From Desulfuromonadales bacterium (lineage in GTDB: Bacteria; Desulfobacterota; Desulfuromonadia; Desulfuromonadales; BM103): a DNA stretch of 64,000 nucleotides. Position 1 is the first letter of the stretch. The number at the start of each line of letters is the position of its first letter. The stretch spans positions 15,978 through 79,977 of the forward strand of contig JAQYVZ010000008.1 of the NCBI GenBank assembly GCA_030145205.1, given 5' to 3'. Shown here one piece after another: positions 1-64,000 of the stretch. The notes beneath the pieces were generated by a model. It made no database searches, had not been told where the DNA came from, and worked only from the letters and a program-made list of their open reading frames with translations. Made by a program: the position numbers and the translations under genes.

Positions 1-4
1 CCCC

Positions 5-1426
5 GTGTATCGGGAGATCCTTGCCGATATGGAAACGCCGGTATCCGCCTTTCGCAAGATCGATGATAACCGTTCGGCTTTTCTGTTGGAAAGTATTGAA
101 GGTGGCGAAAAGTGGGCCCGCTATTCCTTTCTGGGAGTTGGCTCAGGTCGGGTGTTTCGCTCGCGTGGCAACGACTACGAGATACTTGAGAATGACAAGA
201 TTGTGAGGTCAGGTCATGCGACTGACCCGCTTGCCGAACTGTCCCACTTCCTTGAACCCTACCACCCGGTGGAGATTTCGGACCTGCCCCGTTTTTTCGG
301 TGGGGCCGTGGGTTACCTGGGCTACGATATGGTGCGCCACGTTGAGTCTCTGCCGGGATACAACCCGGCTGAAATTGGAGCCTGGGACAGTTATTTCCAG
401 ATAACTGAAACCCTGCTGATTTTCGACAACATGCGGCAGAAGATCAAAGTGGTGAGCAATGTTCACCTCTCTGATTCAGAGGACCCGACGATCGCCTATG
501 ATCGCGCCGTGCAGGCCATCGATGCTCTCGTCGGTCAATTGCGGGCATCTCTCCCCGAACGCCCTGATTTCCCGCTGCCGGATGATCCGACGGAGCTCTC
601 CTCTAATTTCAGCCGCAGTGATTTTGAAGCGGCGGTGTTGCGCTGCAAGGACTACGTTCGTGCCGGCGACGTGATACAGGTTGTCCTCTCTCAGCGTTTT
701 GCGGGGGCTCTGGATGTCGATCCTTTTGATATCTACCGTGCCTTGCGCACGATCAATCCCTCGCCATACATGTATTATCTGCAGCACGACGGTACCCGGG
801 TGATTGGTGCTTCGCCGGAGGTTCTGGTACGCAAAGAAGGCTCTCACGTCGAAGTCCGCCCCATTGCCGGCACGCGGCCTCGGGGTGAAACGCCGGAAGC
901 GGATCTTCAACTCGAGCAGGAGCTGCTGCTCGACCCGAAAGAATGCGCCGAGCATATCATGCTGGTCGACCTGGGCCGCAATGACCTCGGGCGGGTCTGT
1001 ACCACCGGCAGTGTTTCCGTCGATGAGCTGATGGTGGTTGAGCGCTATTCACACGTGATGCATATCGTGTCGAATGTCAGTGGAGAACTTTCGCCGGGCA
1101 AGGATGCTCTGGATGTGTTTCGGGCCACTTTCCCGGCAGGGACCTTGAGTGGCGCTCCTAAAATCAGAGCCATGGAGATTATTGAAGAGCTTGAACCCTG
1201 TCGTCGTGAGATTTATGGCGGGGCCGTCGGCTATATCTCATTTACCGGCAACATGGACCTGGCAATTGCCATTCGGACCCTGGTTGTTCATGACGGTAAA
1301 ATCTACTTGCAAGCCGGAGCGGGGATTGTCGCTGATTCCGATCCCGAGGCTGAATACCAGGAAACTATCAACAAGGCGATGAGCGTTAAATCCGCCATTG
1401 CCATGGCGCGGCAGGGGTTGGACTGA
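5..1426 (+). CDS. trpE: anthranilate synthase component I (5' end cut by window edge)
   Basis: Frame is open to position 2. Chorismate-binding motifs are present ([39 protein letters not shown]). It heads a trpG-D-C-F-B series. Confidence 0.93.
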
Positions 1427-1427
1427 T

Positions 1428-1997
1428 ATGCTCCTGATGATTGATAATTACGATTCCTTCACCTACAACCTGGTCCAGTACCTGCGGGAGCTGGGCGCCG
1501 AGGTCGAGGTGCATCGCAACGACTGCATCAGTATCGAGGAAATTGTCTCCAAGCAGCCGAAACGGCTGGTTGTGTCGCCCGGGCCGTGTACCCCCTCAGA
1601 CGCGGGGATTTCGGTGGAGGCGATCCGTCAACTGGCCGGCAAACTGCCGATCCTTGGTGTTTGCCTTGGGCATCAGTCGATCGGTCAGGCGTTTGGCGGC
1701 CGCGTTGTGCGTGCTGATCGTTTGATGCATGGCAAGACCAGTCCCGTGTATCATGATGATCGCGAGTTGTTTGCCGGGTTGAGCCAGCCCTTTGACGCGA
1801 CCCGCTACCACTCCCTGATCGTCGAAAAGGCGAGCCTGCCCGACTGCCTGGAGATCACGGCTTGGACCAGTGAAGATGAAATCATGGGGTTGCGCCATCG
1901 CGAGTTGCCAGTCTGGGGAGTTCAGTTCCATCCTGAATCGATTCTGACGACTGAAGGGATGCAACTGCTCCGGAACTTTCTTGAGATGACAGACTAG
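1428..1997 (+). CDS. trpG: anthranilate synthase component II (glutamine amidotransferase)
   Basis: ATG lies 1 nt after the trpE stop. Class-I GATase motifs are [12 protein letters not shown], the CLGHQ nucleophile and FHPES. Confidence 0.93.
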
Positions 1998-2036
1998 CCG
2001 TGCGGTCTGAGCCACATTCTGTTGACGGGAAAAAAG

Positions 2037-3089
2037 ATGATTAAAGAAGCGATCAGCAAGGTTGTTCAACGAGAGAACCTTTCCGAAGGTGAAATGATTG
2101 ATGTCATGAACCTGATCATGGGGGGGGAAACGACGCCTGCCCAGATCGGGGCCTTTATCACTGCCCTGCGGATGAAGGGGGAGACGATTGAGGAGATTAC
2201 CGGGGCTGCCCGGGTCATGCGCGCTCGTGCCACACCGATCCGCGTCGGTCACAACGTCCTCGACATCGACCGCGACGAAATTAATATCGACCGAGAGACA
2301 ATTTTGGACGTGGTTGGCACCGGCGGGGATGGGACCAATACTTTTAATATCTCGACCACCGTGGCTTTTGTCGTTGCCGCGTGCGGGGCGAAGGTCGCCA
2401 AACATGGCAATCGCTCAGTTTCCTCTGCCTGTGGCAGCGCTGATGTCCTTGAAGCCCTGGGGGTCAATCTCGATGTTACTGCAGATGCCGTCGAGGGGTG
2501 CATCGAAACCATCGGCATCGGGTTTCTGTTTGCCCCGGCTTTACATGGCGCGATGAAGTATGCAATCGGCCCGCGTCGAGAGATAGGCATCCGCACGATT
2601 TTTAATATCCTCGGGCCATTGACCAACCCGGCCAAGGCCGACTGTCAAGTGATGGGGGTCTATAGTGACGAACTGGTCGAGCCGCTGGCCAAGGTGCTGC
2701 TGAACCTCGGCTGTCAGCGTGGCTTCGTTGTGCATGGCACTGACGGGATGGATGAGGCAACTCTGACCGGGCCGACTAATGTGGCGGAAATCAATCGGGG
2801 CGAGGTGTCGGTCTATACGATTACCCCGGAAGAGTTCGGCCTGACGCGCGCCACGCTAGCCGACCTGCAAGGTGGCGATGCTACAGAGAATGCCGCCATC
2901 GTTCGTGAGGTCCTGGGCGGCGCGCAGGGGCCGAAGCGTGATGTCGTCCTTCTGAATGCAGCCTTTGGTTTGGTCGCCAGCGGCCTGGTCGCGGATGTTC
3001 CGACCGGGTTGCAACGTGCGGCGGCGGCAATTGACTCGGGCGACGCCCTTACAAAGGTGGTGCAGTTGGCCGAGTTGACCAACGTCTAG
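2037..3089 (+). CDS. trpD: anthranilate phosphoribosyltransferase
   Basis: Motifs [16 protein letters not shown] and KHGNRS are present; position in the trp cluster fits. The ATG at 2037 is preferred over the TTG at 2022. Confidence 0.92.
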
Positions 3090-3141
3090 CGATTGCACCC
3101 TCAACGCCGTGGTTTTTGCCGGGCGCCGGAATGAACAGAAC

Positions 3142-3924
3142 ATGATCCTCGATAAGATCCTGGCCCGAAAAGTTGAGGAAGTGGCTGAAGCCAGCCAGCA
3201 GATTCCTCTTAATGAGCTGCGCTCACGGGTGGCGAATGTCACGCCAGTCCGTGGCTTCGCCCGGGCCTTGCGCCAAGCCGCGGAGTCCGGTACGGCGATT
3301 ATTGCCGAGGTCAAGAAGGGTTCCCCCTCGAAGGGGATCATCCGGGCCGACTTCGATCCGGTCGCCATCGCCCAGGATTACCAGGCGGGCGGCGCGGCTT
3401 GTCTGTCGGTTTTGACCGACCGGGACTTCTTCTTTGGCGACTTGAACTATCTTGAGAAAATTCGCGCGGCCGTTGCTTTGCCCCTGCTGCGCAAGGACTT
3501 TATCATCGATCCGTACCAAGTGTTTGAGGCACGGGCGCATGGTGCCGACGCGATCCTGCTGATCGCCGCGGCCCTGCCGGAAGAGCAGCTGCTGAGCCTG
3601 GCAGAAACGGCGCAGAGCCTGAATTTGGATGTGCTGTTTGAAGTGCACGATGAAGCAGAGATGATGATGGCCCATCGGTTGCCGGTTGACCTGGTCGGGA
3701 TCAACAACCGTAACCTGAAAACCTTTGCCACCGATATTGCCACGACCGAACGGCTGGCTCCCCGGGCACCGGAAGGCAGCTTGGTGGTCGCTGAGAGTGG
3801 CATCGCCGACCGGGCTGATATTCGACGTCTGCAGCGGGCCTCGGCAGGAGCTTTCCTGATCGGTGAGAGCCTGATGCGTGAAGCGGATGTGGCTGCGAAG
3901 CTGGCCGAACTGCTGCACGACTAG
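3142..3924 (+). CDS. trpC: indole-3-glycerol-phosphate synthase
   Basis: Motifs IAEVKKGSPSKG, LRKDFI and GINNRNL are present; trp cluster context. Start ATG at 3142 (MILDKIL). Confidence 0.92.
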   Translation: MILDKILARKVEEVAEASQQIPLNELRSRVANVTPVRGFARALRQAAESGTAIIAEVKKGSPSKGIIRADFDPVAIAQDYQAGGAACLSVLTDRDFFFGDLNYLEKIRAAVALPLLRKDFIIDPYQVFEARAHGADAILLIAAALPEEQLLSLAETAQSLNLDVLFEVHDEAEMMMAHRLPVDLVGINNRNLKTFATDIATTERLAPRAPEGSLVVAESGIADRADIRRLQRASAGAFLIGESLMREADVAAKLAELLHD

Positions 3925-3926
3925 GG

Positions 3927-4550
3927 ATGGAAGCGATGGTCAGAGTCAAGATCTGTGGCATCACTAACCTGGCGGACGCTTGGCATGCTGTTGCCAGCGG
4001 CGCCGACGCCTTGGGGTTTGTGTTTTACCCGGACAGCCCCCGTTATGTTGAGCCGGCTCTGGTGCGGCAAATCATTGCTGAGCTGCCGCCGCTGATCACC
4101 TGTGTTGGTCTGTTCGTTAATGAGCAGCCTGCTCGCATCACCGAAATTGCCGCTCAGTGTGGACTGGATGTGGTCCAGTTGCATGGTGACGAAACACCTG
4201 AACAGTGCAACTTGCCGCCGTACCGCGTGATCAAGGCAGTTCGGGTGGCACAGCAGGCAGATGCAGCGGCTCTGCCCGAGTTCCCTGTCGCCGCGCTGTT
4301 GCTCGATGCGCTGGTGCCTGGGCAGTTTGGCGGAACCGGCCAGGTCTGCGATTGGCAATTTGCCGCGCAAGTGTCGGCATTGAGACCGACTATTCTTGCC
4401 GGCGGTCTATCGCCCGACAACGTGGCTGCGGCTATCAACGCGGTCAAGCCTTATGCGGTCGATGTCTCCAGCGGGGTAGAAAAAACTCCCGGACAGAAAG
4501 ATCCGCGCAAAGTCTCTGAATTTATCCGTATCGCCAAGGAGGCGGTCTAG
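3927..4550 (+). CDS. trpF: phosphoribosylanthranilate isomerase
   Basis: Motifs VKICGIT and VQLHGDE are present; lies between trpC and trpB. The start could instead be the ATG at 3936. Confidence 0.9.
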
Positions 4551-4552
4551 TT

Positions 4553-5746
4553 ATGTATAAACAACCCGATCCCTTGGGGCATTTTGGCCAATTCGGTGGG
4601 CGTTACGTCGCCGAGACGCTCATGCCAGCCTTGCTGGAGTTGGAAGAAGCCTATCGCGAATCGCAGGTCGACCCACAATTTCAGGAAGAGCTGCAGCACT
4701 ATCTTGCCAAGTACGTCGGTCGGCCCAGCCCCTTGTTTTTGGCAGACCGCCTGACGGCACACTGCGGTGGTGCCCGGATTTATTTAAAGCGGGAAGATCT
4801 CAATCACACTGGTGCCCACAAAGTTAATAACACGGTGGGACAGGCCTTGCTGGCCAAGCGAATGGGCAAGAAGAAGGTTATCGCCGAAACCGGCGCCGGC
4901 CAGCATGGCGTGGCGACGGCGACGGTCGCGGCCCTGTTCGGCATGGAATGCGATGTCTTCATGGGTGAAGAAGACATCCGCCGCCAGGCACTGAACGTCT
5001 TCCGGATGAAGCTCCTCGGCGCCCGTGTCCGTCCGGTTGACAGCGGAACAGCCACCCTGAAAGACGCCATGAATGAGGCGCTGCGCCACTGGGTCACTCA
5101 TGTGCGTGACACCTTTTATGTGATCGGTACGGTCGCCGGTCCGCATCCCTATCCCATGCTGGTGCGTGATTTTCAGGCAGTGATCGGCGAAGAGGCTCGC
5201 CGGCAGATGCACGATGAAACCGGCAGCCTGCCTGATGCGGCGGTTGCCTGCATCGGTGGCGGGTCGAATGCCATGGGTCTGTTTTATCCGTTCCTGAACG
5301 ACGAGACGGTGCGGTTGGTCGGCGTCGAAGCCGCCGGACTGGGGGTAGAGACAGGCCGCCATGCCGCCAGTATCGGGGCTGGCCGTGTTGGTGTTCTGCA
5401 TGGCAACAAGACCTTCCTGCTACAGGATCAGGAAGGCCAGATTGAACATGCCCATTCAGTGTCAGCCGGCCTCGACTACCCTGGTGTCGGGCCAGAGCAT
5501 GCCTACTTGCACGACATCAAGCGTGCTGAATATGTGTCAATTACCGACCAGGAAGCGCTGGCTGCATTTCATCTCTTAACGAATCTCGAAGGGATCATGC
5601 CGGCGCTTGAAAGCGCCCATGCCATCGCCCATGTGATCAAGCTTGCGCCGCAAATGCGTCCGGATCAGTCGATCCTGGTCTGTCTGTCGGGACGCGGCGA
5701 CAAGGACATCCATACAGTGGCCGAAGCGAGTGGACTGGAATTGTAG
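4553..5746 (+). CDS. trpB: tryptophan synthase beta chain
   Basis: Contains the PLP-lysine motif HTGAHKVNN plus GGGSNAMG and [11 protein letters not shown]. Confidence 0.95.
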
Positions 5747-5849
5747 GCTCTATTTGGAACGTTTAAAAGAAAACCTGCGTAGCGCGGGACGAGGGACGCG
5801 AAAACTCCTCTGAAATCAAAAGGCTGCTTGGAGTGGCCTTAAGGAAATT

Positions 5850-7127
5850 ATGAAATTTACCGAACTGAAACTGTCTGAAGAAGTCATGCAGGGCATTGAA
5901 GATGCCGGTTTTGTCGATTTGACACCGGTGCAGGAAGAATCGATTCCGCTGGCGCTGGCTGGAAAAGATGTTGCGGCTCAGGCTCAGACGGGAACAGGCA
6001 AAACCGCCGCTTTTCTGGTTTCGCTCTTTTCCAGCTTGCTTGCCAGTCCGAAGCCGAGCAAGCGCAACCCCCGGGCTCTGATTATGGCGCCGACGCGTGA
6101 GTTGGTGGTGCAGATCTGTGCTGATGCCGAGACGCTCGGTGCTCACTGCCCGCTGAAGGTGCAGCCGATTTTCGGCGGCGTCGATTATGAAAAACAGCGT
6201 CAGGCGCTCAGGGATGGTGTGGACGTGATCGTCGCCACGCCCGGCCGTCTGATCGATTACTACAAACAGAAGGTCTACAGCCTGAGCCAGGTTGAGGTGG
6301 TAGTGGTTGATGAGGCAGACCGCATGTTCGACATGGGCTTCATTAAGGACCTGCGCTATATCCTGCGCCAGCTTCCACCCTACAATAAACGGCAGACCAT
6401 GCTCTTCTCGGCGACCCTGTCGCAGCGGGTCATGGAGTTAGCCTACGAATTCATGGACTTGGCGGAGCGGGTTCATATCGCCCCGGAGCAGATTACCGCT
6501 GAAAAGGTTGAGCAGATACTTTACCATGTCTCACGGCGCGAAAAATTCGCCTTGATGATGGGTCTCTTCAAGCGGGAAAAAGACCTGTCTCGCATCCTGA
6601 TTTTTGTCAACACCAAGAAAGAGGTGGAGTTCCTTGCCGAACGGCTCAAGGCCAACGATTACAAGGCTGCTGTTCTATCCGGAGATATCCCTCAGCGCAA
6701 GCGAATGCGCCTGCTGAGTGAATTCAAGGAGGGCCGTCTGAATATCCTGGTGGCGACCGATGTTGCCTCGCGTGGTCTGCATATTGATGCGGTCAGCCAT
6801 GTCATCAATTATGACCTGCCGCAGGACGCCGAGGATTATGTGCATCGTATCGGCCGAACCGCACGGGCCGGGGCGGTCGGCAAGGCGATCAGTTTTGCCG
6901 ATGAAGATCTGGTGTTCCACCTGCCCGACATCGAAGAGTATATTGGTGGCAAGATTCCCAGCCGCTTTCCCGAGGATGACGATTTCTTCTGGGACTACAA
7001 ACGCTCGAAGCCGCGTAAAAAGGCTCCAGTTCCAGAAAAAAGCGGCGGCAAGGGCCAGGCGCGGCGGCCTCGCCGACGGCCACGGCGGTCGAATGAGAGT
7101 GCCCGGAAAGATTCCTCAAAGTCATGA
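5850..7127 (+). CDS. DEAD-box ATP-dependent RNA helicase
   Basis: Motifs AQTGTGKT, PTRELV, DEAD, SAT and HRIGRTARAG are present, with an Arg/Lys-rich C-terminal tail. Confidence 0.92.
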   Translation: MKFTELKLSEEVMQGIEDAGFVDLTPVQEESIPLALAGKDVAAQAQTGTGKTAAFLVSLFSSLLASPKPSKRNPRALIMAPTRELVVQICADAETLGAHCPLKVQPIFGGVDYEKQRQALRDGVDVIVATPGRLIDYYKQKVYSLSQVEVVVVDEADRMFDMGFIKDLRYILRQLPPYNKRQTMLFSATLSQRVMELAYEFMDLAERVHIAPEQITAEKVEQILYHVSRREKFALMMGLFKREKDLSRILIFVNTKKEVEFLAERLKANDYKAAVLSGDIPQRKRMRLLSEFKEGRLNILVATDVASRGLHIDAVSHVINYDLPQDAEDYVHRIGRTARAGAVGKAISFADEDLVFHLPDIEEYIGGKIPSRFPEDDDFFWDYKRSKPRKKAPVPEKSGGKGQARRPRRRPRRSNESARKDSSKS

Positions 7128-7813
7128 CGCCTGTGGATGGCTTGATCAATTGCCGACGCTGTCCGCGACTGGTGTTACAGCGGGAGTCGGTGGCGCCGCG
7201 CAAGGGATTGCAGTCTGAAGACTACTGGAATCGTCCGGTCCCAGGCTTCGGTGATCCGGCGGCGCGCATCTGTCTGGTCGGACTGGCCCCAGGTGCTCAT
7301 GGTGCCAATCGCACGGGGCGGCCCTTTACGGGCGACGGTGCCGGGGATTTCATGTATCCGCTGCTTTATCGCGCCGGACTGGCCAGCCAGCCCGAGGCGC
7401 TGCACGCCGGTGATGGCCTGGAGTTGAACGATATTTATATTACCAACGCCGTCAAGTGCCTGCCGCCTGAGAATAAACCGGTTGCGGCAGAATTTACGGC
7501 TTGCCGCCCCCTCTTGGCTGAAGACCTGGCTGTTCTGAAAAGACTGCGGGTGATTATCACGCTCGGCTCGGGTGCTCACACCAGCGTGCTGCATTTGCTC
7601 AAGACAGAGGGATTGGTCGGGCGGTTGGCGGACTATCGCTTCGGGCATGCGGCCAGCTATCGGCTTGCTGACGGGCGCTGGCTTCTCAGCAGCTATCATA
7701 CCAGCCGTTACAATGTGCAGACGAGGCGGATCAGCCCGGCGATGTTCCTCGATGTCCTGGCGTTGGCCAAGGACTTGGCCGACGGATCGCATGACGACGC
7801 GGATTTACGTTGA
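7124..7813 (+). CDS. uracil-DNA glycosylase superfamily protein (family 4/5-like, Fe-S type)
   Basis: Has CRRCPRL cysteines, GLAPGAHGANRTGRPFTGD and a C-terminal HTSRYN motif. The start overlaps the helicase stop (ATGA). Confidence 0.8.
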   Translation: MTPVDGLINCRRCPRLVLQRESVAPRKGLQSEDYWNRPVPGFGDPAARICLVGLAPGAHGANRTGRPFTGDGAGDFMYPLLYRAGLASQPEALHAGDGLELNDIYITNAVKCLPPENKPVAAEFTACRPLLAEDLAVLKRLRVIITLGSGAHTSVLHLLKTEGLVGRLADYRFGHAASYRLADGRWLLSSYHTSRYNVQTRRISPAMFLDVLALAKDLADGSHDDADLR

Positions 7814-7866
7814 AAAGAACCCCGTCAATCCTATAACATTAAAAAGTTACCTTTTCTGGATAAGTT

Positions 7867-8697
7867 ATGTCGCGAATTGAACACATTCTGGGTGATCTGA
7901 AAGAGCGGGGCGAGAAAGCGCTCGTTACCTTTGTTACGGCCGGCGACCCCGACCTGGAAACGACGGAGCAGGTCATTCATACTCTGGTTGAAGCCGGGGC
8001 AGACCTGATCGAGCTCGGTTTCCCCTTCTCGGACCCTATGGCAGACGGGCCGACCATCCAAGCCGCATCGCAGCGGGCGCTGGACGCCGGGACGACCCTG
8101 GAGGGCGTGCTTGCACTGGTCCGGCGGGTCCGTGAGCATACCAATGTTCCGATTGTTTTGATGGGTTATTACAACCCGGTCTTCTGTTACGGGCCGGAAG
8201 CGTTCGCGCAGGCCGCTGCTGCTGCTGGAGTCGACGGCTTGCTGCTGGTCGATCTGCCGCCAGAAGAGGCGGGCGAACTCCAGCCGTTTTTGCAATCGGC
8301 CGGAGTTGACCTGATCACCCTGCTGGCACCGACCACCGACCCGCAACGTATGGTTCGCCTGGCCGGGGCAGCCGAAGGGTTTCTATACTACGTCTCCATG
8401 ACGGGAGTGACTGGTAGCCAGGCGGTCGATGCCGCTGCCATCCGTGATGCCGTGTCAGAACTGCAAGCGCTGAGCCGGGTTCCCGTGGCGGTCGGTTTCG
8501 GAGTGACGTCCCCGCAAGCGGCACGAGATATCGCCATGTTTGCCGATGCTGTAGTGGTTGGCAGCGCCTTGGTCAAGATTATCGAAAGCCATGGGAATTC
8601 CGCGCAGCTATTGCCGGAAGTCAGCCGTTTTGTTAGCTCCCTGAAAGAGGCTGTGCGGTCTGCTGCGACAAACGTTCCCACAGCAGATGAGGCTTGA
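7867..8697 (+). CDS. trpA: tryptophan synthase alpha chain
   Basis: Motifs AGADLIELGFPFSDPMADGPTIQ, YYNP and VGFGV are present. Confidence 0.93.
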   Translation: MSRIEHILGDLKERGEKALVTFVTAGDPDLETTEQVIHTLVEAGADLIELGFPFSDPMADGPTIQAASQRALDAGTTLEGVLALVRRVREHTNVPIVLMGYYNPVFCYGPEAFAQAAAAAGVDGLLLVDLPPEEAGELQPFLQSAGVDLITLLAPTTDPQRMVRLAGAAEGFLYYVSMTGVTGSQAVDAAAIRDAVSELQALSRVPVAVGFGVTSPQAARDIAMFADAVVVGSALVKIIESHGNSAQLLPEVSRFVSSLKEAVRSAATNVPTADEA

Positions 8698-8896
8698 ACG
8701 GAAGTTTTTCTGCCCGCTCGAGAGTTTAAATAACTGGACAATTTTGAATTGCCGGTCAAAATATTTTATAGGACGTTTTGTCAACTGAACGCAATTCGCA
8801 ACGCCATTGGTGATTCTCTGCCCGCTGCGATACTCTGGATAGCATCAAGCGGTTCCGTTTCTGAAACGGCTGCCGCATTGACCCCGAGGTTAAATT

Positions 8897-9826
8897 ATGG
8901 CCTGGTTTAAAAAATCGAAAGCACCGATTGCTCCTGCAGAAGGCAAGAAAGTTCATGTACCGGAAGGTCTCTGGACCAAGTGCAAGAACTGTCAGGAAAT
9001 TATCTATACCAAGGAAATCGAACGGAACCTGAACGTTTGCCCCAAGTGTGATTACCATTTCCGGATCAGCGCCCGGGAACGGATTGCTTTGGTGCTTGAC
9101 GACGGTTCGTTTGTCGAGACTGACCCTGATATGACGTCAGTCGATTTTCTCAAGTTCAAGGATTCCAAGAAGTACAACGATCGGATCAAGGCTTCGCTCA
9201 AAAAGGCCGGCGGCGGTGACGCCGTGGTAACCGGTTCCGGTACGATCGAGGGTCTACCGGCGGTATTGGCAGTCTTCGATTTCAGTTTCATGGGGGGCAG
9301 TATGGGGTCGGTTGTCGGGGAGAAGATAACCCGGGCGATCGAACTTGGCCTTGAGATGAAGGCGCCGGTCCTGGTGTTCTCCTCGTCAGGTGGTGCCCGG
9401 ATGCAGGAAAGCATCCTGTCGCTGATGCAGATGGCCAAAAGCAGCGCCGCTCTGGCCAAGCTCAAGAAAGCCGGCCTGCCGTTCATTTCTGTTCTGACCG
9501 ACCCGACCACCGGCGGCGTTACCGCAAGCTTTGCCATGCTGGGCGATCTGAATATTGCCGAGCCGCGTGCCCTGATCGGTTTTGCCGGGCCGCGCGTGAT
9601 CGAACAGACGATCCGCCAGCAGTTGCCGGACGGTTTCCAACGGTCCGAGTACCTGCTTGAACATGGCATGGTCGATATGATCGTGCCGCGCCAGGAATTG
9701 AAGGCGCGCCTGTCCCAAATCCTACGGATTTTCCAACAGAAGCCGGCACCGGGTGAGCCCCTGCCCGTGCCCCCGGTTGTTGAGGAGGCTGCGCCGGAAA
9801 CTGCGCCTGCCGCCGATACGGAATAA
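8897..9826 (+). CDS. accD: acetyl-CoA carboxylase carboxyltransferase beta subunit
   Basis: N-terminal zinc ribbon CKNCQ..CPKCDYH, followed by [15 protein letters not shown]. Confidence 0.93.
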
Positions 9827-9834
9827 TCCTCCCG

Positions 9835-11145
9835 GTGGATTTTCAGCAAACGCTGGACTATCTGTACGGCCTGCAACTTTTCGGCATCAAACTGGGGCTT
9901 GAGAATACCCGGGTGTTGTTGGAGCGCCTCGGCAATCCGCAGTCTGCGTTTTCCTGTCTGCATGTCGCCGGCACCAACGGTAAAGGGTCCGTCAGTGCCT
10001 TTCTTGCCGAAACCCTGCAGCAGGCCGGGGTGCGTACCGGTCTCTATACCTCACCTCATCTGCACTGTTTCACAGAGCGTATTCGCATCGACGGACAGCC
10101 CGTGAGCCGGGATTTTGCCTGCCTGCTCGCGGCCGATGTGAAGGCGGCCAGCAATTCCCTCCCAATTACTTTTTTCGAAGCGACCACGGCGATGGCCCTG
10201 TTGGCATTTCAGCGCAGCGGTGTGGAGATTGCCATCCTGGAAACCGGCCTGGGCGGGAGGCTGGATGCGACCAATGTGGTCGAGCCGGTGCTGAGTCTGA
10301 TTACCCCGATCAGCCTGGACCACCAGGAGCACCTTGGTGACGACCTCGCCCAGATTGCCGCAGAAAAAGCAGGGATCATCAAGCCTAGCGTGCCGGTTGT
10401 GATCGGTCGGCAGCAGGCTGAAGCGTGTGAGGTGCTGCTTGATGCCGCCAGGCGAAGCGGAGCATCTGTGTGTCTGGTTGACCGTGACTATCACCGGATT
10501 GAGGCGGCCGACGGTCAGACCGTGTGTCTGGGCGACCGGCAGGTGTCCGGCTTGACGAACCGTCTGGTCGGGGAGCATCAACTGGACAATATGGCCCAAG
10601 CGGTTGCCGCCGGATTGCTGCTGGCCGCAGAAGGTTGGCCAGTGACGGAAGAGGCCTGTCGTCAGGCGGGGCGCCTGGTCTTCTGGCCCGGGCGGCTGGA
10701 ATGGTGGGATGGCCCGCCGGCCGTTTTGCTGGACGCTGCGCATAACGCCGCCGGAGTTGCCAGCCTGGTCGCCCATCTTGAGCAGCGTGAAATCAGCGAC
10801 ATGCCGGTGCTGGTCGGTTTGAGCCGAGGGCGGCGGCCTGCCCAGGTCTTAAAATCGCTGGCAGGAATTGCTGGAGACGTGTATGCTGTCCCGGTCGGTG
10901 TCGGCGGCAGTGTCGACCCGGTCGAGATCGCGGCCTGGGCGCAAACCCAAGGCCTGAAGGTGTCCTGTTATGCGACGCCGGAGGCGGGCCTTGAAGCGGC
11001 CCTGGCGGCGTGTCGTGCTGATCTGCCGTTAGTGGTCTGCGGTTCCCTGTTCCTGGTGGCTGCAGTCCGCAAAAAACTCTGTGAACTTCAATCTTTTGAC
11101 GGTCCTGCCGGTTTCGGGGAAACTGCCGCCGGGGCTTCGTCCTGA
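9835..11145 (+). CDS. folC: bifunctional folylpolyglutamate synthase / dihydrofolate synthase
   Basis: GTG start. Mur-ligase P-loop HVAGTNGKGS is present; conserved accD-folC pairing. Confidence 0.88.
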   Translation: MDFQQTLDYLYGLQLFGIKLGLENTRVLLERLGNPQSAFSCLHVAGTNGKGSVSAFLAETLQQAGVRTGLYTSPHLHCFTERIRIDGQPVSRDFACLLAADVKAASNSLPITFFEATTAMALLAFQRSGVEIAILETGLGGRLDATNVVEPVLSLITPISLDHQEHLGDDLAQIAAEKAGIIKPSVPVVIGRQQAEACEVLLDAARRSGASVCLVDRDYHRIEAADGQTVCLGDRQVSGLTNRLVGEHQLDNMAQAVAAGLLLAAEGWPVTEEACRQAGRLVFWPGRLEWWDGPPAVLLDAAHNAAGVASLVAHLEQREISDMPVLVGLSRGRRPAQVLKSLAGIAGDVYAVPVGVGGSVDPVEIAAWAQTQGLKVSCYATPEAGLEAALAACRADLPLVVCGSLFLVAAVRKKLCELQSFDGPAGFGETAAGASS

Positions 11146-11157
11146 CGGCTTGATGTC

Positions 11158-13728
11158 ATGTTCTGTAAACGTTTCTACCTTTTCGTAATAATTGTCGCGT
11201 GGTTGTCGCTGGTGTCCCCCTTGCCTGTCGGTTTTGCCGGGGATGTGGTCACCTTGGGCCTCGACCCTGCGGCACACAGCCTGCTCGGTGGAGAAGATCG
11301 AACGAAGCGGTTCATTCGGATCTTCGAGGAGACCTTCCAACAGGAGGTCGCCGTTCGGCCGTTCGAGAGCGCCGACGAGCTTTACCACTGGCTGGTGCGT
11401 TTCCGCCAAGTTGATTTTGCCCTGTTCGACCAGGCCTTTCTGGCGCAGCTGCCGTCCGGTGAGGTGCTGCCTTTGGCTGAGGCTCCCGGTCAGGAGAGGA
11501 CTGTTGCTCGTGGTCGCTTTGTGGCGCGTCAGGGCCTGGATGCGGTCTTGTTGCAAGACTTCAGTTCGGCACTGCTCGCGGCCACGGCTGATGTGGCTGA
11601 CCAGACGACTGCAGATGCTACTCCGGCAATTGCTGCCTCTGTTGCGGAGACTCCGTCACCGGAACCTGAACCGATCGAACCACCCGCCGCTGTTCCGTTC
11701 AAACCGGTTGCTGCCAAATCGCCGGCCACGTCGGACCCACCTCAATCCGCCAAGACATCTGATACCCCGGTTTCTCTGGAAGCGGATCAGCTTTCCTATG
11801 ATCAGGAGAGCGGTGTTTATGAGGCGGACGGGCATGTCATCCTGCGCCAGGGAGATCTCAGCCTGGTCTCCGACCAGCTGTTGCTGCAGACCGCCACTCA
11901 AGATGTGACGGCTGAGGGTGATGTGGTGATCCGCCAGGCGGATGATGAATTGAGCGGGCAGCGCATGCAGTACAACCTTGCGACCGAGCTGGGGTCCGTG
12001 CAGCAGGGCAAGGTGTTTCTCAGGGAGAAGAACTTTCATCTGGCCGGGGACTTTGTCGAGAAAAGCGGCGCGGCGACTTACCATGTGTCCGAGGGGAGCT
12101 TTACCACCTGTGACGGCGAGACGCCCGACTGGGAGTTCTCTGCCGAGTCCGTGGATGTCACCTTGGGGCGTTTTGCCACGGCGCGCAACGCCTGGTTCCG
12201 CGTCAAGGATGTGCCACTACTCTACCTTCCTTACCTGATCTACCCGGTCAACACCGAACGGGAATCGGGGTTGTTGCCGCCCAGTTTCGGTTATTCCAGC
12301 GACAAGGGCGTGCAGAGCTCCCTCGCCTGGTACCAGGTGCTCGACCGTAACCAGGACGCCACCCTCTACCTCGACCATTACTCGAAGAAAGGCCTCGGGA
12401 CGGGGTTGGAGTACCGTTACATTTTCGGCCAGGACAATGTTGGCGAGGCGCGCTACTACCATGTCAGCGGAATCTCTGATACCCCGGACCTCTATGCGCT
12501 TGAGTGGCAGCATAGTGGCACCCTGCCGGGGGGCATCCATCTGACGGCCGATGCCGAGTATGTGAATGATGTCCTCTTCTTCGATGATTTCGGCGAAGTC
12601 GCTGACGATTATAACCAGGACAAGACGCTGGCGACGCTGATTCTGCAGCGCAACTGGGACAAGCTTAACCTGGCCGGTCATCTGCGTTACCTGAAAGATC
12701 TGGAGAGCGATAACGACCTGACTCTGCAGACGTTGCCGGAGTTGAGCGCCGTTGTGCCGCGCTATCGGGTTGGGGGGACGCCACTTTACCTTGGCCTGGA
12801 GAGTTATGCGACCCGCTTCCGCAGCGAGGATGCGCCGGACGGCGAGCGCTACCTGTTGAGACCATCCGTCGGGGCGGTACTCAAACCGGACTCCTGGCTT
12901 GAGATGTCGCCAGGGGTCGCTTTGACCCAGCGCTATTACGACGCTGAGAGCATCGATGACGAGGTCACGATTCCTGAATATGTCCTGACTTTGTCGACGC
13001 ACCTTCAGAGAGTTTTTTCGTTCCAGCGCTGGGGCTTCGACAGTCTGCGTCATTCGATCGAGCCGGAGGTGTCCTATCTCTATGTGCCTGATGTCGAACA
13101 GGAGGATCTGCCCTGGTTTGATCGCTATGATCGCCTGGAGCGTCAGAACCGGATCGAATACGCTTTGATCAACCGCGTCACCGCCAAGGCTGTCAACGTT
13201 GCCGGGCCACCCAGCTATCGGGATATCCTTCGGTTGCGGCTCTCACAGAGTTACAATGTGGATGAGGCGCGCGATGACGCGATCGACGACAAAGAACCTT
13301 TCTCCGACTGGCGGGTTGAATTGGACCTGCGTCCCACGGAGAAAAGCTTTGTCGAAGTTGATGGCCGGATCACCGCCCACAATGCCCTGGTGTTCAACCA
13401 GTTGGATATCGAAGCCGGTCTGGATGACAATGCCGGCAATCGGCTGGCGGCAGGATACGCCTATCGCCGTGAATTGGCTGACGCCCCGGAACTGAGTGCC
13501 GATTATCTGAAGGCTGTGCTTGACACGGCGCTGCTCAAGCCAGTCTACCTGCACCTGGAAGAACGATACGATTTCGAAGATGAAGGCTCGCTCGAAACCC
13601 TGGTCGGTCTTGAATACCGCTCCGGCTGCTGGAGCCTGATCCTCAGCTTCCGCGATCGTCCGGATGATGAACAGGTCATGGTCAATTTCGTTCTCGCCGG
13701 TCTCGGTGGCTCGGATGGGTATTGGTAG
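11158..13728 (+). CDS. lptD: LPS-assembly outer-membrane protein LptD/OstA family with an extra N-terminal region
   Basis: Signal-like N-terminus. An OstA_N-like segment (LEADQLSYDQESGVYEADGHVILRQGD...) precedes a long aromatic/Gly-rich beta-barrel-type C-terminal region. Confidence 0.8.
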   Translation: MFCKRFYLFVIIVAWLSLVSPLPVGFAGDVVTLGLDPAAHSLLGGEDRTKRFIRIFEETFQQEVAVRPFESADELYHWLVRFRQVDFALFDQAFLAQLPSGEVLPLAEAPGQERTVARGRFVARQGLDAVLLQDFSSALLAATADVADQTTADATPAIAASVAETPSPEPEPIEPPAAVPFKPVAAKSPATSDPPQSAKTSDTPVSLEADQLSYDQESGVYEADGHVILRQGDLSLVSDQLLLQTATQDVTAEGDVVIRQADDELSGQRMQYNLATELGSVQQGKVFLREKNFHLAGDFVEKSGAATYHVSEGSFTTCDGETPDWEFSAESVDVTLGRFATARNAWFRVKDVPLLYLPYLIYPVNTERESGLLPPSFGYSSDKGVQSSLAWYQVLDRNQDATLYLDHYSKKGLGTGLEYRYIFGQDNVGEARYYHVSGISDTPDLYALEWQHSGTLPGGIHLTADAEYVNDVLFFDDFGEVADDYNQDKTLATLILQRNWDKLNLAGHLRYLKDLESDNDLTLQTLPELSAVVPRYRVGGTPLYLGLESYATRFRSEDAPDGERYLLRPSVGAVLKPDSWLEMSPGVALTQRYYDAESIDDEVTIPEYVLTLSTHLQRVFSFQRWGFDSLRHSIEPEVSYLYVPDVEQEDLPWFDRYDRLERQNRIEYALINRVTAKAVNVAGPPSYRDILRLRLSQSYNVDEARDDAIDDKEPFSDWRVELDLRPTEKSFVEVDGRITAHNALVFNQLDIEAGLDDNAGNRLAAGYAYRRELADAPELSADYLKAVLDTALLKPVYLHLEERYDFEDEGSLETLVGLEYRSGCWSLILSFRDRPDDEQVMVNFVLAGLGGSDGYW

Positions 13729-13765
13729 CGGTGTAAAGAATTAAATGTGAAAATTTTCTCTATGA

Positions 13766-13797
13766 ACGGGCAGCCCCATCCAGGGCTGTCCGTTTTT
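13766..13797 (+). terminator. rho-independent terminator after lptD
   Basis: Stem ACGGGCAGCCC / GGGCTGTCCGT (one G-T pair), followed by a T-run. Confidence 0.7.
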
Positions 13798-14072
13798 GTT
13801 TGCAGCGTTGCTCGTCATTTGTGTGCCGGATCACGTGTTGTTCGTCACCAGTTGTTTTTTCCACATTGTCCCATTTTATACTGCTTGACAGTCTCGAACC
13901 AATCGTCCGATGATCGCATTTTGTTGGCCAACCATCCGATGAGGTCTGGATGCAGACCAGGTTGGAGGACGAGTTTACATCTGGAGAGGGGGTGCGGTTC
14001 GAGTGAGGGACGTGAAGATGTAATGCCGTCATCGGATTATCTTTGACACTTTTTATTATGGAGGGATTTACA

Positions 14073-14375
14073 ATGAAAAAGATTTTGCTGGCTGTTTTAT
14101 TGCTCTGTTGTCTGGTGGCCCCTGCCGTGGCGGCCGATGCCGCCGGAACTGATGATCAGGTCGCCGTGGCGGCTGCCCAGCTATCGGTTGACCTGAACCA
14201 GGCGGGTGTCGCCGATCTGGAAACGTTGCCGGGGGTCGGACCGGCCCTGGCTGAACGGATCGTGGCCTATCGCGAAGAACATGGAGCTTTTCAGAGCGTT
14301 GATCAGTTGGTCGACGTCAAGGGAATCGGTACGAAGAAACTCGCAAAATTCAAAGAGCATGTGTCCGTAAAGTAA
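14073..14375 (+). CDS. ComEA-like helix-hairpin-helix DNA-binding protein (secreted)
   Basis: GGAGGG RBS and signal peptide MKKILLAVLLLCCLVAPAVA. HhH motifs LPGVGPALAERI and VKGIGTKKL are present. Confidence 0.85.
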   Translation: MKKILLAVLLLCCLVAPAVAADAAGTDDQVAVAAAQLSVDLNQAGVADLETLPGVGPALAERIVAYREEHGAFQSVDQLVDVKGIGTKKLAKFKEHVSVK

Positions 14376-14542
14376 TCCTCATGTGACCGGCGGACCTGTT
14401 GTTTTGCAGGTTCGCCGGTCGGCGCTTACTCCCCTGCTGTTGCAAAAGACTTGATTCTCCAGCCTTTTTAATGCGATCATGCAAAATTAGATGGTTGTCG
14501 ATGTTGGTTTTTTGAGGCGGCACGTCTGTCGCGGGGGCTGGA

Positions 14543-14890
14543 ATGGCTGAAAATACAGGCCAAGCATATCGTTCCGAAAAAGGTCGTTTGCCCCTTTGGC
14601 CTTTCACTCTGATTGCCCTGTTGCTGGGGGTCGCGCTCTTTGGCGATCGGGGCGTGGTCCACATGCTGCGCCTGAATACGCAGAAGGCGGAGCTGCTGGC
14701 CGAAGTGGCGGCGGTTGAGCATCAGGCCACCACCCTGCGCGAGGAAATCCAGGCGCTGCACTCCGACCGCCGCACCATCGAACGGATCGCCCGTACCGAG
14801 CTTGGCATGGTGCGCGAAGATGAGCTGGTGTTCCAGTTTACCTCCCGTCCGGCAACGCCGTCCGCGTCCGCTACGGACTCTTCTCAATAG
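14543..14890 (+). CDS. ftsB: cell division protein FtsB/DivIC (septum formation initiator)
   Basis: Single TM segment followed by a coiled coil, with the conserved IERIARTELGMVREDELVFQF end. Confidence 0.85.
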   Translation: MAENTGQAYRSEKGRLPLWPFTLIALLLGVALFGDRGVVHMLRLNTQKAELLAEVAAVEHQATTLREEIQALHSDRRTIERIARTELGMVREDELVFQFTSRPATPSASATDSSQ

Positions 14891-14947
14891 CTGTATTCTC
14901 CTACGTTTTTAGAGATTTTTCGTTTCTTTAATCCCTGACAAGATGGC

Positions 14948-14976
14948 TTGACAGTCTGTCGGGCCAGAGCTAACAT
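14948..14976 (+). promoter_or_regulatory. sigma70-type promoter
   Basis: TTGACA, 17-nt spacer, TAACAT. Lies upstream of the small ORF and argS. Confidence 0.55.
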
Positions 14977-15098
14977 GCACTGCCTGTTGCTACCGCGACG
15001 CAGTTCTGGTTGTGATCATGGTGGTTTGACCTGTTTTATAAATCCGACTTTTTGTATTCTGGATAAGCGTCGTCGTTCCTCCTGCGTGAGAGATACTC

Positions 15099-15275
15099 AT
15101 GAATCAAGATAAACGGACCCTCTGTGTCATTTGTGCCTGGCGGGCCAACTGCGCCAAGCGGTTTCACATGAGTCAGGATTCGACGTTGCATTGTCCCGAT
15201 TTTTCAGAAGATATATCCTTGCGGAAGTCTGCGGCCCAGGAGAATGAGGACGCTTCTTCAGAAGAGAATGAGTAA
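15099..15275 (+). CDS. small Cys-rich protein (58 aa), unannotated in the ORF track
   Basis: Open from ATG to TAA: MNQDKRTLCVICAWRANCAKRFHMSQDSTLHCPDFSEDISLRKSAAQENEDASSEENE. Cys spacing is CxxC-x5-C-x13-C. The stop lies 3 nt before the argS ATG. Confidence 0.5.
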   Translation: MNQDKRTLCVICAWRANCAKRFHMSQDSTLHCPDFSEDISLRKSAAQENEDASSEENE

Positions 15276-15278
15276 GAG

Positions 15279-16943
15279 ATGAAAGAACGTTTGAGACAAG
15301 CCATTCAGGCAGCGCTGCAGGGTTGCTTTGATGCCGGGAGTCTGAATTCCGGCATTGTGCCGGAGGTGCAGATCGAGGTTCCCGGCAACCCGCAACATGG
15401 GGATTTTTCCACGAACGTGGCCATGATGATGGCACGCGCGGAGAAGAAGGCTCCCCGTCAGATCGCCGAAACCTTGATTACGGCCCTCGGTGAGCCGAAC
15501 GATTTCTGGCAGAAGGTCGAAATCGCCGGGCCCGGTTTTATTAACTTCACCCTGGCGCCGACCTGCTGGTACCAGGTGCTCGACCGTGTTGCCAGTGAGA
15601 ATGTCACCTTCGGTCGCTCCGAGGCGGGGCGCGGTCACAAGGTGCAGGTCGAGTTCGTCAGTGCCAACCCGACCGGCCCCTTGCATATCGGCCACGGTCG
15701 TGGTGCCGCCACCGGCGACGCGGTGGCAGCTGTTCTTGAGGCCACCGGCTACGAGGTGCAGCGCGAGTACTACATCAACGACGCCGGCAATCAGATCAAT
15801 ACTTTGGGTCGTTCCTTGCTGCTACGGTATCGTGAGCTGCAGGGGGAGACGGTTGCCTTCCCTGAAGATTGTTACCAGGGCGACTATATCGTTGACCTGG
15901 CCCGTGAAGTGCTCGAGGCTGAAGGCAATCGCTTGCTGGAGATGCCTGAAACTGAGGCTGTCAACTGGTTCGGCACCTTCGGTGGTGACCGGATACTCAC
16001 CGGGATCGACGCCGACCTGCAGGCCTTCGGTATCTCCATGGACCACTGGTTCAGCGAGAAGAGCCTGTTCGATAACGGTGCTGTCAAGGAAGGACTGGCC
16101 CAGCTCGCTGAGCGTGGCTTGAGTTTCGAGCAGGATGGCGCCACCTGGTTCCGCACCACCGAGTTCGGCGACGACAAGGATCGCGTGCTGGTACGATCCA
16201 ATGGCGAAACCACCTACTTTGCCTCCGATGTGGCTTACCACATGGAGAAGCTGTCGCGTGGTTTTGAGACGATCATCGACGTCTGGGGTGCCGATCATCA
16301 CGGCTATGTGCCGCGCATGAAGGCGGTGTTTTCCGGTCTGGGTTACTCCCCGGAGACTTTGCAGGTCATCCTGGTGCAGTTGGTCAACCTGCTACGCGGC
16401 GGCGAACAGGTCGCCATGAGTACCCGCTCCGGTGAGTTTGTTACTCTGCGTGAGGTCGTCGACGAAGTTGGCCGCGACGCCTGTCGCTTCTTTTTCCTGA
16501 TGCGCCGCTCCGATAGTCAACTTGATTTTGACCTCGAGTTGGCCAAGCAGCAGAGCACCGAGAACCCGGTCTACTACGTACAATACGCGCACGCTCGGGT
16601 CTGCAGCATTAACCGCAACGCCACCGAACAGGGCGTGGCGTTGCCCGGACCGGGCGAGGCTGATCTGACCAGGCTGTCGCTAGACGAAGAACTTGCCCTG
16701 GCCAAGCTGTTGGCGCGCTACCCGGAGACTTTGTTGGGGGCCGCGCGTCACTACGAGCCGCATCGGGTGATTTTCTATCTGCAGGAGCTGGCGGCCCAGT
16801 TCCATAGCTATTATAATCGTGAGAAGGTTCTGGTCGAAGATGCTGCGATCAGCCAGGCACGTCTGGCTCTGGTCAATGCTGTTCGCACGGTGGTTCGTAA
16901 CGCTCTCGAGTTGCTGGGTGTTTCGGCGCCGGAGCGGATGTAG
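15279..16943 (+). CDS. argS: arginine--tRNA ligase
   Basis: Class-I HIGH motif (SANPTGPLHIGHGR) is present; typical ArgRS length and a C-terminal anticodon-binding region. Confidence 0.95.
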   Translation: MKERLRQAIQAALQGCFDAGSLNSGIVPEVQIEVPGNPQHGDFSTNVAMMMARAEKKAPRQIAETLITALGEPNDFWQKVEIAGPGFINFTLAPTCWYQVLDRVASENVTFGRSEAGRGHKVQVEFVSANPTGPLHIGHGRGAATGDAVAAVLEATGYEVQREYYINDAGNQINTLGRSLLLRYRELQGETVAFPEDCYQGDYIVDLAREVLEAEGNRLLEMPETEAVNWFGTFGGDRILTGIDADLQAFGISMDHWFSEKSLFDNGAVKEGLAQLAERGLSFEQDGATWFRTTEFGDDKDRVLVRSNGETTYFASDVAYHMEKLSRGFETIIDVWGADHHGYVPRMKAVFSGLGYSPETLQVILVQLVNLLRGGEQVAMSTRSGEFVTLREVVDEVGRDACRFFFLMRRSDSQLDFDLELAKQQSTENPVYYVQYAHARVCSINRNATEQGVALPGPGEADLTRLSLDEELALAKLLARYPETLLGAARHYEPHRVIFYLQELAAQFHSYYNREKVLVEDAAISQARLALVNAVRTVVRNALELLGVSAPERM

Positions 16944-16961
16944 TGGAGTGAAGGGGAGCGC

Positions 16962-17627
16962 ATGGCACAGCCTGTGATGTCGCGCAGTCAGCGGCGGGTT
17001 GAAAAGAAGCAGACTTGGATCATTGTGGTGCTGGTGCTGCTGGTTGCCGGGGTAAGTTTCGTTCTTGGCGTGATGGTTGGGCAGAAGGGCGTCTCTCTAC
17101 CGGGGTTCGGTGATGCCGAGGTTCAGGAGGTGCGCATGCCGCCAGCCACCCAGGTGGTGCCGGTTCCGCCGGAGCCTGAGCCTGCCCCAGAGCCGGAACC
17201 GGCCAAACTGACTTTTTACGATAACCTGCCTAAGGGGGACCAGGTTCCGCTTGGTAGTGGCATCAACCTGCCGCCGGAACAGGCTGCCCCCGCAACGGCG
17301 GCCAAGCCGGCTGCCGCCAAACCGACCGTGACCAAGCCGGCGCCGCAACCGAAGCCTGTCGCTCCGGTTGCCATGCCGACGGCCAGCGTTAAAGGTGAAT
17401 TCGTGGTGCAGGTCGCTTCATTCAAGACCGCAGAAGATGCGGGCAAGTATCAGACCCGGCTCGGCAAGCAAGGTCTGACGACCTTTCAGGAGCGGGCCGA
17501 TCTGGGCGCCAAAGGGGTCTGGTTTCGGGTTCTGGCCGGGCCTTATGCCGAGCGCACAGCGGCCGATCAGGTGGCGACCCTGCTGAAAGAAAAGGAACGG
17601 GTCTCGGCCTTGGTCAGAAAACGTTGA
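16962..17627 (+). CDS. SPOR domain-containing (septal peptidoglycan-binding) protein
   Basis: N-terminal TM segment, a Pro/Ala-rich linker, and a C-terminal SPOR-like fold (FVVQVASFKTAEDAGKYQTRL...WFRVLAGPY). Confidence 0.8.
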   Translation: MAQPVMSRSQRRVEKKQTWIIVVLVLLVAGVSFVLGVMVGQKGVSLPGFGDAEVQEVRMPPATQVVPVPPEPEPAPEPEPAKLTFYDNLPKGDQVPLGSGINLPPEQAAPATAAKPAAAKPTVTKPAPQPKPVAPVAMPTASVKGEFVVQVASFKTAEDAGKYQTRLGKQGLTTFQERADLGAKGVWFRVLAGPYAERTAADQVATLLKEKERVSALVRKR

Positions 17628-17654
17628 ATTTGAATTTTTTCGACATTTTTTTGC

Positions 17655-17683
17655 TTGACAACCTGCACTCCGAAGAGTAGTCT
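17655..17683 (+). promoter_or_regulatory. sigma70-type promoter for the tRNA gene
   Basis: TTGACA, 17-nt spacer, TAGTCT. Lies 13 nt upstream of the tRNA 5' end. Confidence 0.5.
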
Positions 17684-17695
17684 CCGAAGTCTTGT

Positions 17696-17777
<82 letters not shown>

Positions 17778-17782
17778 ATCAA

Positions 17783-17812
17783 GGACTTGCGTTAATTCGC
17801 AGGTCCTTTTTT
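17783..17812 (+). terminator. rho-independent terminator after the tRNA (island-side copy)
   Basis: GGACTTGCG-ttaatt-CGCAGGTCC followed by a T-run. It is homologous to the terminator at 24578-24605. Confidence 0.7.
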
Positions 17813-17817
17813 ATTGC

Positions 17818-17840
17818 CCTGTACCCTAAATTGTACCCTA
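17818..17840 (+). repeat. tandem TGTACCCTA motif pair (candidate integrase arm site, left)
   Basis: CCTGTACCCTAAATTGTACCCTA. A near-identical copy lies at 24384-24406 in the same orientation. Confidence 0.6.
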
Positions 17841-17873
17841 GGGCCTGCGTTAACACAGGATAGGAGTACAGTT

Positions 17874-19001
17874 ATGGCAAGTCTCAAGAAACGGGGTAAA
17901 AGTTACTACGCTCAATATTATGCAGGCACTCGGCAGCGCCGGGTGTGCCTGCATACCTCTTCGCTGCAAATCGCCAAGGAAAAAGTCAGGCAGATTGAGT
18001 CAGCGCAACTCAGGGGGATGGATAACCCTCTCCCGACCCGCACGCTTTTACATAAGGTTGTGCAAGCCTATCTTCAATATCTCCCCACAGTCAAAACCGT
18101 CGCGAATATTCGGCGTGATGCCTACTACCTGAGAAGCGCATTTGGACAAATCTGCCCAGAGTTGGAAATTAAGAATGAGAAGATCAGCCGTAAGGGGATT
18201 AAGTGCCCGAGCCGGAAAGAAGCGCTACCGATCCAGGTGAAATATTTTGAACAGGTAACAACACGCGACATTGCCGACTTTATTGCCGCCCAAGTTCGAA
18301 ATAAGGCACTGGCACCGAAAACGGCAAACCATTACCGGACGATACTGACTCGCCTCTATAACTGGGCCATGAGTCAGTATGGAATTAGGATGCCTAATGA
18401 CAGGAACCCGGCGTCGAAAGTGGAGCGCTACAAGGAGAAGGCCCCCAATATTCGTTTTCTGTCTTTGGCGCAAATTGACGAGCAGTTGAAATCTTTGGAG
18501 GGACAGCCTCAGTTGCAGGCAATGGTAGCGGTTTATATCTACGCTGGGTTGAGAAGGGAAGAGGCGCTTTGGTTGACGGTGGATGACATGGATTTTGATG
18601 CTGGGCCAAATGGGATGCTTCGGGTTCAGGCTAAAACGGTTGATGGTGAATCTTGGGAGCCGAAGACTAAGATTAATCGAGTGGTGCCGATTAGTAGTGC
18701 GCTTCGTAAATATCTGGATCAGTATGAGGTGGTGGAGTCTGATGGTGGGTGGTTTTTCTCAAGCTCGAAGGGAATGTGCTGGGATGTAAATAACTTTTCG
18801 AGAGAGTTGAGGAAGGTCAATCAGGCGAGCGAGCTTCCTTGGACAAATCTAGATTATCGGCACACTTTTGGTAGCCAGCTTGCCATGAAAGGGGAAAGCC
18901 TGTATAAAATCTCTAAATTAATGGGAAATTCCCCAGAGATTTGCCGTAGGCATTATGCTGCTTTAGTTCCAGAATCATTAGTTGATTCTGTTGAGTTCTG
19001 A
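17874..19001 (+). CDS. int: tyrosine-type site-specific integrase
   Basis: Begins MASLKKRGKSYYAQYY. C-terminal catalytic signature is GLRREEAL...YRHTFGSQLA...CRRHYAAL. Sits next to a tRNA. Confidence 0.9.
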   Translation: MASLKKRGKSYYAQYYAGTRQRRVCLHTSSLQIAKEKVRQIESAQLRGMDNPLPTRTLLHKVVQAYLQYLPTVKTVANIRRDAYYLRSAFGQICPELEIKNEKISRKGIKCPSRKEALPIQVKYFEQVTTRDIADFIAAQVRNKALAPKTANHYRTILTRLYNWAMSQYGIRMPNDRNPASKVERYKEKAPNIRFLSLAQIDEQLKSLEGQPQLQAMVAVYIYAGLRREEALWLTVDDMDFDAGPNGMLRVQAKTVDGESWEPKTKINRVVPISSALRKYLDQYEVVESDGGWFFSSSKGMCWDVNNFSRELRKVNQASELPWTNLDYRHTFGSQLAMKGESLYKISKLMGNSPEICRRHYAALVPESLVDSVEF

Positions 19002-19002
19002 G

Positions 19003-20166
19003 ATGAAAAAAAAATCGGAAAATAGGAAAAGTAAAGCTAAGCGTCACTATGAGCTTTTGAAGCGAAAAGAGAAACGGAAAGCTTCTTTGAGGAGAGTGAG
19101 GAAGTTTAAAAGAAAACGTTATCTTGTGATATTGAACGAAATCTTGAGAATTGAAAAAGATAGACGTGATCTTGTTAGAAATATTTATAAAGGCAGAAAG
19201 TTTCAAGGTGAAAACTTAGAAATAGATATTGATGGGAGCTATGGGCTAGAGGAAAAGAGAAGCTTTCTCGATTTTGTAACTAAATCATCTGAATTCATTG
19301 ATTTTGATTCAAAAGAGCTGTACTTAAATTTCGATAAAACTAAAAGACTTTGGCCGTCTGCTATTACTTTACTCTGTTCTCTTAAACAGTGGGTAGAGAT
19401 ATGCACGAAAAATAAAGTTGATAAACCACTGATTTCTTCAAGTACCCCAAATGAAGATGATGTAGCTTCATATCTCAACCATTGCGGTTTTTATGATTAT
19501 GTTGATAGAAGGTCGGATTTTGTCGAAAATAAGTACTCAGACAGCGACACAGCTAAAATCAGGCGGGAATATGCAGGGGACAATCCGGATGAAAGGGAGA
19601 ATGAAATAATAAGGATGCTAGAGGATTTCTCGGTGTTCAATGAAGACGAGATAGAGATTTTTGGTGACAGGGTGCTGATAGAAATATTTAACAATGTGAT
19701 GGAACATGGTATTTCCCATAGGGATCAAGGGTGGTGGCTTCTTGCTCAAAGACACCCAGAACATAAGTTGATTTCAATTTGTATCGCTGATAATGGTATC
19801 GGTATAAGAAATTCGTTAATGACGGGACCACAAAGAAGGCAGGTAAAGAGGCAAATAGAGAATACTTCGACGAAAGACGGCGAGTTTATTAAGTTAGCAA
19901 TTGAAGAAAAAGTTAGTGGGGCTATAAGAGCTTCAGTGAAGGAGCGGACTGGGTTGATAGGGTCCAAATATCCACTGGGTGCAAACAGGGGAAATGGTTT
20001 GAAGAGGATCCGGGCTGCTTTGTGGCAACTTAATACAGAATGGTCCATTTTGTCTCATAATGGATATATGCATTTTAATAGAAAGGGTGATGTTGTGCAC
20101 TGTTCGGCGGAGCCCAAGAGAGTATTTGCTGGTACTATGTATCATATAAACGTAGAAGCGAGGTGA
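19003..20166 (+). CDS. GHKL-superfamily ATPase / SpoIIAB-RsbW-like putative Ser kinase with a poly-basic N-terminal tail
   Basis: N-box EIFNNVMEHG (19681-19710), G1 box DNGIGI (19789-19806) and G2 box GNGLKRI (19990-20010). The first ~45 aa are K/R-rich. The ATG lies 1 nt after the int stop. Confidence 0.75.
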   Translation: MKKKSENRKSKAKRHYELLKRKEKRKASLRRVRKFKRKRYLVILNEILRIEKDRRDLVRNIYKGRKFQGENLEIDIDGSYGLEEKRSFLDFVTKSSEFIDFDSKELYLNFDKTKRLWPSAITLLCSLKQWVEICTKNKVDKPLISSSTPNEDDVASYLNHCGFYDYVDRRSDFVENKYSDSDTAKIRREYAGDNPDERENEIIRMLEDFSVFNEDEIEIFGDRVLIEIFNNVMEHGISHRDQGWWLLAQRHPEHKLISICIADNGIGIRNSLMTGPQRRQVKRQIENTSTKDGEFIKLAIEEKVSGAIRASVKERTGLIGSKYPLGANRGNGLKRIRAALWQLNTEWSILSHNGYMHFNRKGDVVHCSAEPKRVFAGTMYHINVEAR

Positions 20167-20169
20167 CCT

Positions 20170-20505
20170 ATGGACGCTCTTGATGTAGGTACAGACTTTT
20201 ATCATAGGCTGGCAAATCGAGACGAACGTCAGGGAGATGGAAGACATAATGCCGTTGAGTTCAGAAAAAAGTATTTGAAGGGTTTGGATGATCCCGCAGC
20301 ATGGGAAAATGATGACGTGTACATCGTTCTCGACTTTTCAAATGTGAAAAAGCTGGGCCCATCATTCGCTAATGAGGCTTTTGCATATTTTACGAGGTAT
20401 TCAAAGAACAAGTCTCTGGTAAAGAAAAAAATTAATTTCATCAATATAAGCAAGGTTAAGGAAGAAACAATAGATGTTGAGCTCGAGAGTGGATATAAGA
20501 GATGA
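20170..20505 (+). CDS. STAS-like (DUF4325-like) small protein
   Basis: 111 aa. The LDFSNVKKLGPSFANEAF segment (20329-20382) resembles the SpoIIAA/RsbV-type strand-loop-Ser region. GAGGTGA RBS; starts 3 nt after the upstream stop. Confidence 0.65.
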   Translation: MDALDVGTDFYHRLANRDERQGDGRHNAVEFRKKYLKGLDDPAAWENDDVYIVLDFSNVKKLGPSFANEAFAYFTRYSKNKSLVKKKINFINISKVKEETIDVELESGYKR

Positions 20506-21086
20506 TATACGTGTTTATATGGTCTCTGGTCGTGCTCGGTGCTATTTTCTATGTTGTGGTGCCTTACCACCTTTTCTGGAAAAATGGTGTTGGCTTTGAA
20601 CTTCAGAGAAGCTATTTTTTAACTTTAGTTTCTTATGTAACATTGCTTTCTAGTATTTTTGGATTGTATTTGGGTAATTATTATTTTAAATCAAAAAATA
20701 ACATCGAAGAAAGAAGGATAAAAAAAGATAAAATTGAAAATAGAATAAATTATATTCTTAATGAACTAAAAAGTTTAGATGGAAAAATAGAAAAGGTTTT
20801 GTTCGGATCAGTTGAAAATTTTGATGACCTTTCTATGCTTAGGGATAAAATAACAAAAAAAGCTGAAGAAATTTTGATTATAATTGAAAACAGTGAAGAT
20901 ATTTTAAACTTAGATAGTTTCAATATTAAGTATTTTGTAGAATTGTGGTCTTTGTTGGAAACAAACGAAAATTTCATGCATAGTAATTTTGATTCTTATA
21001 AGGATTCAGATTTTGAAACTCTCAAAGACAATTACAGGGAATCTTTGAAGTTAGTTAAATGGACCTGTGTTAATAGCCTTGAGTGA
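20502..21086 (+). CDS. 2-TM membrane protein with a K/E/N-rich coiled-coil C-terminal domain (putative effector)
   Basis: ATGA overlap with the upstream gene. Hydrophobic helices are IYVFIWSLVVLGAIFYVVVPY and FLTLVSYVTLLSSIFGLYLGNYYF. Extremely AT-rich. Confidence 0.65.
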   Translation: MIYVFIWSLVVLGAIFYVVVPYHLFWKNGVGFELQRSYFLTLVSYVTLLSSIFGLYLGNYYFKSKNNIEERRIKKDKIENRINYILNELKSLDGKIEKVLFGSVENFDDLSMLRDKITKKAEEILIIIENSEDILNLDSFNIKYFVELWSLLETNENFMHSNFDSYKDSDFETLKDNYRESLKLVKWTCVNSLE

Positions 21087-21088
21087 AA

Positions 21089-21116
21089 CCCCCGAGGGAC
21101 TTGCGATTCTCGGGGG
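21089..21116. terminator. bidirectional hairpin between convergent island operons
   Basis: CCCCCGAG-12 nt-CTCGGGGG, between the 2-TM gene (+) and the xis-like gene (-). Confidence 0.5.
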
Positions 21117-21138
21117 CTTGTTACAGGTTTTGATTTTG

Positions 21139-21336
21139 TCAAATCATCCGTTCTTGCTCATAAACCTCCACCTCCTTTCTCAGAAATCGAACCATTCCAT
21201 TCTTGCCTTCTCCCAGGTAGAGTCGCTTGATCCCGGCTCTTTGGGTAATCCTATCCACAGATGACCTGGCACATTGCCAGCGGTCAGCGAGCTCTTTGGG
21301 TGAGATATATGGGGAGGTTTGTTTATCCAGTTGCAT
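21139..21336 (-). CDS. xis: excisionase/AlpA-family helix-turn-helix protein
   Basis: MQLDKQTSPYISPKELADRWQCARSSVDRITQRAGIKRLYLG...FLRKEVEVYE. GGAGGGG RBS precedes the ATG at 21336. Confidence 0.7.
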   Translation of the reverse strand: MQLDKQTSPYISPKELADRWQCARSSVDRITQRAGIKRLYLGEGKNGMVRFLRKEVEVYEQERMI

Positions 21337-22519
21337 ATTCCCCTCCATCTTTGGCCGGATGCTTCCCAAGCATGATTGACCGTTTCTGTACAGCCTCTTT
21401 GAAATCGCGGTCAAACCAGTACGCTATGACCTGAGCATTCAACTCATTCAATGCATAATCGAGGTTGATGGTGTGGGTACGTGCTGCGATGGATGCGAGG
21501 CAGCCTGCTATGTGTGTGATGTACCAATCCAGCGGTGTCAAGTACTCACCTTCGGTGAGGCGCTGTAGCGCAACTGCTGGGCCGAAGTGGTCAGCGAGAG
21601 ATTCTACTGACGTCCACCATGGGTGAGCCTTGCGACGGTTCTGCCGTTCGTGGTGGGGAAGGCGGAGGGTGAACCACTCGCCTGTGAGGTACTGCCATAT
21701 CCCACCCAGTTTGTTTCTCAGGCAGTCTACAGTCTCGATCCGGAACTGACGCAGCACACTCCGGCGCAGTTGGAATTCCACCCGCCAGACACAGGTCGGG
21801 TCAGTTTTGCCCCAAAGAGACTGATACCATTGCTTGCCTCGTTTCTGGATTTCTTTGCCTTTGTCGTAAATTCGCAGCTGGATCGGAGCGTCTGTTGCAC
21901 CGATGTAGAAAGTTTCCAACTGGTCATTTGAAAAGAACTGGCGTTGATCACGGCTGCGGCAGACCTTGTGATCGTTCAGGAAGGGCAGGGAGAGATCGCC
22001 GGGAATGTAAAAGTCCGCAGCCAGGTCGCAGCGGCTCGGTTGAAAATACAGGACATCCCCGCCAAATGATCTAATGTCACGTTCCGCTAGTTCAACGCAC
22101 TTGACGACTCCGAGGTGCCAAAGAGCTTCGGCATTGAACGATACATAGATATTTGGGGTTTTTGCTGGGGTCTGGCTGATCCCTATATATAGATGGTATT
22201 CAGGGAACTGAAGGTGAAAGCGATACTGAGGCGGTTTGCCATTGGCGTGGTGGATGTACTGCCGCCCAGAATTGGTGTTGCAGATCAGTCCGGTTTTTAT
22301 CTGGGCTTGTTCCTTTCTGTTTTGAAACGTCTCTTTTCTATTGTCCCAGTTGTCATTCCATTCGACATAACCTCCCAGGTCGAGGGAGTCAATGCCACAT
22401 AGTAAGAATTCAAATCCTTCTTGAAATGGTATTAGCGCATGGCGTGTTACAGATTTCGCCATGCTGGGATTGAAAAACTCTTTTTCTTGTTCTGATAAAA
22501 AAGCCATAAATAACTCCAT
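21323..22519 (-). CDS. replication initiation protein, Rep_trans-like (rolling-circle type)
   Basis: FYIGATDAPIQLRIYDKGKEI...VWRVEFQLRRSVL resembles the RxYDK...RxE motif pair of PF02486-type initiators. The start may be the ATG at 22507. Confidence 0.65.
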   Translation of the reverse strand: MELFMAFLSEQEKEFFNPSMAKSVTRHALIPFQEGFEFLLCGIDSLDLGGYVEWNDNWDNRKETFQNRKEQAQIKTGLICNTNSGRQYIHHANGKPPQYRFHLQFPEYHLYIGISQTPAKTPNIYVSFNAEALWHLGVVKCVELAERDIRSFGGDVLYFQPSRCDLAADFYIPGDLSLPFLNDHKVCRSRDQRQFFSNDQLETFYIGATDAPIQLRIYDKGKEIQKRGKQWYQSLWGKTDPTCVWRVEFQLRRSVLRQFRIETVDCLRNKLGGIWQYLTGEWFTLRLPHHERQNRRKAHPWWTSVESLADHFGPAVALQRLTEGEYLTPLDWYITHIAGCLASIAARTHTINLDYALNELNAQVIAYWFDRDFKEAVQKRSIMLGKHPAKDGGEYATG

Positions 22520-22605
22520 TGCTGCGCATTGTCGCGCGGTAGAAGTTACCTATGGCTCGCTTACCAGGATTATCCCTGCTGGCTCTAGGTTGAACTTGAT
22601 TTAAA

Positions 22606-22758
22606 TTACTTATCTTCGATTTTCTCCTTTGAACACAATTGGGCTCCATTTCGGTTCCTCGTCGAGATCATAAGGTATTTGGTCGTCTGCTGCCGTTTGC
22701 CGATCACTGTGACCGACAAAGGCAGATCCTCCGCCCGTATTACGATTTCACGTTTCAC
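22606..22758 (-). CDS. small hypothetical protein (50 aa)
   Basis: GTG start preceded by AAGGAGGTGA. Lies between the RHH and Rep genes on the same strand. No recognisable motif. Confidence 0.35.
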   Translation of the reverse strand: MKREIVIRAEDLPLSVTVIGKRQQTTKYLMISTRNRNGAQLCSKEKIEDK

Positions 22759-22783
22759 TTTTCTCACCTCCTTTCATTTGTGA

Positions 22784-23272
22784 TTAGTGGTTATGGGTTG
22801 CCTTAAATGCTTTGACCCCAAGATCATTTATTTCATTGAAGGCTTTACCTAGCCTCTTGCATGCATCGTTAATTTTGAAAGCACCGATTTTCCCCAAAAC
22901 CTCGAGTTCCTCAACACCAATGTAGAGAAGGTTTTTCATGAGGCGGTGTCGGGAGATCTCGAGCGCCTCAGAATACCTGTCAAGGAGTTGCCAGGTTTCC
23001 TCATCAAGTGTAATTGGGACCGGTTTGGTCTCGCCAGTTTCTTTCCAGCTTTCAACTTTGCCCCGTTTCTCATCAACCTGTCGAAGAAGTAAGCCGATTT
23101 TGAAGAAGCCCACCGTCTTAAAGGCCTTAAGATGGTCTAAGCCAACGGCCACCATGTTTTTCATCAGTTGCTGTCGAGAAAGATCCGCTTCGGTTGCCAA
23201 AATATCTAGTCGTTTCATCCACCCAGAATCAAGTTTGATCGTGCTTGTTTTTTTATTGCCAATCTGGACCAT
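22784..23272 (-). CDS. tandem ribbon-helix-helix (CopG/Arc-like) DNA-binding protein
   Basis: Internal duplication: IKLDSGWMKRLDILATEADLSRQQLMKNMVAVGLDHLKAFKTVGFFKIG versus ITLDEETWQLLDRYSEALEISRHRLMKNLLYIGVEELEVLGKIGAFKIN. Confidence 0.6.
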   Translation of the reverse strand: MVQIGNKKTSTIKLDSGWMKRLDILATEADLSRQQLMKNMVAVGLDHLKAFKTVGFFKIGLLLRQVDEKRGKVESWKETGETKPVPITLDEETWQLLDRYSEALEISRHRLMKNLLYIGVEELEVLGKIGAFKINDACKRLGKAFNEINDLGVKAFKATHNH

Positions 23273-23299
23273 GTTGACCTCTCTTTCGATGACTACTAG

Positions 23300-23323
23300 G
23301 GTAGTTGAATACTCTGGTAGTTG
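23300..23323. promoter_or_regulatory. direct GGTAGTTG repeats (candidate operator) in a divergent promoter region
   Basis: GGTAGTTG occurs at 23300-23307 and 23316-23323, a 16-bp register. Located between the RHH gene (-) and the Nudix gene (+). Confidence 0.4.
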
Positions 23324-23451
23324 TCAAGGGGGAAGTTCATGTAAGAAATTTACGTTCGTTGGGGTAGCCAAAATGATCACATGACTATTTTGAGTTATGT
23401 GTTAAGGTTTTTTTCTAGTGATTAAACAAGAGATTTGGTACAGGGGTGGTT

Positions 23452-24372
23452 ATGAGAGATTTTAGCCTTTTGGCGATTTTAGTCAGTGTGGTTAGTGCAG
23501 TGGTTGCTCTTTTGTCAGCAAGGCATGCAAGAAAAACTTTTCAAGAGAATAGGAACATCTCTTATCTAAATTTTTACAATATTATTCAGAAACATCACTC
23601 CAGAGAAATTACAGATTTAAGAAGAACTGTCAGAGATGGCTTCAAAGTTGTTGCTGAAACAGCAAGAAAAAAAGGTCTGCCTATTAAAGATATAGATGAA
23701 AGTATGCATTTAGAGGTTTCAACTCTAGCTAATTATTATGAATCTTTAGGGATGTTTTTACAGGGTGGATGGCATTTTTTTCCAAAAGAAGTGCAGGAGA
23801 CAATGTTGGAAATGCTCCATAACTCTGCAACTGAGCATTGGAGCCAACTAGCTCCATATAAGGATTTGATTCACCCAAGACGTCCAAATGATTGGGCGAA
23901 GAGTTTTGAGTGGTTAAATAACAAGTGTGTTGCGTATCGAAAGGAACATAAAATCGAGAATGCAGATAAGCTTGTCGGCACTTCAATTATTTTTGTTAAT
24001 TCACAAAATAAGGTTCTGCTATTACTTAGAGACGATAAACCGACAATAAAGTATCCCAATATGTGGGATATCCCGGGTGGTAATCTTGAGGCGAGCGAAA
24101 CGCCTCAAGAATGTATAAAAAGAGAAATGAAAGAAGAGCTTGGTCTTGCACTTGAAAAGCTAGATTTGTTCGAGTGCAGAGAGTTCAATGATAGAATCGA
24201 ATATACGTTTTGGCGAGAAAAGGACATAGATATCGCAAGTGTCAACTTGACCGAAGGCCAAAAAATCGAATGGTTCTCAGCTGAAGAAATTAGCGGGATG
24301 GAGCTTGCCTTTGAATTTAATGTAACGCTCGAATCCTTTTTTGAGCAGACCCCATTCAAAAGAACAGAATAA
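23452..24372 (+). CDS. membrane-anchored helical domain fused to a NUDIX hydrolase domain
   Basis: N-terminal TM segment LLAILVSVVSAVVALL, then a ~170-aa helical region. Canonical Nudix box GGNLEASETPQECIKREMKEELGL at 24076-24147. Confidence 0.8.
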   Translation: MRDFSLLAILVSVVSAVVALLSARHARKTFQENRNISYLNFYNIIQKHHSREITDLRRTVRDGFKVVAETARKKGLPIKDIDESMHLEVSTLANYYESLGMFLQGGWHFFPKEVQETMLEMLHNSATEHWSQLAPYKDLIHPRRPNDWAKSFEWLNNKCVAYRKEHKIENADKLVGTSIIFVNSQNKVLLLLRDDKPTIKYPNMWDIPGGNLEASETPQECIKREMKEELGLALEKLDLFECREFNDRIEYTFWREKDIDIASVNLTEGQKIEWFSAEEISGMELAFEFNVTLESFFEQTPFKRTE

Positions 24373-24383
24373 AAGAAAGCTGG

Positions 24384-24406
24384 CCTGTACCCTAATATGT
24401 ACCCTA
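24384..24406 (+). repeat. tandem TGTACCCTA motif pair (candidate integrase arm site, right)
   Basis: CCTGTACCCTAATATGTACCCTA. Matches 17818-17840 at 21 of 23 positions. Confidence 0.6.
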
Positions 24407-24521
24407 AATGCTTGCAAACATGGCTGAGATGCGTTATATGGTAAGACATCAGGGCAATTCAAGTCTCTGAAATCGTAGCAAGTAATTGATTTGGTTGAAT
24501 AATTAAGGGGCCTCCGGAGCC

Positions 24522-24572
24522 GCTCATAACCCGAAGGTCACAGGTTCAAATCCTGTCCCCGCTACCAATAAA
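24522..24572 (+). repeat. attR core: displaced 3' half of tRNA-fMet
   Basis: Carries the anticodon loop through CCA plus ATAAA, with no 5' half upstream. Partner of 17727-17777. Confidence 0.85.
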
Positions 24573-24577
24573 GATCA

Positions 24578-24605
24578 GGGCTTGCGATTTTCGCAAGCCC
24601 TTTTT
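24578..24605 (+). terminator. rho-independent terminator (probably the native tRNA terminator)
   Basis: GGGCTTGCG-atttt-CGCAAGCCC followed by TTTTT. Confidence 0.7.
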
Positions 24606-24724
24606 GTTTGTCTGCTGTTCCCTGAGTTGTCCCCTGCTTCTACCGTGAAGGCCGTCCTTGCTGCCGGTTGCCCCGCCTAACGCCTGCAATGTTATAATGA
24701 AGTTGTTAGCCGAAAGAGGCTGTT

Positions 24725-25355
24725 ATGGCGGATTCGACGGTTGAGATTATCCTTTATCGCTGGGCCGGTTCCTGGGGGCCGTTTCGGATCAAGGTTCCCT
24801 GCGGTGAATGCTCTCTGACCAAGGATGTCATCCGTGACACTCTGGCACATGAGTTGGCCGATATACCAGTCACCCTGCATCTTCGCGACTGGCTTGCCGA
24901 ATGGTGGCGACCTCTGTGGAAAGGGGGGTGGCACGCGCCGATTGTGATGGTTGAAGGGAAGGTGGTTAGCCAGGGTAGCGCCCTCAATCGGGGAGTGCTG
25001 ACTGAGGCTGTGATCGACAGCCATGCCCGCCGACACCCGGTGGTCGGTAACCATGTTTTCGGCAAGGAAACCTGTCCGCACTGCCAGCGCGCCAAAAAGT
25101 GCCTGGACGAGGCGCGGATCATGTTTACCTATCATAACGTGGTCAAGGACCCACGTGCCCTCTACGAAATGCTGGCCAGGGTCAAGCCACTGGTGGGGCC
25201 GAAGACGCCGATCTCCGTGCCGCAGATCTGGATGGAGGGGGGGGTATGTCGGTGGGGCCGATCAGTTAAGCGAGATCCTGCACCGGCAGATTGACCCGAA
25301 TCCGGAGCGGGGCCAGTCCTCTTTGTCGCCGCAGGACCGTACCCTGCACACCTAG
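24725..25355 (+). pseudogene. double thioredoxin-fold/glutaredoxin-like protein interrupted by a frameshift in a G8 run
   Basis: The N-terminal domain has CGEC and the second domain has CPHC. After PQIWMEGG the expected glutaredoxin-type continuation YVGGADQLSEIL is found in another frame (ORF 25023-25355). The switch point is the G8 run at 25237-25244. Confidence 0.65.
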
Positions 25356-25402
25356 TTCGCCGTTTTCTCTCCGCTCAAAACCACGCTTGTTTTATAAACA
25401 CG

Positions 25403-26467
25403 TCAAGGCTTCGCCCGTTCGTACTGCACCGGCCAGGGATAGTCCGCCTTGAGCTCATGTGCCGCATGCAGTGGCCAATAGGGATCACGCAGCAACTCCC
25501 TCGCTAAAGACACCACCTCAGCCTGTTCCGTAGCAATGATCTGTTCAGCTTGAACCGCCGACGTGATCAGTCCAACAGTGCCGGTTGCGATGCCGACCGC
25601 TTTGCGGATTTCCGTGGCCATCGGTGTCTGGAAACCGGGAGCGACTGGGATGACGGCATCGGGCACCAGGCCGCCTGACGAGCAATCGACCAGGTCGATC
25701 TCCAGCTCTTTGAGTTTTTGACAGAGTTCCACAGATTGATCCAGATTCCAGCCACCATCCACCCAGTCGGTGGCCGAGATGCGCACCATCACCGGCAGTT
25801 CTTCCGGCCAGATGGCGCGGACCCGGTGGGCGATCTCCAGCGGGAATCGCATGCGGTTTTCGAGACTGCCGCCGTACTGGTCGGTACGCTGGTTGCTCAA
25901 GGGAGAGAGAAACTGGTGTAGCAGGTAGCCGTGCGCCATGTGAACTTCGACGATCTGGAATCCTGCGTCCAGAGCCCGCTTTGCTGTGGCTTCGAACTGC
26001 TGAGCGACTTGCTCCAGATTTTCTGTGTTCAGTTCGAGCGGAACTGGCGAATCGCTGCTGAAGGGGAGGGGACTGGGGGCGGAGGGTGCCCAGCCACCGT
26101 TGGCCGGATCGATAGCACCGCCTCCGAGCCAGGGGGCCGTGGTCGACGCCTTGCGGCCGGCGTGGCCGATCTGGACTGCCGGGATGGCTCCCTGCTCGGT
26201 GATGAACGCCGCAATCGGTGCAAAGGCTTTGGCTTGGGCATCGTTCCAGAGGCCGCAGTCGCTTGGGCTGATCCGTCCTTCAGGACAGACCGCCGTGGCC
26301 TCCACCATGACGACGGCCGCGCCGCCGACGGCTCGACTGCCGAGATGGACCATGTGCCACGTGTTCGGCAGCCCGTCGCAGCTGGAATATTGACACATTG
26401 GCGCCACCATGATGCGGTTGCGCAGGGTCAGGGAGCGCATTTGTACGGGGGAGAAGAGCTTACTCAT
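25403..26467 (-). CDS. NADH:flavin oxidoreductase, Old Yellow Enzyme family (YqjM/NamA-like)
   Basis: LRNRIMVAPMCQYS, HAGRK and EVHMAHGYLLHQFLSPLSN motifs are present. Confidence 0.9.
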   Translation of the reverse strand: MSKLFSPVQMRSLTLRNRIMVAPMCQYSSCDGLPNTWHMVHLGSRAVGGAAVVMVEATAVCPEGRISPSDCGLWNDAQAKAFAPIAAFITEQGAIPAVQIGHAGRKASTTAPWLGGGAIDPANGGWAPSAPSPLPFSSDSPVPLELNTENLEQVAQQFEATAKRALDAGFQIVEVHMAHGYLLHQFLSPLSNQRTDQYGGSLENRMRFPLEIAHRVRAIWPEELPVMVRISATDWVDGGWNLDQSVELCQKLKELEIDLVDCSSGGLVPDAVIPVAPGFQTPMATEIRKAVGIATGTVGLITSAVQAEQIIATEQAEVVSLARELLRDPYWPLHAAHELKADYPWPVQYERAKP

Positions 26468-26702
26468 CGGAAAGCCTCACGTGGTTGAAGGTTGCTTGAG
26501 GACGTTGTCGTGCTGCGATTATGCCTGAAAAGACCTGCATCTCGCAATCCTGAACGAAGTCGCTGACGGCACCTTTTAATCTCAACCGAAATGTAAGACG
26601 CCGGGATGGTTGTATGAAATTGATTTTTCGAAGGATTTCTGTATAATCCGGTTTTGTCTATATCCTGTTGTGAACAACTGAGTCGCCTTCCTGGAGGGAG
26701 CC

Positions 26703-27152
26703 ATGCCTGCGGAACTTCTACGTAGCAAGTTCGAATGCTTTGAGGATTTCCAGCTGCCGGAGTTGACGAATATCCTGTCGTTTTGTGAACGGGTTTCAGT
26801 ACCGGCCGGCGAAGTACTTTGGACCGAAGGGTACGGCGAAAACTACGCGGCCTTTATCCTTGACGGCAAGCTTGGTATTAAAAAGGAAACCGAATTTCGC
26901 GGTAAGTATGTGATGATCGGGGTCTATACGGCTGGATCGGTCGTCGGCGAACTCTGTCTCCTGACCGACAAACCGCGTACCGTGTCAGCCGAAGTGATCG
27001 AGCCGGTTGATATGGTGGTGCTACACAGCAACAAGTTCGAGGAGTTGATCGAACAGCACCCCAAGATCGGGCTGCGCCTGCTCAAACATATCTTTCTGAG
27101 CACGTCAAAGCGGCTGACCAAGTCGTATGAGAGAATCGCCTCGATGTTCTAG
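26703..27152 (+). CDS. cyclic nucleotide-binding domain protein
   Basis: 149 aa with a cNMP-binding beta-roll signature (GSVVGELCLLTDKPRTVSAEV). Confidence 0.75.
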   Translation: MPAELLRSKFECFEDFQLPELTNILSFCERVSVPAGEVLWTEGYGENYAAFILDGKLGIKKETEFRGKYVMIGVYTAGSVVGELCLLTDKPRTVSAEVIEPVDMVVLHSNKFEELIEQHPKIGLRLLKHIFLSTSKRLTKSYERIASMF

Positions 27153-27227
27153 GCGGGGGCTGTTCTGGCGCTCAGAAACATGGGCTGAGCACCTTAGATT
27201 TACATGAGCCTGTAGATGCCTTTTCGC

Positions 27228-27256
27228 TTGACAGTTCTGGAGGGATGGGCTATATA
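27228..27256 (+). promoter_or_regulatory. sigma70-type promoter
   Basis: TTGACA, 17-nt spacer, TATATA. Upstream of the tRNA(CAT) and tilS. Confidence 0.5.
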
Positions 27257-27323
27257 AAGTGGCCCTTGCGCGAACCGTTGCGAGGCTGAGGCGTTAAGCT
27301 TCTAATTTTGATGGAAAATTTCC

Positions 27324-27400
27324 GGCGGTGTAGCTCAGCTGGTTAGAGCATGCGGCTCATATCCGCAGTGTCCGGAGTTCGAATCTCTGCACCGCCACCA
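27324..27400 (+). tRNA. tRNA with CAT anticodon (elongator Met, or Ile2 modified to lysidine)
   Basis: Cloverleaf: GGCGGTG acceptor stem, GCTC/GAGC D stem, TGCGG-CTCATAT-CCGCA anticodon arm, TTCGAAT T-loop, encoded CCA. Confidence 0.85.
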
Positions 27401-27511
27401 TTTATAGTCAGCCCCTCTGTCGGTATCGACAGGGGGGTTTGTCGTTTCAGGACTGGTTGACGCCGCGGATTCTGCTGTATTCTCATTCTTCTCTTCGGTA
27501 TCCTGTTTGAC

Positions 27512-28894
27512 ATGTCTGATCTTGCTTCTCGATTCCAGTCCGCACTTACTGCCAGCGGGGCGATCCTGCCTGGCAGCCGGGTTCTCATTGCGGTGTCCGG
27601 CGGCGCCGATTCCGTGGCGCTGCTGCTCTTGATGCAGGCGGCCTCCGACCCCTTGAATCTGCATCTCGAAGCCGCCCATCTGGATCATGGCCTGCGCCCG
27701 GAGAGCGTTGCAGACGCACAGTTCGTACAAGAGCTCTGCGCGCAGTTCAAGGTTCCGTTGGTAGTGGAGCGGCGTGATGTTGGTCGGTTGGCGAAAGAAA
27801 ACAAGGGGAACCTGGAGGAAGTAGCACGTGAGGAACGACGGGCGTTCCTGGAGATGACGGCACAGCGGCTCGACTGCGACTGGATTGCTCTTGGCCATCA
27901 CCGAGACGACCAGGCTGAAACGGTGCTACTGCGCCTGCTGCGTGGTGCCGGTCCGGGCGGTTTAGCCGGGATGCACGTGCCGTCCGGACGCTTCGTTCGG
28001 CCGCTGCTCGATTTTGACCGCGCCGACCTGCAGGCGTTCCTGTCAGCACGGGGCGTTGCCTGGCGTGAGGATACGACCAACCGCGACCTGCGGCTGACCC
28101 GTAACCGAATTCGTCACGAACTCCTGCCACTGCTGCAGAGTTTTAACCCGCAGATTGTGCCACGGCTGGATGATTTGAGCCGCCTGTTGGCAGACGATGA
28201 AGCTTATTGGGAAGAAGTCCTGCAAAGGCTGCTGGGTGAGTCCCTGCAAGCGGAGTCGATCGGCTTCAGTCTGCCCCGGAAGGTCTTGCTGGACGCAGCG
28301 CCGGCCCTGGCTGGACGGCTGGTGCGCGCGGTGCTTGCGAAGGCGCGTGGTGATTTGCGACGTATCGAGCGCCAGCATGTGACCAAAATCCTGATGCTGG
28401 CGCGTAGCGACCGGCCGCAGGCCGAACTCCATCTGCCCTCAGGATGGGTGGCTCGCCGCTACGAACGGCTGCTGTTTGCGAAGAGCTCGCCAGTTTCAGC
28501 CGCCCCCTTCGATCCGGTGTGGGTCGAAGAGCCGGGGGTCTTCCCTCTGCCAGACGGCCGCTACCTGTCGGTGGCTCTGTGCGAGCGGGAAAAGGGGGAG
28601 AGCCCGACCGCTGCTGAGTTTGATGCGGCCGAGGTGCCTTTCCCCTTGCAGGTTCGGACCATGTTGCCGGGCGACCGGCTGTATCCGGCTGGCATGACCG
28701 GCAGCAAGAAATTGCAAGACCTGTTTGTCGATCTCAAACTGATCCGGGAGCGGCGGGCTGTACAGCCTCTGGTGCTTTGTGACGACGCGATTCTCTGGGT
28801 TGTTGGCCTGCGGCGCTGTCGTGAATTCCGACCGCAGGGTGCCGGTCGGCAGGTGCTGCGTCTTGAGGTCGTCCATGGTGATCTGTCGCTCTGA
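27512..28894 (+). CDS. tilS: tRNA(Ile)-lysidine synthase
   Basis: PP-loop motif VLIAVSGGADS and GHHRDDQAET are present. Conserved position upstream of ftsH. Confidence 0.9.
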   Translation: MSDLASRFQSALTASGAILPGSRVLIAVSGGADSVALLLLMQAASDPLNLHLEAAHLDHGLRPESVADAQFVQELCAQFKVPLVVERRDVGRLAKENKGNLEEVAREERRAFLEMTAQRLDCDWIALGHHRDDQAETVLLRLLRGAGPGGLAGMHVPSGRFVRPLLDFDRADLQAFLSARGVAWREDTTNRDLRLTRNRIRHELLPLLQSFNPQIVPRLDDLSRLLADDEAYWEEVLQRLLGESLQAESIGFSLPRKVLLDAAPALAGRLVRAVLAKARGDLRRIERQHVTKILMLARSDRPQAELHLPSGWVARRYERLLFAKSSPVSAAPFDPVWVEEPGVFPLPDGRYLSVALCEREKGESPTAAEFDAAEVPFPLQVRTMLPGDRLYPAGMTGSKKLQDLFVDLKLIRERRAVQPLVLCDDAILWVVGLRRCREFRPQGAGRQVLRLEVVHGDLSL

Positions 28895-29045
28895 ACCCGC
28901 TGCCAGCCAGCTAGGTTTTCCCGCGTCAATTTCCAGACAAAACTGCTTGTAAGCGTCTCACCGTTGTGGTAATATTCCATCCAATTTTCTATCTGTAACC
29001 ACCCTATTTTGCTGAAGTTTTTTCATCGATAGTTCAGGAGGTCCT

Positions 29046-30965
29046 GTGAATCAGTTTTACAAGAACATTGCGCTCTGGCTGGTTATCTCTCTGGTGATGA
29101 TCATGCTGTTCAACATGATGACCGAAAAAGATCGTGGTGAGCAGCCGATTTCCTACACGACGTTCCTGGCGGCGGTTGATGAAGACCGGGTTGCCGAGGT
29201 CACGATCCAGGGGTCAGATATTCAAGGTAAATTCATCGACGATACCGCGTTTACCACCTACGCACCGGATGATCCCGAGCTGATCGTTATGCTGCGAGAT
29301 CGGGGCGTCGTGATCGAAGCCATGCCCGGTGACGATCCTAGCTTCTGGATGACCCTACTGGTCTCCTGGGGGCCGATCCTGCTGCTGATCGCCGTTTGGG
29401 TGTTCTTTATGCGGCAGATGCAGTCGGGCGGCGGCAAAGCCATGAGCTTTGGTAAGAGCCGCGCCAAGTTGTTGAGTGAATCCCAGACCAAGATCATGTT
29501 CAGTGATGTCGCCGGGATTGATGAAGCCAAGGATGAATTGGAAGAGGTTGTTTCCTTCCTGAAAGACCCGAAGAAATTCTCCCGGTTGGGCGGCCGTATC
29601 CCGAAAGGGGTTCTGCTGGTCGGACCTCCCGGAACGGGCAAGACCCTGCTGGGCCGCGCCATTGCCGGCGAAGCGGGGGTCCCGTTCTTCTCTATCTCCG
29701 GTTCTGATTTCGTGGAGATGTTCGTCGGCGTCGGTGCGAGCCGCGTCCGCGACCTGTTCGTACAGGGTAAGAAGAACGCTCCCTGTATTATTTTCATCGA
29801 CGAGATCGACGCTGTGGGTCGGCATCGTGGCGCCGGCATGGGTGGCGGTCACGACGAACGTGAGCAGACCCTGAACCAGCTTCTGGTGGAGATGGATGGT
29901 TTTGAGTCAAACGAAGGCGTCATCCTGATCGCCGCTACCAACCGACCCGACGTGCTTGACCCGGCGCTGCTGCGGCCCGGTCGTTTCGATCGCCAGGTGG
30001 TGGTACCGCTGCCGGATGTTCGCGGTCGTTCCAAGATCTTGCAGGTCCATGGCCGCAAAGTTCCCCAGAGTGACGATGTTGAGATGGAAGTGTTGGCCAA
30101 AGGGACGCCCGGTTTCTCCGGGGCTGATCTGGAGAATATGATCAACGAAGCCGCCCTGCTGGCGGCTCGTGCCGATAAGAACGAGGTCAGCATGGAAGAC
30201 CTCGAGCGGGCCAAGGACAAGGTAATGATGGGGACCGAGCGGCGCTCCATGGTGATCACCGACGAAGAGAAAAAGGTGACGGCTTATCATGAGGCTGGTC
30301 ATGCTCTCGTGGCCCTGCTGATACCGGGGGCCGACCCGGTCTACAAAGTGTCGATCATCCCACGTGGCCGCGCCATGGGCGTGACCATGTATCTCCCGAC
30401 AGAGGAGAAATACAACGAGACCAAGAAGGGTCTGAATATCCGGATTTGTACCCTGTTGGGTGGCCGGATTGCCGAAGAGATGACCTTTGAAAGCGTTACC
30501 AGCGGTGCTTCCAATGACCTGGAACGGGCCACCGCGATTGCCCGCAAAATGGTCTGTGAGTGGGGTATGAGCGACAAGCTTGGCCCGCTGGCTTATGGCG
30601 AAAAAGAAGGCGAAGTTTTCCTCGGTCGTGATTATGGTCATGTCAAGAACTACAGCGAGGCGACAGCCAATGCGATCGACGAAGAAATCCGGGAAATTGT
30701 CGAAACGAATTATGCCCGGACCACGCAACTTCTCAAGGATAACGGTGAAGCCCTGATCCGTATTTCTGAAGCCTTGCTGGTGCGGGAGAACCTGGATGGT
30801 GCAGAGGTCGTGGCGCTGGCAGACGGGACGATGGATGTGCCTGATGCGGCTGAACCGGTGAGTGAAGCGCCTGCTGCTGAAGTTGTTGCCGCTACGGAGC
30901 CAGTGCCAGAGGAGGCCGCACCAGAGGCCGCCGGCATTGATGAGGAAGGCAACGCCGAAGCCTGA
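29046..30965 (+). CDS. ftsH: ATP-dependent zinc metalloprotease FtsH
   Basis: Walker A GPPGTGKT, an SRH region and the HEAGH zinc motif are present. AGGAGG RBS; GTG start. Confidence 0.96.
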
Positions 30966-31876
30966 TGGGCGATCCTGCTGCTGAGTCTCCGCCTGCGACG
31001 GCTTTGAAGGTCGCCGCACCCTGCGGGCCGGGATACCTGCTTGGACGGGATTGTCGGCTCGAACTTGACCAGCCGCGCATCATGGGCATTCTGAACGTCA
31101 CGCCCGATTCCTTCTCGGACGGGGGCGACCATCAGCACCTTGACGCCGCCGTGATGCGGGCCCGCCAGATGGTGGCGGAAGGTGTCGATCTGATCGATAT
31201 CGGTGGGGAAAGCACCCGCCCCGGGGCGGGTGCCGTTTCGGTGCAGCAAGAGCTCGACCGGGTTTTGCCGGTACTTGAGTCTCTGCAGGGCGCAATCGGG
31301 GTTCCCCTTTCCATAGACACGAACAAGAGCGAGGTCGCCCGCGCCGCTATGGCGCAGGGGGCAGCGTTTATTAATGATATCAGTGGTTTGACCTTTGATT
31401 CAGAGATGGCCCGGGTCGTTGCTGAGACGAACGCGGGCCTGTTTGTCATGCATACTCGCGATCGTCCCGAGCGGATGCAGGCCGATACCATGTATGCTGA
31501 TCTGTTGAGCGAGGTGATTGAAAGCCTGCGTTCGAGCGTGCAGGTCGCACTGGATGCGGGTGTGGCACCCGACCGGATTGCTGTCGATCCTGGTATCGGT
31601 TTCGGTAAGGATTACGCCGGCAACCTGCTTCTGCTCCGTCGATTGGCGGATCTGGGGATTCTGGACCGGCCGATCCTGCTCGGGACTTCCCGGAAAAGTT
31701 TCCTGGGAAGGATTCTGGGGCTTGAAGAACCGCGGCAGCGTTTGTCAGGTACCCTGGCAACGGTTGCTCTTGGTGTGGCCGCGGGAGCGAGTCTCTTCCG
31801 GGTGCATGATGTGGCTCCGGCCCGCGAAGCGGCCTTGACGGCCTGGGCGATTTGCCAACCTGCCGGAGATGTTTGA
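30965..31876 (+). CDS. folP: dihydropteroate synthase
   Basis: MGILNVTPDSFSDGG, DIGGESTRPG and GTSRKSF motifs are present. The start may lie downstream of 30965. Confidence 0.9.
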   Translation: MGDPAAESPPATALKVAAPCGPGYLLGRDCRLELDQPRIMGILNVTPDSFSDGGDHQHLDAAVMRARQMVAEGVDLIDIGGESTRPGAGAVSVQQELDRVLPVLESLQGAIGVPLSIDTNKSEVARAAMAQGAAFINDISGLTFDSEMARVVAETNAGLFVMHTRDRPERMQADTMYADLLSEVIESLRSSVQVALDAGVAPDRIAVDPGIGFGKDYAGNLLLLRRLADLGILDRPILLGTSRKSFLGRILGLEEPRQRLSGTLATVALGVAAGASLFRVHDVAPAREAALTAWAICQPAGDV

Positions 31877-31910
31877 CGGTTCAATGAAACGATCGATGAG
31901 GTGAGCGGCG

Positions 31911-32690
31911 ATGTTCGAATTCCTGACACATTTTCGGTGGCTGCTCGACCTGTTCGATATCCTGCTGGTTGCCTTTATCCTCTACCGGATCATTTTGCTG
32001 ATCAAGGGTACACGGGCCGTACAGATGCTGGTTGGCCTGGCTGTATTGCTGCTGGTTTATGTCGGATCCCAGGTTGGTGAACTCTATACGCTGAACTGGC
32101 TGCTCGAAAATTTCCTTTCTTCAATCATTCTCGTTATTGTTGTTATCTTCCAGAACGATATCCGCCGTGCCCTGATCCACGTCGGACGTAATCCTTTTTT
32201 TGCGGACCTGTCGCTGAGCGAAGAAACCAAGGTGATCGATGAACTGGTGCGCGGCAGCGTGGCGTTGGTACAAAAACGCTTCGGTGCTCTGTTGGTCATC
32301 GAACGGGAGACCGGTATCAACGACTTCCTGGAAGTCGGGGTCGAGCTGGACGCCAAACCTTCAAGTGAGTTGATCAACACCATCTTTCACCCTTCTTCAC
32401 CGATTCATGACGGCGCCCTGGTCGTGCAGCAGGGCCGCCTGGCCCGTGCCGGCTGTTTTTTGCCGTTGACCCAGAGCCTGGAGATTAGCCCGCGCCTCGG
32501 TACGCGCCATCGGGCGGCAATCGGTTTGACTGAGCTGGTCGATGCCGTGGTGATCGTCGTTTCGGAGGAGACCGGCAAGGTGTCGGTGGTGGTCGGTGGT
32601 AAAATGACCCGCAATCTCGATGGCCCGCGACTGAAGAAAGTGCTGTCGCGTCTGCTGGAGCCGCGTCGGACGAAAGGGCGGAAAAACTGA
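31911..32690 (+). CDS. cdaA: diadenylate cyclase (c-di-AMP synthase), membrane-anchored
   Basis: Three N-terminal TM segments. DAC domain motifs are HDGALVV and GTRHRAAIGLTE...VIVVSEETG. Confidence 0.9.
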   Translation: MFEFLTHFRWLLDLFDILLVAFILYRIILLIKGTRAVQMLVGLAVLLLVYVGSQVGELYTLNWLLENFLSSIILVIVVIFQNDIRRALIHVGRNPFFADLSLSEETKVIDELVRGSVALVQKRFGALLVIERETGINDFLEVGVELDAKPSSELINTIFHPSSPIHDGALVVQQGRLARAGCFLPLTQSLEISPRLGTRHRAAIGLTELVDAVVIVVSEETGKVSVVVGGKMTRNLDGPRLKKVLSRLLEPRRTKGRKN

Positions 32691-32692
32691 TC

Positions 32693-33385
32693 ATGTTTGC
32701 CAAGCTGACCAATAACTGGATTCTCAAGCTGATCTCCCTTGCCTTTGCAGTGGTGCTCTGGTTTTTCGTGATCGGCGAGCGCAAGCTGGAGGTCTCCTAT
32801 ATCGTGCCGCTCGAATACCAGGATCTGGCGGAAGAAATGATCATCGCCAACGAGATACCAAGTTCCGTTTCGGTGCGCATTTCAGGGCCGCGGGCTCTTC
32901 TGATGAACCACAGCGCGGGAGATGTCAGCATCGCCGTCGATCTCAAGGACCTGCCTGCCGGGATTACCTCATTCAAACGGCTGGAGGAGAGTCTGAATAT
33001 TCCATCCGGCCTCAAGGTGACCCGGATCGCTCCGTCCTATGTGGACGTCAAGCTGGAGCGGATTCGTGAGAAGACCGTGCCGGTGCGGGTGGTCCTGGCG
33101 GGGAACCCGGTCGCTGGTGTGCGCATCAAGAAGGTTCAGGCGGAGCCGGCGCGAGTGGCGGTGGCCGGGGCCGGCAGTGAATTGAAGGCGGTCACTGAAG
33201 TGACCACCGAAGCGATCGAATTGAACGGTGTCCGTGAGAGTTTTTCGCAGACCGCGCCAATTGATTATCCGGGCATCTATACCTATCTCAAAGAACAAAA
33301 AACGGTGGAAGTCGAGGTCTTGCTGGAACTGGACCCGGACTTCAAACCGGTGGAAGCAGAAGAGGGAGAAACACCCCAATCATGA
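32693..33385 (+). CDS. cdaR: YbbR-domain protein (CdaA regulator)
   Basis: N-terminal TM segment plus repeated YbbR-like beta modules. Conserved cdaA-cdaR-glmM order. Confidence 0.75.
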
Positions 33386-34737
33386 CGAAACAACTTTTTG
33401 GCACAGATGGTGTGCGGGGCGTTGCCAACGTCCATCCGATGACGACCGAGATCGCCATGCAGATCGGTCGCGCGGCGGCCTATCAGTTCAAGCAGGCTGA
33501 CCGGCGCAGCCGGATCGTGATCGGCAAGGACACGCGCCTGTCCGGTTATATGATCGAAAACGCCCTCGCCGCAGGCATCTGCTCCATGGGCGTCGATGTC
33601 CTGCTGGTCGGGCCGCTGCCGACGCCGGGTATTGCCTTTATTACGGCGTCGATGCGTGCCGATGCCGGCGTGGTCATCTCAGCATCGCACAACGCCTATC
33701 AGGATAACGGCATCAAGTTTTTCGCCCGCGACGGCTTCAAGCTGCCGGATGAGAAGGAGCTGCAGATTGAGGAGCTGATTCTTTCCGGCAAGATCGATGA
33801 TCTGCGCCCGACGGCGGCCGAGGTCGGCAAGGCCTTCCGGGTGGACGATGCGGTTGGCCGCTATGTGGTGTTCCTGAAAAACACGTTCCCGCGGCATCTC
33901 GACCTTACGGGTCTGAAAATTGTTCTTGATTGCGCTCACGGCGCCGCCTACCGGGTGGCCCCATCGGTCTTGGAAGAGTTGGGCGCGGAGGTGTTCGCTT
34001 ACGGTGTGACACCCAATGGGACCAATATCAATAAAGATTGTGGGTCGACGCACCCGGAGCTGATCGCTGCGGCGGTGCGCGAACATGGCGCAGATCTCGG
34101 TATCGCCCTGGATGGCGATGCAGACCGCTGCCTGTTCGTCGATGAAAACGGCCGGGAGGTGGACGGCGACCATGTGCTCGCTATCTGCGGGATCCAGATG
34201 CTGCAGCAGGGCAAGCTGCCGCACAAGACCGTAGTGGCGACTGTGATGTCGAACATGGGGCTGGACCTGGCTCTGCGTGAGGCTGGCGGCAGGGTCGTCA
34301 AGACTGCGGTCGGCGACCGTTACGTGGTCGAAGAAATGCGTCGTCAAGGCTGTCTGCTGGGCGGCGAGCAGTCTGGTCACATGATCTTTCTGGAATACAA
34401 CACCACTGGCGACGGCGTTTTGACCGCCCTGCAAATCCTGGCGATTATGCAGGAGACCGGCAAGCCGCTTTCCGAGCTGGCCGCTGTGATGACCTCTCTG
34501 CCCCAGACTCTGGTCAATGTCCGGGTGCGGGAGCGCCGCAACATTAATGACATTCCGGCGATTCGCCAGGTGATCGACGCTGTCGAACAGCGCCTCGGCG
34601 ACCAAGGGAGGGTGCTGGTTCGCTATTCAGGCACCGAGCCGCTGCTGCGCATCATGCTCGAGGGCCCGGACCAGGACGATATCGCCGGCATGGCTGCCGA
34701 AATCGCCGCCGCCGTCAAACAGCATCTGGGAGAGTAG
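33382..34737 (+). CDS. glmM: phosphoglucosamine mutase
   Basis: Begins LFGTDGVRG. Active-site [13 protein letters not shown] and DGDADR motifs are present. Confidence 0.95.
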
Positions 34738-34742
34738 AGCTT

Positions 34743-35462
34743 ATGTCGAGACTTGGAGTGAACGTCGATCATGTCGCGACCATTCGTCAGGCCCGCGGCG
34801 GGAGTGAGCCGGACCCGGTCACGGCTGCTGCCCTGGCTGAGTTGGCGGGAGCCGACGGCATCACCATTCATTTGCGCGAGGACCGCCGGCATATCCAGGA
34901 TCGGGATGTAATGCTGATGAGACGGACCATTCAGACCCGTCTCAACCTGGAAATGGCGGCTACTGAAGAGATGGTCGGGATCGCTCTCAAGGTCGTCCCA
35001 GAAAGCGTGACGCTGGTCCCTGAAAAGCGCCAGGAATTGACCACCGAGGGGGGGCTGGATGTGGTTCGTCACCAGCAGGCGCTCGCCCCGCAGATCGAAT
35101 TGCTTCGGCAGGCCGGCATTATGGTGAGCCTGTTTGTCGACCCCGACGTGGAGCAGATCAAGGCGTGCGCCCGGGTCAAGGCGGATTACATTGAAATCCA
35201 CACCGGGGCCTATTGCGAAGCCAAGGGTGCCCGGCAGGCTGAGGAGCTCACCAAGATCGAACAGGCGGTAACAATCGGCGGTAAGCTCGGTCTGGGCGTC
35301 AACGCCGGCCACGGGCTGAATTACCAGAATGTGACGGCCGTGGCGCGGCTCAAGGGGATCGACGAGTTCAATATTGGCCACAGTATTATCTCCCGGGCGG
35401 TGTTTGTCGGCATGGAGAGAGCGGTTCGTGACATGCTTGAGCTGTTGCGCGGGGCCTGCTGA
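34743..35462 (+). CDS. pdxJ: pyridoxine 5'-phosphate synthase
   Basis: [25 protein letters not shown] and NAGHGLNY motifs are present. Confidence 0.94.
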
Positions 35463-35845
35463 TGGCAATCGCGGGGCTCGGCACCGACCTGGTGGAGACC
35501 ATCAGGTTCCAACGCTATATCGAGGACAACAAGCAGGCTCTACTGGAGCGCCTGTTTACCGAATCGGAACGTGCCTACGCGCTGCAGAAGTTTGACCCTG
35601 CGCCCCATCTGGCTGCCAGGTTTGCCGCCAAGGAAGCTTGCCTCAAGGCGTTCGGCACCGGCTTGCGCGGCGGGGTACGCTGGCTGGATATGGAAATCGT
35701 TCCGGATGAACTGGGCCGCCCCCGGCTGGAGCTGGTCGGACGAGCCGCCGACATGGCAGCCGAGCGCAACGTCGCCACGGTTCATCTGTCCTACAGTCAT
35801 GACGGCGGTTACGCTGTTGCCACGGTTGTCCTGGAGACGCCATGA
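35462..35845 (+). CDS. acpS: holo-[acyl-carrier-protein] synthase
   Basis: GLGTDLVE, FAAKEA.KA and HLSYSHDG motifs are present. ATGA-type overlap with pdxJ. Confidence 0.9.
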   Translation: MAIAGLGTDLVETIRFQRYIEDNKQALLERLFTESERAYALQKFDPAPHLAARFAAKEACLKAFGTGLRGGVRWLDMEIVPDELGRPRLELVGRAADMAAERNVATVHLSYSHDGGYAVATVVLETP

Positions 35846-37395
35846 AGCTCTTAAGTGCAGCGCAGATGCAGGAACTGGATCGCCAGACCATCGAGGATGT
35901 CGGCATCCCCGGAGTGGTCCTGATGGAGAATGCCGGGCGGGGTATGGCCGAACATATCATTGAACGGTTTGTGTCACTCAAGCCTGGCCCCGTACTGGTG
36001 TTGGCCGGCAAGGGCAACAACGGTGGCGATGGTTATGTGATCGCCCGACACCTGATTGAGTCGGGCTGGCAGGTGGTCAGCCTGGTGCTGGCTGCCCGCG
36101 ATGCGATTCAGGGAGATGCTGCCGTCAACCTGAATGTGCTGGAGGCGTGCGGCGGCCGGGTCCTGTTTGCCACTGACGTGGCCGCTCTCGAGCAGGCTTT
36201 AGCGCAACAGACGGAGACCAGTCTGGTGGTCGATGCCTTGTTCGGGACCGGTCTGACCAAGCCGGTTGCCGGCCTCTATGCGGAAGCAATCAGCTGGATC
36301 AATCGCTCTCCATCCGCCGTCGCGGCAGTCGACATCCCCTCCGGAATCGACGCATCAACTGGCCAGATTCTTGGTCAATGCGTCTCAGCGGATCTGACCG
36401 TGACTTTTGCTTTCCCGAAAACCGGCCAGGTCAGCTATCCCGGAGCCGGTTTTGTCGGTGAGCTGGTTGTGGTCGATATTGGTATTCCGTCGAAAGTTGC
36501 CTCGCAAGTGGGCGACGAAAGCCTTTTTGTGACGCGGCAGGAAGCGCGCAGCATGCTGCCTGTGCGACCGCAGGATGGTCACAAGGGAACCTTCGGGCAT
36601 CTGCTGGTTGCGGCCGGTTCGGTTGGTAAGAGTGGTGCCGCGGTGATGACTTCGGAGGCGGCCCTGCGCGGGGGCTGTGGTTTGACGACTCTTGCCTGCC
36701 CGGCGACTGTCCAACCGGTGGTCGCCGCCCGGTTGACCGAGGTGATGAGTGCGCCCTTGGCCGATGTCGATGGGGAAGTCTGTTTGCAGGCGCTGCCAGA
36801 TTTGCAGGCCCTGACCTCTGAGAAACAGGCTGTCGCGATCGGCCCCGGCTTCGGCCTGGGCGAGCAGGCTGCCGAAGTGGTGCGCCGTCTGCTGGCTGAG
36901 TGCCCGCTGCCGATGGTGGTTGATGCAGACGGGTTGACAGCACTCGTCGGTCACCTGAAGCTCCTGGAAACCCGCCAGGCATCACTCGTGTTGACTCCGC
37001 ATCCCGGTGAGATGGCGCGCCTGGCGCAAATCCCGATCAGCGAGGTCCAGGAAAACCGGGTCGTTGTCGCCCGGGATTTTGCCCTGCGCTACGGGGTGGT
37101 CCTGGTCCTGAAAGGGGCTCGCACCGTAGTTGCCCTGCCGGATGGCCGCATCCGGATCAATGCCAGCGGTCATGCCGGTATGGCCAGCGGCGGCATGGGC
37201 GATGTTCTGACCGGCTTGATCGGCAGCTTCCTTGCCCAGGGGCTGGAGGCTGATCGGGCAGCGGTGCTGGCGGTCTTTCTGCACGGCCATGCGGCAGACC
37301 GGTTGGTTGCCGTCCATGGTGATGCCGGCCTGTTGGCTGGCGATCTGATTGCCGAACTGCCTGCGGCTCGCCAGGCTTTGAATCGAGAGGAATAA
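35842..37395 (+). CDS. nnr: bifunctional NAD(P)H-hydrate epimerase / ADP-dependent dehydratase
   Basis: YjeF_N domain (GKGNNGGDG) and a C-terminal carbohydrate-kinase domain (GSVGKSGAAVM, GGMGDVLTG). Confidence 0.9.
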   Translation: MKLLSAAQMQELDRQTIEDVGIPGVVLMENAGRGMAEHIIERFVSLKPGPVLVLAGKGNNGGDGYVIARHLIESGWQVVSLVLAARDAIQGDAAVNLNVLEACGGRVLFATDVAALEQALAQQTETSLVVDALFGTGLTKPVAGLYAEAISWINRSPSAVAAVDIPSGIDASTGQILGQCVSADLTVTFAFPKTGQVSYPGAGFVGELVVVDIGIPSKVASQVGDESLFVTRQEARSMLPVRPQDGHKGTFGHLLVAAGSVGKSGAAVMTSEAALRGGCGLTTLACPATVQPVVAARLTEVMSAPLADVDGEVCLQALPDLQALTSEKQAVAIGPGFGLGEQAAEVVRRLLAECPLPMVVDADGLTALVGHLKLLETRQASLVLTPHPGEMARLAQIPISEVQENRVVVARDFALRYGVVLVLKGARTVVALPDGRIRINASGHAGMASGGMGDVLTGLIGSFLAQGLEADRAAVLAVFLHGHAADRLVAVHGDAGLLAGDLIAELPAARQALNREE

Positions 37396-37398
37396 AGC

Positions 37399-37848
37399 AT
37401 GCTGACTGCCCGAGATATTATGACAACCGAGGTCCATAGCGTCCTCGAAGATACGGACATCAAGGAACTGGCCAAGCGCTTTGTCGCATCGCAGGTGACC
37501 GCCATGCCGGTTCTCGATGCCGCTGGCAAGCTGGTCGGAATGGTCAGTCAGACCGACTTGGTCGAACAGGACAAGCCGCTGCATATCCCAACAGTGATTT
37601 CCCTGTTTGATTGGGTCATTTACCTGGAAAGCGAAAAGAGTTTTCAGGACCAGGTCGAAAAAGTTACGGCCCGCAAGGCGGGCGATATCTGCACACGCGA
37701 GCCGGTGACCTGTTCGCCGGAAACTCCGCTGAACGAGATTGCCCGCCTGATGGTTGACAATAAGGTCCACCTGGTACCTGTGGTTGAAGAGAACCAGCTG
37801 CTCGGCGTGGTGGCCCGGCTCGACTTGATCCGGAGCATGGGAGACTGA
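37399..37848 (+). CDS. CBS domain pair protein
   Basis: Two CBS-like repeats (ARDIMTTEVHSV...MPVLD...GMVSQTDL and ICTREPVTCSP...VPVVE...GVVARLDL). Confidence 0.8.
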   Translation: MLTARDIMTTEVHSVLEDTDIKELAKRFVASQVTAMPVLDAAGKLVGMVSQTDLVEQDKPLHIPTVISLFDWVIYLESEKSFQDQVEKVTARKAGDICTREPVTCSPETPLNEIARLMVDNKVHLVPVVEENQLLGVVARLDLIRSMGD

Positions 37849-37851
37849 CGC

Positions 37852-38349
37852 ATGCAGCAGTGGCGGGTTGCAACACGCGCTGAAGAAGAAACCCGCTTGT
37901 TGGGGCGCAGCCTTGGGAAGGCAGCGCCTGCCGGCATGGTTGTTCTCCTGAACGGTCCGCTTGGTGCCGGCAAGACCTGTTTTGCCCAGGGAGTGGCCTA
38001 CGGGCTTGGTGTCGCCGAGCAGACGCCGGTGACCAGCCCGACCTATGCGCTGATGAACATCCACCAAGGGCGTGTTCCCTTGTATCATTTCGACCTGTAC
38101 CGCTTGAGCCGCGTCGACGACCTTGAGGATCTCGGTTATGACGAATATGCCGAGGGGCAGGGCTTAACCTTGGTGGAGTGGGCCGATCGGATGGGAGAGC
38201 CGCTTGGCTCATCCTTGGTTGTAACAATCAGCAGCAGCGGAGAGAATGATCGGCAAATCGAATTTACTGCAGTGGACCCGGCCGGCCGGCAGCTTCTGTC
38301 TGAGGTGAAAAGCACGTGGGAAGCGGCCCGATCGGCTGAAAACCTTTGA
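37852..38349 (+). CDS. tsaE: tRNA t6A37 biosynthesis ATPase TsaE
   Basis: LNGPLGAGKTCFAQG, SPTYALMN and HFDLYRL motifs are present. Confidence 0.88.
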   Translation: MQQWRVATRAEEETRLLGRSLGKAAPAGMVVLLNGPLGAGKTCFAQGVAYGLGVAEQTPVTSPTYALMNIHQGRVPLYHFDLYRLSRVDDLEDLGYDEYAEGQGLTLVEWADRMGEPLGSSLVVTISSSGENDRQIEFTAVDPAGRQLLSEVKSTWEAARSAENL

Positions 38350-38458
38350 CGCTGAAAACGTTTCCTGTTATCAAAAACAATTAGCCAAACTCAAGTAGTA
38401 ATATTTCAACGGTTGTCCCGGACAGCAGGTCGGGATGATCAGGGAGGATTATTCGCAG

Positions 38459-39697
38459 ATGGCGCTCGTTGTACAGAAATATGGCGGAACATCCGTTGGC
38501 AGCATTGAGAAGATCAAGAATGTGGCCCGGCGGGTTGCGCGTACCTATGACGAAGGGAACGACGTTGTTGTCGTTGTTTCCGCAATGGCCGGCGAAACCG
38601 ACAAGCTGGTCGGTCTCGCTAATGAGATGTGTGAATTTCCGAGTGAGCGGGAGTACGACGTGCTGGTGGCAAGCGGCGAGCAGGTTTCGATTGCCCTGCT
38701 CTCGATGTGTCTGCAGTCGATGGGCTACAAGGCCAAAAGTTATTTGGGCTGGCAGATTCCCATCTATACCGACTCCGCCTTCTCGACGGCTCGTATCAAA
38801 GAGATCAGCGACGGCAATATTCGCGAAGATTTACGCAGCGGAAATATTGTGGTCGTGGCCGGCTTCCAGGGGATTGACCAGGATGGCAATATCGCGACCC
38901 TCGGACGGGGCGGTTCGGACACCTCGGCCGTTGCCGTCGCTGCCGCGATGAAGGCAGACGTTTGCGAGATTTACACGGATGTCGATGGCGTTTATACGAC
39001 AGACCCACGCATCGTGTCGAACGCAACCAAGGTGGAGAAGATCTCTTATGACGAAATGCTGGAAATGGCGTCTTTGGGTGCCAAGGTCCTGCAGATCCGT
39101 TCGGTTGAGTTTGCCAAGAAATATGGCGTGGTGATCCACGTTCGTTCCAGTTTTAACGACAACCAGGGAACCCTGGTGATGAAGGAGGATGCCGATATGG
39201 AAACGGTCCTGGTTTCGGGGATTGCATTCAACAAAAACGAAGCAAAGATTTCTGTGCTCAAGGTTCCCGACACTCCGGGAATTGCCAGCAAGCTGTTCTC
39301 ACCGCTCTCTGAAGCGAATATCACGGTTGACATGATCATTCAGAACGTCTCGCACGACGGTTTGACCGACATGACCTTTACCGTGCCGCGGACCGATTTC
39401 AAAAAGGCGCTCAAGATTGTCGAAGAGTCTGCCGAAAAGATCGGTGCCGAGAAGGTGATCAGCAATGAGAACATTGCCAAAGTGTCGATCATCGGTGTCG
39501 GCATGCGTTCTCACTCCGGTATTGCCAGTAAAATGTTTGCGACCCTGGCTGCCGAAGGCGTTAATATCCAGATGATCTCCACCAGTGAGATCAAGGTCTC
39601 TTGCATCATCGACGACAAATACACCGAATTGGCGGTACGCGTGCTGCACGATGCCTTTGATTTGGGTCAGGTCGAGGCGAAAGAGGAAAACCTCTAA
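38459..39697 (+). CDS. lysC: aspartate kinase
   Basis: Begins [14 protein letters not shown], preceded by an AGGGAGGA RBS. Two C-terminal ACT domains. Confidence 0.93.
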
Positions 39698-39747
39698 GGT
39701 CTGGCTGATAAAACCTTTTTGATGTCTTTTTTTGATCGGAGTAGGGT

Positions 39748-41316
39748 ATGAGCAGAGTCTGGTTGTACGATACGACCTTGCGGGATGGGACCCAGGCGGA
39801 AGACGTTTCGTTCCTGGTTGCTGACAAGATCCGAATTGCAGAGAAACTGGATGAACTCGGCATTGACTACATCGAAGGTGGCTGGCCCGGTTCGAACCCG
39901 AAGGACATTTCTTTTTTCCGGGATGTCAAAAAGATCTCTCTGAGCCACTCCAAGATTGCTGCCTTCGGTTCAACACGTCGCGCCAAGACCACCCCGGAGA
40001 AGGACAACAACATCCAGACGCTGGTTCAGGCGGAACCGGATGCGGTGACCATCTTCGGCAAAACCTGGGATTTTCATGTCCGGGAGGCGCTGCGCATCAG
40101 CCTGGAAGAAAACCTTGAGCTGGTCTATGATTCCCTGGTTTATCTGAAGCAGGAGGTGCCCGAAGTCATCTACGACGCCGAGCATTTCTTCGATGGCTAC
40201 AAGGCGAATCCGGAGTATGCGATCAAGACGCTGCAGGCCGCCGAGCAGGCTGGTGTTGACTGTATCGTGCTGTGTGACACCAACGGCGGTAGTATGCCGA
40301 CCGAGGTGGGTAAGATCGTCAAGAAGATTAAGTCGTTGATCAAGACCCCACTTGGCATCCATACGCATAATGACAGCGAATGCGCCGTGGCCAACTCCCT
40401 AGTAGCGGTGGCGAACGGCGTGGTGCATGTGCAGGGGACCATCAACGGTTTCGGTGAGCGCTGCGGTAACGCCAACCTCTGCTCGATTATTCCCTCGCTG
40501 AAGCTGAAGTTGAATAAAAAATGCGTAAGCGATGAGCAGCTGCAGAATTTACGGACGACCTCCCGCTACATTTACGAACTGGCCAACCTGATCCCGAACA
40601 AGCATCAGGCGTATGTCGGTAATTCTGCGTTTGCTCACAAGGGTGGGGTGCATGTCTCAGCCATCCAGCGGCACCCGGAGACTTATGAGCACATACGGCC
40701 GGAGATTGTCGGCAATACCACACGGGTCCTGGTTTCGGACCTGTCCGGGCGCGCCAATATCCTTTCGAAGGCGGAGCAGTTTAATATCAACCTCGATAGT
40801 AAGGATCCGCTTGCCCTGGAGATTTTGGAAAACCTGAAGAGTCTTGAGAATCAGGGCTTCCAGTTTGAGGGGGCAGAGGCCTCTTTTGAGCTGTTGATGC
40901 GCCGCGCGCTCGGGAACATGCGGAACTTCTTCTCGGTGATCGGCTTCCGGGTGATCGATACCAAACAACACGAGGAGGATATGCCGTCCTCCGAGGCGAC
41001 CGTTCAGGTCAAGGTGGGTGGTAAAATCGAGCACACAGCGGCTGAGGGGAACGGCCCGGTCAGCGCACTCGACAACGCGCTGCGCAAAGCGCTGGAGCAG
41101 TTTTATCCCCAGTTGAAAGAGATGAAGCTGTTTGATTACAAGGTGCGCGTCCTGCCCGCTGGCAAGGGAACCGCTTCGGTGACCCGGGTGCTGATTGAAT
41201 CGGGCGACAAGACTTCCCGTTGGGGAACCGTTGGGGTGAGTGACAATATCATTGCCGCATCCTACCAGGCTCTGGTTGATGCGCTACAGTACAAATTGAT
41301 GAAGGATCATGAGTAA
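39748..41316 (+). CDS. cimA: (R)-citramalate synthase (LeuA/CimA family, TIGR00977-like)
   Basis: [11 protein letters not shown] and HTHND motifs are present; ~520 aa with a LeuA-dimer-type C-terminus. Architecture matches the Geobacter CimA type. Confidence 0.8.
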
Positions 41317-41875
41317 CGATAGATCGCGTGCGGCTTACCCTGTCAGCCTGGTACTGGCATTGTTCACCTGTCTGTTGACTCTGTCTGGCCGGAACTTCTT
41401 CCCTGTGGAAGAGGCTCCGGCCTTTTTCGTAGAAAAAGCGGCGGGGTGCTGGGTTGAGCTGGGCGAGGGGTTTGAAACTCAGGGCGTTCGTCAATTTTAT
41501 GACAATGTGACGCCACTCGATGTCATAATGTTGACGGGTGGGGTTGTGGCAGAATCAGCTCTCACAGGAGACCCGGAGTGGACGCGGCCTCTGGTGCGGG
41601 GAGAGCAACTTGTCGTTGAGAGGAACAGTGGTGAATTGATGCGCCTGAGCCGTTCCTGGATGACGGCGGCTGCCAGAATAACACTTGGGATTCCTTTGGA
41701 TCCGGACCATATGAGCCCGGCCGATTGGCCTGCTTTGCCTGGGCTTGGGCCGAAGTTGGCGGCGCGCATCGAAGAGTATCGTCAAAAAAATGGCGACTTT
41801 GGCTGTCTGGAGGCTCTTCGGGCGGTTTCCGGGATCGGCCCCAAGAGGATTGAAGCGTGGAGGCCCTTTTTTTAA
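41309..41875 (+). CDS. ComEA-like helix-hairpin-helix protein with an N-terminal TM anchor
   Basis: C-terminal [22 protein letters not shown]...[10 protein letters not shown] motifs. The start overlaps the cimA end. Confidence 0.75.
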
Positions 41876-42030
41876 TAGAGATAACTATCTTAAATAACAG
41901 AAGTATTTCTTTGTAGTCTTAATTTTATAACATGGTTTTGGCGCTCTGGCACGGCTCGTGTAATAGGTAGACATTACCTGATTTCGTAAAGCACGCAGCA
42001 TTTAAAGTCTGTCAAGGGGGAGAGCGAACC

Positions 42031-42186
42031 ATGAAATGTCCGAAATGCAAAGGCCGCATGTATGCTGAGAAGTTTTATGACTTTGTGAGAGTGTTTGATG
42101 CATGGAAGTGTTGCTCTTGTGGGGAGTTGCTTGATCCCACCATCCTTGCGAACCGGGCGCGCAACCACAATCATATGTTGGGGTAA
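42031..42186 (+). CDS. small zinc-ribbon protein (51 aa), unannotated in the ORF track
   Basis: MKCPKCKGRMYAEKFYDFVRVFDAWKCCSCGELLDPTILANRARNHNHMLG. CxxC...CxxC spacing, AAGGGGGA RBS, and its own terminator. Confidence 0.55.
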   Translation: MKCPKCKGRMYAEKFYDFVRVFDAWKCCSCGELLDPTILANRARNHNHMLG

Positions 42187-42208
42187 GAGACAATCCGACA
42201 ACATCGAG

Positions 42209-42234
42209 AGGCCGGGGAAACCCGGCCTTTTTTT
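42209..42234 (+). terminator. rho-independent terminator
   Basis: AGGCCGGG-gaaa-CCCGGCCT followed by a T-run. Confidence 0.75.
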
Positions 42235-42315
42235 GTGCCTGATCTGTGGTGGTGCCTCGTCGGCATGCCTATGCTACAATACCGATAAAATGAACCTTTT
42301 CAGGAGTCTGTCCGT

Positions 42316-42675
42316 ATGCGAGTTTGGATGCGCGTGATTCTGGTATTGATCCTGCTGCTGGTGAGTGCCTGTGCAGCTAGGCATAGCTCCGATGCGCCCT
42401 TTCTGCTGGAGCAGGACCATCGGGTCATGTCCGATACGGAACTGATCGCCCATGAACAGGAATTGAGTGACGCGATCTTGCAGGGAGTCCGTGCTGCAAA
42501 TGGCGGGGATGTCTCTCTCGGGGTTGGTTTCGGTTCCTGGGGGAGCCACAGCGGTGTTGGCGTCGGGGTCAACCAGTGGCTTGGCGGGGGCGGGGAGAGC
42601 GCCATGCAGCGGGAATTGCAATTGAAGCGGGACACGGTTCGGGATGAGATGCGCTCGAGAGGCCTTTTGCAATAA
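42316..42675 (+). CDS. lipoprotein of unknown function
   Basis: Signal peptide with lipobox LLVSAC. Gly-rich central segment. Confidence 0.65.
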   Translation: MRVWMRVILVLILLLVSACAARHSSDAPFLLEQDHRVMSDTELIAHEQELSDAILQGVRAANGGDVSLGVGFGSWGSHSGVGVGVNQWLGGGGESAMQRELQLKRDTVRDEMRSRGLLQ

Positions 42676-42701
42676 ATACTAGATCGTCAGGGATGAAGCA
42701 G

Positions 42702-42740
42702 ACAAGGGGCGTCGAATTTTCGGCGCCCCTTGTGTGTTTG
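42702..42740. terminator. hairpin terminator between convergent genes
   Basis: ACAAGGGGCGTCG-aatttt-CGGCGCCCCTTGT with a GT-rich tail. Confidence 0.6.
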
Positions 42741-42752
42741 TGAACGTGTGTT

Positions 42753-43202
42753 TTACCGGGAGCGTACAGTCAGAACCGGAATGTTGGAGTTGCGAACCAC
42801 TCGTTCGGCGGTGCTGCCAACCAGAACATGCTCAATACCGGTTCGCCCGTGGGTTCCCATGACGATCAGGTCGGCTCCGATTTGCTCGGCTGATTTCATG
42901 ATTTCCTGGAACGGATTACCGACCAAGGTGATGCATTCCAGGTTGTCAAATCCATCGAAATGTTCAGAGCAAAAGAGGGCCATGTCTTTGATGGACTGCC
43001 GCTCGACTTCCTTCTCAAACGTTTCGAAAAATTCCTGATGGATCATGCTACGTCGCTGGTCAGTTAATTCTCCAATCACGTGCAGGATATGCAGCTTGGC
43101 ACCGGTCAGTTCACTGAGCAACAGGGCATGATCGCAGGCCGGGATTGAACTCTCCGAGAAGTCGGTTGCATAGAGAATGGTCTTGATTTGCAGCTTCGAC
43201 AT
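42753..43202 (-). CDS. universal stress protein (UspA family)
   Basis: ILYATDFSE, LHILHV and GTHGRTGIEHVLVGSTAERVVR motifs are present. Confidence 0.88.
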   Translation of the reverse strand: MSKLQIKTILYATDFSESSIPACDHALLLSELTGAKLHILHVIGELTDQRRSMIHQEFFETFEKEVERQSIKDMALFCSEHFDGFDNLECITLVGNPFQEIMKSAEQIGADLIVMGTHGRTGIEHVLVGSTAERVVRNSNIPVLTVRSR

Positions 43203-43223
43203 GTCTTATCCCTTTTCGGTCAT

Positions 43224-45797
43224 TCAGGCTGCAAGAGCAGCTGCATCCCGTTTGTTTTTTGTGATTTGCATGAACAGGACTAAACCGACCAGAACGATAC
43301 CAACGCCGTCAGTCATCAAGGTTGGCCAGTAAAGGAAAACGGTGCCTACGGCCAGTAGTATCCACTCCGGAATGGTGGTGCGTCTGAACCAGAAAAGCAT
43401 CGTGGCTGCAGAGAAGGCGATGGTTCCGAGGAAGGCCGACCAGAAGGACGACAGGGTTTGCAGGCCGGTTGCCGGCTCGACCCCTTCGATAATCGTCTCA
43501 TTAGCATCGACCATGGCACCAGCGAATGTGGTGACCTGGTCAGCGTTGCCAGCATGTGCGGCCTTGATCGGGACGATGTCGTCTCCGACCAGAATTGTGG
43601 CAACCACGTCACCCTTTTCAAAGCGTTGGCCCTCTTCGATGTCGACCGACATGACGGAAGCAAAGGGGATATCCTCATCAAAGGCCGGAACCTTTATATT
43701 CGCCGTATGAGGTTGGAAAAGGATGGCCGGAGTAAAGGCAAACAGGATCGGCATGACATAGAGCAGCTTGGCAAATTTAAAGCTGGTCCAGCCGGTTTTC
43801 CAGGGGTCTGAGCCTGCAATCGCTGCTCCCGCATAAGCCGCAACACAAACCGGCGGCGTGATGTTCGAATCCTGGCTGAACCAGTAGACGATCATGTGGG
43901 CACACAGTAACGGCACACCCATCTCGATCAGTGGTGGTACTGCGAGAACCGCAGTGATCAGGTAGGCCGCCGTGACCGGTACGCCCATGCCGAGCACCAG
44001 CGAGGCCAGCGCGACCAGGAAAATTGCCGCAAGCAGATTGCCGTTCGCGAGTGAAATGATAATGTCGGAGAATTTCAGGCCGATGCCGGTCAGAGAAATG
44101 GTGCCGACGATGATTCCGATTACGCCGAGAGTCGCTCCAATGATCAAGGTGTTTTTAGCGCCAGTCTGGATTGCCGCCCAAATGCCAGGCAGGTCCATGG
44201 CAATGTTTTTTCGAAAAGTACTCACCAACAGACACCAGATTGTCGCTATAAGGGTTGCGTAAAACTCAAGGCTGGATCCGAAGATTTCAACTCTCGGTAA
44301 AATTTCCAAGTCAACAGACACAAAGATCGCGAACAGTAAAATAATAGGGGCAAAAACAAAATTGTCTTTAAGCGTGTCTCCCATATCCCGCCGGACCCAA
44401 CTGACAACAATGCATGAGAGAGCTGCCCAGAAGGCGGCGAAGCCGGGAGACTTGCCCATAATCATCAGAATGGTGATGATTATCAGTGGTAGTGAAAAGT
44501 ACCATTCCTTTTTGAGGACGTTCTTCCAGTGGGGGAACTCATCATCAAGAATCCCCTTCAGCCCCTGTTTCTTGGCTTCGAAGTGGATCATACAGAAGAC
44601 TGAAAAGAAGTAGAGCAGGGCCGGGAAGATCGCGATCATCATGATGTAGGCATAAGATGTTTCGGTCAGTTCGGCCATCAGGAAGCCGCCGGCCCCCATG
44701 ACGGGAGGCAGGAACATGCCGCCGATCGATGCAGACGGTTCAATTGCTCCGGCGACATGTGGCTTGAAACCAGCCCGTTTCATGAGAGGAATAGTGAACG
44801 CACCGGTTGATACTGTGTTGGCAATCGCGCTCCCAGACACCGAACCGAACAGGGCCGAAGCGATAACCGCAACTTTGGCGGGGCCGCCCGTGCTGCGACC
44901 GGCAAGCGCCAGGGGAAGGTCAATAAAAAACTTGCCGGCTCCCGATTTGTGGAGGAAGGCGCCGAAAAAGATAAACAGGATGACGTAGGTCGCCAGCACA
45001 TTGGCCATGACCCCGAAGACCCCGTTGGTTGTCAGGTAAAGGGCGGTGCAAAGGCGTTCGATGCCGAAGCCGCGATGAGCGATGACATCAGGGAAGATTG
45101 GACCAAGGTAGCCATAGAAAAACAGGCCGAGCCCGATGAAGGTCATCGACCAGCCAAGGACCCGTCGACAGACTTCGAGAGAAAGAATAACGCCGACGAT
45201 GCTGACCATAGCATCCAAATGGGTTTCAGCGCCGGCCCGGTAGTTGAGAACTTCAAATTCGTGAATCCAGTAGTACACGACGAGCGCAGATGTCACGGCA
45301 AACAAAATGTCTGACAAGGTTGGGTTCTGTGGCCATTGCACAGACATCCAGCGGTCAACGAAGAAAAGAACGGCGCCGAGAGCAATCGCCACGATAGCGA
45401 TTGGGCCGATAACGCCGAGGTTTACGGCAATTAATTGTGCATGGAATGCGTCAAAGTTTTCGAAAAAAGTGTATCCGGTAATGAAGCAGGCGAAGATCCC
45501 GGCCACGATAATCGAGAGAGGGATGCGCATGTAGGCTTTGCCCGCAGGGTAAAGCAGAAAAACCAGCACGTAAGTGACGAAAACATAGACACCACGATGA
45601 TATTGGGTCGCGACGGCGGCCAGACCGGCAGCATAAAAATAAAAGAGGACCATCCCCGCACCAAGTGCGGCAACCAGCCATTTAAACAGTCCTGTCGGTG
45701 AGCGATAGGACTTTGAGTCCTTCTCCATCAGTTTCTTGAGTTTTTCACGTTCCTCGGGAGAAAGATCCTGTAGCTCTTCCTGGATTTCTTCTGCCAT
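43224..45797 (-). CDS. TRAP transporter fused permease (TAXI-type DctQM fusion)
   Basis: About 857 aa and polytopic, lying downstream of a TAXI receptor gene. The ATG at 45797 is preferred over the TTG at 45854. A soluble insert (~aa 690-780) is present. Confidence 0.85.
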   Translation of the reverse strand: MAEEIQEELQDLSPEEREKLKKLMEKDSKSYRSPTGLFKWLVAALGAGMVLFYFYAAGLAAVATQYHRGVYVFVTYVLVFLLYPAGKAYMRIPLSIIVAGIFACFITGYTFFENFDAFHAQLIAVNLGVIGPIAIVAIALGAVLFFVDRWMSVQWPQNPTLSDILFAVTSALVVYYWIHEFEVLNYRAGAETHLDAMVSIVGVILSLEVCRRVLGWSMTFIGLGLFFYGYLGPIFPDVIAHRGFGIERLCTALYLTTNGVFGVMANVLATYVILFIFFGAFLHKSGAGKFFIDLPLALAGRSTGGPAKVAVIASALFGSVSGSAIANTVSTGAFTIPLMKRAGFKPHVAGAIEPSASIGGMFLPPVMGAGGFLMAELTETSYAYIMMIAIFPALLYFFSVFCMIHFEAKKQGLKGILDDEFPHWKNVLKKEWYFSLPLIIITILMIMGKSPGFAAFWAALSCIVVSWVRRDMGDTLKDNFVFAPIILLFAIFVSVDLEILPRVEIFGSSLEFYATLIATIWCLLVSTFRKNIAMDLPGIWAAIQTGAKNTLIIGATLGVIGIIVGTISLTGIGLKFSDIIISLANGNLLAAIFLVALASLVLGMGVPVTAAYLITAVLAVPPLIEMGVPLLCAHMIVYWFSQDSNITPPVCVAAYAGAAIAGSDPWKTGWTSFKFAKLLYVMPILFAFTPAILFQPHTANIKVPAFDEDIPFASVMSVDIEEGQRFEKGDVVATILVGDDIVPIKAAHAGNADQVTTFAGAMVDANETIIEGVEPATGLQTLSSFWSAFLGTIAFSAATMLFWFRRTTIPEWILLAVGTVFLYWPTLMTDGVGIVLVGLVLFMQITKNKRDAAALAA

Positions 45798-45918
45798 ACT
45801 GACGACCTGTCTAAGTAGAAAGAGGGTTTGTTGTCTCGTTGAATTTGATTGCAAATTTTTGGTTGAAGAAAGAAGCGGGGCCCAACGGCCCCGCTTCTTT
45901 CAGTTTTTGGCTAGAATC

Positions 45919-46914
45919 TTATTTGCCCATCTGAGCATCAGAAATAGAAAGGCCCTTCTCTTTCCAGAATTTCTGGGCACCGCTGTGAACCGGGGTCACG
46001 ATACCGACCAGGGCACCATCAACCGACATGGCTTTGGCAGTGCTCTTGACCTTGATCATGTAGGAGAGACCTTCTTTGGTGTAGATATTGGCCAGGGCGT
46101 CATAGACATTGTCGTCGCTGACGTGCTTGCCAGCAACCCAGAGAGCACTGTCCTGGAACGATTTGACATCATAATCGACGCCGCTGTAGGTGCCAGCGGG
46201 GATGGTGAGTGGAGCGTAAAACGGATATTGCTCAAAGGCACCGCCTGCTACGCCAGCATCGTAGGTGTCGAGAATTTTGATCTTGTTGCTGGCTGCAGCC
46301 TGGATGACCGAGCTGTTCGGGAAGCCTGCGAAAACCCACATGGCGTCGATCAGGCCATCGCCGATCGCTGCTGCGGCTTTGCTGTAGCCGATGTATTCGA
46401 CCTTCATTTTATCCCAGAGACCGAGCGCGCCGAAATAGCGCTGGGCGGCAGCCGCTGCACCGGAGCCTGCACCACCGACAGCAACTCGCTTGCCAGCCAG
46501 GTCAGCAACGGCACTGATGCCGCTCTTCTCGAGAACGATCAGGTGAGCCGGAGCACCGTAAAGGAATGCCATGGCATGGACATTCGGATATTGGTTGGTG
46601 TCATTGGTCAGACGACCGTTGCGAGCGAGGAAGGTGTCACCGGAGTAGGCAATACCGAAATCTGCTTCACCGGAGTTGACGCGACGAACGTTCTCGACAG
46701 AACCCGCCGAGGCCATATTGGAAACTTCAACATTGTCGATCATCTTGGAGAGGCGTGAGGCGATGCCATTGGAGAAGTACTGGAAGGTACCGCCCTCCGG
46801 GCCGCCGGAGAAGCCGAGGCGGGTTTTTTCCGCCAGACCGGCAGAAGGCAATGCCAGTGCTGCAACCAAGGCGACGGCGCTGGCCAGGGAAAAGAGACGT
46901 GCAAACTGCTTCAT
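45919..46914 (-). CDS. TRAP transporter solute receptor, TAXI family
   Basis: AAAGGAGGA RBS; signal peptide MKQFARLFSLASAVALVAALALPSAGLA. The GGPEGGTFQYF motif is typical of TAXI (Imp) receptors. Confidence 0.88.
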   Translation of the reverse strand: MKQFARLFSLASAVALVAALALPSAGLAEKTRLGFSGGPEGGTFQYFSNGIASRLSKMIDNVEVSNMASAGSVENVRRVNSGEADFGIAYSGDTFLARNGRLTNDTNQYPNVHAMAFLYGAPAHLIVLEKSGISAVADLAGKRVAVGGAGSGAAAAAQRYFGALGLWDKMKVEYIGYSKAAAAIGDGLIDAMWVFAGFPNSSVIQAAASNKIKILDTYDAGVAGGAFEQYPFYAPLTIPAGTYSGVDYDVKSFQDSALWVAGKHVSDDNVYDALANIYTKEGLSYMIKVKSTAKAMSVDGALVGIVTPVHSGAQKFWKEKGLSISDAQMGK

Positions 46915-47345
46915 GTTGTGTCCTCCTTTAACTAGGGATAGGGTGATCATGACCATTATTTTAAAACATTGTACCGCAATGGTTACGCAAGGAAAGTGCC
47001 AGCTTCTTAAAAATGTCGTTTTCTAAATATTTACAGTGAATTTGCGGTGTTTTGTGAAGGATGTGACCCCAATGCAGGGTGCAAATGTTGGCAGTTTGTG
47101 GCCAATATTTACAGAAATTGGCGATTTTTGGCCACATCTGTTGATTGTGCCGACCGATGTGTAAAACAAAGTTTGTGGGTCAGGAAGTGGTATGCAGAGT
47201 CCAGAATAAAAAAAGTGTGCCCGCCTTAGGATGATTTGATGCCGCGCAGGGTCTCCTCATGCTTTGTGGTGAGGTGTTTTTATCCTGTATTCTTGCGAGG
47301 GGATTTTGTATCCTGACGGATCACGCTCACAAGTAAGTATCACTT

Positions 47346-48203
47346 ATGGATCATAGTTCTATGAAATCCAAGACGCTGCTCGCTCCGGCCAAGATCAACC
47401 TGTGTCTGCACGTTGTCAGTAAGCGGCCGGACGATTACCATAACCTGGCCATGCTGATGCAGCAGGTCGCGCTCTACGACAAGGTGACGGTCAGGCTGTT
47501 TGCCGGGAGTGAGGTCACGGTTGATTGCCCCGGTCTTGACCTGCCGCCGGGAGCAGACAACCTGGCAGCGCGAGCGGCACGGAGTCTTTTCGACTATGTT
47601 GGCGCGGACATGGGAGCGAAGATTACGATCAATAAGGCCATCCCGGCGGCAGCCGGCCTGGGTGGCGGATCATCAGACGCCGCGGCAGTGTTGATGCTGC
47701 TCGACGATCTGCTCGATCTGCACCTCCCGTGCCATGAATTGATGCAGCTCGGCGTGCGGCTCGGTGCTGATGTGCCCTTCTTCCTGTTTCGCAAAACTGC
47801 CTGGGCGACCGGTGTTGGCGATGTCCTGCGGGCTTGGCCGGGGTTGCCACCGCTCTGGCTGGTTCTGGTCAACCCGGGAATTGCAGTTTCGACCGCCTGG
47901 GTTTTCCAAAATTTAAGGTTGACACGCCTCCGGTCAGAAGATAAAATCCGACGGTTTCCCGTGAGAATAGAGGAGGTCGTGCGCCTTTTGCACAATGACC
48001 TCGAAAAGGTGACCTGTCAGCGCTATCCGATTGTCGAGGAAATCAAGGCACGATTACTTGCTGTCGGTGCGGCGGGGACCTTGATGTCCGGAAGCGGCCC
48101 AACGGTCTTTGGTGTATTCGGGACACAGGCTGCGGCAGAAAAAGCAGCGTCTTTGTTGTCTGAACAGACTGGCTGGTGGACGGCCGCTGTCAGTACAATA
48201 TGA
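47346..48203 (+). CDS. ispE: 4-diphosphocytidyl-2-C-methyl-D-erythritol kinase
   Basis: APAKINL.LHV motif and GHMP kinase motif PAAAGLGGGSSDAAA are present. Confidence 0.92.
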   Translation: MDHSSMKSKTLLAPAKINLCLHVVSKRPDDYHNLAMLMQQVALYDKVTVRLFAGSEVTVDCPGLDLPPGADNLAARAARSLFDYVGADMGAKITINKAIPAAAGLGGGSSDAAAVLMLLDDLLDLHLPCHELMQLGVRLGADVPFFLFRKTAWATGVGDVLRAWPGLPPLWLVLVNPGIAVSTAWVFQNLRLTRLRSEDKIRRFPVRIEEVVRLLHNDLEKVTCQRYPIVEEIKARLLAVGAAGTLMSGSGPTVFGVFGTQAAAEKAASLLSEQTGWWTAAVSTI

Positions 48204-48231
48204 CCTCGTCGGGCCAGACAGTTTTTCATGC

Positions 48232-48306
48232 AGGGGCGTCGCCAAGTGGTAAGGCACCGGATTTTGATTCCGGCATTCGCAGGTTCGATCCCTGCCGCCC
48301 CTGCCA
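48232..48306 (+). tRNA. tRNA-Gln (TTG)
   Basis: AGGGGCG acceptor stem, CCGGA-TTTTGAT-TCCGG anticodon arm, encoded CCA. Close to E. coli tRNA-Gln in layout. Confidence 0.9.
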
Positions 48307-48400
48307 CTCATACTTGCATTGCGCTAGGGCGCGCATGAGCCCGCGCATGTCTCATGTGGGTCATGGGTCTTCCATGGCCTGAAGTTTTTACATCTGCTGA

Positions 48401-49351
48401 ATGGATAGAATCTTGGACGTGAAAGTTTTTGCCGGCAACTCGAATTCTGGTTTGGCGAACGAAATTTGCGCACACCTGAATGTGCCCCTGTCGAAGGCGG
48501 ATGTCAAAGCCTTCTCCGACGGGGAGGTGATGGTTGAAATCGGTGAAAACGTGCGTGGCCGGGATGTGTTCATTATCCAGTCAACCTGTTCACCGGCCAA
48601 CCACAACCTGATGGAGTTGTTGGTGATGACGGACGCGCTCAAGCGGGCTTCTGCAGCCCGGATTACGGCCGTTATCCCTTACTTCGGCTATGCCCGCCAG
48701 GATCGCAAGGTTGCACCGCGTACGCCGATTACCAGTAAACTTGTTGCAGATCTGATTACGACCGCCGGGGTTCACCGCGTGCTGTGCGTCGACCTGCACG
48801 CCGGCCAGATCCAGGGCTTTTTTAATATCCCGGTGGATCATCTGTATGCTGCACCGGTTATTCTTGACGACATCAAGGGGCGTTTTGGCGATAACGAGCT
48901 GGTTGTCGTTTCCCCGGATGCTGGCGGCACGGAGCGCGCTCGCGCCTTTGCCAAGCGGCTGCATGCCGGCCTGGCGATTATCGATAAGCGGCGCAGCGGC
49001 CCGAATATTTCTGAAGTCATGCATATTATCGGTGATGTTGAGGGCCAGACTTGCATTATCATCGATGACATGATCGATACTGCCGGAACCTTGTGTCAGG
49101 CTGCAGCGGCTCTGAAGAAGCATGGTGCGGCGGCGGTCTACGCGACCGCGACCCATGCGGTTCTGTCCGGGCCAGCTCTTGAGCGGATCAGCGAAAGCTG
49201 TCTGGAAGAGGTTCTGGTGACGAACACCATCCCAGTTGAAGAGAAAGTTAAGGAGTGCGCCAGCCTGCGTCAGATCTCTGTCGCGAGTTTACTGGCCGAG
49301 GCGATCCGCCGTATTCATGGAGAAGAATCTGTCAGCTCGCTGTTCGTTTGA
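48401..49351 (+). CDS. prs: ribose-phosphate pyrophosphokinase
   Basis: [10 protein letters not shown] and DDMIDTAGT (PRPP loop) motifs are present. Confidence 0.95.
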
Positions 49352-49409
49352 CAGCCTGCCGACTCTCATTATCTAGAAAAGCATAACGCATTAAATGGAG
49401 GATAAATAG

Positions 49410-50054
49410 ATGGCTGAAACAGTACTGAATGCATCGTTGCGTGGGCGCGTCGGCAAGGGCGGTTCCCGCTCCCTGCGTCGTGAAGAGAAGATTCCTGCGG
49501 TTGTTTACGGCAAGAGTCTGGAGACCTGCTCCATGGTGGTCGATCCCAAGGAGTTGAAGACTGCGCTGTCCACTGAGGATGGTATGAACGTTCTGATCAC
49601 CCTGAAAGGTGAGGGTCCGTTCGACGGTAAGGTGGTTATTCTGAAGGACATGCAGGTTCATCCGATCCGTCGCGATCTGCAACATGCCGATTTTCAGGTC
49701 ATCGACCTGACGCAGAAGTTCCTCGTCATGGTCCCGGTCCAGCCGGTGGGCAAGTCGGCAGGCGAAAAAGAGGGTGGCCAGCTGCAGATTGTCCGGCACG
49801 AGCTGGAAGTCTACTGTCTGCCGACCGCTATTCCCAAGGCGATCGAAGTCGATGTCACTGCGCTGAATATCGGCGATGTCGTGCATATCGAAGATATCCC
49901 GCTGGAAGGGGATATTGAGATTCCGCACGACGTCAACTTCACGGTTCTGACGGTTGTCGGGATCATGGCTGAAGAAGAAGAAGAAGAAGAAGGCGAAGAG
50001 GAAGTTGGTGAAGTTGCTGAAGAGGGCGATGCAGAGGCTTCCGAAGAAGAGTAG
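49410..50054 (+). CDS. rplY: 50S ribosomal protein L25 / general stress protein Ctc, with an acidic tail
   Basis: G.GGSR.LRREEKIPAVVYG N-terminus; Ctc-type two-domain length. The C-terminal poly-Glu tail is encoded by (GAA)7. Confidence 0.9.
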   Translation: MAETVLNASLRGRVGKGGSRSLRREEKIPAVVYGKSLETCSMVVDPKELKTALSTEDGMNVLITLKGEGPFDGKVVILKDMQVHPIRRDLQHADFQVIDLTQKFLVMVPVQPVGKSAGEKEGGQLQIVRHELEVYCLPTAIPKAIEVDVTALNIGDVVHIEDIPLEGDIEIPHDVNFTVLTVVGIMAEEEEEEEGEEEVGEVAEEGDAEASEEE

Positions 50055-50064
50055 GTACACCGGT

Positions 50065-50655
50065 TTGAAGCTGATTGTCGGTTTAGGTAACCCCGGTCCG
50101 GAATATGCCGAGACCCGTCACAACATCGGATTTATGGTGGTGACCAGGGCTGCGGAACGGGCCGGTATCACGATCAAGCGCAAAGCGCACCAGGGACTCT
50201 TGGGTGTGGGGCGCTGGGGCGGCGAAGAAGTGACCTTGCTTCTGCCCCAGACTTACATGAACCGTAGCGGCGCCAGCGTCAGTTCTGCATGTCAATCCCT
50301 CGGTGTTTCACCGGGGGATTTGATTGTTGTCCATGACGAGATCGACCTGCCTTTCAACAGTATGAAGGTTAAGGTTGGCGGCGGTCACGGTGGGCACAAC
50401 GGCCTGCGCAGTATCGGCGGCGTGTTGGCAAACACCGATTACGTCCGATTGCGGATGGGTGTTGGCCGCCCCCCCGCAGGCGGCGATGTCTCCCGCTATG
50501 TGCTGAACCGCTTCGCTTCGACGGAGCGTTCGGAGCTGGCCGGATGGATCGATATGGCGACGGACGCGCTGGAACTTGTTCTGACTAACGGCCCGCAAGA
50601 GGCCATGAATAAATATAACACGCGGATATCACAAGCCACGGAAGAAACTGGTTAA
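50065..50655 (+). CDS. pth: peptidyl-tRNA hydrolase
   Basis: [21 protein letters not shown] motif. The TTG at 50065 is the first plausible start after the rplY stop. The longer ORF from 49954 is an out-of-frame read-through of the GAA repeat. Confidence 0.88.
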
Positions 50656-50675
50656 CACGCTTAAGGGAGGTTCAA

Positions 50676-52685
50676 ATGCAGGCAATTGCACCCGTATTAG
50701 GGGTCATCGGTTTTATTGTCGCTGTTGTGCTCTACACCAGAGTCAAGGCGCAACCTGTCGGAAACGACACCATGAAGCAAATTTCTGAAGAGATTCACGC
50801 CGGCGCAATGGCATTTTTGGGTCGTGAATACAGGGTCCTGGCGATTTTTATCGCACTGGTCTTTCTGATCATCACGATCGGTATGAATTATCAGACAGCG
50901 TTTGCCTTTCTTGGCGGTGCTCTCTGTTCCATGACCTGCGGTTTCATCGGTATGAAAGCTGCGACCCGGGCCAATGTCAGGACCACTGAGGCGGCTCGTG
51001 CAAAGGGTCAGGCGGATGCTCTGATGGTTTCGTTCAACGGCGGTGCAGTTATGGGCCTGGCTGTTGCGTCGCTTGGCCTGGTTGGCGTTGGCATCGCTTA
51101 TATGGTGTTCGGTGGCGATCCTGTGACGGTAAGGTATATTAACGGGTTCGCCATGGGCGCGTCTTCCATCGCCCTGTTCGCCCGTGTCGGCGGCGGTATT
51201 TATACTAAGGCTGCCGATGTCGGTGCTGACCTGGTGGGTAAAATTGAAGCAGGCATCCCAGAAGATGACCCTCGCAACCCTGGTGTTATTGCCGACAACG
51301 TTGGTGACTGTGTCGGTGACACGGCTGGTATGGGCGCTGACATTTTCGAATCGTATGTCGGTTCGATTATCGCGACCATCGCTATTGCGGCGGCCGCCAG
51401 CCCGGAACTGCTGGCAAAGCTCGGTACCGGGGCCGATGTCCAGGCTGCGGCGATGTATCTGCCAATCGCCCTGGCTGTGACCGGCCTGTTGTTCTCTTTT
51501 GTCGGCATCTGGTCGATGAAGAAGCTTTGTAACCAGGACCCGGCCAAGGCTTTGCACTACACGACATTTGTTGCTGCTGGTGGCTTCCTTGTCATGTCCA
51601 TCCTGGTTGTCTGGGGGATGGGCCTTAATTTCGGTGTATTCCTGGCCATTCTGGTTGGTTGCCTGTCCGGTATCGCGATTGGGCAGATTACCGAGTATTA
51701 TACGGCGAAAACCCCGGTTTCCCGGATCGCTGAAGCCAGTAAGACCGGCCCGGCGACCAACATCATCACTGGCCTTGCTGTTGGTCTTGAAAGTACTGCC
51801 GGCCCCATATTGGTCATCTGCGTGACCATTGCCGTTGCCAATGCTTTCGCCGGTCTGTACGGTATCGGTATTGCCGCTGTCGGCATGTTGGCGACGGTTG
51901 GTGTCACCATGACGGTTGATGCGTATGGCCCTATTGCTGATAATGCTGGCGGCATCTCTGAGATGGCCGGCCTTGGTGAAGATGTTCGCAAGATTACCGA
52001 TGGCCTGGACGCCATCGGCAATACGACGGCGGCGATCGGTAAAGGTTTTGCTATCGGTTCCGCGGCCCTGACGGCGTTGGCCCTGTTCTCCGCCTACGCG
52101 ACCACGGTCAAGCTTGAGATTATCAACCTGATTGACCCGAAAGTGGTTATCGGCCTGCTCATCGGCGGTGCCCTGCCGTTTTTTATCGGTGCCCTGACCA
52201 TGACCAGTGTTGGTCGCGCTGCCGGCAAGATGGTTGACGAGATTCGTCGCCAGTTTCGCGAGATTCCCGGTCTGCTGGAAGGTAAAGAAGGTGTCAGGCC
52301 TGAGTCCGAGAAGTGTGTCGACATCTCTGCTCGTGCTGCTCTTCGTGAGATGATCCTGCCCGGTGTTGTGGCGGTTATCGCCCCGGTTTTGATCGGCTTC
52401 ATTGTCGGCAAGGAAGCTCTCGGTGGAATGCTGGCCGGTGCGACTCTGGCGGGCGTGCTGTTGGCCCTGATGATGTCGAACGGCGGCGGTGCCTGGGACA
52501 ACGCCAAGAAATTCATCGAAAAGGGCGACCTGGCCGGTGAGGAGAAGGGTGGCTCCGCCCACGAGGCCGCGGTTATCGGCGACACTGTCGGCGACCCCTT
52601 CAAAGATACTTCCGGCCCGGCCATGAACATCCTGATCAAGCTGATGAGCGTGGTTTCGCTGGTGATTGCACCCCTGCTGGTTTAA
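50676..52685 (+). CDS. hppA: membrane-bound proton/sodium-translocating pyrophosphatase
   Basis: 669 aa and polytopic. [26 protein letters not shown] and [14 protein letters not shown] motifs are present. Confidence 0.96.
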
Positions 52686-52707
52686 GGCGGGCAATCGTTT
52701 TGTCTGA

Positions 52708-52745
52708 CAGGGATAGTCGGGTTCTCCCGGCTATCCCTGTTTTTC
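52708..52745 (+). terminator. rho-independent terminator after hppA
   Basis: CAGGGATAG-CGGG-ttct-CCCG-CTATCCCTG followed by TTTTT. Confidence 0.8.
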
Positions 52746-52898
52746 GTATTTGTCGGCTCCGTTGCAATGCACTTTAAAATGTTTGCTTCGAAGTCGAGCC
52801 TATGATAAATAACAAAGTTCTTTCCAAGGAGAAACATAGGGTTTCTCCGCTCCTTGCTCCATTTAAATGGGGCTGTTAAAACTCTCGAGGAGGTTCCT

Positions 52899-53306
52899 AT
52901 GCGTACCTACGAAGCTATTTTTATCGTCCACCCGGACGTCGTAGGGGACGACCTGACCGCAGTCATCGACAAGTATAAGCAGATCTTGGTCGATGAAGGT
53001 GCCAGCGTCCTCAAAGTCGACAACTGGGGCACCCGTACCCTGGCGTACATGGTGAAGAAGCAGACCCAAGGTTGTTACGTTATGGTGATTTTTGATGCTC
53101 CGGCACCGGCGATTGCTGAATTCGAACGCCGCATGCGTATCGATGAATCGATCATCAAGTTCCAGACCGTTATGCTGGAGGGTGGTTACGACGCCCCCGC
53201 AGAAGTGGCTGAGCCTGCTGCGGAAGAAGCTGAAGTCTCGAAAGAAGCCGAAGCCTCTAAAGAAGCTGAAGCGTCGGAAGAAGCTGAAGCGTCGAAAGAA
53301 GCCTGA
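52899..53306 (+). CDS. rpsF: 30S ribosomal protein S6 with a repetitive acidic tail
   Basis: Begins MRTYEAIFIVHPD, preceded by a GGAGG RBS. The C-terminus carries 4 copies of an 18-nt EAEASK-type repeat. Confidence 0.93.
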   Translation: MRTYEAIFIVHPDVVGDDLTAVIDKYKQILVDEGASVLKVDNWGTRTLAYMVKKQTQGCYVMVIFDAPAPAIAEFERRMRIDESIIKFQTVMLEGGYDAPAEVAEPAAEEAEVSKEAEASKEAEASEEAEASKEA

Positions 53307-53339
53307 TTGCCAACCAACAACCTGTAAGGAGAGACGATA

Positions 53340-53600
53340 ATGGCAGTTGCAAAACGTTCCGGTGGCCCGCGTCGGCGCTACAGCCGTCGCAAAGTGTGCC
53401 GTTTTTGTGCGGATAAAAGTCTATCAATCGATTACAAGGATGTGCGCACCCTGCGCAACTTCCTGACCGAGCGGGGCAAGATTGTGCCACGTCGCATTTC
53501 CGGCAGCTGCGCCGAGCATCAGCGCAAACTGACTGCAGCCATCAAGCGGGCGCGCAACATTGCCCTGCTGCCCTTTACGGCCAGTCACTCACTCGACTAG
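53340..53600 (+). CDS. rpsR: 30S ribosomal protein S18
   Basis: CRFC..K...IDYKDV..LR.F....GKI.PRR.SG.CA.HQR motif pattern. Confidence 0.93.
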
Positions 53601-53623
53601 CCGTTGCGCCTGACGGGCAGAGC

Positions 53624-54559
53624 ATGCCGCAGATACTGATTGTTATTCTAGGAGCCCTGGTCAGCTTTGTGCTGTTCAGAGCATCAGGACAGTTTGGCCC
53701 GGTGGCTATCGTGAGCAACCTGCTGGTGCCGCTCGTCCCGGCCTATGTCGGGATGAGAGTTGGTCCGCTGGCCAGCGTGATTGCCGTGCTGGTCGCGACT
53801 CTTCTGGCACTTGTCAGCATGGGCTTGTCGAGCGCCTGCCTGTACCTGTTGCAGTTTGGCGTGATGGCGGTTGCCTTGGTCTGGTTCCTGCGGACAACCC
53901 GTCGCTGGGATCGTGCCGTTGCCTTGGCGCTGCTGGTTATGATCGTTGCCACGTTGCTTGGGCTGGGTGGTTACGCGCTGTTGCAGGGCAAAGGGCCGAT
54001 CGTCCTGGCGGGCGAAATCATCAACGCCGAGATTGCACAGGCCAGCGCATTCATGAACAGCATGTTTGCTGATTCGGCGGCAACCTCGGCAGATGCCCGC
54101 GAGTTGAAGCTTGCCGTTGAGGGCATGGCTGATTTCATGCGGCAGGTCTACCCGGGCATGGTGATTCTGGTAAGCGGCCTGTTGCTGCTCGGACTGACCG
54201 CGCTGCTCAAGCTGGTCGGCCGGAATCGCTACCAGATTCCGGGGCCTCCGTTTGCTGAATGGAAAGCTCCGGAACAGTTGGTCTGGATCTTGATCGCCAG
54301 CGGCTTTATGGTGGCCTTACTGACAGGGATGACGCGCACGGTTGCTCTGAACCTGCTGGTTGTTTTGCTGCCGGTCTATTTTGTTCAGGGCCTGGCTGTC
54401 ATCGACTGCTTTTTCAGGCGCAAGGCGCTGTCGCCGGCGCTCCGTATTCTCGGCTATATGTTGGTCACCCTGGTCAACCCCCTCCCGATGTTCGTGACAG
54501 GTATCGGGGTGTTTGACTTGTGGATCGACTTTAGAAAACCACGTGAACAGAAAGATTAG
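53624..54559 (+). CDS. DUF2232/YybS-like polytopic membrane protein
   Basis: Multiple TM helices. Its position between rpsR and rplI matches the yybS position in other bacteria. Confidence 0.6.
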   Translation: MPQILIVILGALVSFVLFRASGQFGPVAIVSNLLVPLVPAYVGMRVGPLASVIAVLVATLLALVSMGLSSACLYLLQFGVMAVALVWFLRTTRRWDRAVALALLVMIVATLLGLGGYALLQGKGPIVLAGEIINAEIAQASAFMNSMFADSAATSADARELKLAVEGMADFMRQVYPGMVILVSGLLLLGLTALLKLVGRNRYQIPGPPFAEWKAPEQLVWILIASGFMVALLTGMTRTVALNLLVVLLPVYFVQGLAVIDCFFRRKALSPALRILGYMLVTLVNPLPMFVTGIGVFDLWIDFRKPREQKD

Positions 54560-54588
54560 CGCAGAGTGCTCATTTGGAGGATAGATCG

Positions 54589-55104
54589 ATGGATGTTATT
54601 TTGACTGAAAATGTAAAAGGGCTTGGCCAGATTGGTGATGTTGTCACTGTCAAGGCGGGCTACAGCCGCAACTACCTGATCCCGAAAGGTCTCGCTGTCG
54701 AAGCAAACCAGCGGAACATAAAGGAGCTCGAACACCACAAGCGTCAACTGACTCGCAAGTCTGAAAAGTTGAGCCAGGAAGCGGCCGACATCAAGGCTCG
54801 CATTGAGGCTCTTGAGTGCGTGTTCACCTTGCGTGCCAGTGAAGAAGGCAAGCTGTTCGGGTCGGTCACCAACATGGAGATTGAAGCGTCCATGGCAGAG
54901 CAGGGCGTTGAGATTGATCGCCGCAAGATCCAGCTCGACAAGCCGATCAAGACGCTGGGCGAGCATGAGGTCGACATCAAGCTGAATGCTGGTGTCAACG
55001 CGGCCCTCAAGGTTAAGGTTGTGGATGCTGACGCTGTGATTGAAACGTCAGAGACCCCTGTGGAAGCAGCTCCTGAAGTCGCTGAAGCGGACCAGGCTGA
55101 ATAA
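54589..55104 (+). CDS. rplI: 50S ribosomal protein L9
   Basis: MDVILTENVKGLGQIGDVVTVKAGYSRNYLIPKGLA, preceded by a GGAGGA RBS. Confidence 0.94.
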   Translation: MDVILTENVKGLGQIGDVVTVKAGYSRNYLIPKGLAVEANQRNIKELEHHKRQLTRKSEKLSQEAADIKARIEALECVFTLRASEEGKLFGSVTNMEIEASMAEQGVEIDRRKIQLDKPIKTLGEHEVDIKLNAGVNAALKVKVVDADAVIETSETPVEAAPEVAEADQAE

Positions 55105-55169
55105 AGATTGTTGGTTGAATAGATGGCCCCTTGCACTCAGCAGGGGGCTATCCTTCGCGGAGGGCGTTT

Positions 55170-56546
55170 ATGCCGCAAGCTGCTGAGCATCGTCTGCCGC
55201 CCCAGAATCTCGAAGCGGAGATGTCTGTCCTGGGCGGAGTTCTTCTCGAGAACGAGGCTCTGAACAAGGCACTGGAATTGCTTCGTCCTGATGACTTCTA
55301 TCGGGAAGCCCACCGTAATATTTTTACTGCCCTGATCGATCTAGCTGATCGCCAGGAACCCGCTGACTTGGTCACCCTGACAGCCGCTCTCAAGGCGGAG
55401 GGTAAACTGGATTCTATCGGTGGTAGTGCCTACCTGTCTACTCTGGTCGATTATGTTCCCACGGCCGCCAATATCAGTTTCTACTGCAAGCTCGTCAAAG
55501 AGAAGGCCATTTCCCGTGAATTGATTCGCGTCGCCACTGAAATTGCTGGTCGCGGCTATGACGGTGGCAAGATTGATCTGGCACTCGATTGGGCGGAGAC
55601 CGAGATTTTCAAGATTGCCAACATGAAGTCCCGTAAGGCCTTTTTTGCGACTCGGGACATCGTGAAGGATGCTATCAAGACGATCGAAAAGCTCTATGAC
55701 CGTAAGGAGCTGATTACCGGCGTACCGACCGGTTTTAACGATCTGGACGGAATGACAGCCGGCTTTCAGCCGGGCGACCTGATTATCGTGGCCGGCCGCC
55801 CCTCCATGGGCAAGACGGCCTTCTGTCTGAACCTGGTCGAGCATGCCACCATGCACGCCAGTGAACCCGTGCCTGCTGCGATTTTTTCCCTGGAGATGGG
55901 CAAAGAACAACTGGTGCAGCGTTTGCTTTGTTCTGTGGCACGCATTGAGGCCAACCGGGTACGAAACGGCAAACTGGCCCAGTCGGAGTTCCCGAAACTG
56001 GTCACAGCGGCGGGGAGACTTGCTGATGCGGAGATTTACATTGATGATAGCCCGGCAATCTCCGTTCTCGAAGTGCGCGCCAAGGCCCGGCGTTTGAAAG
56101 CTGAGAAGAAGATCGGGATGGTCGTGGTCGACTACCTGCAGTTGATGCAGGGCAGCAATACCGAGAGCCGACAGCAGGAGATCTCGGAGATCTCCCGTTC
56201 GCTCAAGGCGCTTGCAAAAGAACTGAACTTGCCCGTGATTGCCTTGTCACAGCTGAATCGCTCTCTTGAAAGCCGTACCGACAAACGGCCGATTCTTGCT
56301 GACTTGCGTGAGTCCGGAGCCATTGAGCAGGACGCCGACGTGATTCTGTTCCTCTACCGTGAGGCGGTGTACTGTGAAGCCTGTAAGAGCCGGGATAAGG
56401 TGTGCGACAAGGGTCATGAACGTCAGGCTGAGGTAATTGTCGGCAAACAGCGTAACGGCCCGCTCGGCATCGAGTCTTTGACGTTTTTCGGCGAATACCT
56501 GCGTTTCGAAAGTCAGTCAAAGCGGAAGGATACCTACCCGGCTTAA
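55170..56546 (+). CDS. dnaB: replicative DNA helicase
   Basis: PPQNLEAEMSVLGG N-terminus and Walker A AGRPSMGKTAF. LSQLNR and RESGAIEQDAD motifs are present. Confidence 0.95.
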   Translation: MPQAAEHRLPPQNLEAEMSVLGGVLLENEALNKALELLRPDDFYREAHRNIFTALIDLADRQEPADLVTLTAALKAEGKLDSIGGSAYLSTLVDYVPTAANISFYCKLVKEKAISRELIRVATEIAGRGYDGGKIDLALDWAETEIFKIANMKSRKAFFATRDIVKDAIKTIEKLYDRKELITGVPTGFNDLDGMTAGFQPGDLIIVAGRPSMGKTAFCLNLVEHATMHASEPVPAAIFSLEMGKEQLVQRLLCSVARIEANRVRNGKLAQSEFPKLVTAAGRLADAEIYIDDSPAISVLEVRAKARRLKAEKKIGMVVVDYLQLMQGSNTESRQQEISEISRSLKALAKELNLPVIALSQLNRSLESRTDKRPILADLRESGAIEQDADVILFLYREAVYCEACKSRDKVCDKGHERQAEVIVGKQRNGPLGIESLTFFGEYLRFESQSKRKDTYPA

Positions 56547-56574
56547 TCGGGGCGTGAAGGAAAGCAGATTTGGA

Positions 56575-56605
56575 AAGCGGCCCGCAATAACGGCCCGCTT
56601 TTTCA
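56575..56605. terminator. bidirectional terminator between dnaB and folA
   Basis: AGCGGCCCG-caataa-CGGCCCGCT (one internal mismatch), flanked by A- and T-runs. Confidence 0.55.
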
Positions 56606-56667
56606 GTTTTTGTCCAGTTTGTAACGGCACTGTAAACTGCCGGGGCAGTCTCCTCACACGGTACGCG

Positions 56668-57141
56668 TCACTTCTTTAAATACCGCACATAACGGAAGCC
56701 CTCGTCATCCCGTTCTTCCATAATCAACCAGTCCGTAAAATCAATGTCCGGAAAGTAGCGATCCCCGGAAAAGTCACCTTCGATCCATGACACATGCAGG
56801 GTTTCTACAATGTCCAGCGCCTTTTGGTAGACTGTCCTGCCGCCGATGAAAAAGACCGGTTCGCCGATCCGCCAGGCCGTGACCAGGGCTTCCGGCAGGT
56901 TGCGGCAGACCGTGACCCCCTCGCATGCGGACAGGGTTCGACTTAGTACCAGATTGTGCCGGTTGACCAGAGGCGCGTCGAGTGATTCAAAAGTTTTGCG
57001 CCCCATAATCACCGTATGCTGTTCGGTCAGGTGGCGAAACAGTTTTAAATCCGCTGGCCGGTGCCAGGGCAACCGGCCGTGAGTGCCGATGAGGCGGTGG
57101 CGGTCCATGGCGACGATGATGGCGAGATCGGGCTTAGGCAT
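56668..57141 (-). CDS. folA: dihydrofolate reductase
   Basis: IVAMDRHRLIG..G.LPW, MGRKTFESL and FFIGG motifs are present. Confidence 0.9.
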   Translation of the reverse strand: MPKPDLAIIVAMDRHRLIGTHGRLPWHRPADLKLFRHLTEQHTVIMGRKTFESLDAPLVNRHNLVLSRTLSACEGVTVCRNLPEALVTAWRIGEPVFFIGGRTVYQKALDIVETLHVSWIEGDFSGDRYFPDIDFTDWLIMEERDDEGFRYVRYLKK

Positions 57142-57273
57142 TGCTTCCCTCGTGAAGTGGTTGTTGTGAGCTTATCACGACCTGTTTGGAAAAAAAAGAG
57201 ACGAGCTTTGAGTAGTAGGTTGCGGGAATGTTGGTAAATTAGAGGTGCTATTAGAAAACCTCAGGAGATTGTT

Positions 57274-57798
57274 ATGCGTACTGTCCTGGTTGTCCTCTGT
57301 GTTCTCCTTGCTGTGCCTTTGTCTGTTCAAGGGGCTGACGATCGCTTCCTCGAAATCGGAATCCGGGGTGGTCTCGATGCCGCCGGAACCCGGGAGAATT
57401 ACGTTGCCCGGGAGGTATATCTGTCCGCCGAGATGCCTTGGCAGTTGCCGATCGAAGCCCTCTCCGGGCTGAATATCAGGCTTGAAGCCGGGGCAGCTCA
57501 ATTCAAAACAGCCGGTGATGAAGGCTGTTGGCTGGCTGTCGGGGGGACGCTGGTTTACCGAATGTATGGTGACAGTCTGGAGCTTGAAGCAGGCTGGCGG
57601 CCGACCTGGCTGCCTGATTATCAGTTCGGCAGTGACCATTTTGGTGGGCAGGCGCAGTTTTCGACGCATGTCGGTATGGCGTTTGTCTGGCAGAGGACCC
57701 GTTATTCCTATCGCTTCCAGCACACATCGAATGCCGGGATCTATGCCGATAACCCCGGTCTTGACCTGCATATGTTCGGGGTCGGCTTCAGGTTCTGA
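57274..57798 (+). CDS. acyloxyacyl hydrolase / lipid A deacylase (PagL-like) outer-membrane protein
   Basis: Signal peptide and a beta-barrel pattern. C-terminal FQHTSNAG (His/Ser) motif, ending in F. Confidence 0.7.
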   Translation: MRTVLVVLCVLLAVPLSVQGADDRFLEIGIRGGLDAAGTRENYVAREVYLSAEMPWQLPIEALSGLNIRLEAGAAQFKTAGDEGCWLAVGGTLVYRMYGDSLELEAGWRPTWLPDYQFGSDHFGGQAQFSTHVGMAFVWQRTRYSYRFQHTSNAGIYADNPGLDLHMFGVGFRF

Positions 57799-57848
57799 TG
57801 CGTTGAAGGAGAACCGGGTCGGCGAAACGTCTGCTTATGCTGAAGACG

Positions 57849-59291
57849 CTAGACGTTATTGTTGCGTTTGACCTCAATGCCCAGAGTTTTGATTTTCTTG
57901 CGCAGGGTGTTGCGGTTGATGCCGAGGATCTCTGCCGTCCTGACCTGGTTGCCGCGGGTCCGTTCCAGGACGATGTTGATCAGTGGCCGCTCCATCTGGT
58001 GGAGCACCATGTCATAGAGGCTGTCCATTTCCTGGAAGTCCATCTGGGCGAGCGAATTCTGGAGCTTGGTGGCGATCAGCCCTTCAAGAGAGGTATCGGT
58101 GCGCTCGCCCTCTGCCTCGCCACTCAATTCCTCGAAGTCTTCTGCTTCAAGCAGAACGTTTGGTGACAACAGGGCCACGCGCTGTAAGGTGTTCTCCAAC
58201 TCACGAATGTTGCCGGGCCAGCTGTGACCAAGCAGCTTCTGCATCGCTTCCGGAGTGACGCCTGCAGCTTGGGTGCGGAGCTCCTCCCGAGCGCGGGTCA
58301 GGAAGTGTTCGACCAGGTCCGGGATGTCATCCTGCCGGTCTCGTAGCGGGGGGAGTTCCAGGGGGACGACGTTCAAACGGTAGAATAAATCTTCGCGGAA
58401 CTCTTTCTGACGAACCTGCTTTTTCAAGTTCTGGTTGGTCGCGGCGACGATTCTGACGTCGACCTGCAGAGTCTGGTTGCCGCCGGTCCGGGTAACTTCT
58501 TTCTCCTGGAGCACCCGTAGCAGTTTGGCTTGCAGTTCGAGCGGCATGTCGCCGATCTCATCCAGAAAGAGGGTGCCACCGTTGGCTTGTTCGAATTTGC
58601 CGGCTTTTCGCTCCGTGGCTCCGGTGAAGGCTCCCCGCTCATGGCCAAACAGTTCGCTTTCGAGCAGTTCCCGGGGAATGGCGGCGCAATTGAGTGCGAT
58701 GAATGGCTTGCCGAGGCGCGGACTGTTAAAGTGGATGGCTCTGGCGATCAACTCCTTGCCGGTGCCACTTTCGCCGGAAATCAGAACGGTAACGTCCGAA
58801 GGGGCGATCTTGCCGAGGACCTTGTAGACGGTCTGCATCGGCTGGCTCTGGCCGATAATGGTTCGATCCAGCTGGTAATGGTCCTTCAGTTCCTCTTTGA
58901 GGCGGCCGACCTCTTCAGAGATGTTTGATGCCTTCTGCGCTTTCAGGATGATAGCGTCGACCACCTCCAGATCAAACGGCTTGGTGATATAGTCGTAGGC
59001 ACCGCCCTTCATCGCCTCAATGGCATTTTTCATCGTTGACTCAGCCGTCATGATGACCACCAGGGTGCGCGGTGATTCCTTCTGCAGTTTGCCAAGCAGC
59101 TTCAGCCCGCTCATTCCGGGCATCTTGATATCGAGAATTGCCAGGTCATAGGAATGTTTGCGGCTCAGTTCCAGTGCGTCTGTGCCGGTGCTGGCCAAGT
59201 CAACCTGGTAGTCCTGTTTGCTCAGTGCTTTGGAGAGCACCCAGCGGATGCTGTCTTCGTCGTCTGCGACCAGAATGCGTTTGATGGACAT
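57849..59291 (-). CDS. ntrC: sigma54-dependent response regulator (NtrC family)
   Basis: Receiver domain (ILVADDE...D..MPGMSG). AAA+ domain with GESGTGKE and GAFTGA motifs. C-terminal Fis-type HTH. Confidence 0.85.
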   Translation of the reverse strand: MSIKRILVADDEDSIRWVLSKALSKQDYQVDLASTGTDALELSRKHSYDLAILDIKMPGMSGLKLLGKLQKESPRTLVVIMTAESTMKNAIEAMKGGAYDYITKPFDLEVVDAIILKAQKASNISEEVGRLKEELKDHYQLDRTIIGQSQPMQTVYKVLGKIAPSDVTVLISGESGTGKELIARAIHFNSPRLGKPFIALNCAAIPRELLESELFGHERGAFTGATERKAGKFEQANGGTLFLDEIGDMPLELQAKLLRVLQEKEVTRTGGNQTLQVDVRIVAATNQNLKKQVRQKEFREDLFYRLNVVPLELPPLRDRQDDIPDLVEHFLTRAREELRTQAAGVTPEAMQKLLGHSWPGNIRELENTLQRVALLSPNVLLEAEDFEELSGEAEGERTDTSLEGLIATKLQNSLAQMDFQEMDSLYDMVLHQMERPLINIVLERTRGNQVRTAEILGINRNTLRKKIKTLGIEVKRNNNV

Positions 59292-59322
59292 TATCTTTTA
59301 TCTCTCCATGAGGTGCTGAGTC

Positions 59323-60423
59323 TTACCTGAACGGTAGTGATACCGTAATTTTTGTTCCTTCTTCCGGGGTGCTGACAATATTCAGCAGACCCCGGTGATC
59401 TTCAACGATTTTCTGGCAGATGGTCAGTCCCAGACCGCTGCCTTTGATCTTAGTGGTAAAGTAAGGAGTGAAAATCCGCTCCAGCTCGTCCGCGGGAATG
59501 CCGTTGCCATTGTCGCGAATCTTGACAATGACCATGGGAGACGGACGCTTCTCGCCGGGATTGCTCACGTGAAAGTCGGACGAAACCTTGGCTTCCACGA
59601 CAATGGCCCCTTCGTCGTCAATCGCCTCGACGGCGTTTTTAACCAGGTTCAGAAAAAGCCGGGTGAGCAGGCCTTCGTCACCGAGGAGTGAGGGGATGCT
59701 CGGATCTGCAGCCAGGGTGAATGAGATGTGGCGCCCCCGGGCGGCCTCCTTCTGGAGCAGCAGGATATCATTGAGGACTTTGATCAGGTTGACCTCTTCC
59801 TGTTGTATCGGTCGCGGGTTGCCCAGGTCCATCAACTCTTCAATGATATTGTTGATCCGTTCGACTTCACGAACCATGACCTGCGTATACTCCCGCAGGG
59901 GACTCTCTTCAGGGAGCTCCATGGTGAGCAGTTGCGCTGCGCCCTTGACGCCACCGAGAGGATTCTTGATTTCGTGCGCAAGGCCACCGGCCAGGGTGCC
60001 AAGTATGGAGAGCCGGTCGGCTCGCCGCAGAGAGTTTTCAAGCTCCCGGACACGCGAAAGGTCACGAATGATCAGGACTGCGCCGTCCTGCCCGGCGTGC
60101 CGGGAAAAAATCGGTGCTGCGTAAATGCTGACGGGCATTGGCGGTTGCTTCGGTCGGTTCAGCATGAGGCCTTCATCGTCTGAGATGGTGCGGCCTTCAT
60201 CGAGCGCAATCCGTATCAGGTAAAGCAGGGTCTCCTGTCCGGCGAAGAGCGCGCGGAAATCTTTACCAAGGCAGTGCCGCGCCGAAAGGCCGAGATAGGA
60301 CTCGCCCGCCGGATTGATCAGAGTGATGTCCCCCTTGTGACCCATCGCGATGACGCCGCGGTCGATGTTTTCAAGGACCAGGGCATTCAGGTTCGGATCG
60401 GTCTGTTGTGCGGTTTTGCTCAT
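59323..60423 (-). CDS. ntrB: PAS-domain sensor histidine kinase (NtrB-like)
   Basis: PAS N-terminus, H-box LAHEIKNPL, N-box NLVKNAVEA, G-boxes DNGNGI and GSGLGL. Confidence 0.8.
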   Translation of the reverse strand: MSKTAQQTDPNLNALVLENIDRGVIAMGHKGDITLINPAGESYLGLSARHCLGKDFRALFAGQETLLYLIRIALDEGRTISDDEGLMLNRPKQPPMPVSIYAAPIFSRHAGQDGAVLIIRDLSRVRELENSLRRADRLSILGTLAGGLAHEIKNPLGGVKGAAQLLTMELPEESPLREYTQVMVREVERINNIIEELMDLGNPRPIQQEEVNLIKVLNDILLLQKEAARGRHISFTLAADPSIPSLLGDEGLLTRLFLNLVKNAVEAIDDEGAIVVEAKVSSDFHVSNPGEKRPSPMVIVKIRDNGNGIPADELERIFTPYFTTKIKGSGLGLTICQKIVEDHRGLLNIVSTPEEGTKITVSLPFR

Positions 60424-61422
60424 CTATTGATGGCCTGTCTCGAAAAAATGTGCCAGAGATGTTCGCATCTCGTCAATCGAATGAACGCCGTTCACCAGGC
60501 TGCGGAACTCGGCAGAGTTCTCAAGGCCCTTCGTGTACCAGCACAAGTGCTTGCGCATGTGCCCCAAGGTCTTGCGAGGGCCAAAGTGTTTAAGAAAGAG
60601 TTCCAGGTGGGCTGACGCCACCTGGTAACGCTCTGCCCATTCAGGTTGCCGGGGTACTTTTCCGGCCATGATCTCGAGCCCCTGACGGATCAGCCAAGGG
60701 TTGCCGTAGGCGCCACGACCGATCATGACCGCGTCACAACCCGTTTGGGTAAACATTGTTTTAATGTCTTGTGGAGTGAACAGATCGCCGCTGCCGATCA
60801 CAGGGACGGCAACTGCCTGTTTAAGCTCCTTGAGTTGCTCCCAGTTTGCCTGGCCACCGAAGCCCTGTGAACGTGTGCGGGGATGCAGTGTGATCGCATC
60901 AATGCCCTCGGAGATTGCAATCCGAGCAATTTCCAGAAAGTTCAGCTGATCATTGTCCCAACCGCTCCGTAGCTTGATCGTGAGCGGCCGTTGTGTTGCC
61001 TTGCGGACCGCCCGGACAATGTCGCCAACCTTGCGCGGATCCTGAAGAAGAGCGCTGCCGGCACCACTGCGGATCACCTTGCGGACCGGGCAGCCCATGT
61101 TGATGTCGATCAGGTCGCCGTACTGAGAGACCTCTTTGGTTGCCTCAGCAAGTCGCTCTGGGGAGTCGCCAAACAGCTGAATTCCAAGGGGTTTTTCTTC
61201 CGAGCAGCTTTGCAGGAGCTCGTGGGTCGCTGCGCCGTTGTAGAACAGCCCGTTGGCGCTGACCATCTCGGTAAACACCAGCGCCGCGCCAAACCGTTTC
61301 ATGACCAAACGATAGGGCAGGTCAGTGATGCCGGCCATGGGTGCCAGAAAAATCAAATTGTCGAGATGGAGATCCCCGATGTTCACACAAAATACCTGCT
61401 TAATTTTTAGGCATTCTAGCAT
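60424..61422 (-). CDS. dusB: tRNA-dihydrouridine synthase B (NifR3 family)
   Basis: LAPMAGITDLPYR, DINMGCP and ITLHPRTR motifs are present. The true start may be the GTG at 61386. Confidence 0.88.
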   Translation of the reverse strand: MLECLKIKQVFCVNIGDLHLDNLIFLAPMAGITDLPYRLVMKRFGAALVFTEMVSANGLFYNGAATHELLQSCSEEKPLGIQLFGDSPERLAEATKEVSQYGDLIDINMGCPVRKVIRSGAGSALLQDPRKVGDIVRAVRKATQRPLTIKLRSGWDNDQLNFLEIARIAISEGIDAITLHPRTRSQGFGGQANWEQLKELKQAVAVPVIGSGDLFTPQDIKTMFTQTGCDAVMIGRGAYGNPWLIRQGLEIMAGKVPRQPEWAERYQVASAHLELFLKHFGPRKTLGHMRKHLCWYTKGLENSAEFRSLVNGVHSIDEMRTSLAHFFETGHQ

Positions 61423-61505
61423 GGTGGTTGGGAGGATGCAAAGCGGAAAAAGGGCTGGGAGAAAAAAAGTCTTTGTGTACTGTGCATACTGTATACAGAT
61501 TCAGC

Positions 61506-61534
61506 TTGACAGTTTCAGGTCGAGTTGCTAAAAC
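61506..61534 (+). promoter_or_regulatory. candidate sigma70-type promoter for gltA
   Basis: TTGACA, 17-nt spacer, TAAAAC. It would give a ~220-nt leader. Confidence 0.35.
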
Positions 61535-61758
61535 GATATTTGGGAAAAGTGGTGAGTTATTGTACACCCGATACCCACCCTCAGCATGATCGAGGTCGGT
61601 GCAAGTCGGCCGCCCGGTTCGGGCTCAGCTTTTTTACCGCGGCGTGTTGTGGGTAGCTTTTTTGTTTTTTGGATTTGATGTAGCTTTGGAACAAGGGACA
61701 GTTTCGGTCGATGGGGGGTTAGCCCCATCATCATTCATTCCACCAAAGGAGAGAGAGT

Positions 61759-63069
61759 ATGTCGACACTGAAGCAAGTATTGAGCAAGAAGATTGATGAG
61801 CATCGTCCCCGTACCACCAAGCTGGTTAAAGAATTCGGCGATGTCAAACTCGGTGATGTAACCATCGGTCAGACGATCGGCGGCGCCCGTGGTATCAAGA
61901 GTCTGGTAACAGACATCTCCTACCTGGATCCCTTTGAGGGTATCCGTTTCCGCGGCATGACCATTCCTGAGACTTTTGATGCTCTGCCGAAATACCCCGG
62001 CAGTGATTATCCCTACGTCGAGGGTTTCTGGTACCTGCTGCTGACCGGCGACGTGCCGACCATGGAGCAGACTCTGGAAGTGGTCGAAGACTGGAAAGCT
62101 CAGTCCCAGATCCCCGCATACGTCATTGACGTGCTGCGCGCTCTGCCCCGCGACTCCCATCCGATGGCAATGTTCTCCGCCGCCATCGTCGCTATGCAGC
62201 GTGACTCCGTGTTCTCTAACAACTATGCTGCCGGCAAGTTCAACAAGATGACCTGCTGGGAAGATATGTACGAAGATTGCAACACCCTGATGGCCAAACT
62301 CGGCCCGATCGGTGCTTACATCTATCGTATGAAGTACATGGGCGACACCCACATCGAAGCCGATCCCGAGCTCGACATGGGCGGCAACTTCGCTCGCATG
62401 ATGGGCATCGACGCTCCTTATGACGACGTTGCACGTATGTACTTCATCCTGCACTCTGACCATGAGTCCGGCAACGTATCCGCCCACACGACTCACCTGG
62501 TCGCTTCGGCTCTGTCCGACGCATACTACTCCTACAGCGCCGGCATCAACGGCCTGGCCGGTCCTCTGCACGGTCTGGCTAACGAAGAAGTTCTGCGCTG
62601 GACCCAGGCTTTCATGGCTAAACTGGGCGGCGAAGTGCCTTCCGAAGAAGGTCTCAAGCAAGCTCTGTGGGATACGCTCAACAGCGGTCAGGTCATCCCC
62701 GGTTACGGCCATGCCGTTCTGCGTAAGACTGACCCCCGTTACACCTCGCAGCGTGAGTTCTGCATGAAGACTGAAGGTCTGAAAGACTACCCGCTGTTCA
62801 AGCTGGTCAAGATGATCTTCGAAGTGGCTCCTGGCGTCCTCACCGAGCATGGCAAAGCCAAGAACCCCTGGCCGAACGTCGACGCACAGTCTGGCGTCAT
62901 CCAGTGGTACTACGGTGTCACTCAGTACGAATTCTACACTGTACTGTTCGGCATCGGCCGTGCACTCGGCTGCCTCGCCAACATCACTTGGGACCGTGCT
63001 CTCGGTTACGCTATCGAGCGTCCGAAGTCCGTTACCACCGCGATGCTGGAAGAAGCTGCTGGTATCTGA
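61759..63069 (+). CDS. gltA: citrate synthase, eukaryotic/mitochondrial type
   Basis: GYGHAVLRKTDPRY is identical to the mitochondrial citrate synthase signature. HSDHE and NVDAQSG motifs are present. Confidence 0.93.
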   Translation: MSTLKQVLSKKIDEHRPRTTKLVKEFGDVKLGDVTIGQTIGGARGIKSLVTDISYLDPFEGIRFRGMTIPETFDALPKYPGSDYPYVEGFWYLLLTGDVPTMEQTLEVVEDWKAQSQIPAYVIDVLRALPRDSHPMAMFSAAIVAMQRDSVFSNNYAAGKFNKMTCWEDMYEDCNTLMAKLGPIGAYIYRMKYMGDTHIEADPELDMGGNFARMMGIDAPYDDVARMYFILHSDHESGNVSAHTTHLVASALSDAYYSYSAGINGLAGPLHGLANEEVLRWTQAFMAKLGGEVPSEEGLKQALWDTLNSGQVIPGYGHAVLRKTDPRYTSQREFCMKTEGLKDYPLFKLVKMIFEVAPGVLTEHGKAKNPWPNVDAQSGVIQWYYGVTQYEFYTVLFGIGRALGCLANITWDRALGYAIERPKSVTTAMLEEAAGI

Positions 63070-63096
63070 TCCTTCGGATCATACTGAAGCAATTAA

Positions 63097-63126
63097 AGGG
63101 GTGCCCAATCGGGCACCCCTTTTTTA
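63097..63126 (+). terminator. rho-independent terminator after gltA
   Basis: AGGGGTGCCC-aatc-GGGCACCCCT followed by TTTTT. Confidence 0.85.
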
Positions 63127-63448
63127 CTGGGTAGGGGACTGTCCCGGCAGTTAACGGGACTGTCCCCGGCTTTTAAGATTCCCAAGGAGTTTTATAACCT
63201 GGTAGTTTTCGGCTTTTTAACCGGGGTCGCGCCCCCGGACGGCGCCCTCCTTTTCTTGACGGCCAAGAAAAGGAGGCAAAAGAAGGCCGCCCAACACGCC
63301 ACCAATTATTGCACATAGCGCAATAACTGGTTCCCTCTCTCCAGATTTTAATCTGGCGGCGAAAAAAACTCGTTGCGCTCAGACAGTTTTTCGCCGAGGT
63401 CTCCAGATGAAGATCTTGCGCTCGGTGTCGTGTGACGGGGAACGTCAC

Positions 63449-63479
63449 AAAAAAAGGGGACAGAGTAATCTCTGTCCCC
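63449..63479 (-). terminator. rho-independent terminator of the minus-strand methyltransferase gene
   Basis: GGGGACAGAG-taat-CTCTGTCCCC, with the A-run on the plus strand giving a T-run on the minus strand. Confidence 0.8.
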
Positions 63480-63503
63480 TTCATATTGATATTTATTTGA
63501 TCG

Positions 63504-64000
63504 TTACTTCTTCGGTGGACGGCTGGCGTAGATCAGGAGCTTCTGATCGGTGTAGGTCTCAACCTCGCCAGCGAAGGTTTCAATCTGGAAGTAGTCTTGG
63601 ACTTTGTTCGGGGCCTCGACGAACAGCTTGTTCAGTTCTGAAATGTCGTTGCGGCTCATTCCACCCCGGGAGGCCCAGGCGGGAAAGTCGTGGGTTTTCT
63701 CAACAACGACCGTTTCATGAATAATGAAGCCGGCGGCGCTGACCATCTCGGTCCATTCTTCCTCGGTAAAGGCACGGATATGAGTGTTGTCGCGCAACCG
63801 CTCCATTTCCTGGTGCCACTCAGCGACCTCAGGGTCACTTGGCATCAGCGTATCGACCAGCGCCATGCGGCCACCGCGGCGCAGGACCCGGTGGAATTCA
63901 CTCAGTGCGCGCGGGACGTCCGGGAAGTGATGTGGTGCAATCCGGCAGGTCAGCAGAGTGAAGGCGCCAGCCGGAAAGGGCAGATCCTCGGCGTCAGCTT
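63504..64000 (-). CDS. class I SAM-dependent methyltransferase (Methyltransf_11-like), N-terminus beyond the window
   Basis: The minus-strand frame stays open to the window edge. It reads ...DLPFPAGAFTLLTCRIAPHHFPDVPRALSEFHRVLRRGGRMALVD... Confidence 0.75.
   Translation of the reverse strand, partial: ADAEDLPFPAGAFTLLTCRIAPHHFPDVPRALSEFHRVLRRGGRMALVDTLMPSDPEVAEWHQEMERLRDNTHIRAFTEEEWTEMVSAAGFIIHETVVVEKTHDFPAWASRGGMSRNDISELNKLFVEAPNKVQDYFQIETFAGEVETYTDQKLLIYASRPPKK

Follow-up and report, generated by a model that had tools for sequence, protein, structure and literature searches.

In the classical SpoIIAB/SpoIIAA and RsbW/RsbV partner switches, the kinase is the output regulator and is sequestered by the STAS protein. 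VapKSC is composed of the VapK kinase, the VapS STAS antitoxin and the VapC PIN toxin (Chambers et al., EMBO J 2026, PMC13373217), and it protects against phage Bas42. The S48E phosphomimic of VapS neither counteracts the VapC toxin nor co-purifies with VapC (PMC13373217). CapK-CapS, encoded ahead of CBASS, Bub or Thoeris operons, pairs a DNA-damage-activated kinase with a STAS-wHTH repressor; CapK activated by ssDNA phosphorylates CapS at Ser54, and approximately 20% of capK-capS pairs are found just downstream of R-M systems (PMC13373217).

The window analyzed here is a 64,000-nucleotide stretch of contig JAQYVZ010000008.1 from a Desulfuromonadales bacterium, and it carries on its forward strand a three-gene module of approximately 2.1 kb, whose genes are called A, B and C. 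Gene A (19003-20166) encodes 387 aa from an ATG, with an alternative TTG start at 18982, while B (20170-20505) and C (20502-21086) encode 111 and 194 aa, respectively. The TGA of A ends at 20166 and is followed by cct and by the ATG of B at 20170, with a Shine-Dalgarno-like stretch, AGCGAGG, at this junction; B and C overlap at 20502-20505 (ATGA). Direct reading of the sequence gave the three ORFs, the 3-nt gap and the -4-nt junction exactly as described in the initial annotation of this locus and, judging from these junctions, A, B and C are translationally coupled. Moreover, the three genes co-occur elsewhere in a fixed order: A-B-C is kept in 39 of the 40 informative loci, which belong to many phyla and were counted as informative if A is intact and followed by 1 kb or more of sequence; in the remaining locus, A is interrupted by an IS element. 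Intergenic gaps in these homologous trios are mostly between -4 and +18 nt. Given that the order recurs so consistently in other loci, the arrangement is not due to chance, and the trio is a unit. In addition, domains of A and B are found in fused form: one phage protein family, phrog_5816, matches both the GHKL region of A and B, a link of the Rosetta-stone type.

The trio had been proposed to be AT-rich cargo of an integrative element at a tRNA gene, and each element of that proposal was borne out. The integration target is a tRNA-Met (CAT) gene on the forward strand (17696-17772, ARAGORN). A repeat search located two copies of a 65-nt direct repeat with 89% identity, which span the 3' half of tRNA-Met: attL at 17727-17791, containing the 3' half of the gene itself, and attR at 24522-24586, containing its duplicate. 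The attR copy forms the far boundary of an island of approximately 6.8 kb. A tyrosine integrase of 375 aa is encoded on the forward strand from ATG 17874 (17874-19001; Pfam Phage_integrase, E 2.4e-12); its ORF is open from TTG 17814, and the database record carries the 375-aa form. Its TGA stop (18999-19001) is separated from the ATG of A by 1 nt, as read directly at the junction. Downstream of C, the next gene runs in the opposite direction, and no operon continues. Two reverse-strand ORFs belong to the island backbone, namely an excisionase-like ORF of 91 aa (21139-21414; weak Pfam HTH_17 match, E 0.0048) and an ORF of 398 aa with weak similarity to replication initiators (21323-22519; Pfam Rep_trans, E 8e-4; phrog_453, E 4e-4). 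The GC content drops from 55-60% in the flanks to 37% at 19-20 kb and 34% at 20-21 kb, and returns to approximately 60% beyond 25 kb. A promoter and terminator scan near the trio returned hits at chance level only. As the annotation had noted, no sigma factor gene is present, which was confirmed by a Pfam scan of the island ORFs; a PP2C phosphatase gene is missing from the island too, and inspection of related loci revealed neither of the two. These two absences led to the rejection of an anti-sigma partner switch of the classical kind.

Protein A is a STAS-GHKL Ser/Thr kinase-like protein homologous to VapK and CapK (hhalign, AF2 and Foldseek; phrog_3364, E 2.9e-32). Its AF2 model (pLDDT 92.7) comprises three parts: a single long polybasic helix within aa 1-61 (19003-19185; DSSP helix 6-61), a STAS-like alpha/beta domain at aa 72-166 (19216-19500), and a GHKL (Bergerat) kinase domain at aa 195-386 (19585-20160), all on the forward strand. 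Foldseek matched the GHKL part to the WalK catalytic domain (3sl2, probability 1.0) and to SpoIIAB (1l0o/1th8), and the STAS part to 4xs5, 4dgf, 3oir and SpoIIAA (1h4x); these are domain-level matches, judged on probabilities and mutual consistency, and full-length A returned nothing at E<=0.001. The Pfam profiles HATPase_c (E 0.019) and HATPase_c_2 (E 0.24) were below cut-off. When PDB sequences were searched with the profile of the A family, the sole matches were spurious ones of low complexity to the basic helix. The N-box, G1 and G2 motifs are present as initially annotated (EIFNNVMEHG at aa 227-236, ADNGIGI at 262-268 and GNGLKRI at 330-336), together with an FAGT motif. E227, N231 (codon 19693-19695), D263, G265, G267, G330 and G332 show no or almost no variation among 37 full-length homologues. 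As the residues of the ATP-binding motifs are all conserved in this way, A looks like a catalytically active kinase.

The relationship of A to the defence-associated kinases was detected at the profile level. With hhalign, the A family matched VapK with 96.2% probability (E 2.3e-9, 260 columns), aligning A 87-387 with VapK 26-293 and thereby pairing the two STAS domains, at an identity of approximately 20%; the GHKL domain of CapK was matched at 88%. In fact, phmmer searches started from VapK reach members of the A family as well as intermediate relatives of approximately 300-350 aa. Trp117 of A, found in 37/37 homologues, is located at the beginning of helix 118-134 (W117-P118, codons 19351-19356), in the same loop as Phe54 of VapK but two columns off in the alignment, so that an equivalent ssDNA site is at most putative. 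The N-terminal helix contains 27 K/R against 7 D/E in aa 1-62; across the family its charge is kept (median net charge +19) while its sequence varies. The annotation had described A as a SpoIIAB-like kinase with an upstream region of approximately 200 aa. Its GHKL assignment stands on the fold matches and the invariant ATP-binding residues; the SpoIIAB-type reading does not, since the upstream region consists of the polybasic helix and a second, STAS-like domain; A is therefore homologous to STAS-GHKL kinases of the CapK/VapK kind and is not an extended SpoIIAB.

Protein B (20170-20505, forward strand) is a VapS-like protein of the DUF4325/STAS type, as had been predicted (Pfam DUF4325, E 3.9e-9). 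Its best PDB sequence match is VapS from Escherichia (9z7o_A, E 0.0018), to which hhalign paired it at 85% (E 5.8e-6). B contains LDFSNVKKLGPSFANEAF at aa 54-71, and the serine codon previously pointed out at 20362-20364 encodes Ser65, the candidate phospho-acceptor; this position is S in 48/49 homologues and T in the remaining one. Ser48 of VapS is aligned to Pro64 of B, one residue ahead of Ser65. B ends with its STAS domain, leaving VapS residues 94-116 unmatched in the alignment, and its N-terminus displays a strongly conserved RLxNRDxxQGDG motif. No wHTH or other DNA-binding domain was found in B, nor any similarity to the STAS domain of CapS detectable by hhalign. By eye, an S-F-x-x-E motif is common to B at S65 and CapS at S54, which we regard as a lead only. 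In PADLOC v2, B weakly matches HamA (DUF1837, E 0.005).

Protein C (20502-21086, forward strand) has the architecture anticipated by the annotation, namely two N-terminal TM helices followed by a helical tail, according to the hydropathy of C and its homologues and to the AF2 model. TM1 is located at aa 2-20 (20505-20561) and TM2 at aa 39-57 (20616-20672), and the approximately 135 residues after TM2 (aa ~59-193) are predicted to form a cytoplasmic helical bundle. The model is all-helical and of moderate confidence (pLDDT 72.6), being built on a shallow alignment, as the profile search gave 5 proteins; a database search with the single sequence retrieved C itself only. Given that K/R residues cluster after TM2, the bundle is probably cytoplasmic and not exposed outside. 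No family was found for C in Pfam, PADLOC or NCBIfam, and Pfam scans of 36 homologues of C gave nothing reproducible, with one of them showing a marginal SUa-2TM match (E 0.012). Neither a PIN or other enzymatic domain nor similarity to a known toxin or pore was found in C. The role of effector proposed for C is therefore argued by elimination.

It is also conceivable, if rather unlikely, that C acts as the sensor or anchor of a true partner switch, reporting a perturbation of the envelope or membrane, for instance by phage adsorption or DNA injection, and capturing or releasing B, which would then free or restrain A as the output; A would phosphorylate host or phage targets, or bind nucleic acid through its polybasic helix. 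Such an arrangement would follow the classical switches, where the kinase is the output regulator, and A's conserved polybasic helix, missing from VapK, would find a use in it. The fold of C is also compatible, as Foldseek searches of the PDB returned generic helical bundles only, including weak matches to the ligand-binding domains of KinB and Tar, of the four-helix sensor type. However, the bundle of C follows TM2 and its K/R cluster, and would hence probably face the cytoplasm, the comparison of loci shows no further gene or target that is conserved alongside the trio, and the third gene is a toxin in the closest experimentally studied relative (PMC13373217).

The genomic context of the trio in the individual loci inspected is mobile and defence-rich. 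The trio is located directly behind the type I R-M gene hsdR, with overlapping stop and start codons, in three loci (L010, L068 and L069), and beside R-M genes in two others (L002 and L007); it lies within a Tn7-like element in L005, adjoins an HmaA-like SNF2 helicase in L008, a proteobacterial homologue, and in L016, and is placed between phage head and tail genes in L072. Integrases are among its neighbours at other loci. Could the trio then be a CapK-CapS-like regulator, which adjusts the transcription or activity of the R-M or integrase genes next to it without being an effector system itself? The frequent position of capK-capS pairs just downstream of R-M systems would agree with this, as would the start of A 1 nt past the integrase stop here and its overlap with the hsdR stop in several loci. 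Nevertheless, flanking genes vary widely among loci while C is constant, and the gene after C in the window is on the opposite strand. Moreover, B has 111 aa and no wHTH or other DNA-binding domain, and A lacks the HTH of CapK; a CapKS-like regulator was rejected on the absence of these DNA-binding domains, and we consider this reading highly improbable.

The constant association with mobile DNA (the tRNA island, the Tn7-like element, phage-like contigs, integrases) raises the further alternative of a pure addiction module, which would stabilize these elements and prophages by post-segregational killing and have no anti-phage role. In fact, B, the putative antitoxin, persists in four decayed copies (L016, L058, L063 and L064) that have lost C and retain only fragments of A, the pattern expected if the toxin is lost first. 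A simple addiction module would, however, not need a kinase sensor, and the position behind type I R-M operons and beside defence-like genes fits defence islands; VapKSC, the nearest relative, is phage-protective. We thus regard pure addiction as improbable, bearing in mind that defence and addiction roles are not mutually exclusive.

The annotation had recognized no named defence system in the trio. This was checked against PADLOC-DB v2.0.0, where no system model is named for the trio, and A and C have no match at E<=1. The trio proteins are present in NCBI protein clusters, without names; the A family extends to approximately 107 clusters and the superfamily to approximately 880. A contig look-up with the exact sequence of C retrieved no record. 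Plasmid (PLSDB) and phage (INPHARED) records from cultured organisms gave no tblastn match to A. The family occurs only in uncultured lineages and in phage-like contigs, which explains why it has been overlooked by homology-based defence catalogues.

Based on these comparisons, we favour the interpretation, at a probability of roughly 0.55, that the trio works as a toxin-antitoxin or abortive-infection module gated by its kinase, which is based on the VapKSC switch but has a different output. C probably takes the place of the PIN toxin of VapKSC, and A probably phosphorylates Ser65 of B, thereby releasing C. From the analogy with VapKSC and CapK-CapS we infer the signal, the phosphorylation of B, the interaction between B and C, and the toxicity of C. 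A would be a Ser/Thr protein kinase consisting of the polybasic helix, a STAS-like sensor domain and the GHKL catalytic domain, and B its small STAS (DUF4325) substrate. C would be a two-pass inner-membrane protein, whose cytoplasmic bundle is kept inactive by unphosphorylated B. A cue from infection or DNA damage would switch A on; this cue would most likely be single-stranded nucleic acid, bound by the basic helix as well as between the STAS-like and GHKL domains. Active A would then phosphorylate Ser65 of B, and phospho-B would release C, which may damage or depolarize the membrane, leading to growth arrest of infected cells or of cells losing the element.

More tentatively, and with somewhat less than even confidence, the trio may represent a distinct, undescribed defence family, in which a CapK/VapK-type kinase-STAS switch now drives a new 2-TM membrane effector and has acquired the polybasic helix as an additional nucleic-acid sensor. 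In this proposal, the trio would be an abortive-infection backup: that it is repeatedly coupled in translation to the 3' ends of type I R-M hsdR genes suggests a second line of defence, which could be triggered by DNA fragments or ssDNA arising from restriction and repair. If so, the recurrent joining of the trio to the ends of type I R-M operons would offer a test case for the coupling of restriction to abortive infection.

With SpoIIAB/SpoIIAA and RsbW/RsbV, the trio shares the pair of a GHKL Ser kinase and its STAS substrate. Those systems include a sigma factor and a PP2C phosphatase, neither of which is on the island; A, with 387 aa, differs from SpoIIAB in having its own STAS domain, and the setting of those modules is developmental or that of a stress regulon, whereas that of the trio is mobile and defence-linked. 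CapK-CapS resembles the trio in that the GHKL domains are related, the kinase has a STAS domain ahead of the GHKL domain, and the genes are often immediately downstream of R-M systems. Nevertheless, the position of A's basic helix is taken by an N-terminal HTH in CapK, CapS is a wHTH transcriptional repressor while B has no DNA-binding domain, and CapK-CapS precedes an immune operon, none of which follows C here. As to C, it resembles the CBASS 2TM effectors and SUa-2TM in being small, in its N-terminal TM hairpin and in the position of its gene, which closes a sensor-switch operon, but there is no significant sequence or structure similarity; compared with 2-TM conflict effectors, C has a cytoplasmic helical bundle of approximately 135 aa and no nucleotide-sensing domain.

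VapKSC is similar to the trio in the order of its three-gene operon (kinase, small STAS protein, third protein), in its STAS and GHKL kinase, detectably homologous to A, in a middle DUF4325/STAS protein of approximately 110 aa whose helix 2 starts with a conserved Ser/Thr, and in a patchy, MGE- and defence-linked distribution. They differ in that the third gene of VapKSC encodes a PIN nuclease and that of the trio a 2-TM helical protein, and in that VapK lacks the polybasic N-terminal helix of approximately 60 aa found in A. Moreover, VapS has a C-terminal helix that extends to the active site of VapC and blocks the toxin, whereas B lacks this helix and has the RLxNRDxxQGDG motif. A kinase-STAS switch gating a phage-defence toxin has already been published as VapKSC, and so the principle is not unprecedented. 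If our reading is correct, C would be a new membrane effector family without known relatives, and the trio a three-gene system of approximately 2.1 kb in which to study how phosphorylation gates a membrane toxin. Overall, the STAS-GHKL kinase and DUF4325 switch would then be a portable sensor module, driving outputs as unlike each other as the CapKS repressor, the VapKSC PIN nuclease and the membrane protein of the trio.

Genes A (19003-20166), B (20170-20505) and C (20502-21086), all on the forward strand and encoding 387, 111 and 194 amino acids, respectively, were recovered both in the ORF listing and by direct reading. The latter located a gap of 3 nt between A and B and an ATGA overlap between B and C, as proposed in the initial annotation, whose description of the trio as AT-rich also held (GC content of 34-37% over the trio vs 55-60% in the flanks). 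Upstream, the integrase stop codon lies 1 nt before the ATG of A, so that up to four genes (integrase, A, B and C) may be co-transcribed; a scan for promoters and terminators around the trio returned nothing above chance. The proposed tRNA-island setting was equally borne out: a tRNA-Met gene is found at 17696-17772, and a 65-nt repeat covering its 3' half has a second copy, 89% identical, at the far end (24522-24586), the two copies bounding an element of approximately 6.8 kb. The trio-bearing element is thus a real integrative island.

Besides the trio, the island carries a tyrosine integrase and, on the reverse strand (21139-23272), an HTH_17 excisionase-like ORF, a 398-aa ORF and a 162-aa RHH protein. 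The 398-aa product has weak similarity to Rep_trans/phrog_453 replication initiators, and the island may replicate once excised, like integrative mobilisable elements. The product of a second AT-rich cargo gene (23446-24372, forward strand) is 308 aa long and combines an N-terminal TM segment with a clear NUDIX hydrolase domain (E 9e-18; phrog_1198, E 1.3e-19) and a weak match to DUF4760 (E 4e-4); this gene may be a further one for defence or nucleotide depletion. Moreover, a 26-nt repeat, TGCCCTGTACCCTAAATTGTACCCTA, is present just inside both island ends (17815-17840 and, 88% identical, 24381-24406), with a third, weaker copy beyond attR (24611-24636); these repeats may be integrase arm-type binding sites. 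A second tRNA-Met gene (CAT; 27324-27400, forward strand) lies approximately 2.7 kb past attR.

Scanning species-representative genomes, metagenomes and IMG/VR with an A-family profile yielded 73 loci; the 67 from genomes and metagenomes were then searched with HMMs for all three proteins. Forty of these loci retain an intact A followed by 1 kb or more of sequence, and in 39 of them B and C come next, in that order, on the strand of A, with spacings mostly of -4 to +18 nt. The sole exception among the 40 (L009, 8001-11464) carries an IS element that interrupts and truncates A. In each of the five IMG/VR loci whose A is intact, B then C likewise follow. The co-occurrence and conserved order that the initial annotation had called for were therefore found, and the trio is a conserved unit. 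Its hosts comprise Ignavibacteria, Syntrophaceae, Desulfobacteraceae, Cloacimonadota, Firmicutes, Alpha- and Gammaproteobacteria, Geobacter, Nitrospirota, Bacteriovoracaceae, Brevinematales and Spirochaetaceae, a patchy spread typical of horizontally moving cargo. In four decayed copies (L016, at 8007-8572, L058, L063 and L064) B is intact, A fragmentary and C lost, which fits a toxin gone before its antitoxin; a rival but less probable reading is that the trio is a pure addiction module. In addition, a distant relative with two genes is present in a Saccharibacteria MAG (L017, 7554-8869), where a GHKL-like protein of 333 aa precedes a 105-aa ORF; the latter is DUF4325-like by eye, does not match the B-family HMM and is followed by no same-strand third gene. 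The kinase-STAS pair may also occur without a dedicated effector.

Regarding genomic context, the start of A and the stop of a type I R-M hsdR gene overlap in L010 (4834-9059) and in the IMG/VR contigs L068 (2834-7059) and L069 (2924-7146), indicating that the trio is there translationally coupled to the R-M operon. This recurrent placement at hsdR ends resembles that of CapKS (see below), which sits downstream of R-M systems, and would fit the sensing of restriction or repair by-products. Just upstream of the trio in L002 are hsdM, hsdR and a 223-aa ORF (RadC-like by eye), while L007 has an AAA_15/AAA_21 ATPase preceded by an ORF resembling, by eye, an R-M specificity subunit. Elsewhere, the trio lies between two Tn7-like gene sets (TnsA, TnsE_C; L005) or after a 1192-aa SNF2/NOV_C helicase (L008 and L016), and in L011 (6-1612) A overlaps the stop of a 138-aa ORF without a Pfam match. 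The commonest Pfam families among 117 neighbour genes were, in raw counts, Phage_integrase and ResIII (5 each), followed by DEAD, Helicase_C and SMC_N, with HSDR_N, SWI2_SNF2 and rve_3 also present; PADLOC HmaA models matched 3 of the 117 proteins (best E 0, in an aggregated scan that does not single out the proteins). As raw neighbour counts, these are suggestive of defence-gene enrichment. No tblastn match to A was obtained in PLSDB plasmids or INPHARED phages. A divergent trio on an IMG/VR contig (L072, 5974-8111; A identity 31%) lies between ORFs resembling, by eye, phage head and tail genes and would be a phage-borne 'moron' version; a 371-aa ORF is located just upstream of it.

Protein A matched only HATPase_c in Pfam, below threshold (E 0.019), and searches of NCBIfam and PADLOC gave no useful match. 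A large protein database holds approximately 170 same-length homologues (best identity 50%); an exhaustive profile search gave 107 clusters (50% identity) at E<=1e-30 and, past a clear gap, approximately 770 more distant clusters, many of 300-350 aa. The AlphaFold2 model (35 homologues as input) is confident (pLDDT 92.7, pTM 0.87) and comprises a single long helix spanning aa 6-61, then an alpha/beta domain at 72-166 and, at 195-386, an alpha/beta sandwich. Foldseek matched the sandwich to the WalK catalytic domain (probability 1.0), SpoIIAB (0.98) and GyrB/ParE, in agreement with the GHKL fold predicted earlier, and the middle domain to STAS structures (4xs5, 4dgf, 3oir and SpoIIAA 1h4x). The upstream region of about 200 aa in the initial annotation is hence present, but consists of a polybasic helix and a STAS-like domain that had gone unnoted. 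Residues 1-62 contain 27 K/R vs 7 D/E; the median net charge in the family is +19. The helix, a new feature, might serve in binding to nucleic acid or to acidic lipids. Across 37 full-length homologues, there is little or no variation at the N-box (E227, N231), G1 (D263, G265, G267), G2 (G330, G332) and G377/T378, or at W117-P118, where the second STAS helix starts.

Protein B matches, as anticipated, Pfam DUF4325 ("STAS-like domain", E 3.9e-9). With a mean column identity of 60%, it exceeds both A and C in conservation, and its residue 65 is Ser in 48 of 49 homologues and Thr in the other. Protein C is likewise predicted to have the two TM segments and helical tail first described, with two hydrophobic segments at conserved positions across homologues and a predicted all-helical tail (32-100, 107-130, 139-160 and 168-193; pLDDT 72.6 from a shallow alignment). 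No family for C was found in Pfam, PADLOC, NCBIfam or PHROGs, and the PDB gave generic helix-bundle matches only. A role for C as the effector is argued by elimination; a less probable rival reading is that C is the sensor and A the output.

The suggestion that the trio corresponds to no named system was supported by PADLOC v2, in which neither A nor C has a model. In the literature searched on STAS, GHKL, DUF4325 and defence, the only relevant work was that of Chambers et al. (EMBO J 2026, PMC13373217) and its preprint; two systems are described by Chambers et al. CapK, an HTH-STAS-GHKL kinase, is activated by ssDNA and phosphorylates Ser54 of CapS, a STAS-wHTH repressor, de-repressing adjacent immune operons (PMC13373217). 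VapKSC comprises the STAS-GHKL kinase VapK, the STAS antitoxin VapS (116 aa) and the PIN toxin VapC; the S48E phosphomimic of VapS loses VapC neutralisation, and against phage Bas42 the operon confers protection of approximately 2 logs (PMC13373217). The word "transmembrane" is absent from PMC13373217, and its four uses of "membrane" refer to a stress compound and to blotting membranes.

Using the sequences in the source data of PMC13373217, hhalign aligned the A-family profile with VapK over 260 columns spanning both domains (96.2%, E 2.3e-9), and phmmer with VapK retrieved distant relatives of approximately 300-350 aa together with several A-family members. W117 of A lies in the strand-to-helix loop that in VapK holds F54, two alignment columns off. 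The best match of the B profile in the whole PDB was VapS (9z7o_A, E 0.0018; hhalign 85%), although B lacks the C-terminal inhibitory helix of VapS, and VapS S48 pairs with P64 of B, not with S65. The A-family profile matched CapK over the GHKL domain only (88%), and B had no similarity to CapS. That the trio is instead a CapKS-like regulator is a further, improbable rival. In phages, phrog_3364 (a family of approximately 300 aa) matches aa 82-385 of A (E 2.9e-32), and phrog_5816, one family of 441 positions, matches both the GHKL region of A (aa 218-361) and aa 13-105 of B, which implies, at the level of sequence, natural fusions of the kinase with its putative STAS substrate.

Both this homology and the common arrangement of kinase, then STAS protein, then third gene make a VapKSC-like mode of action with another output the most plausible one for the trio. 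When unphosphorylated, B would keep the cytoplasmic bundle of C inactive; an infection or DNA-damage cue, for which ssDNA is a precedent, would activate A, which would phosphorylate Ser65 of B and release C, and the freed C could then compromise the membrane. As of 2026 the kinase-STAS switch is a known one, and its principle would not surprise a specialist; the gains would be a new family of effectors, an appendage to the sensor that is likewise new, and a clear R-M-coupled context to test. The polybasic-helix clade, a VapS-like protein that lacks the inhibitory tail and a dedicated 2-TM partner appear to be undescribed.
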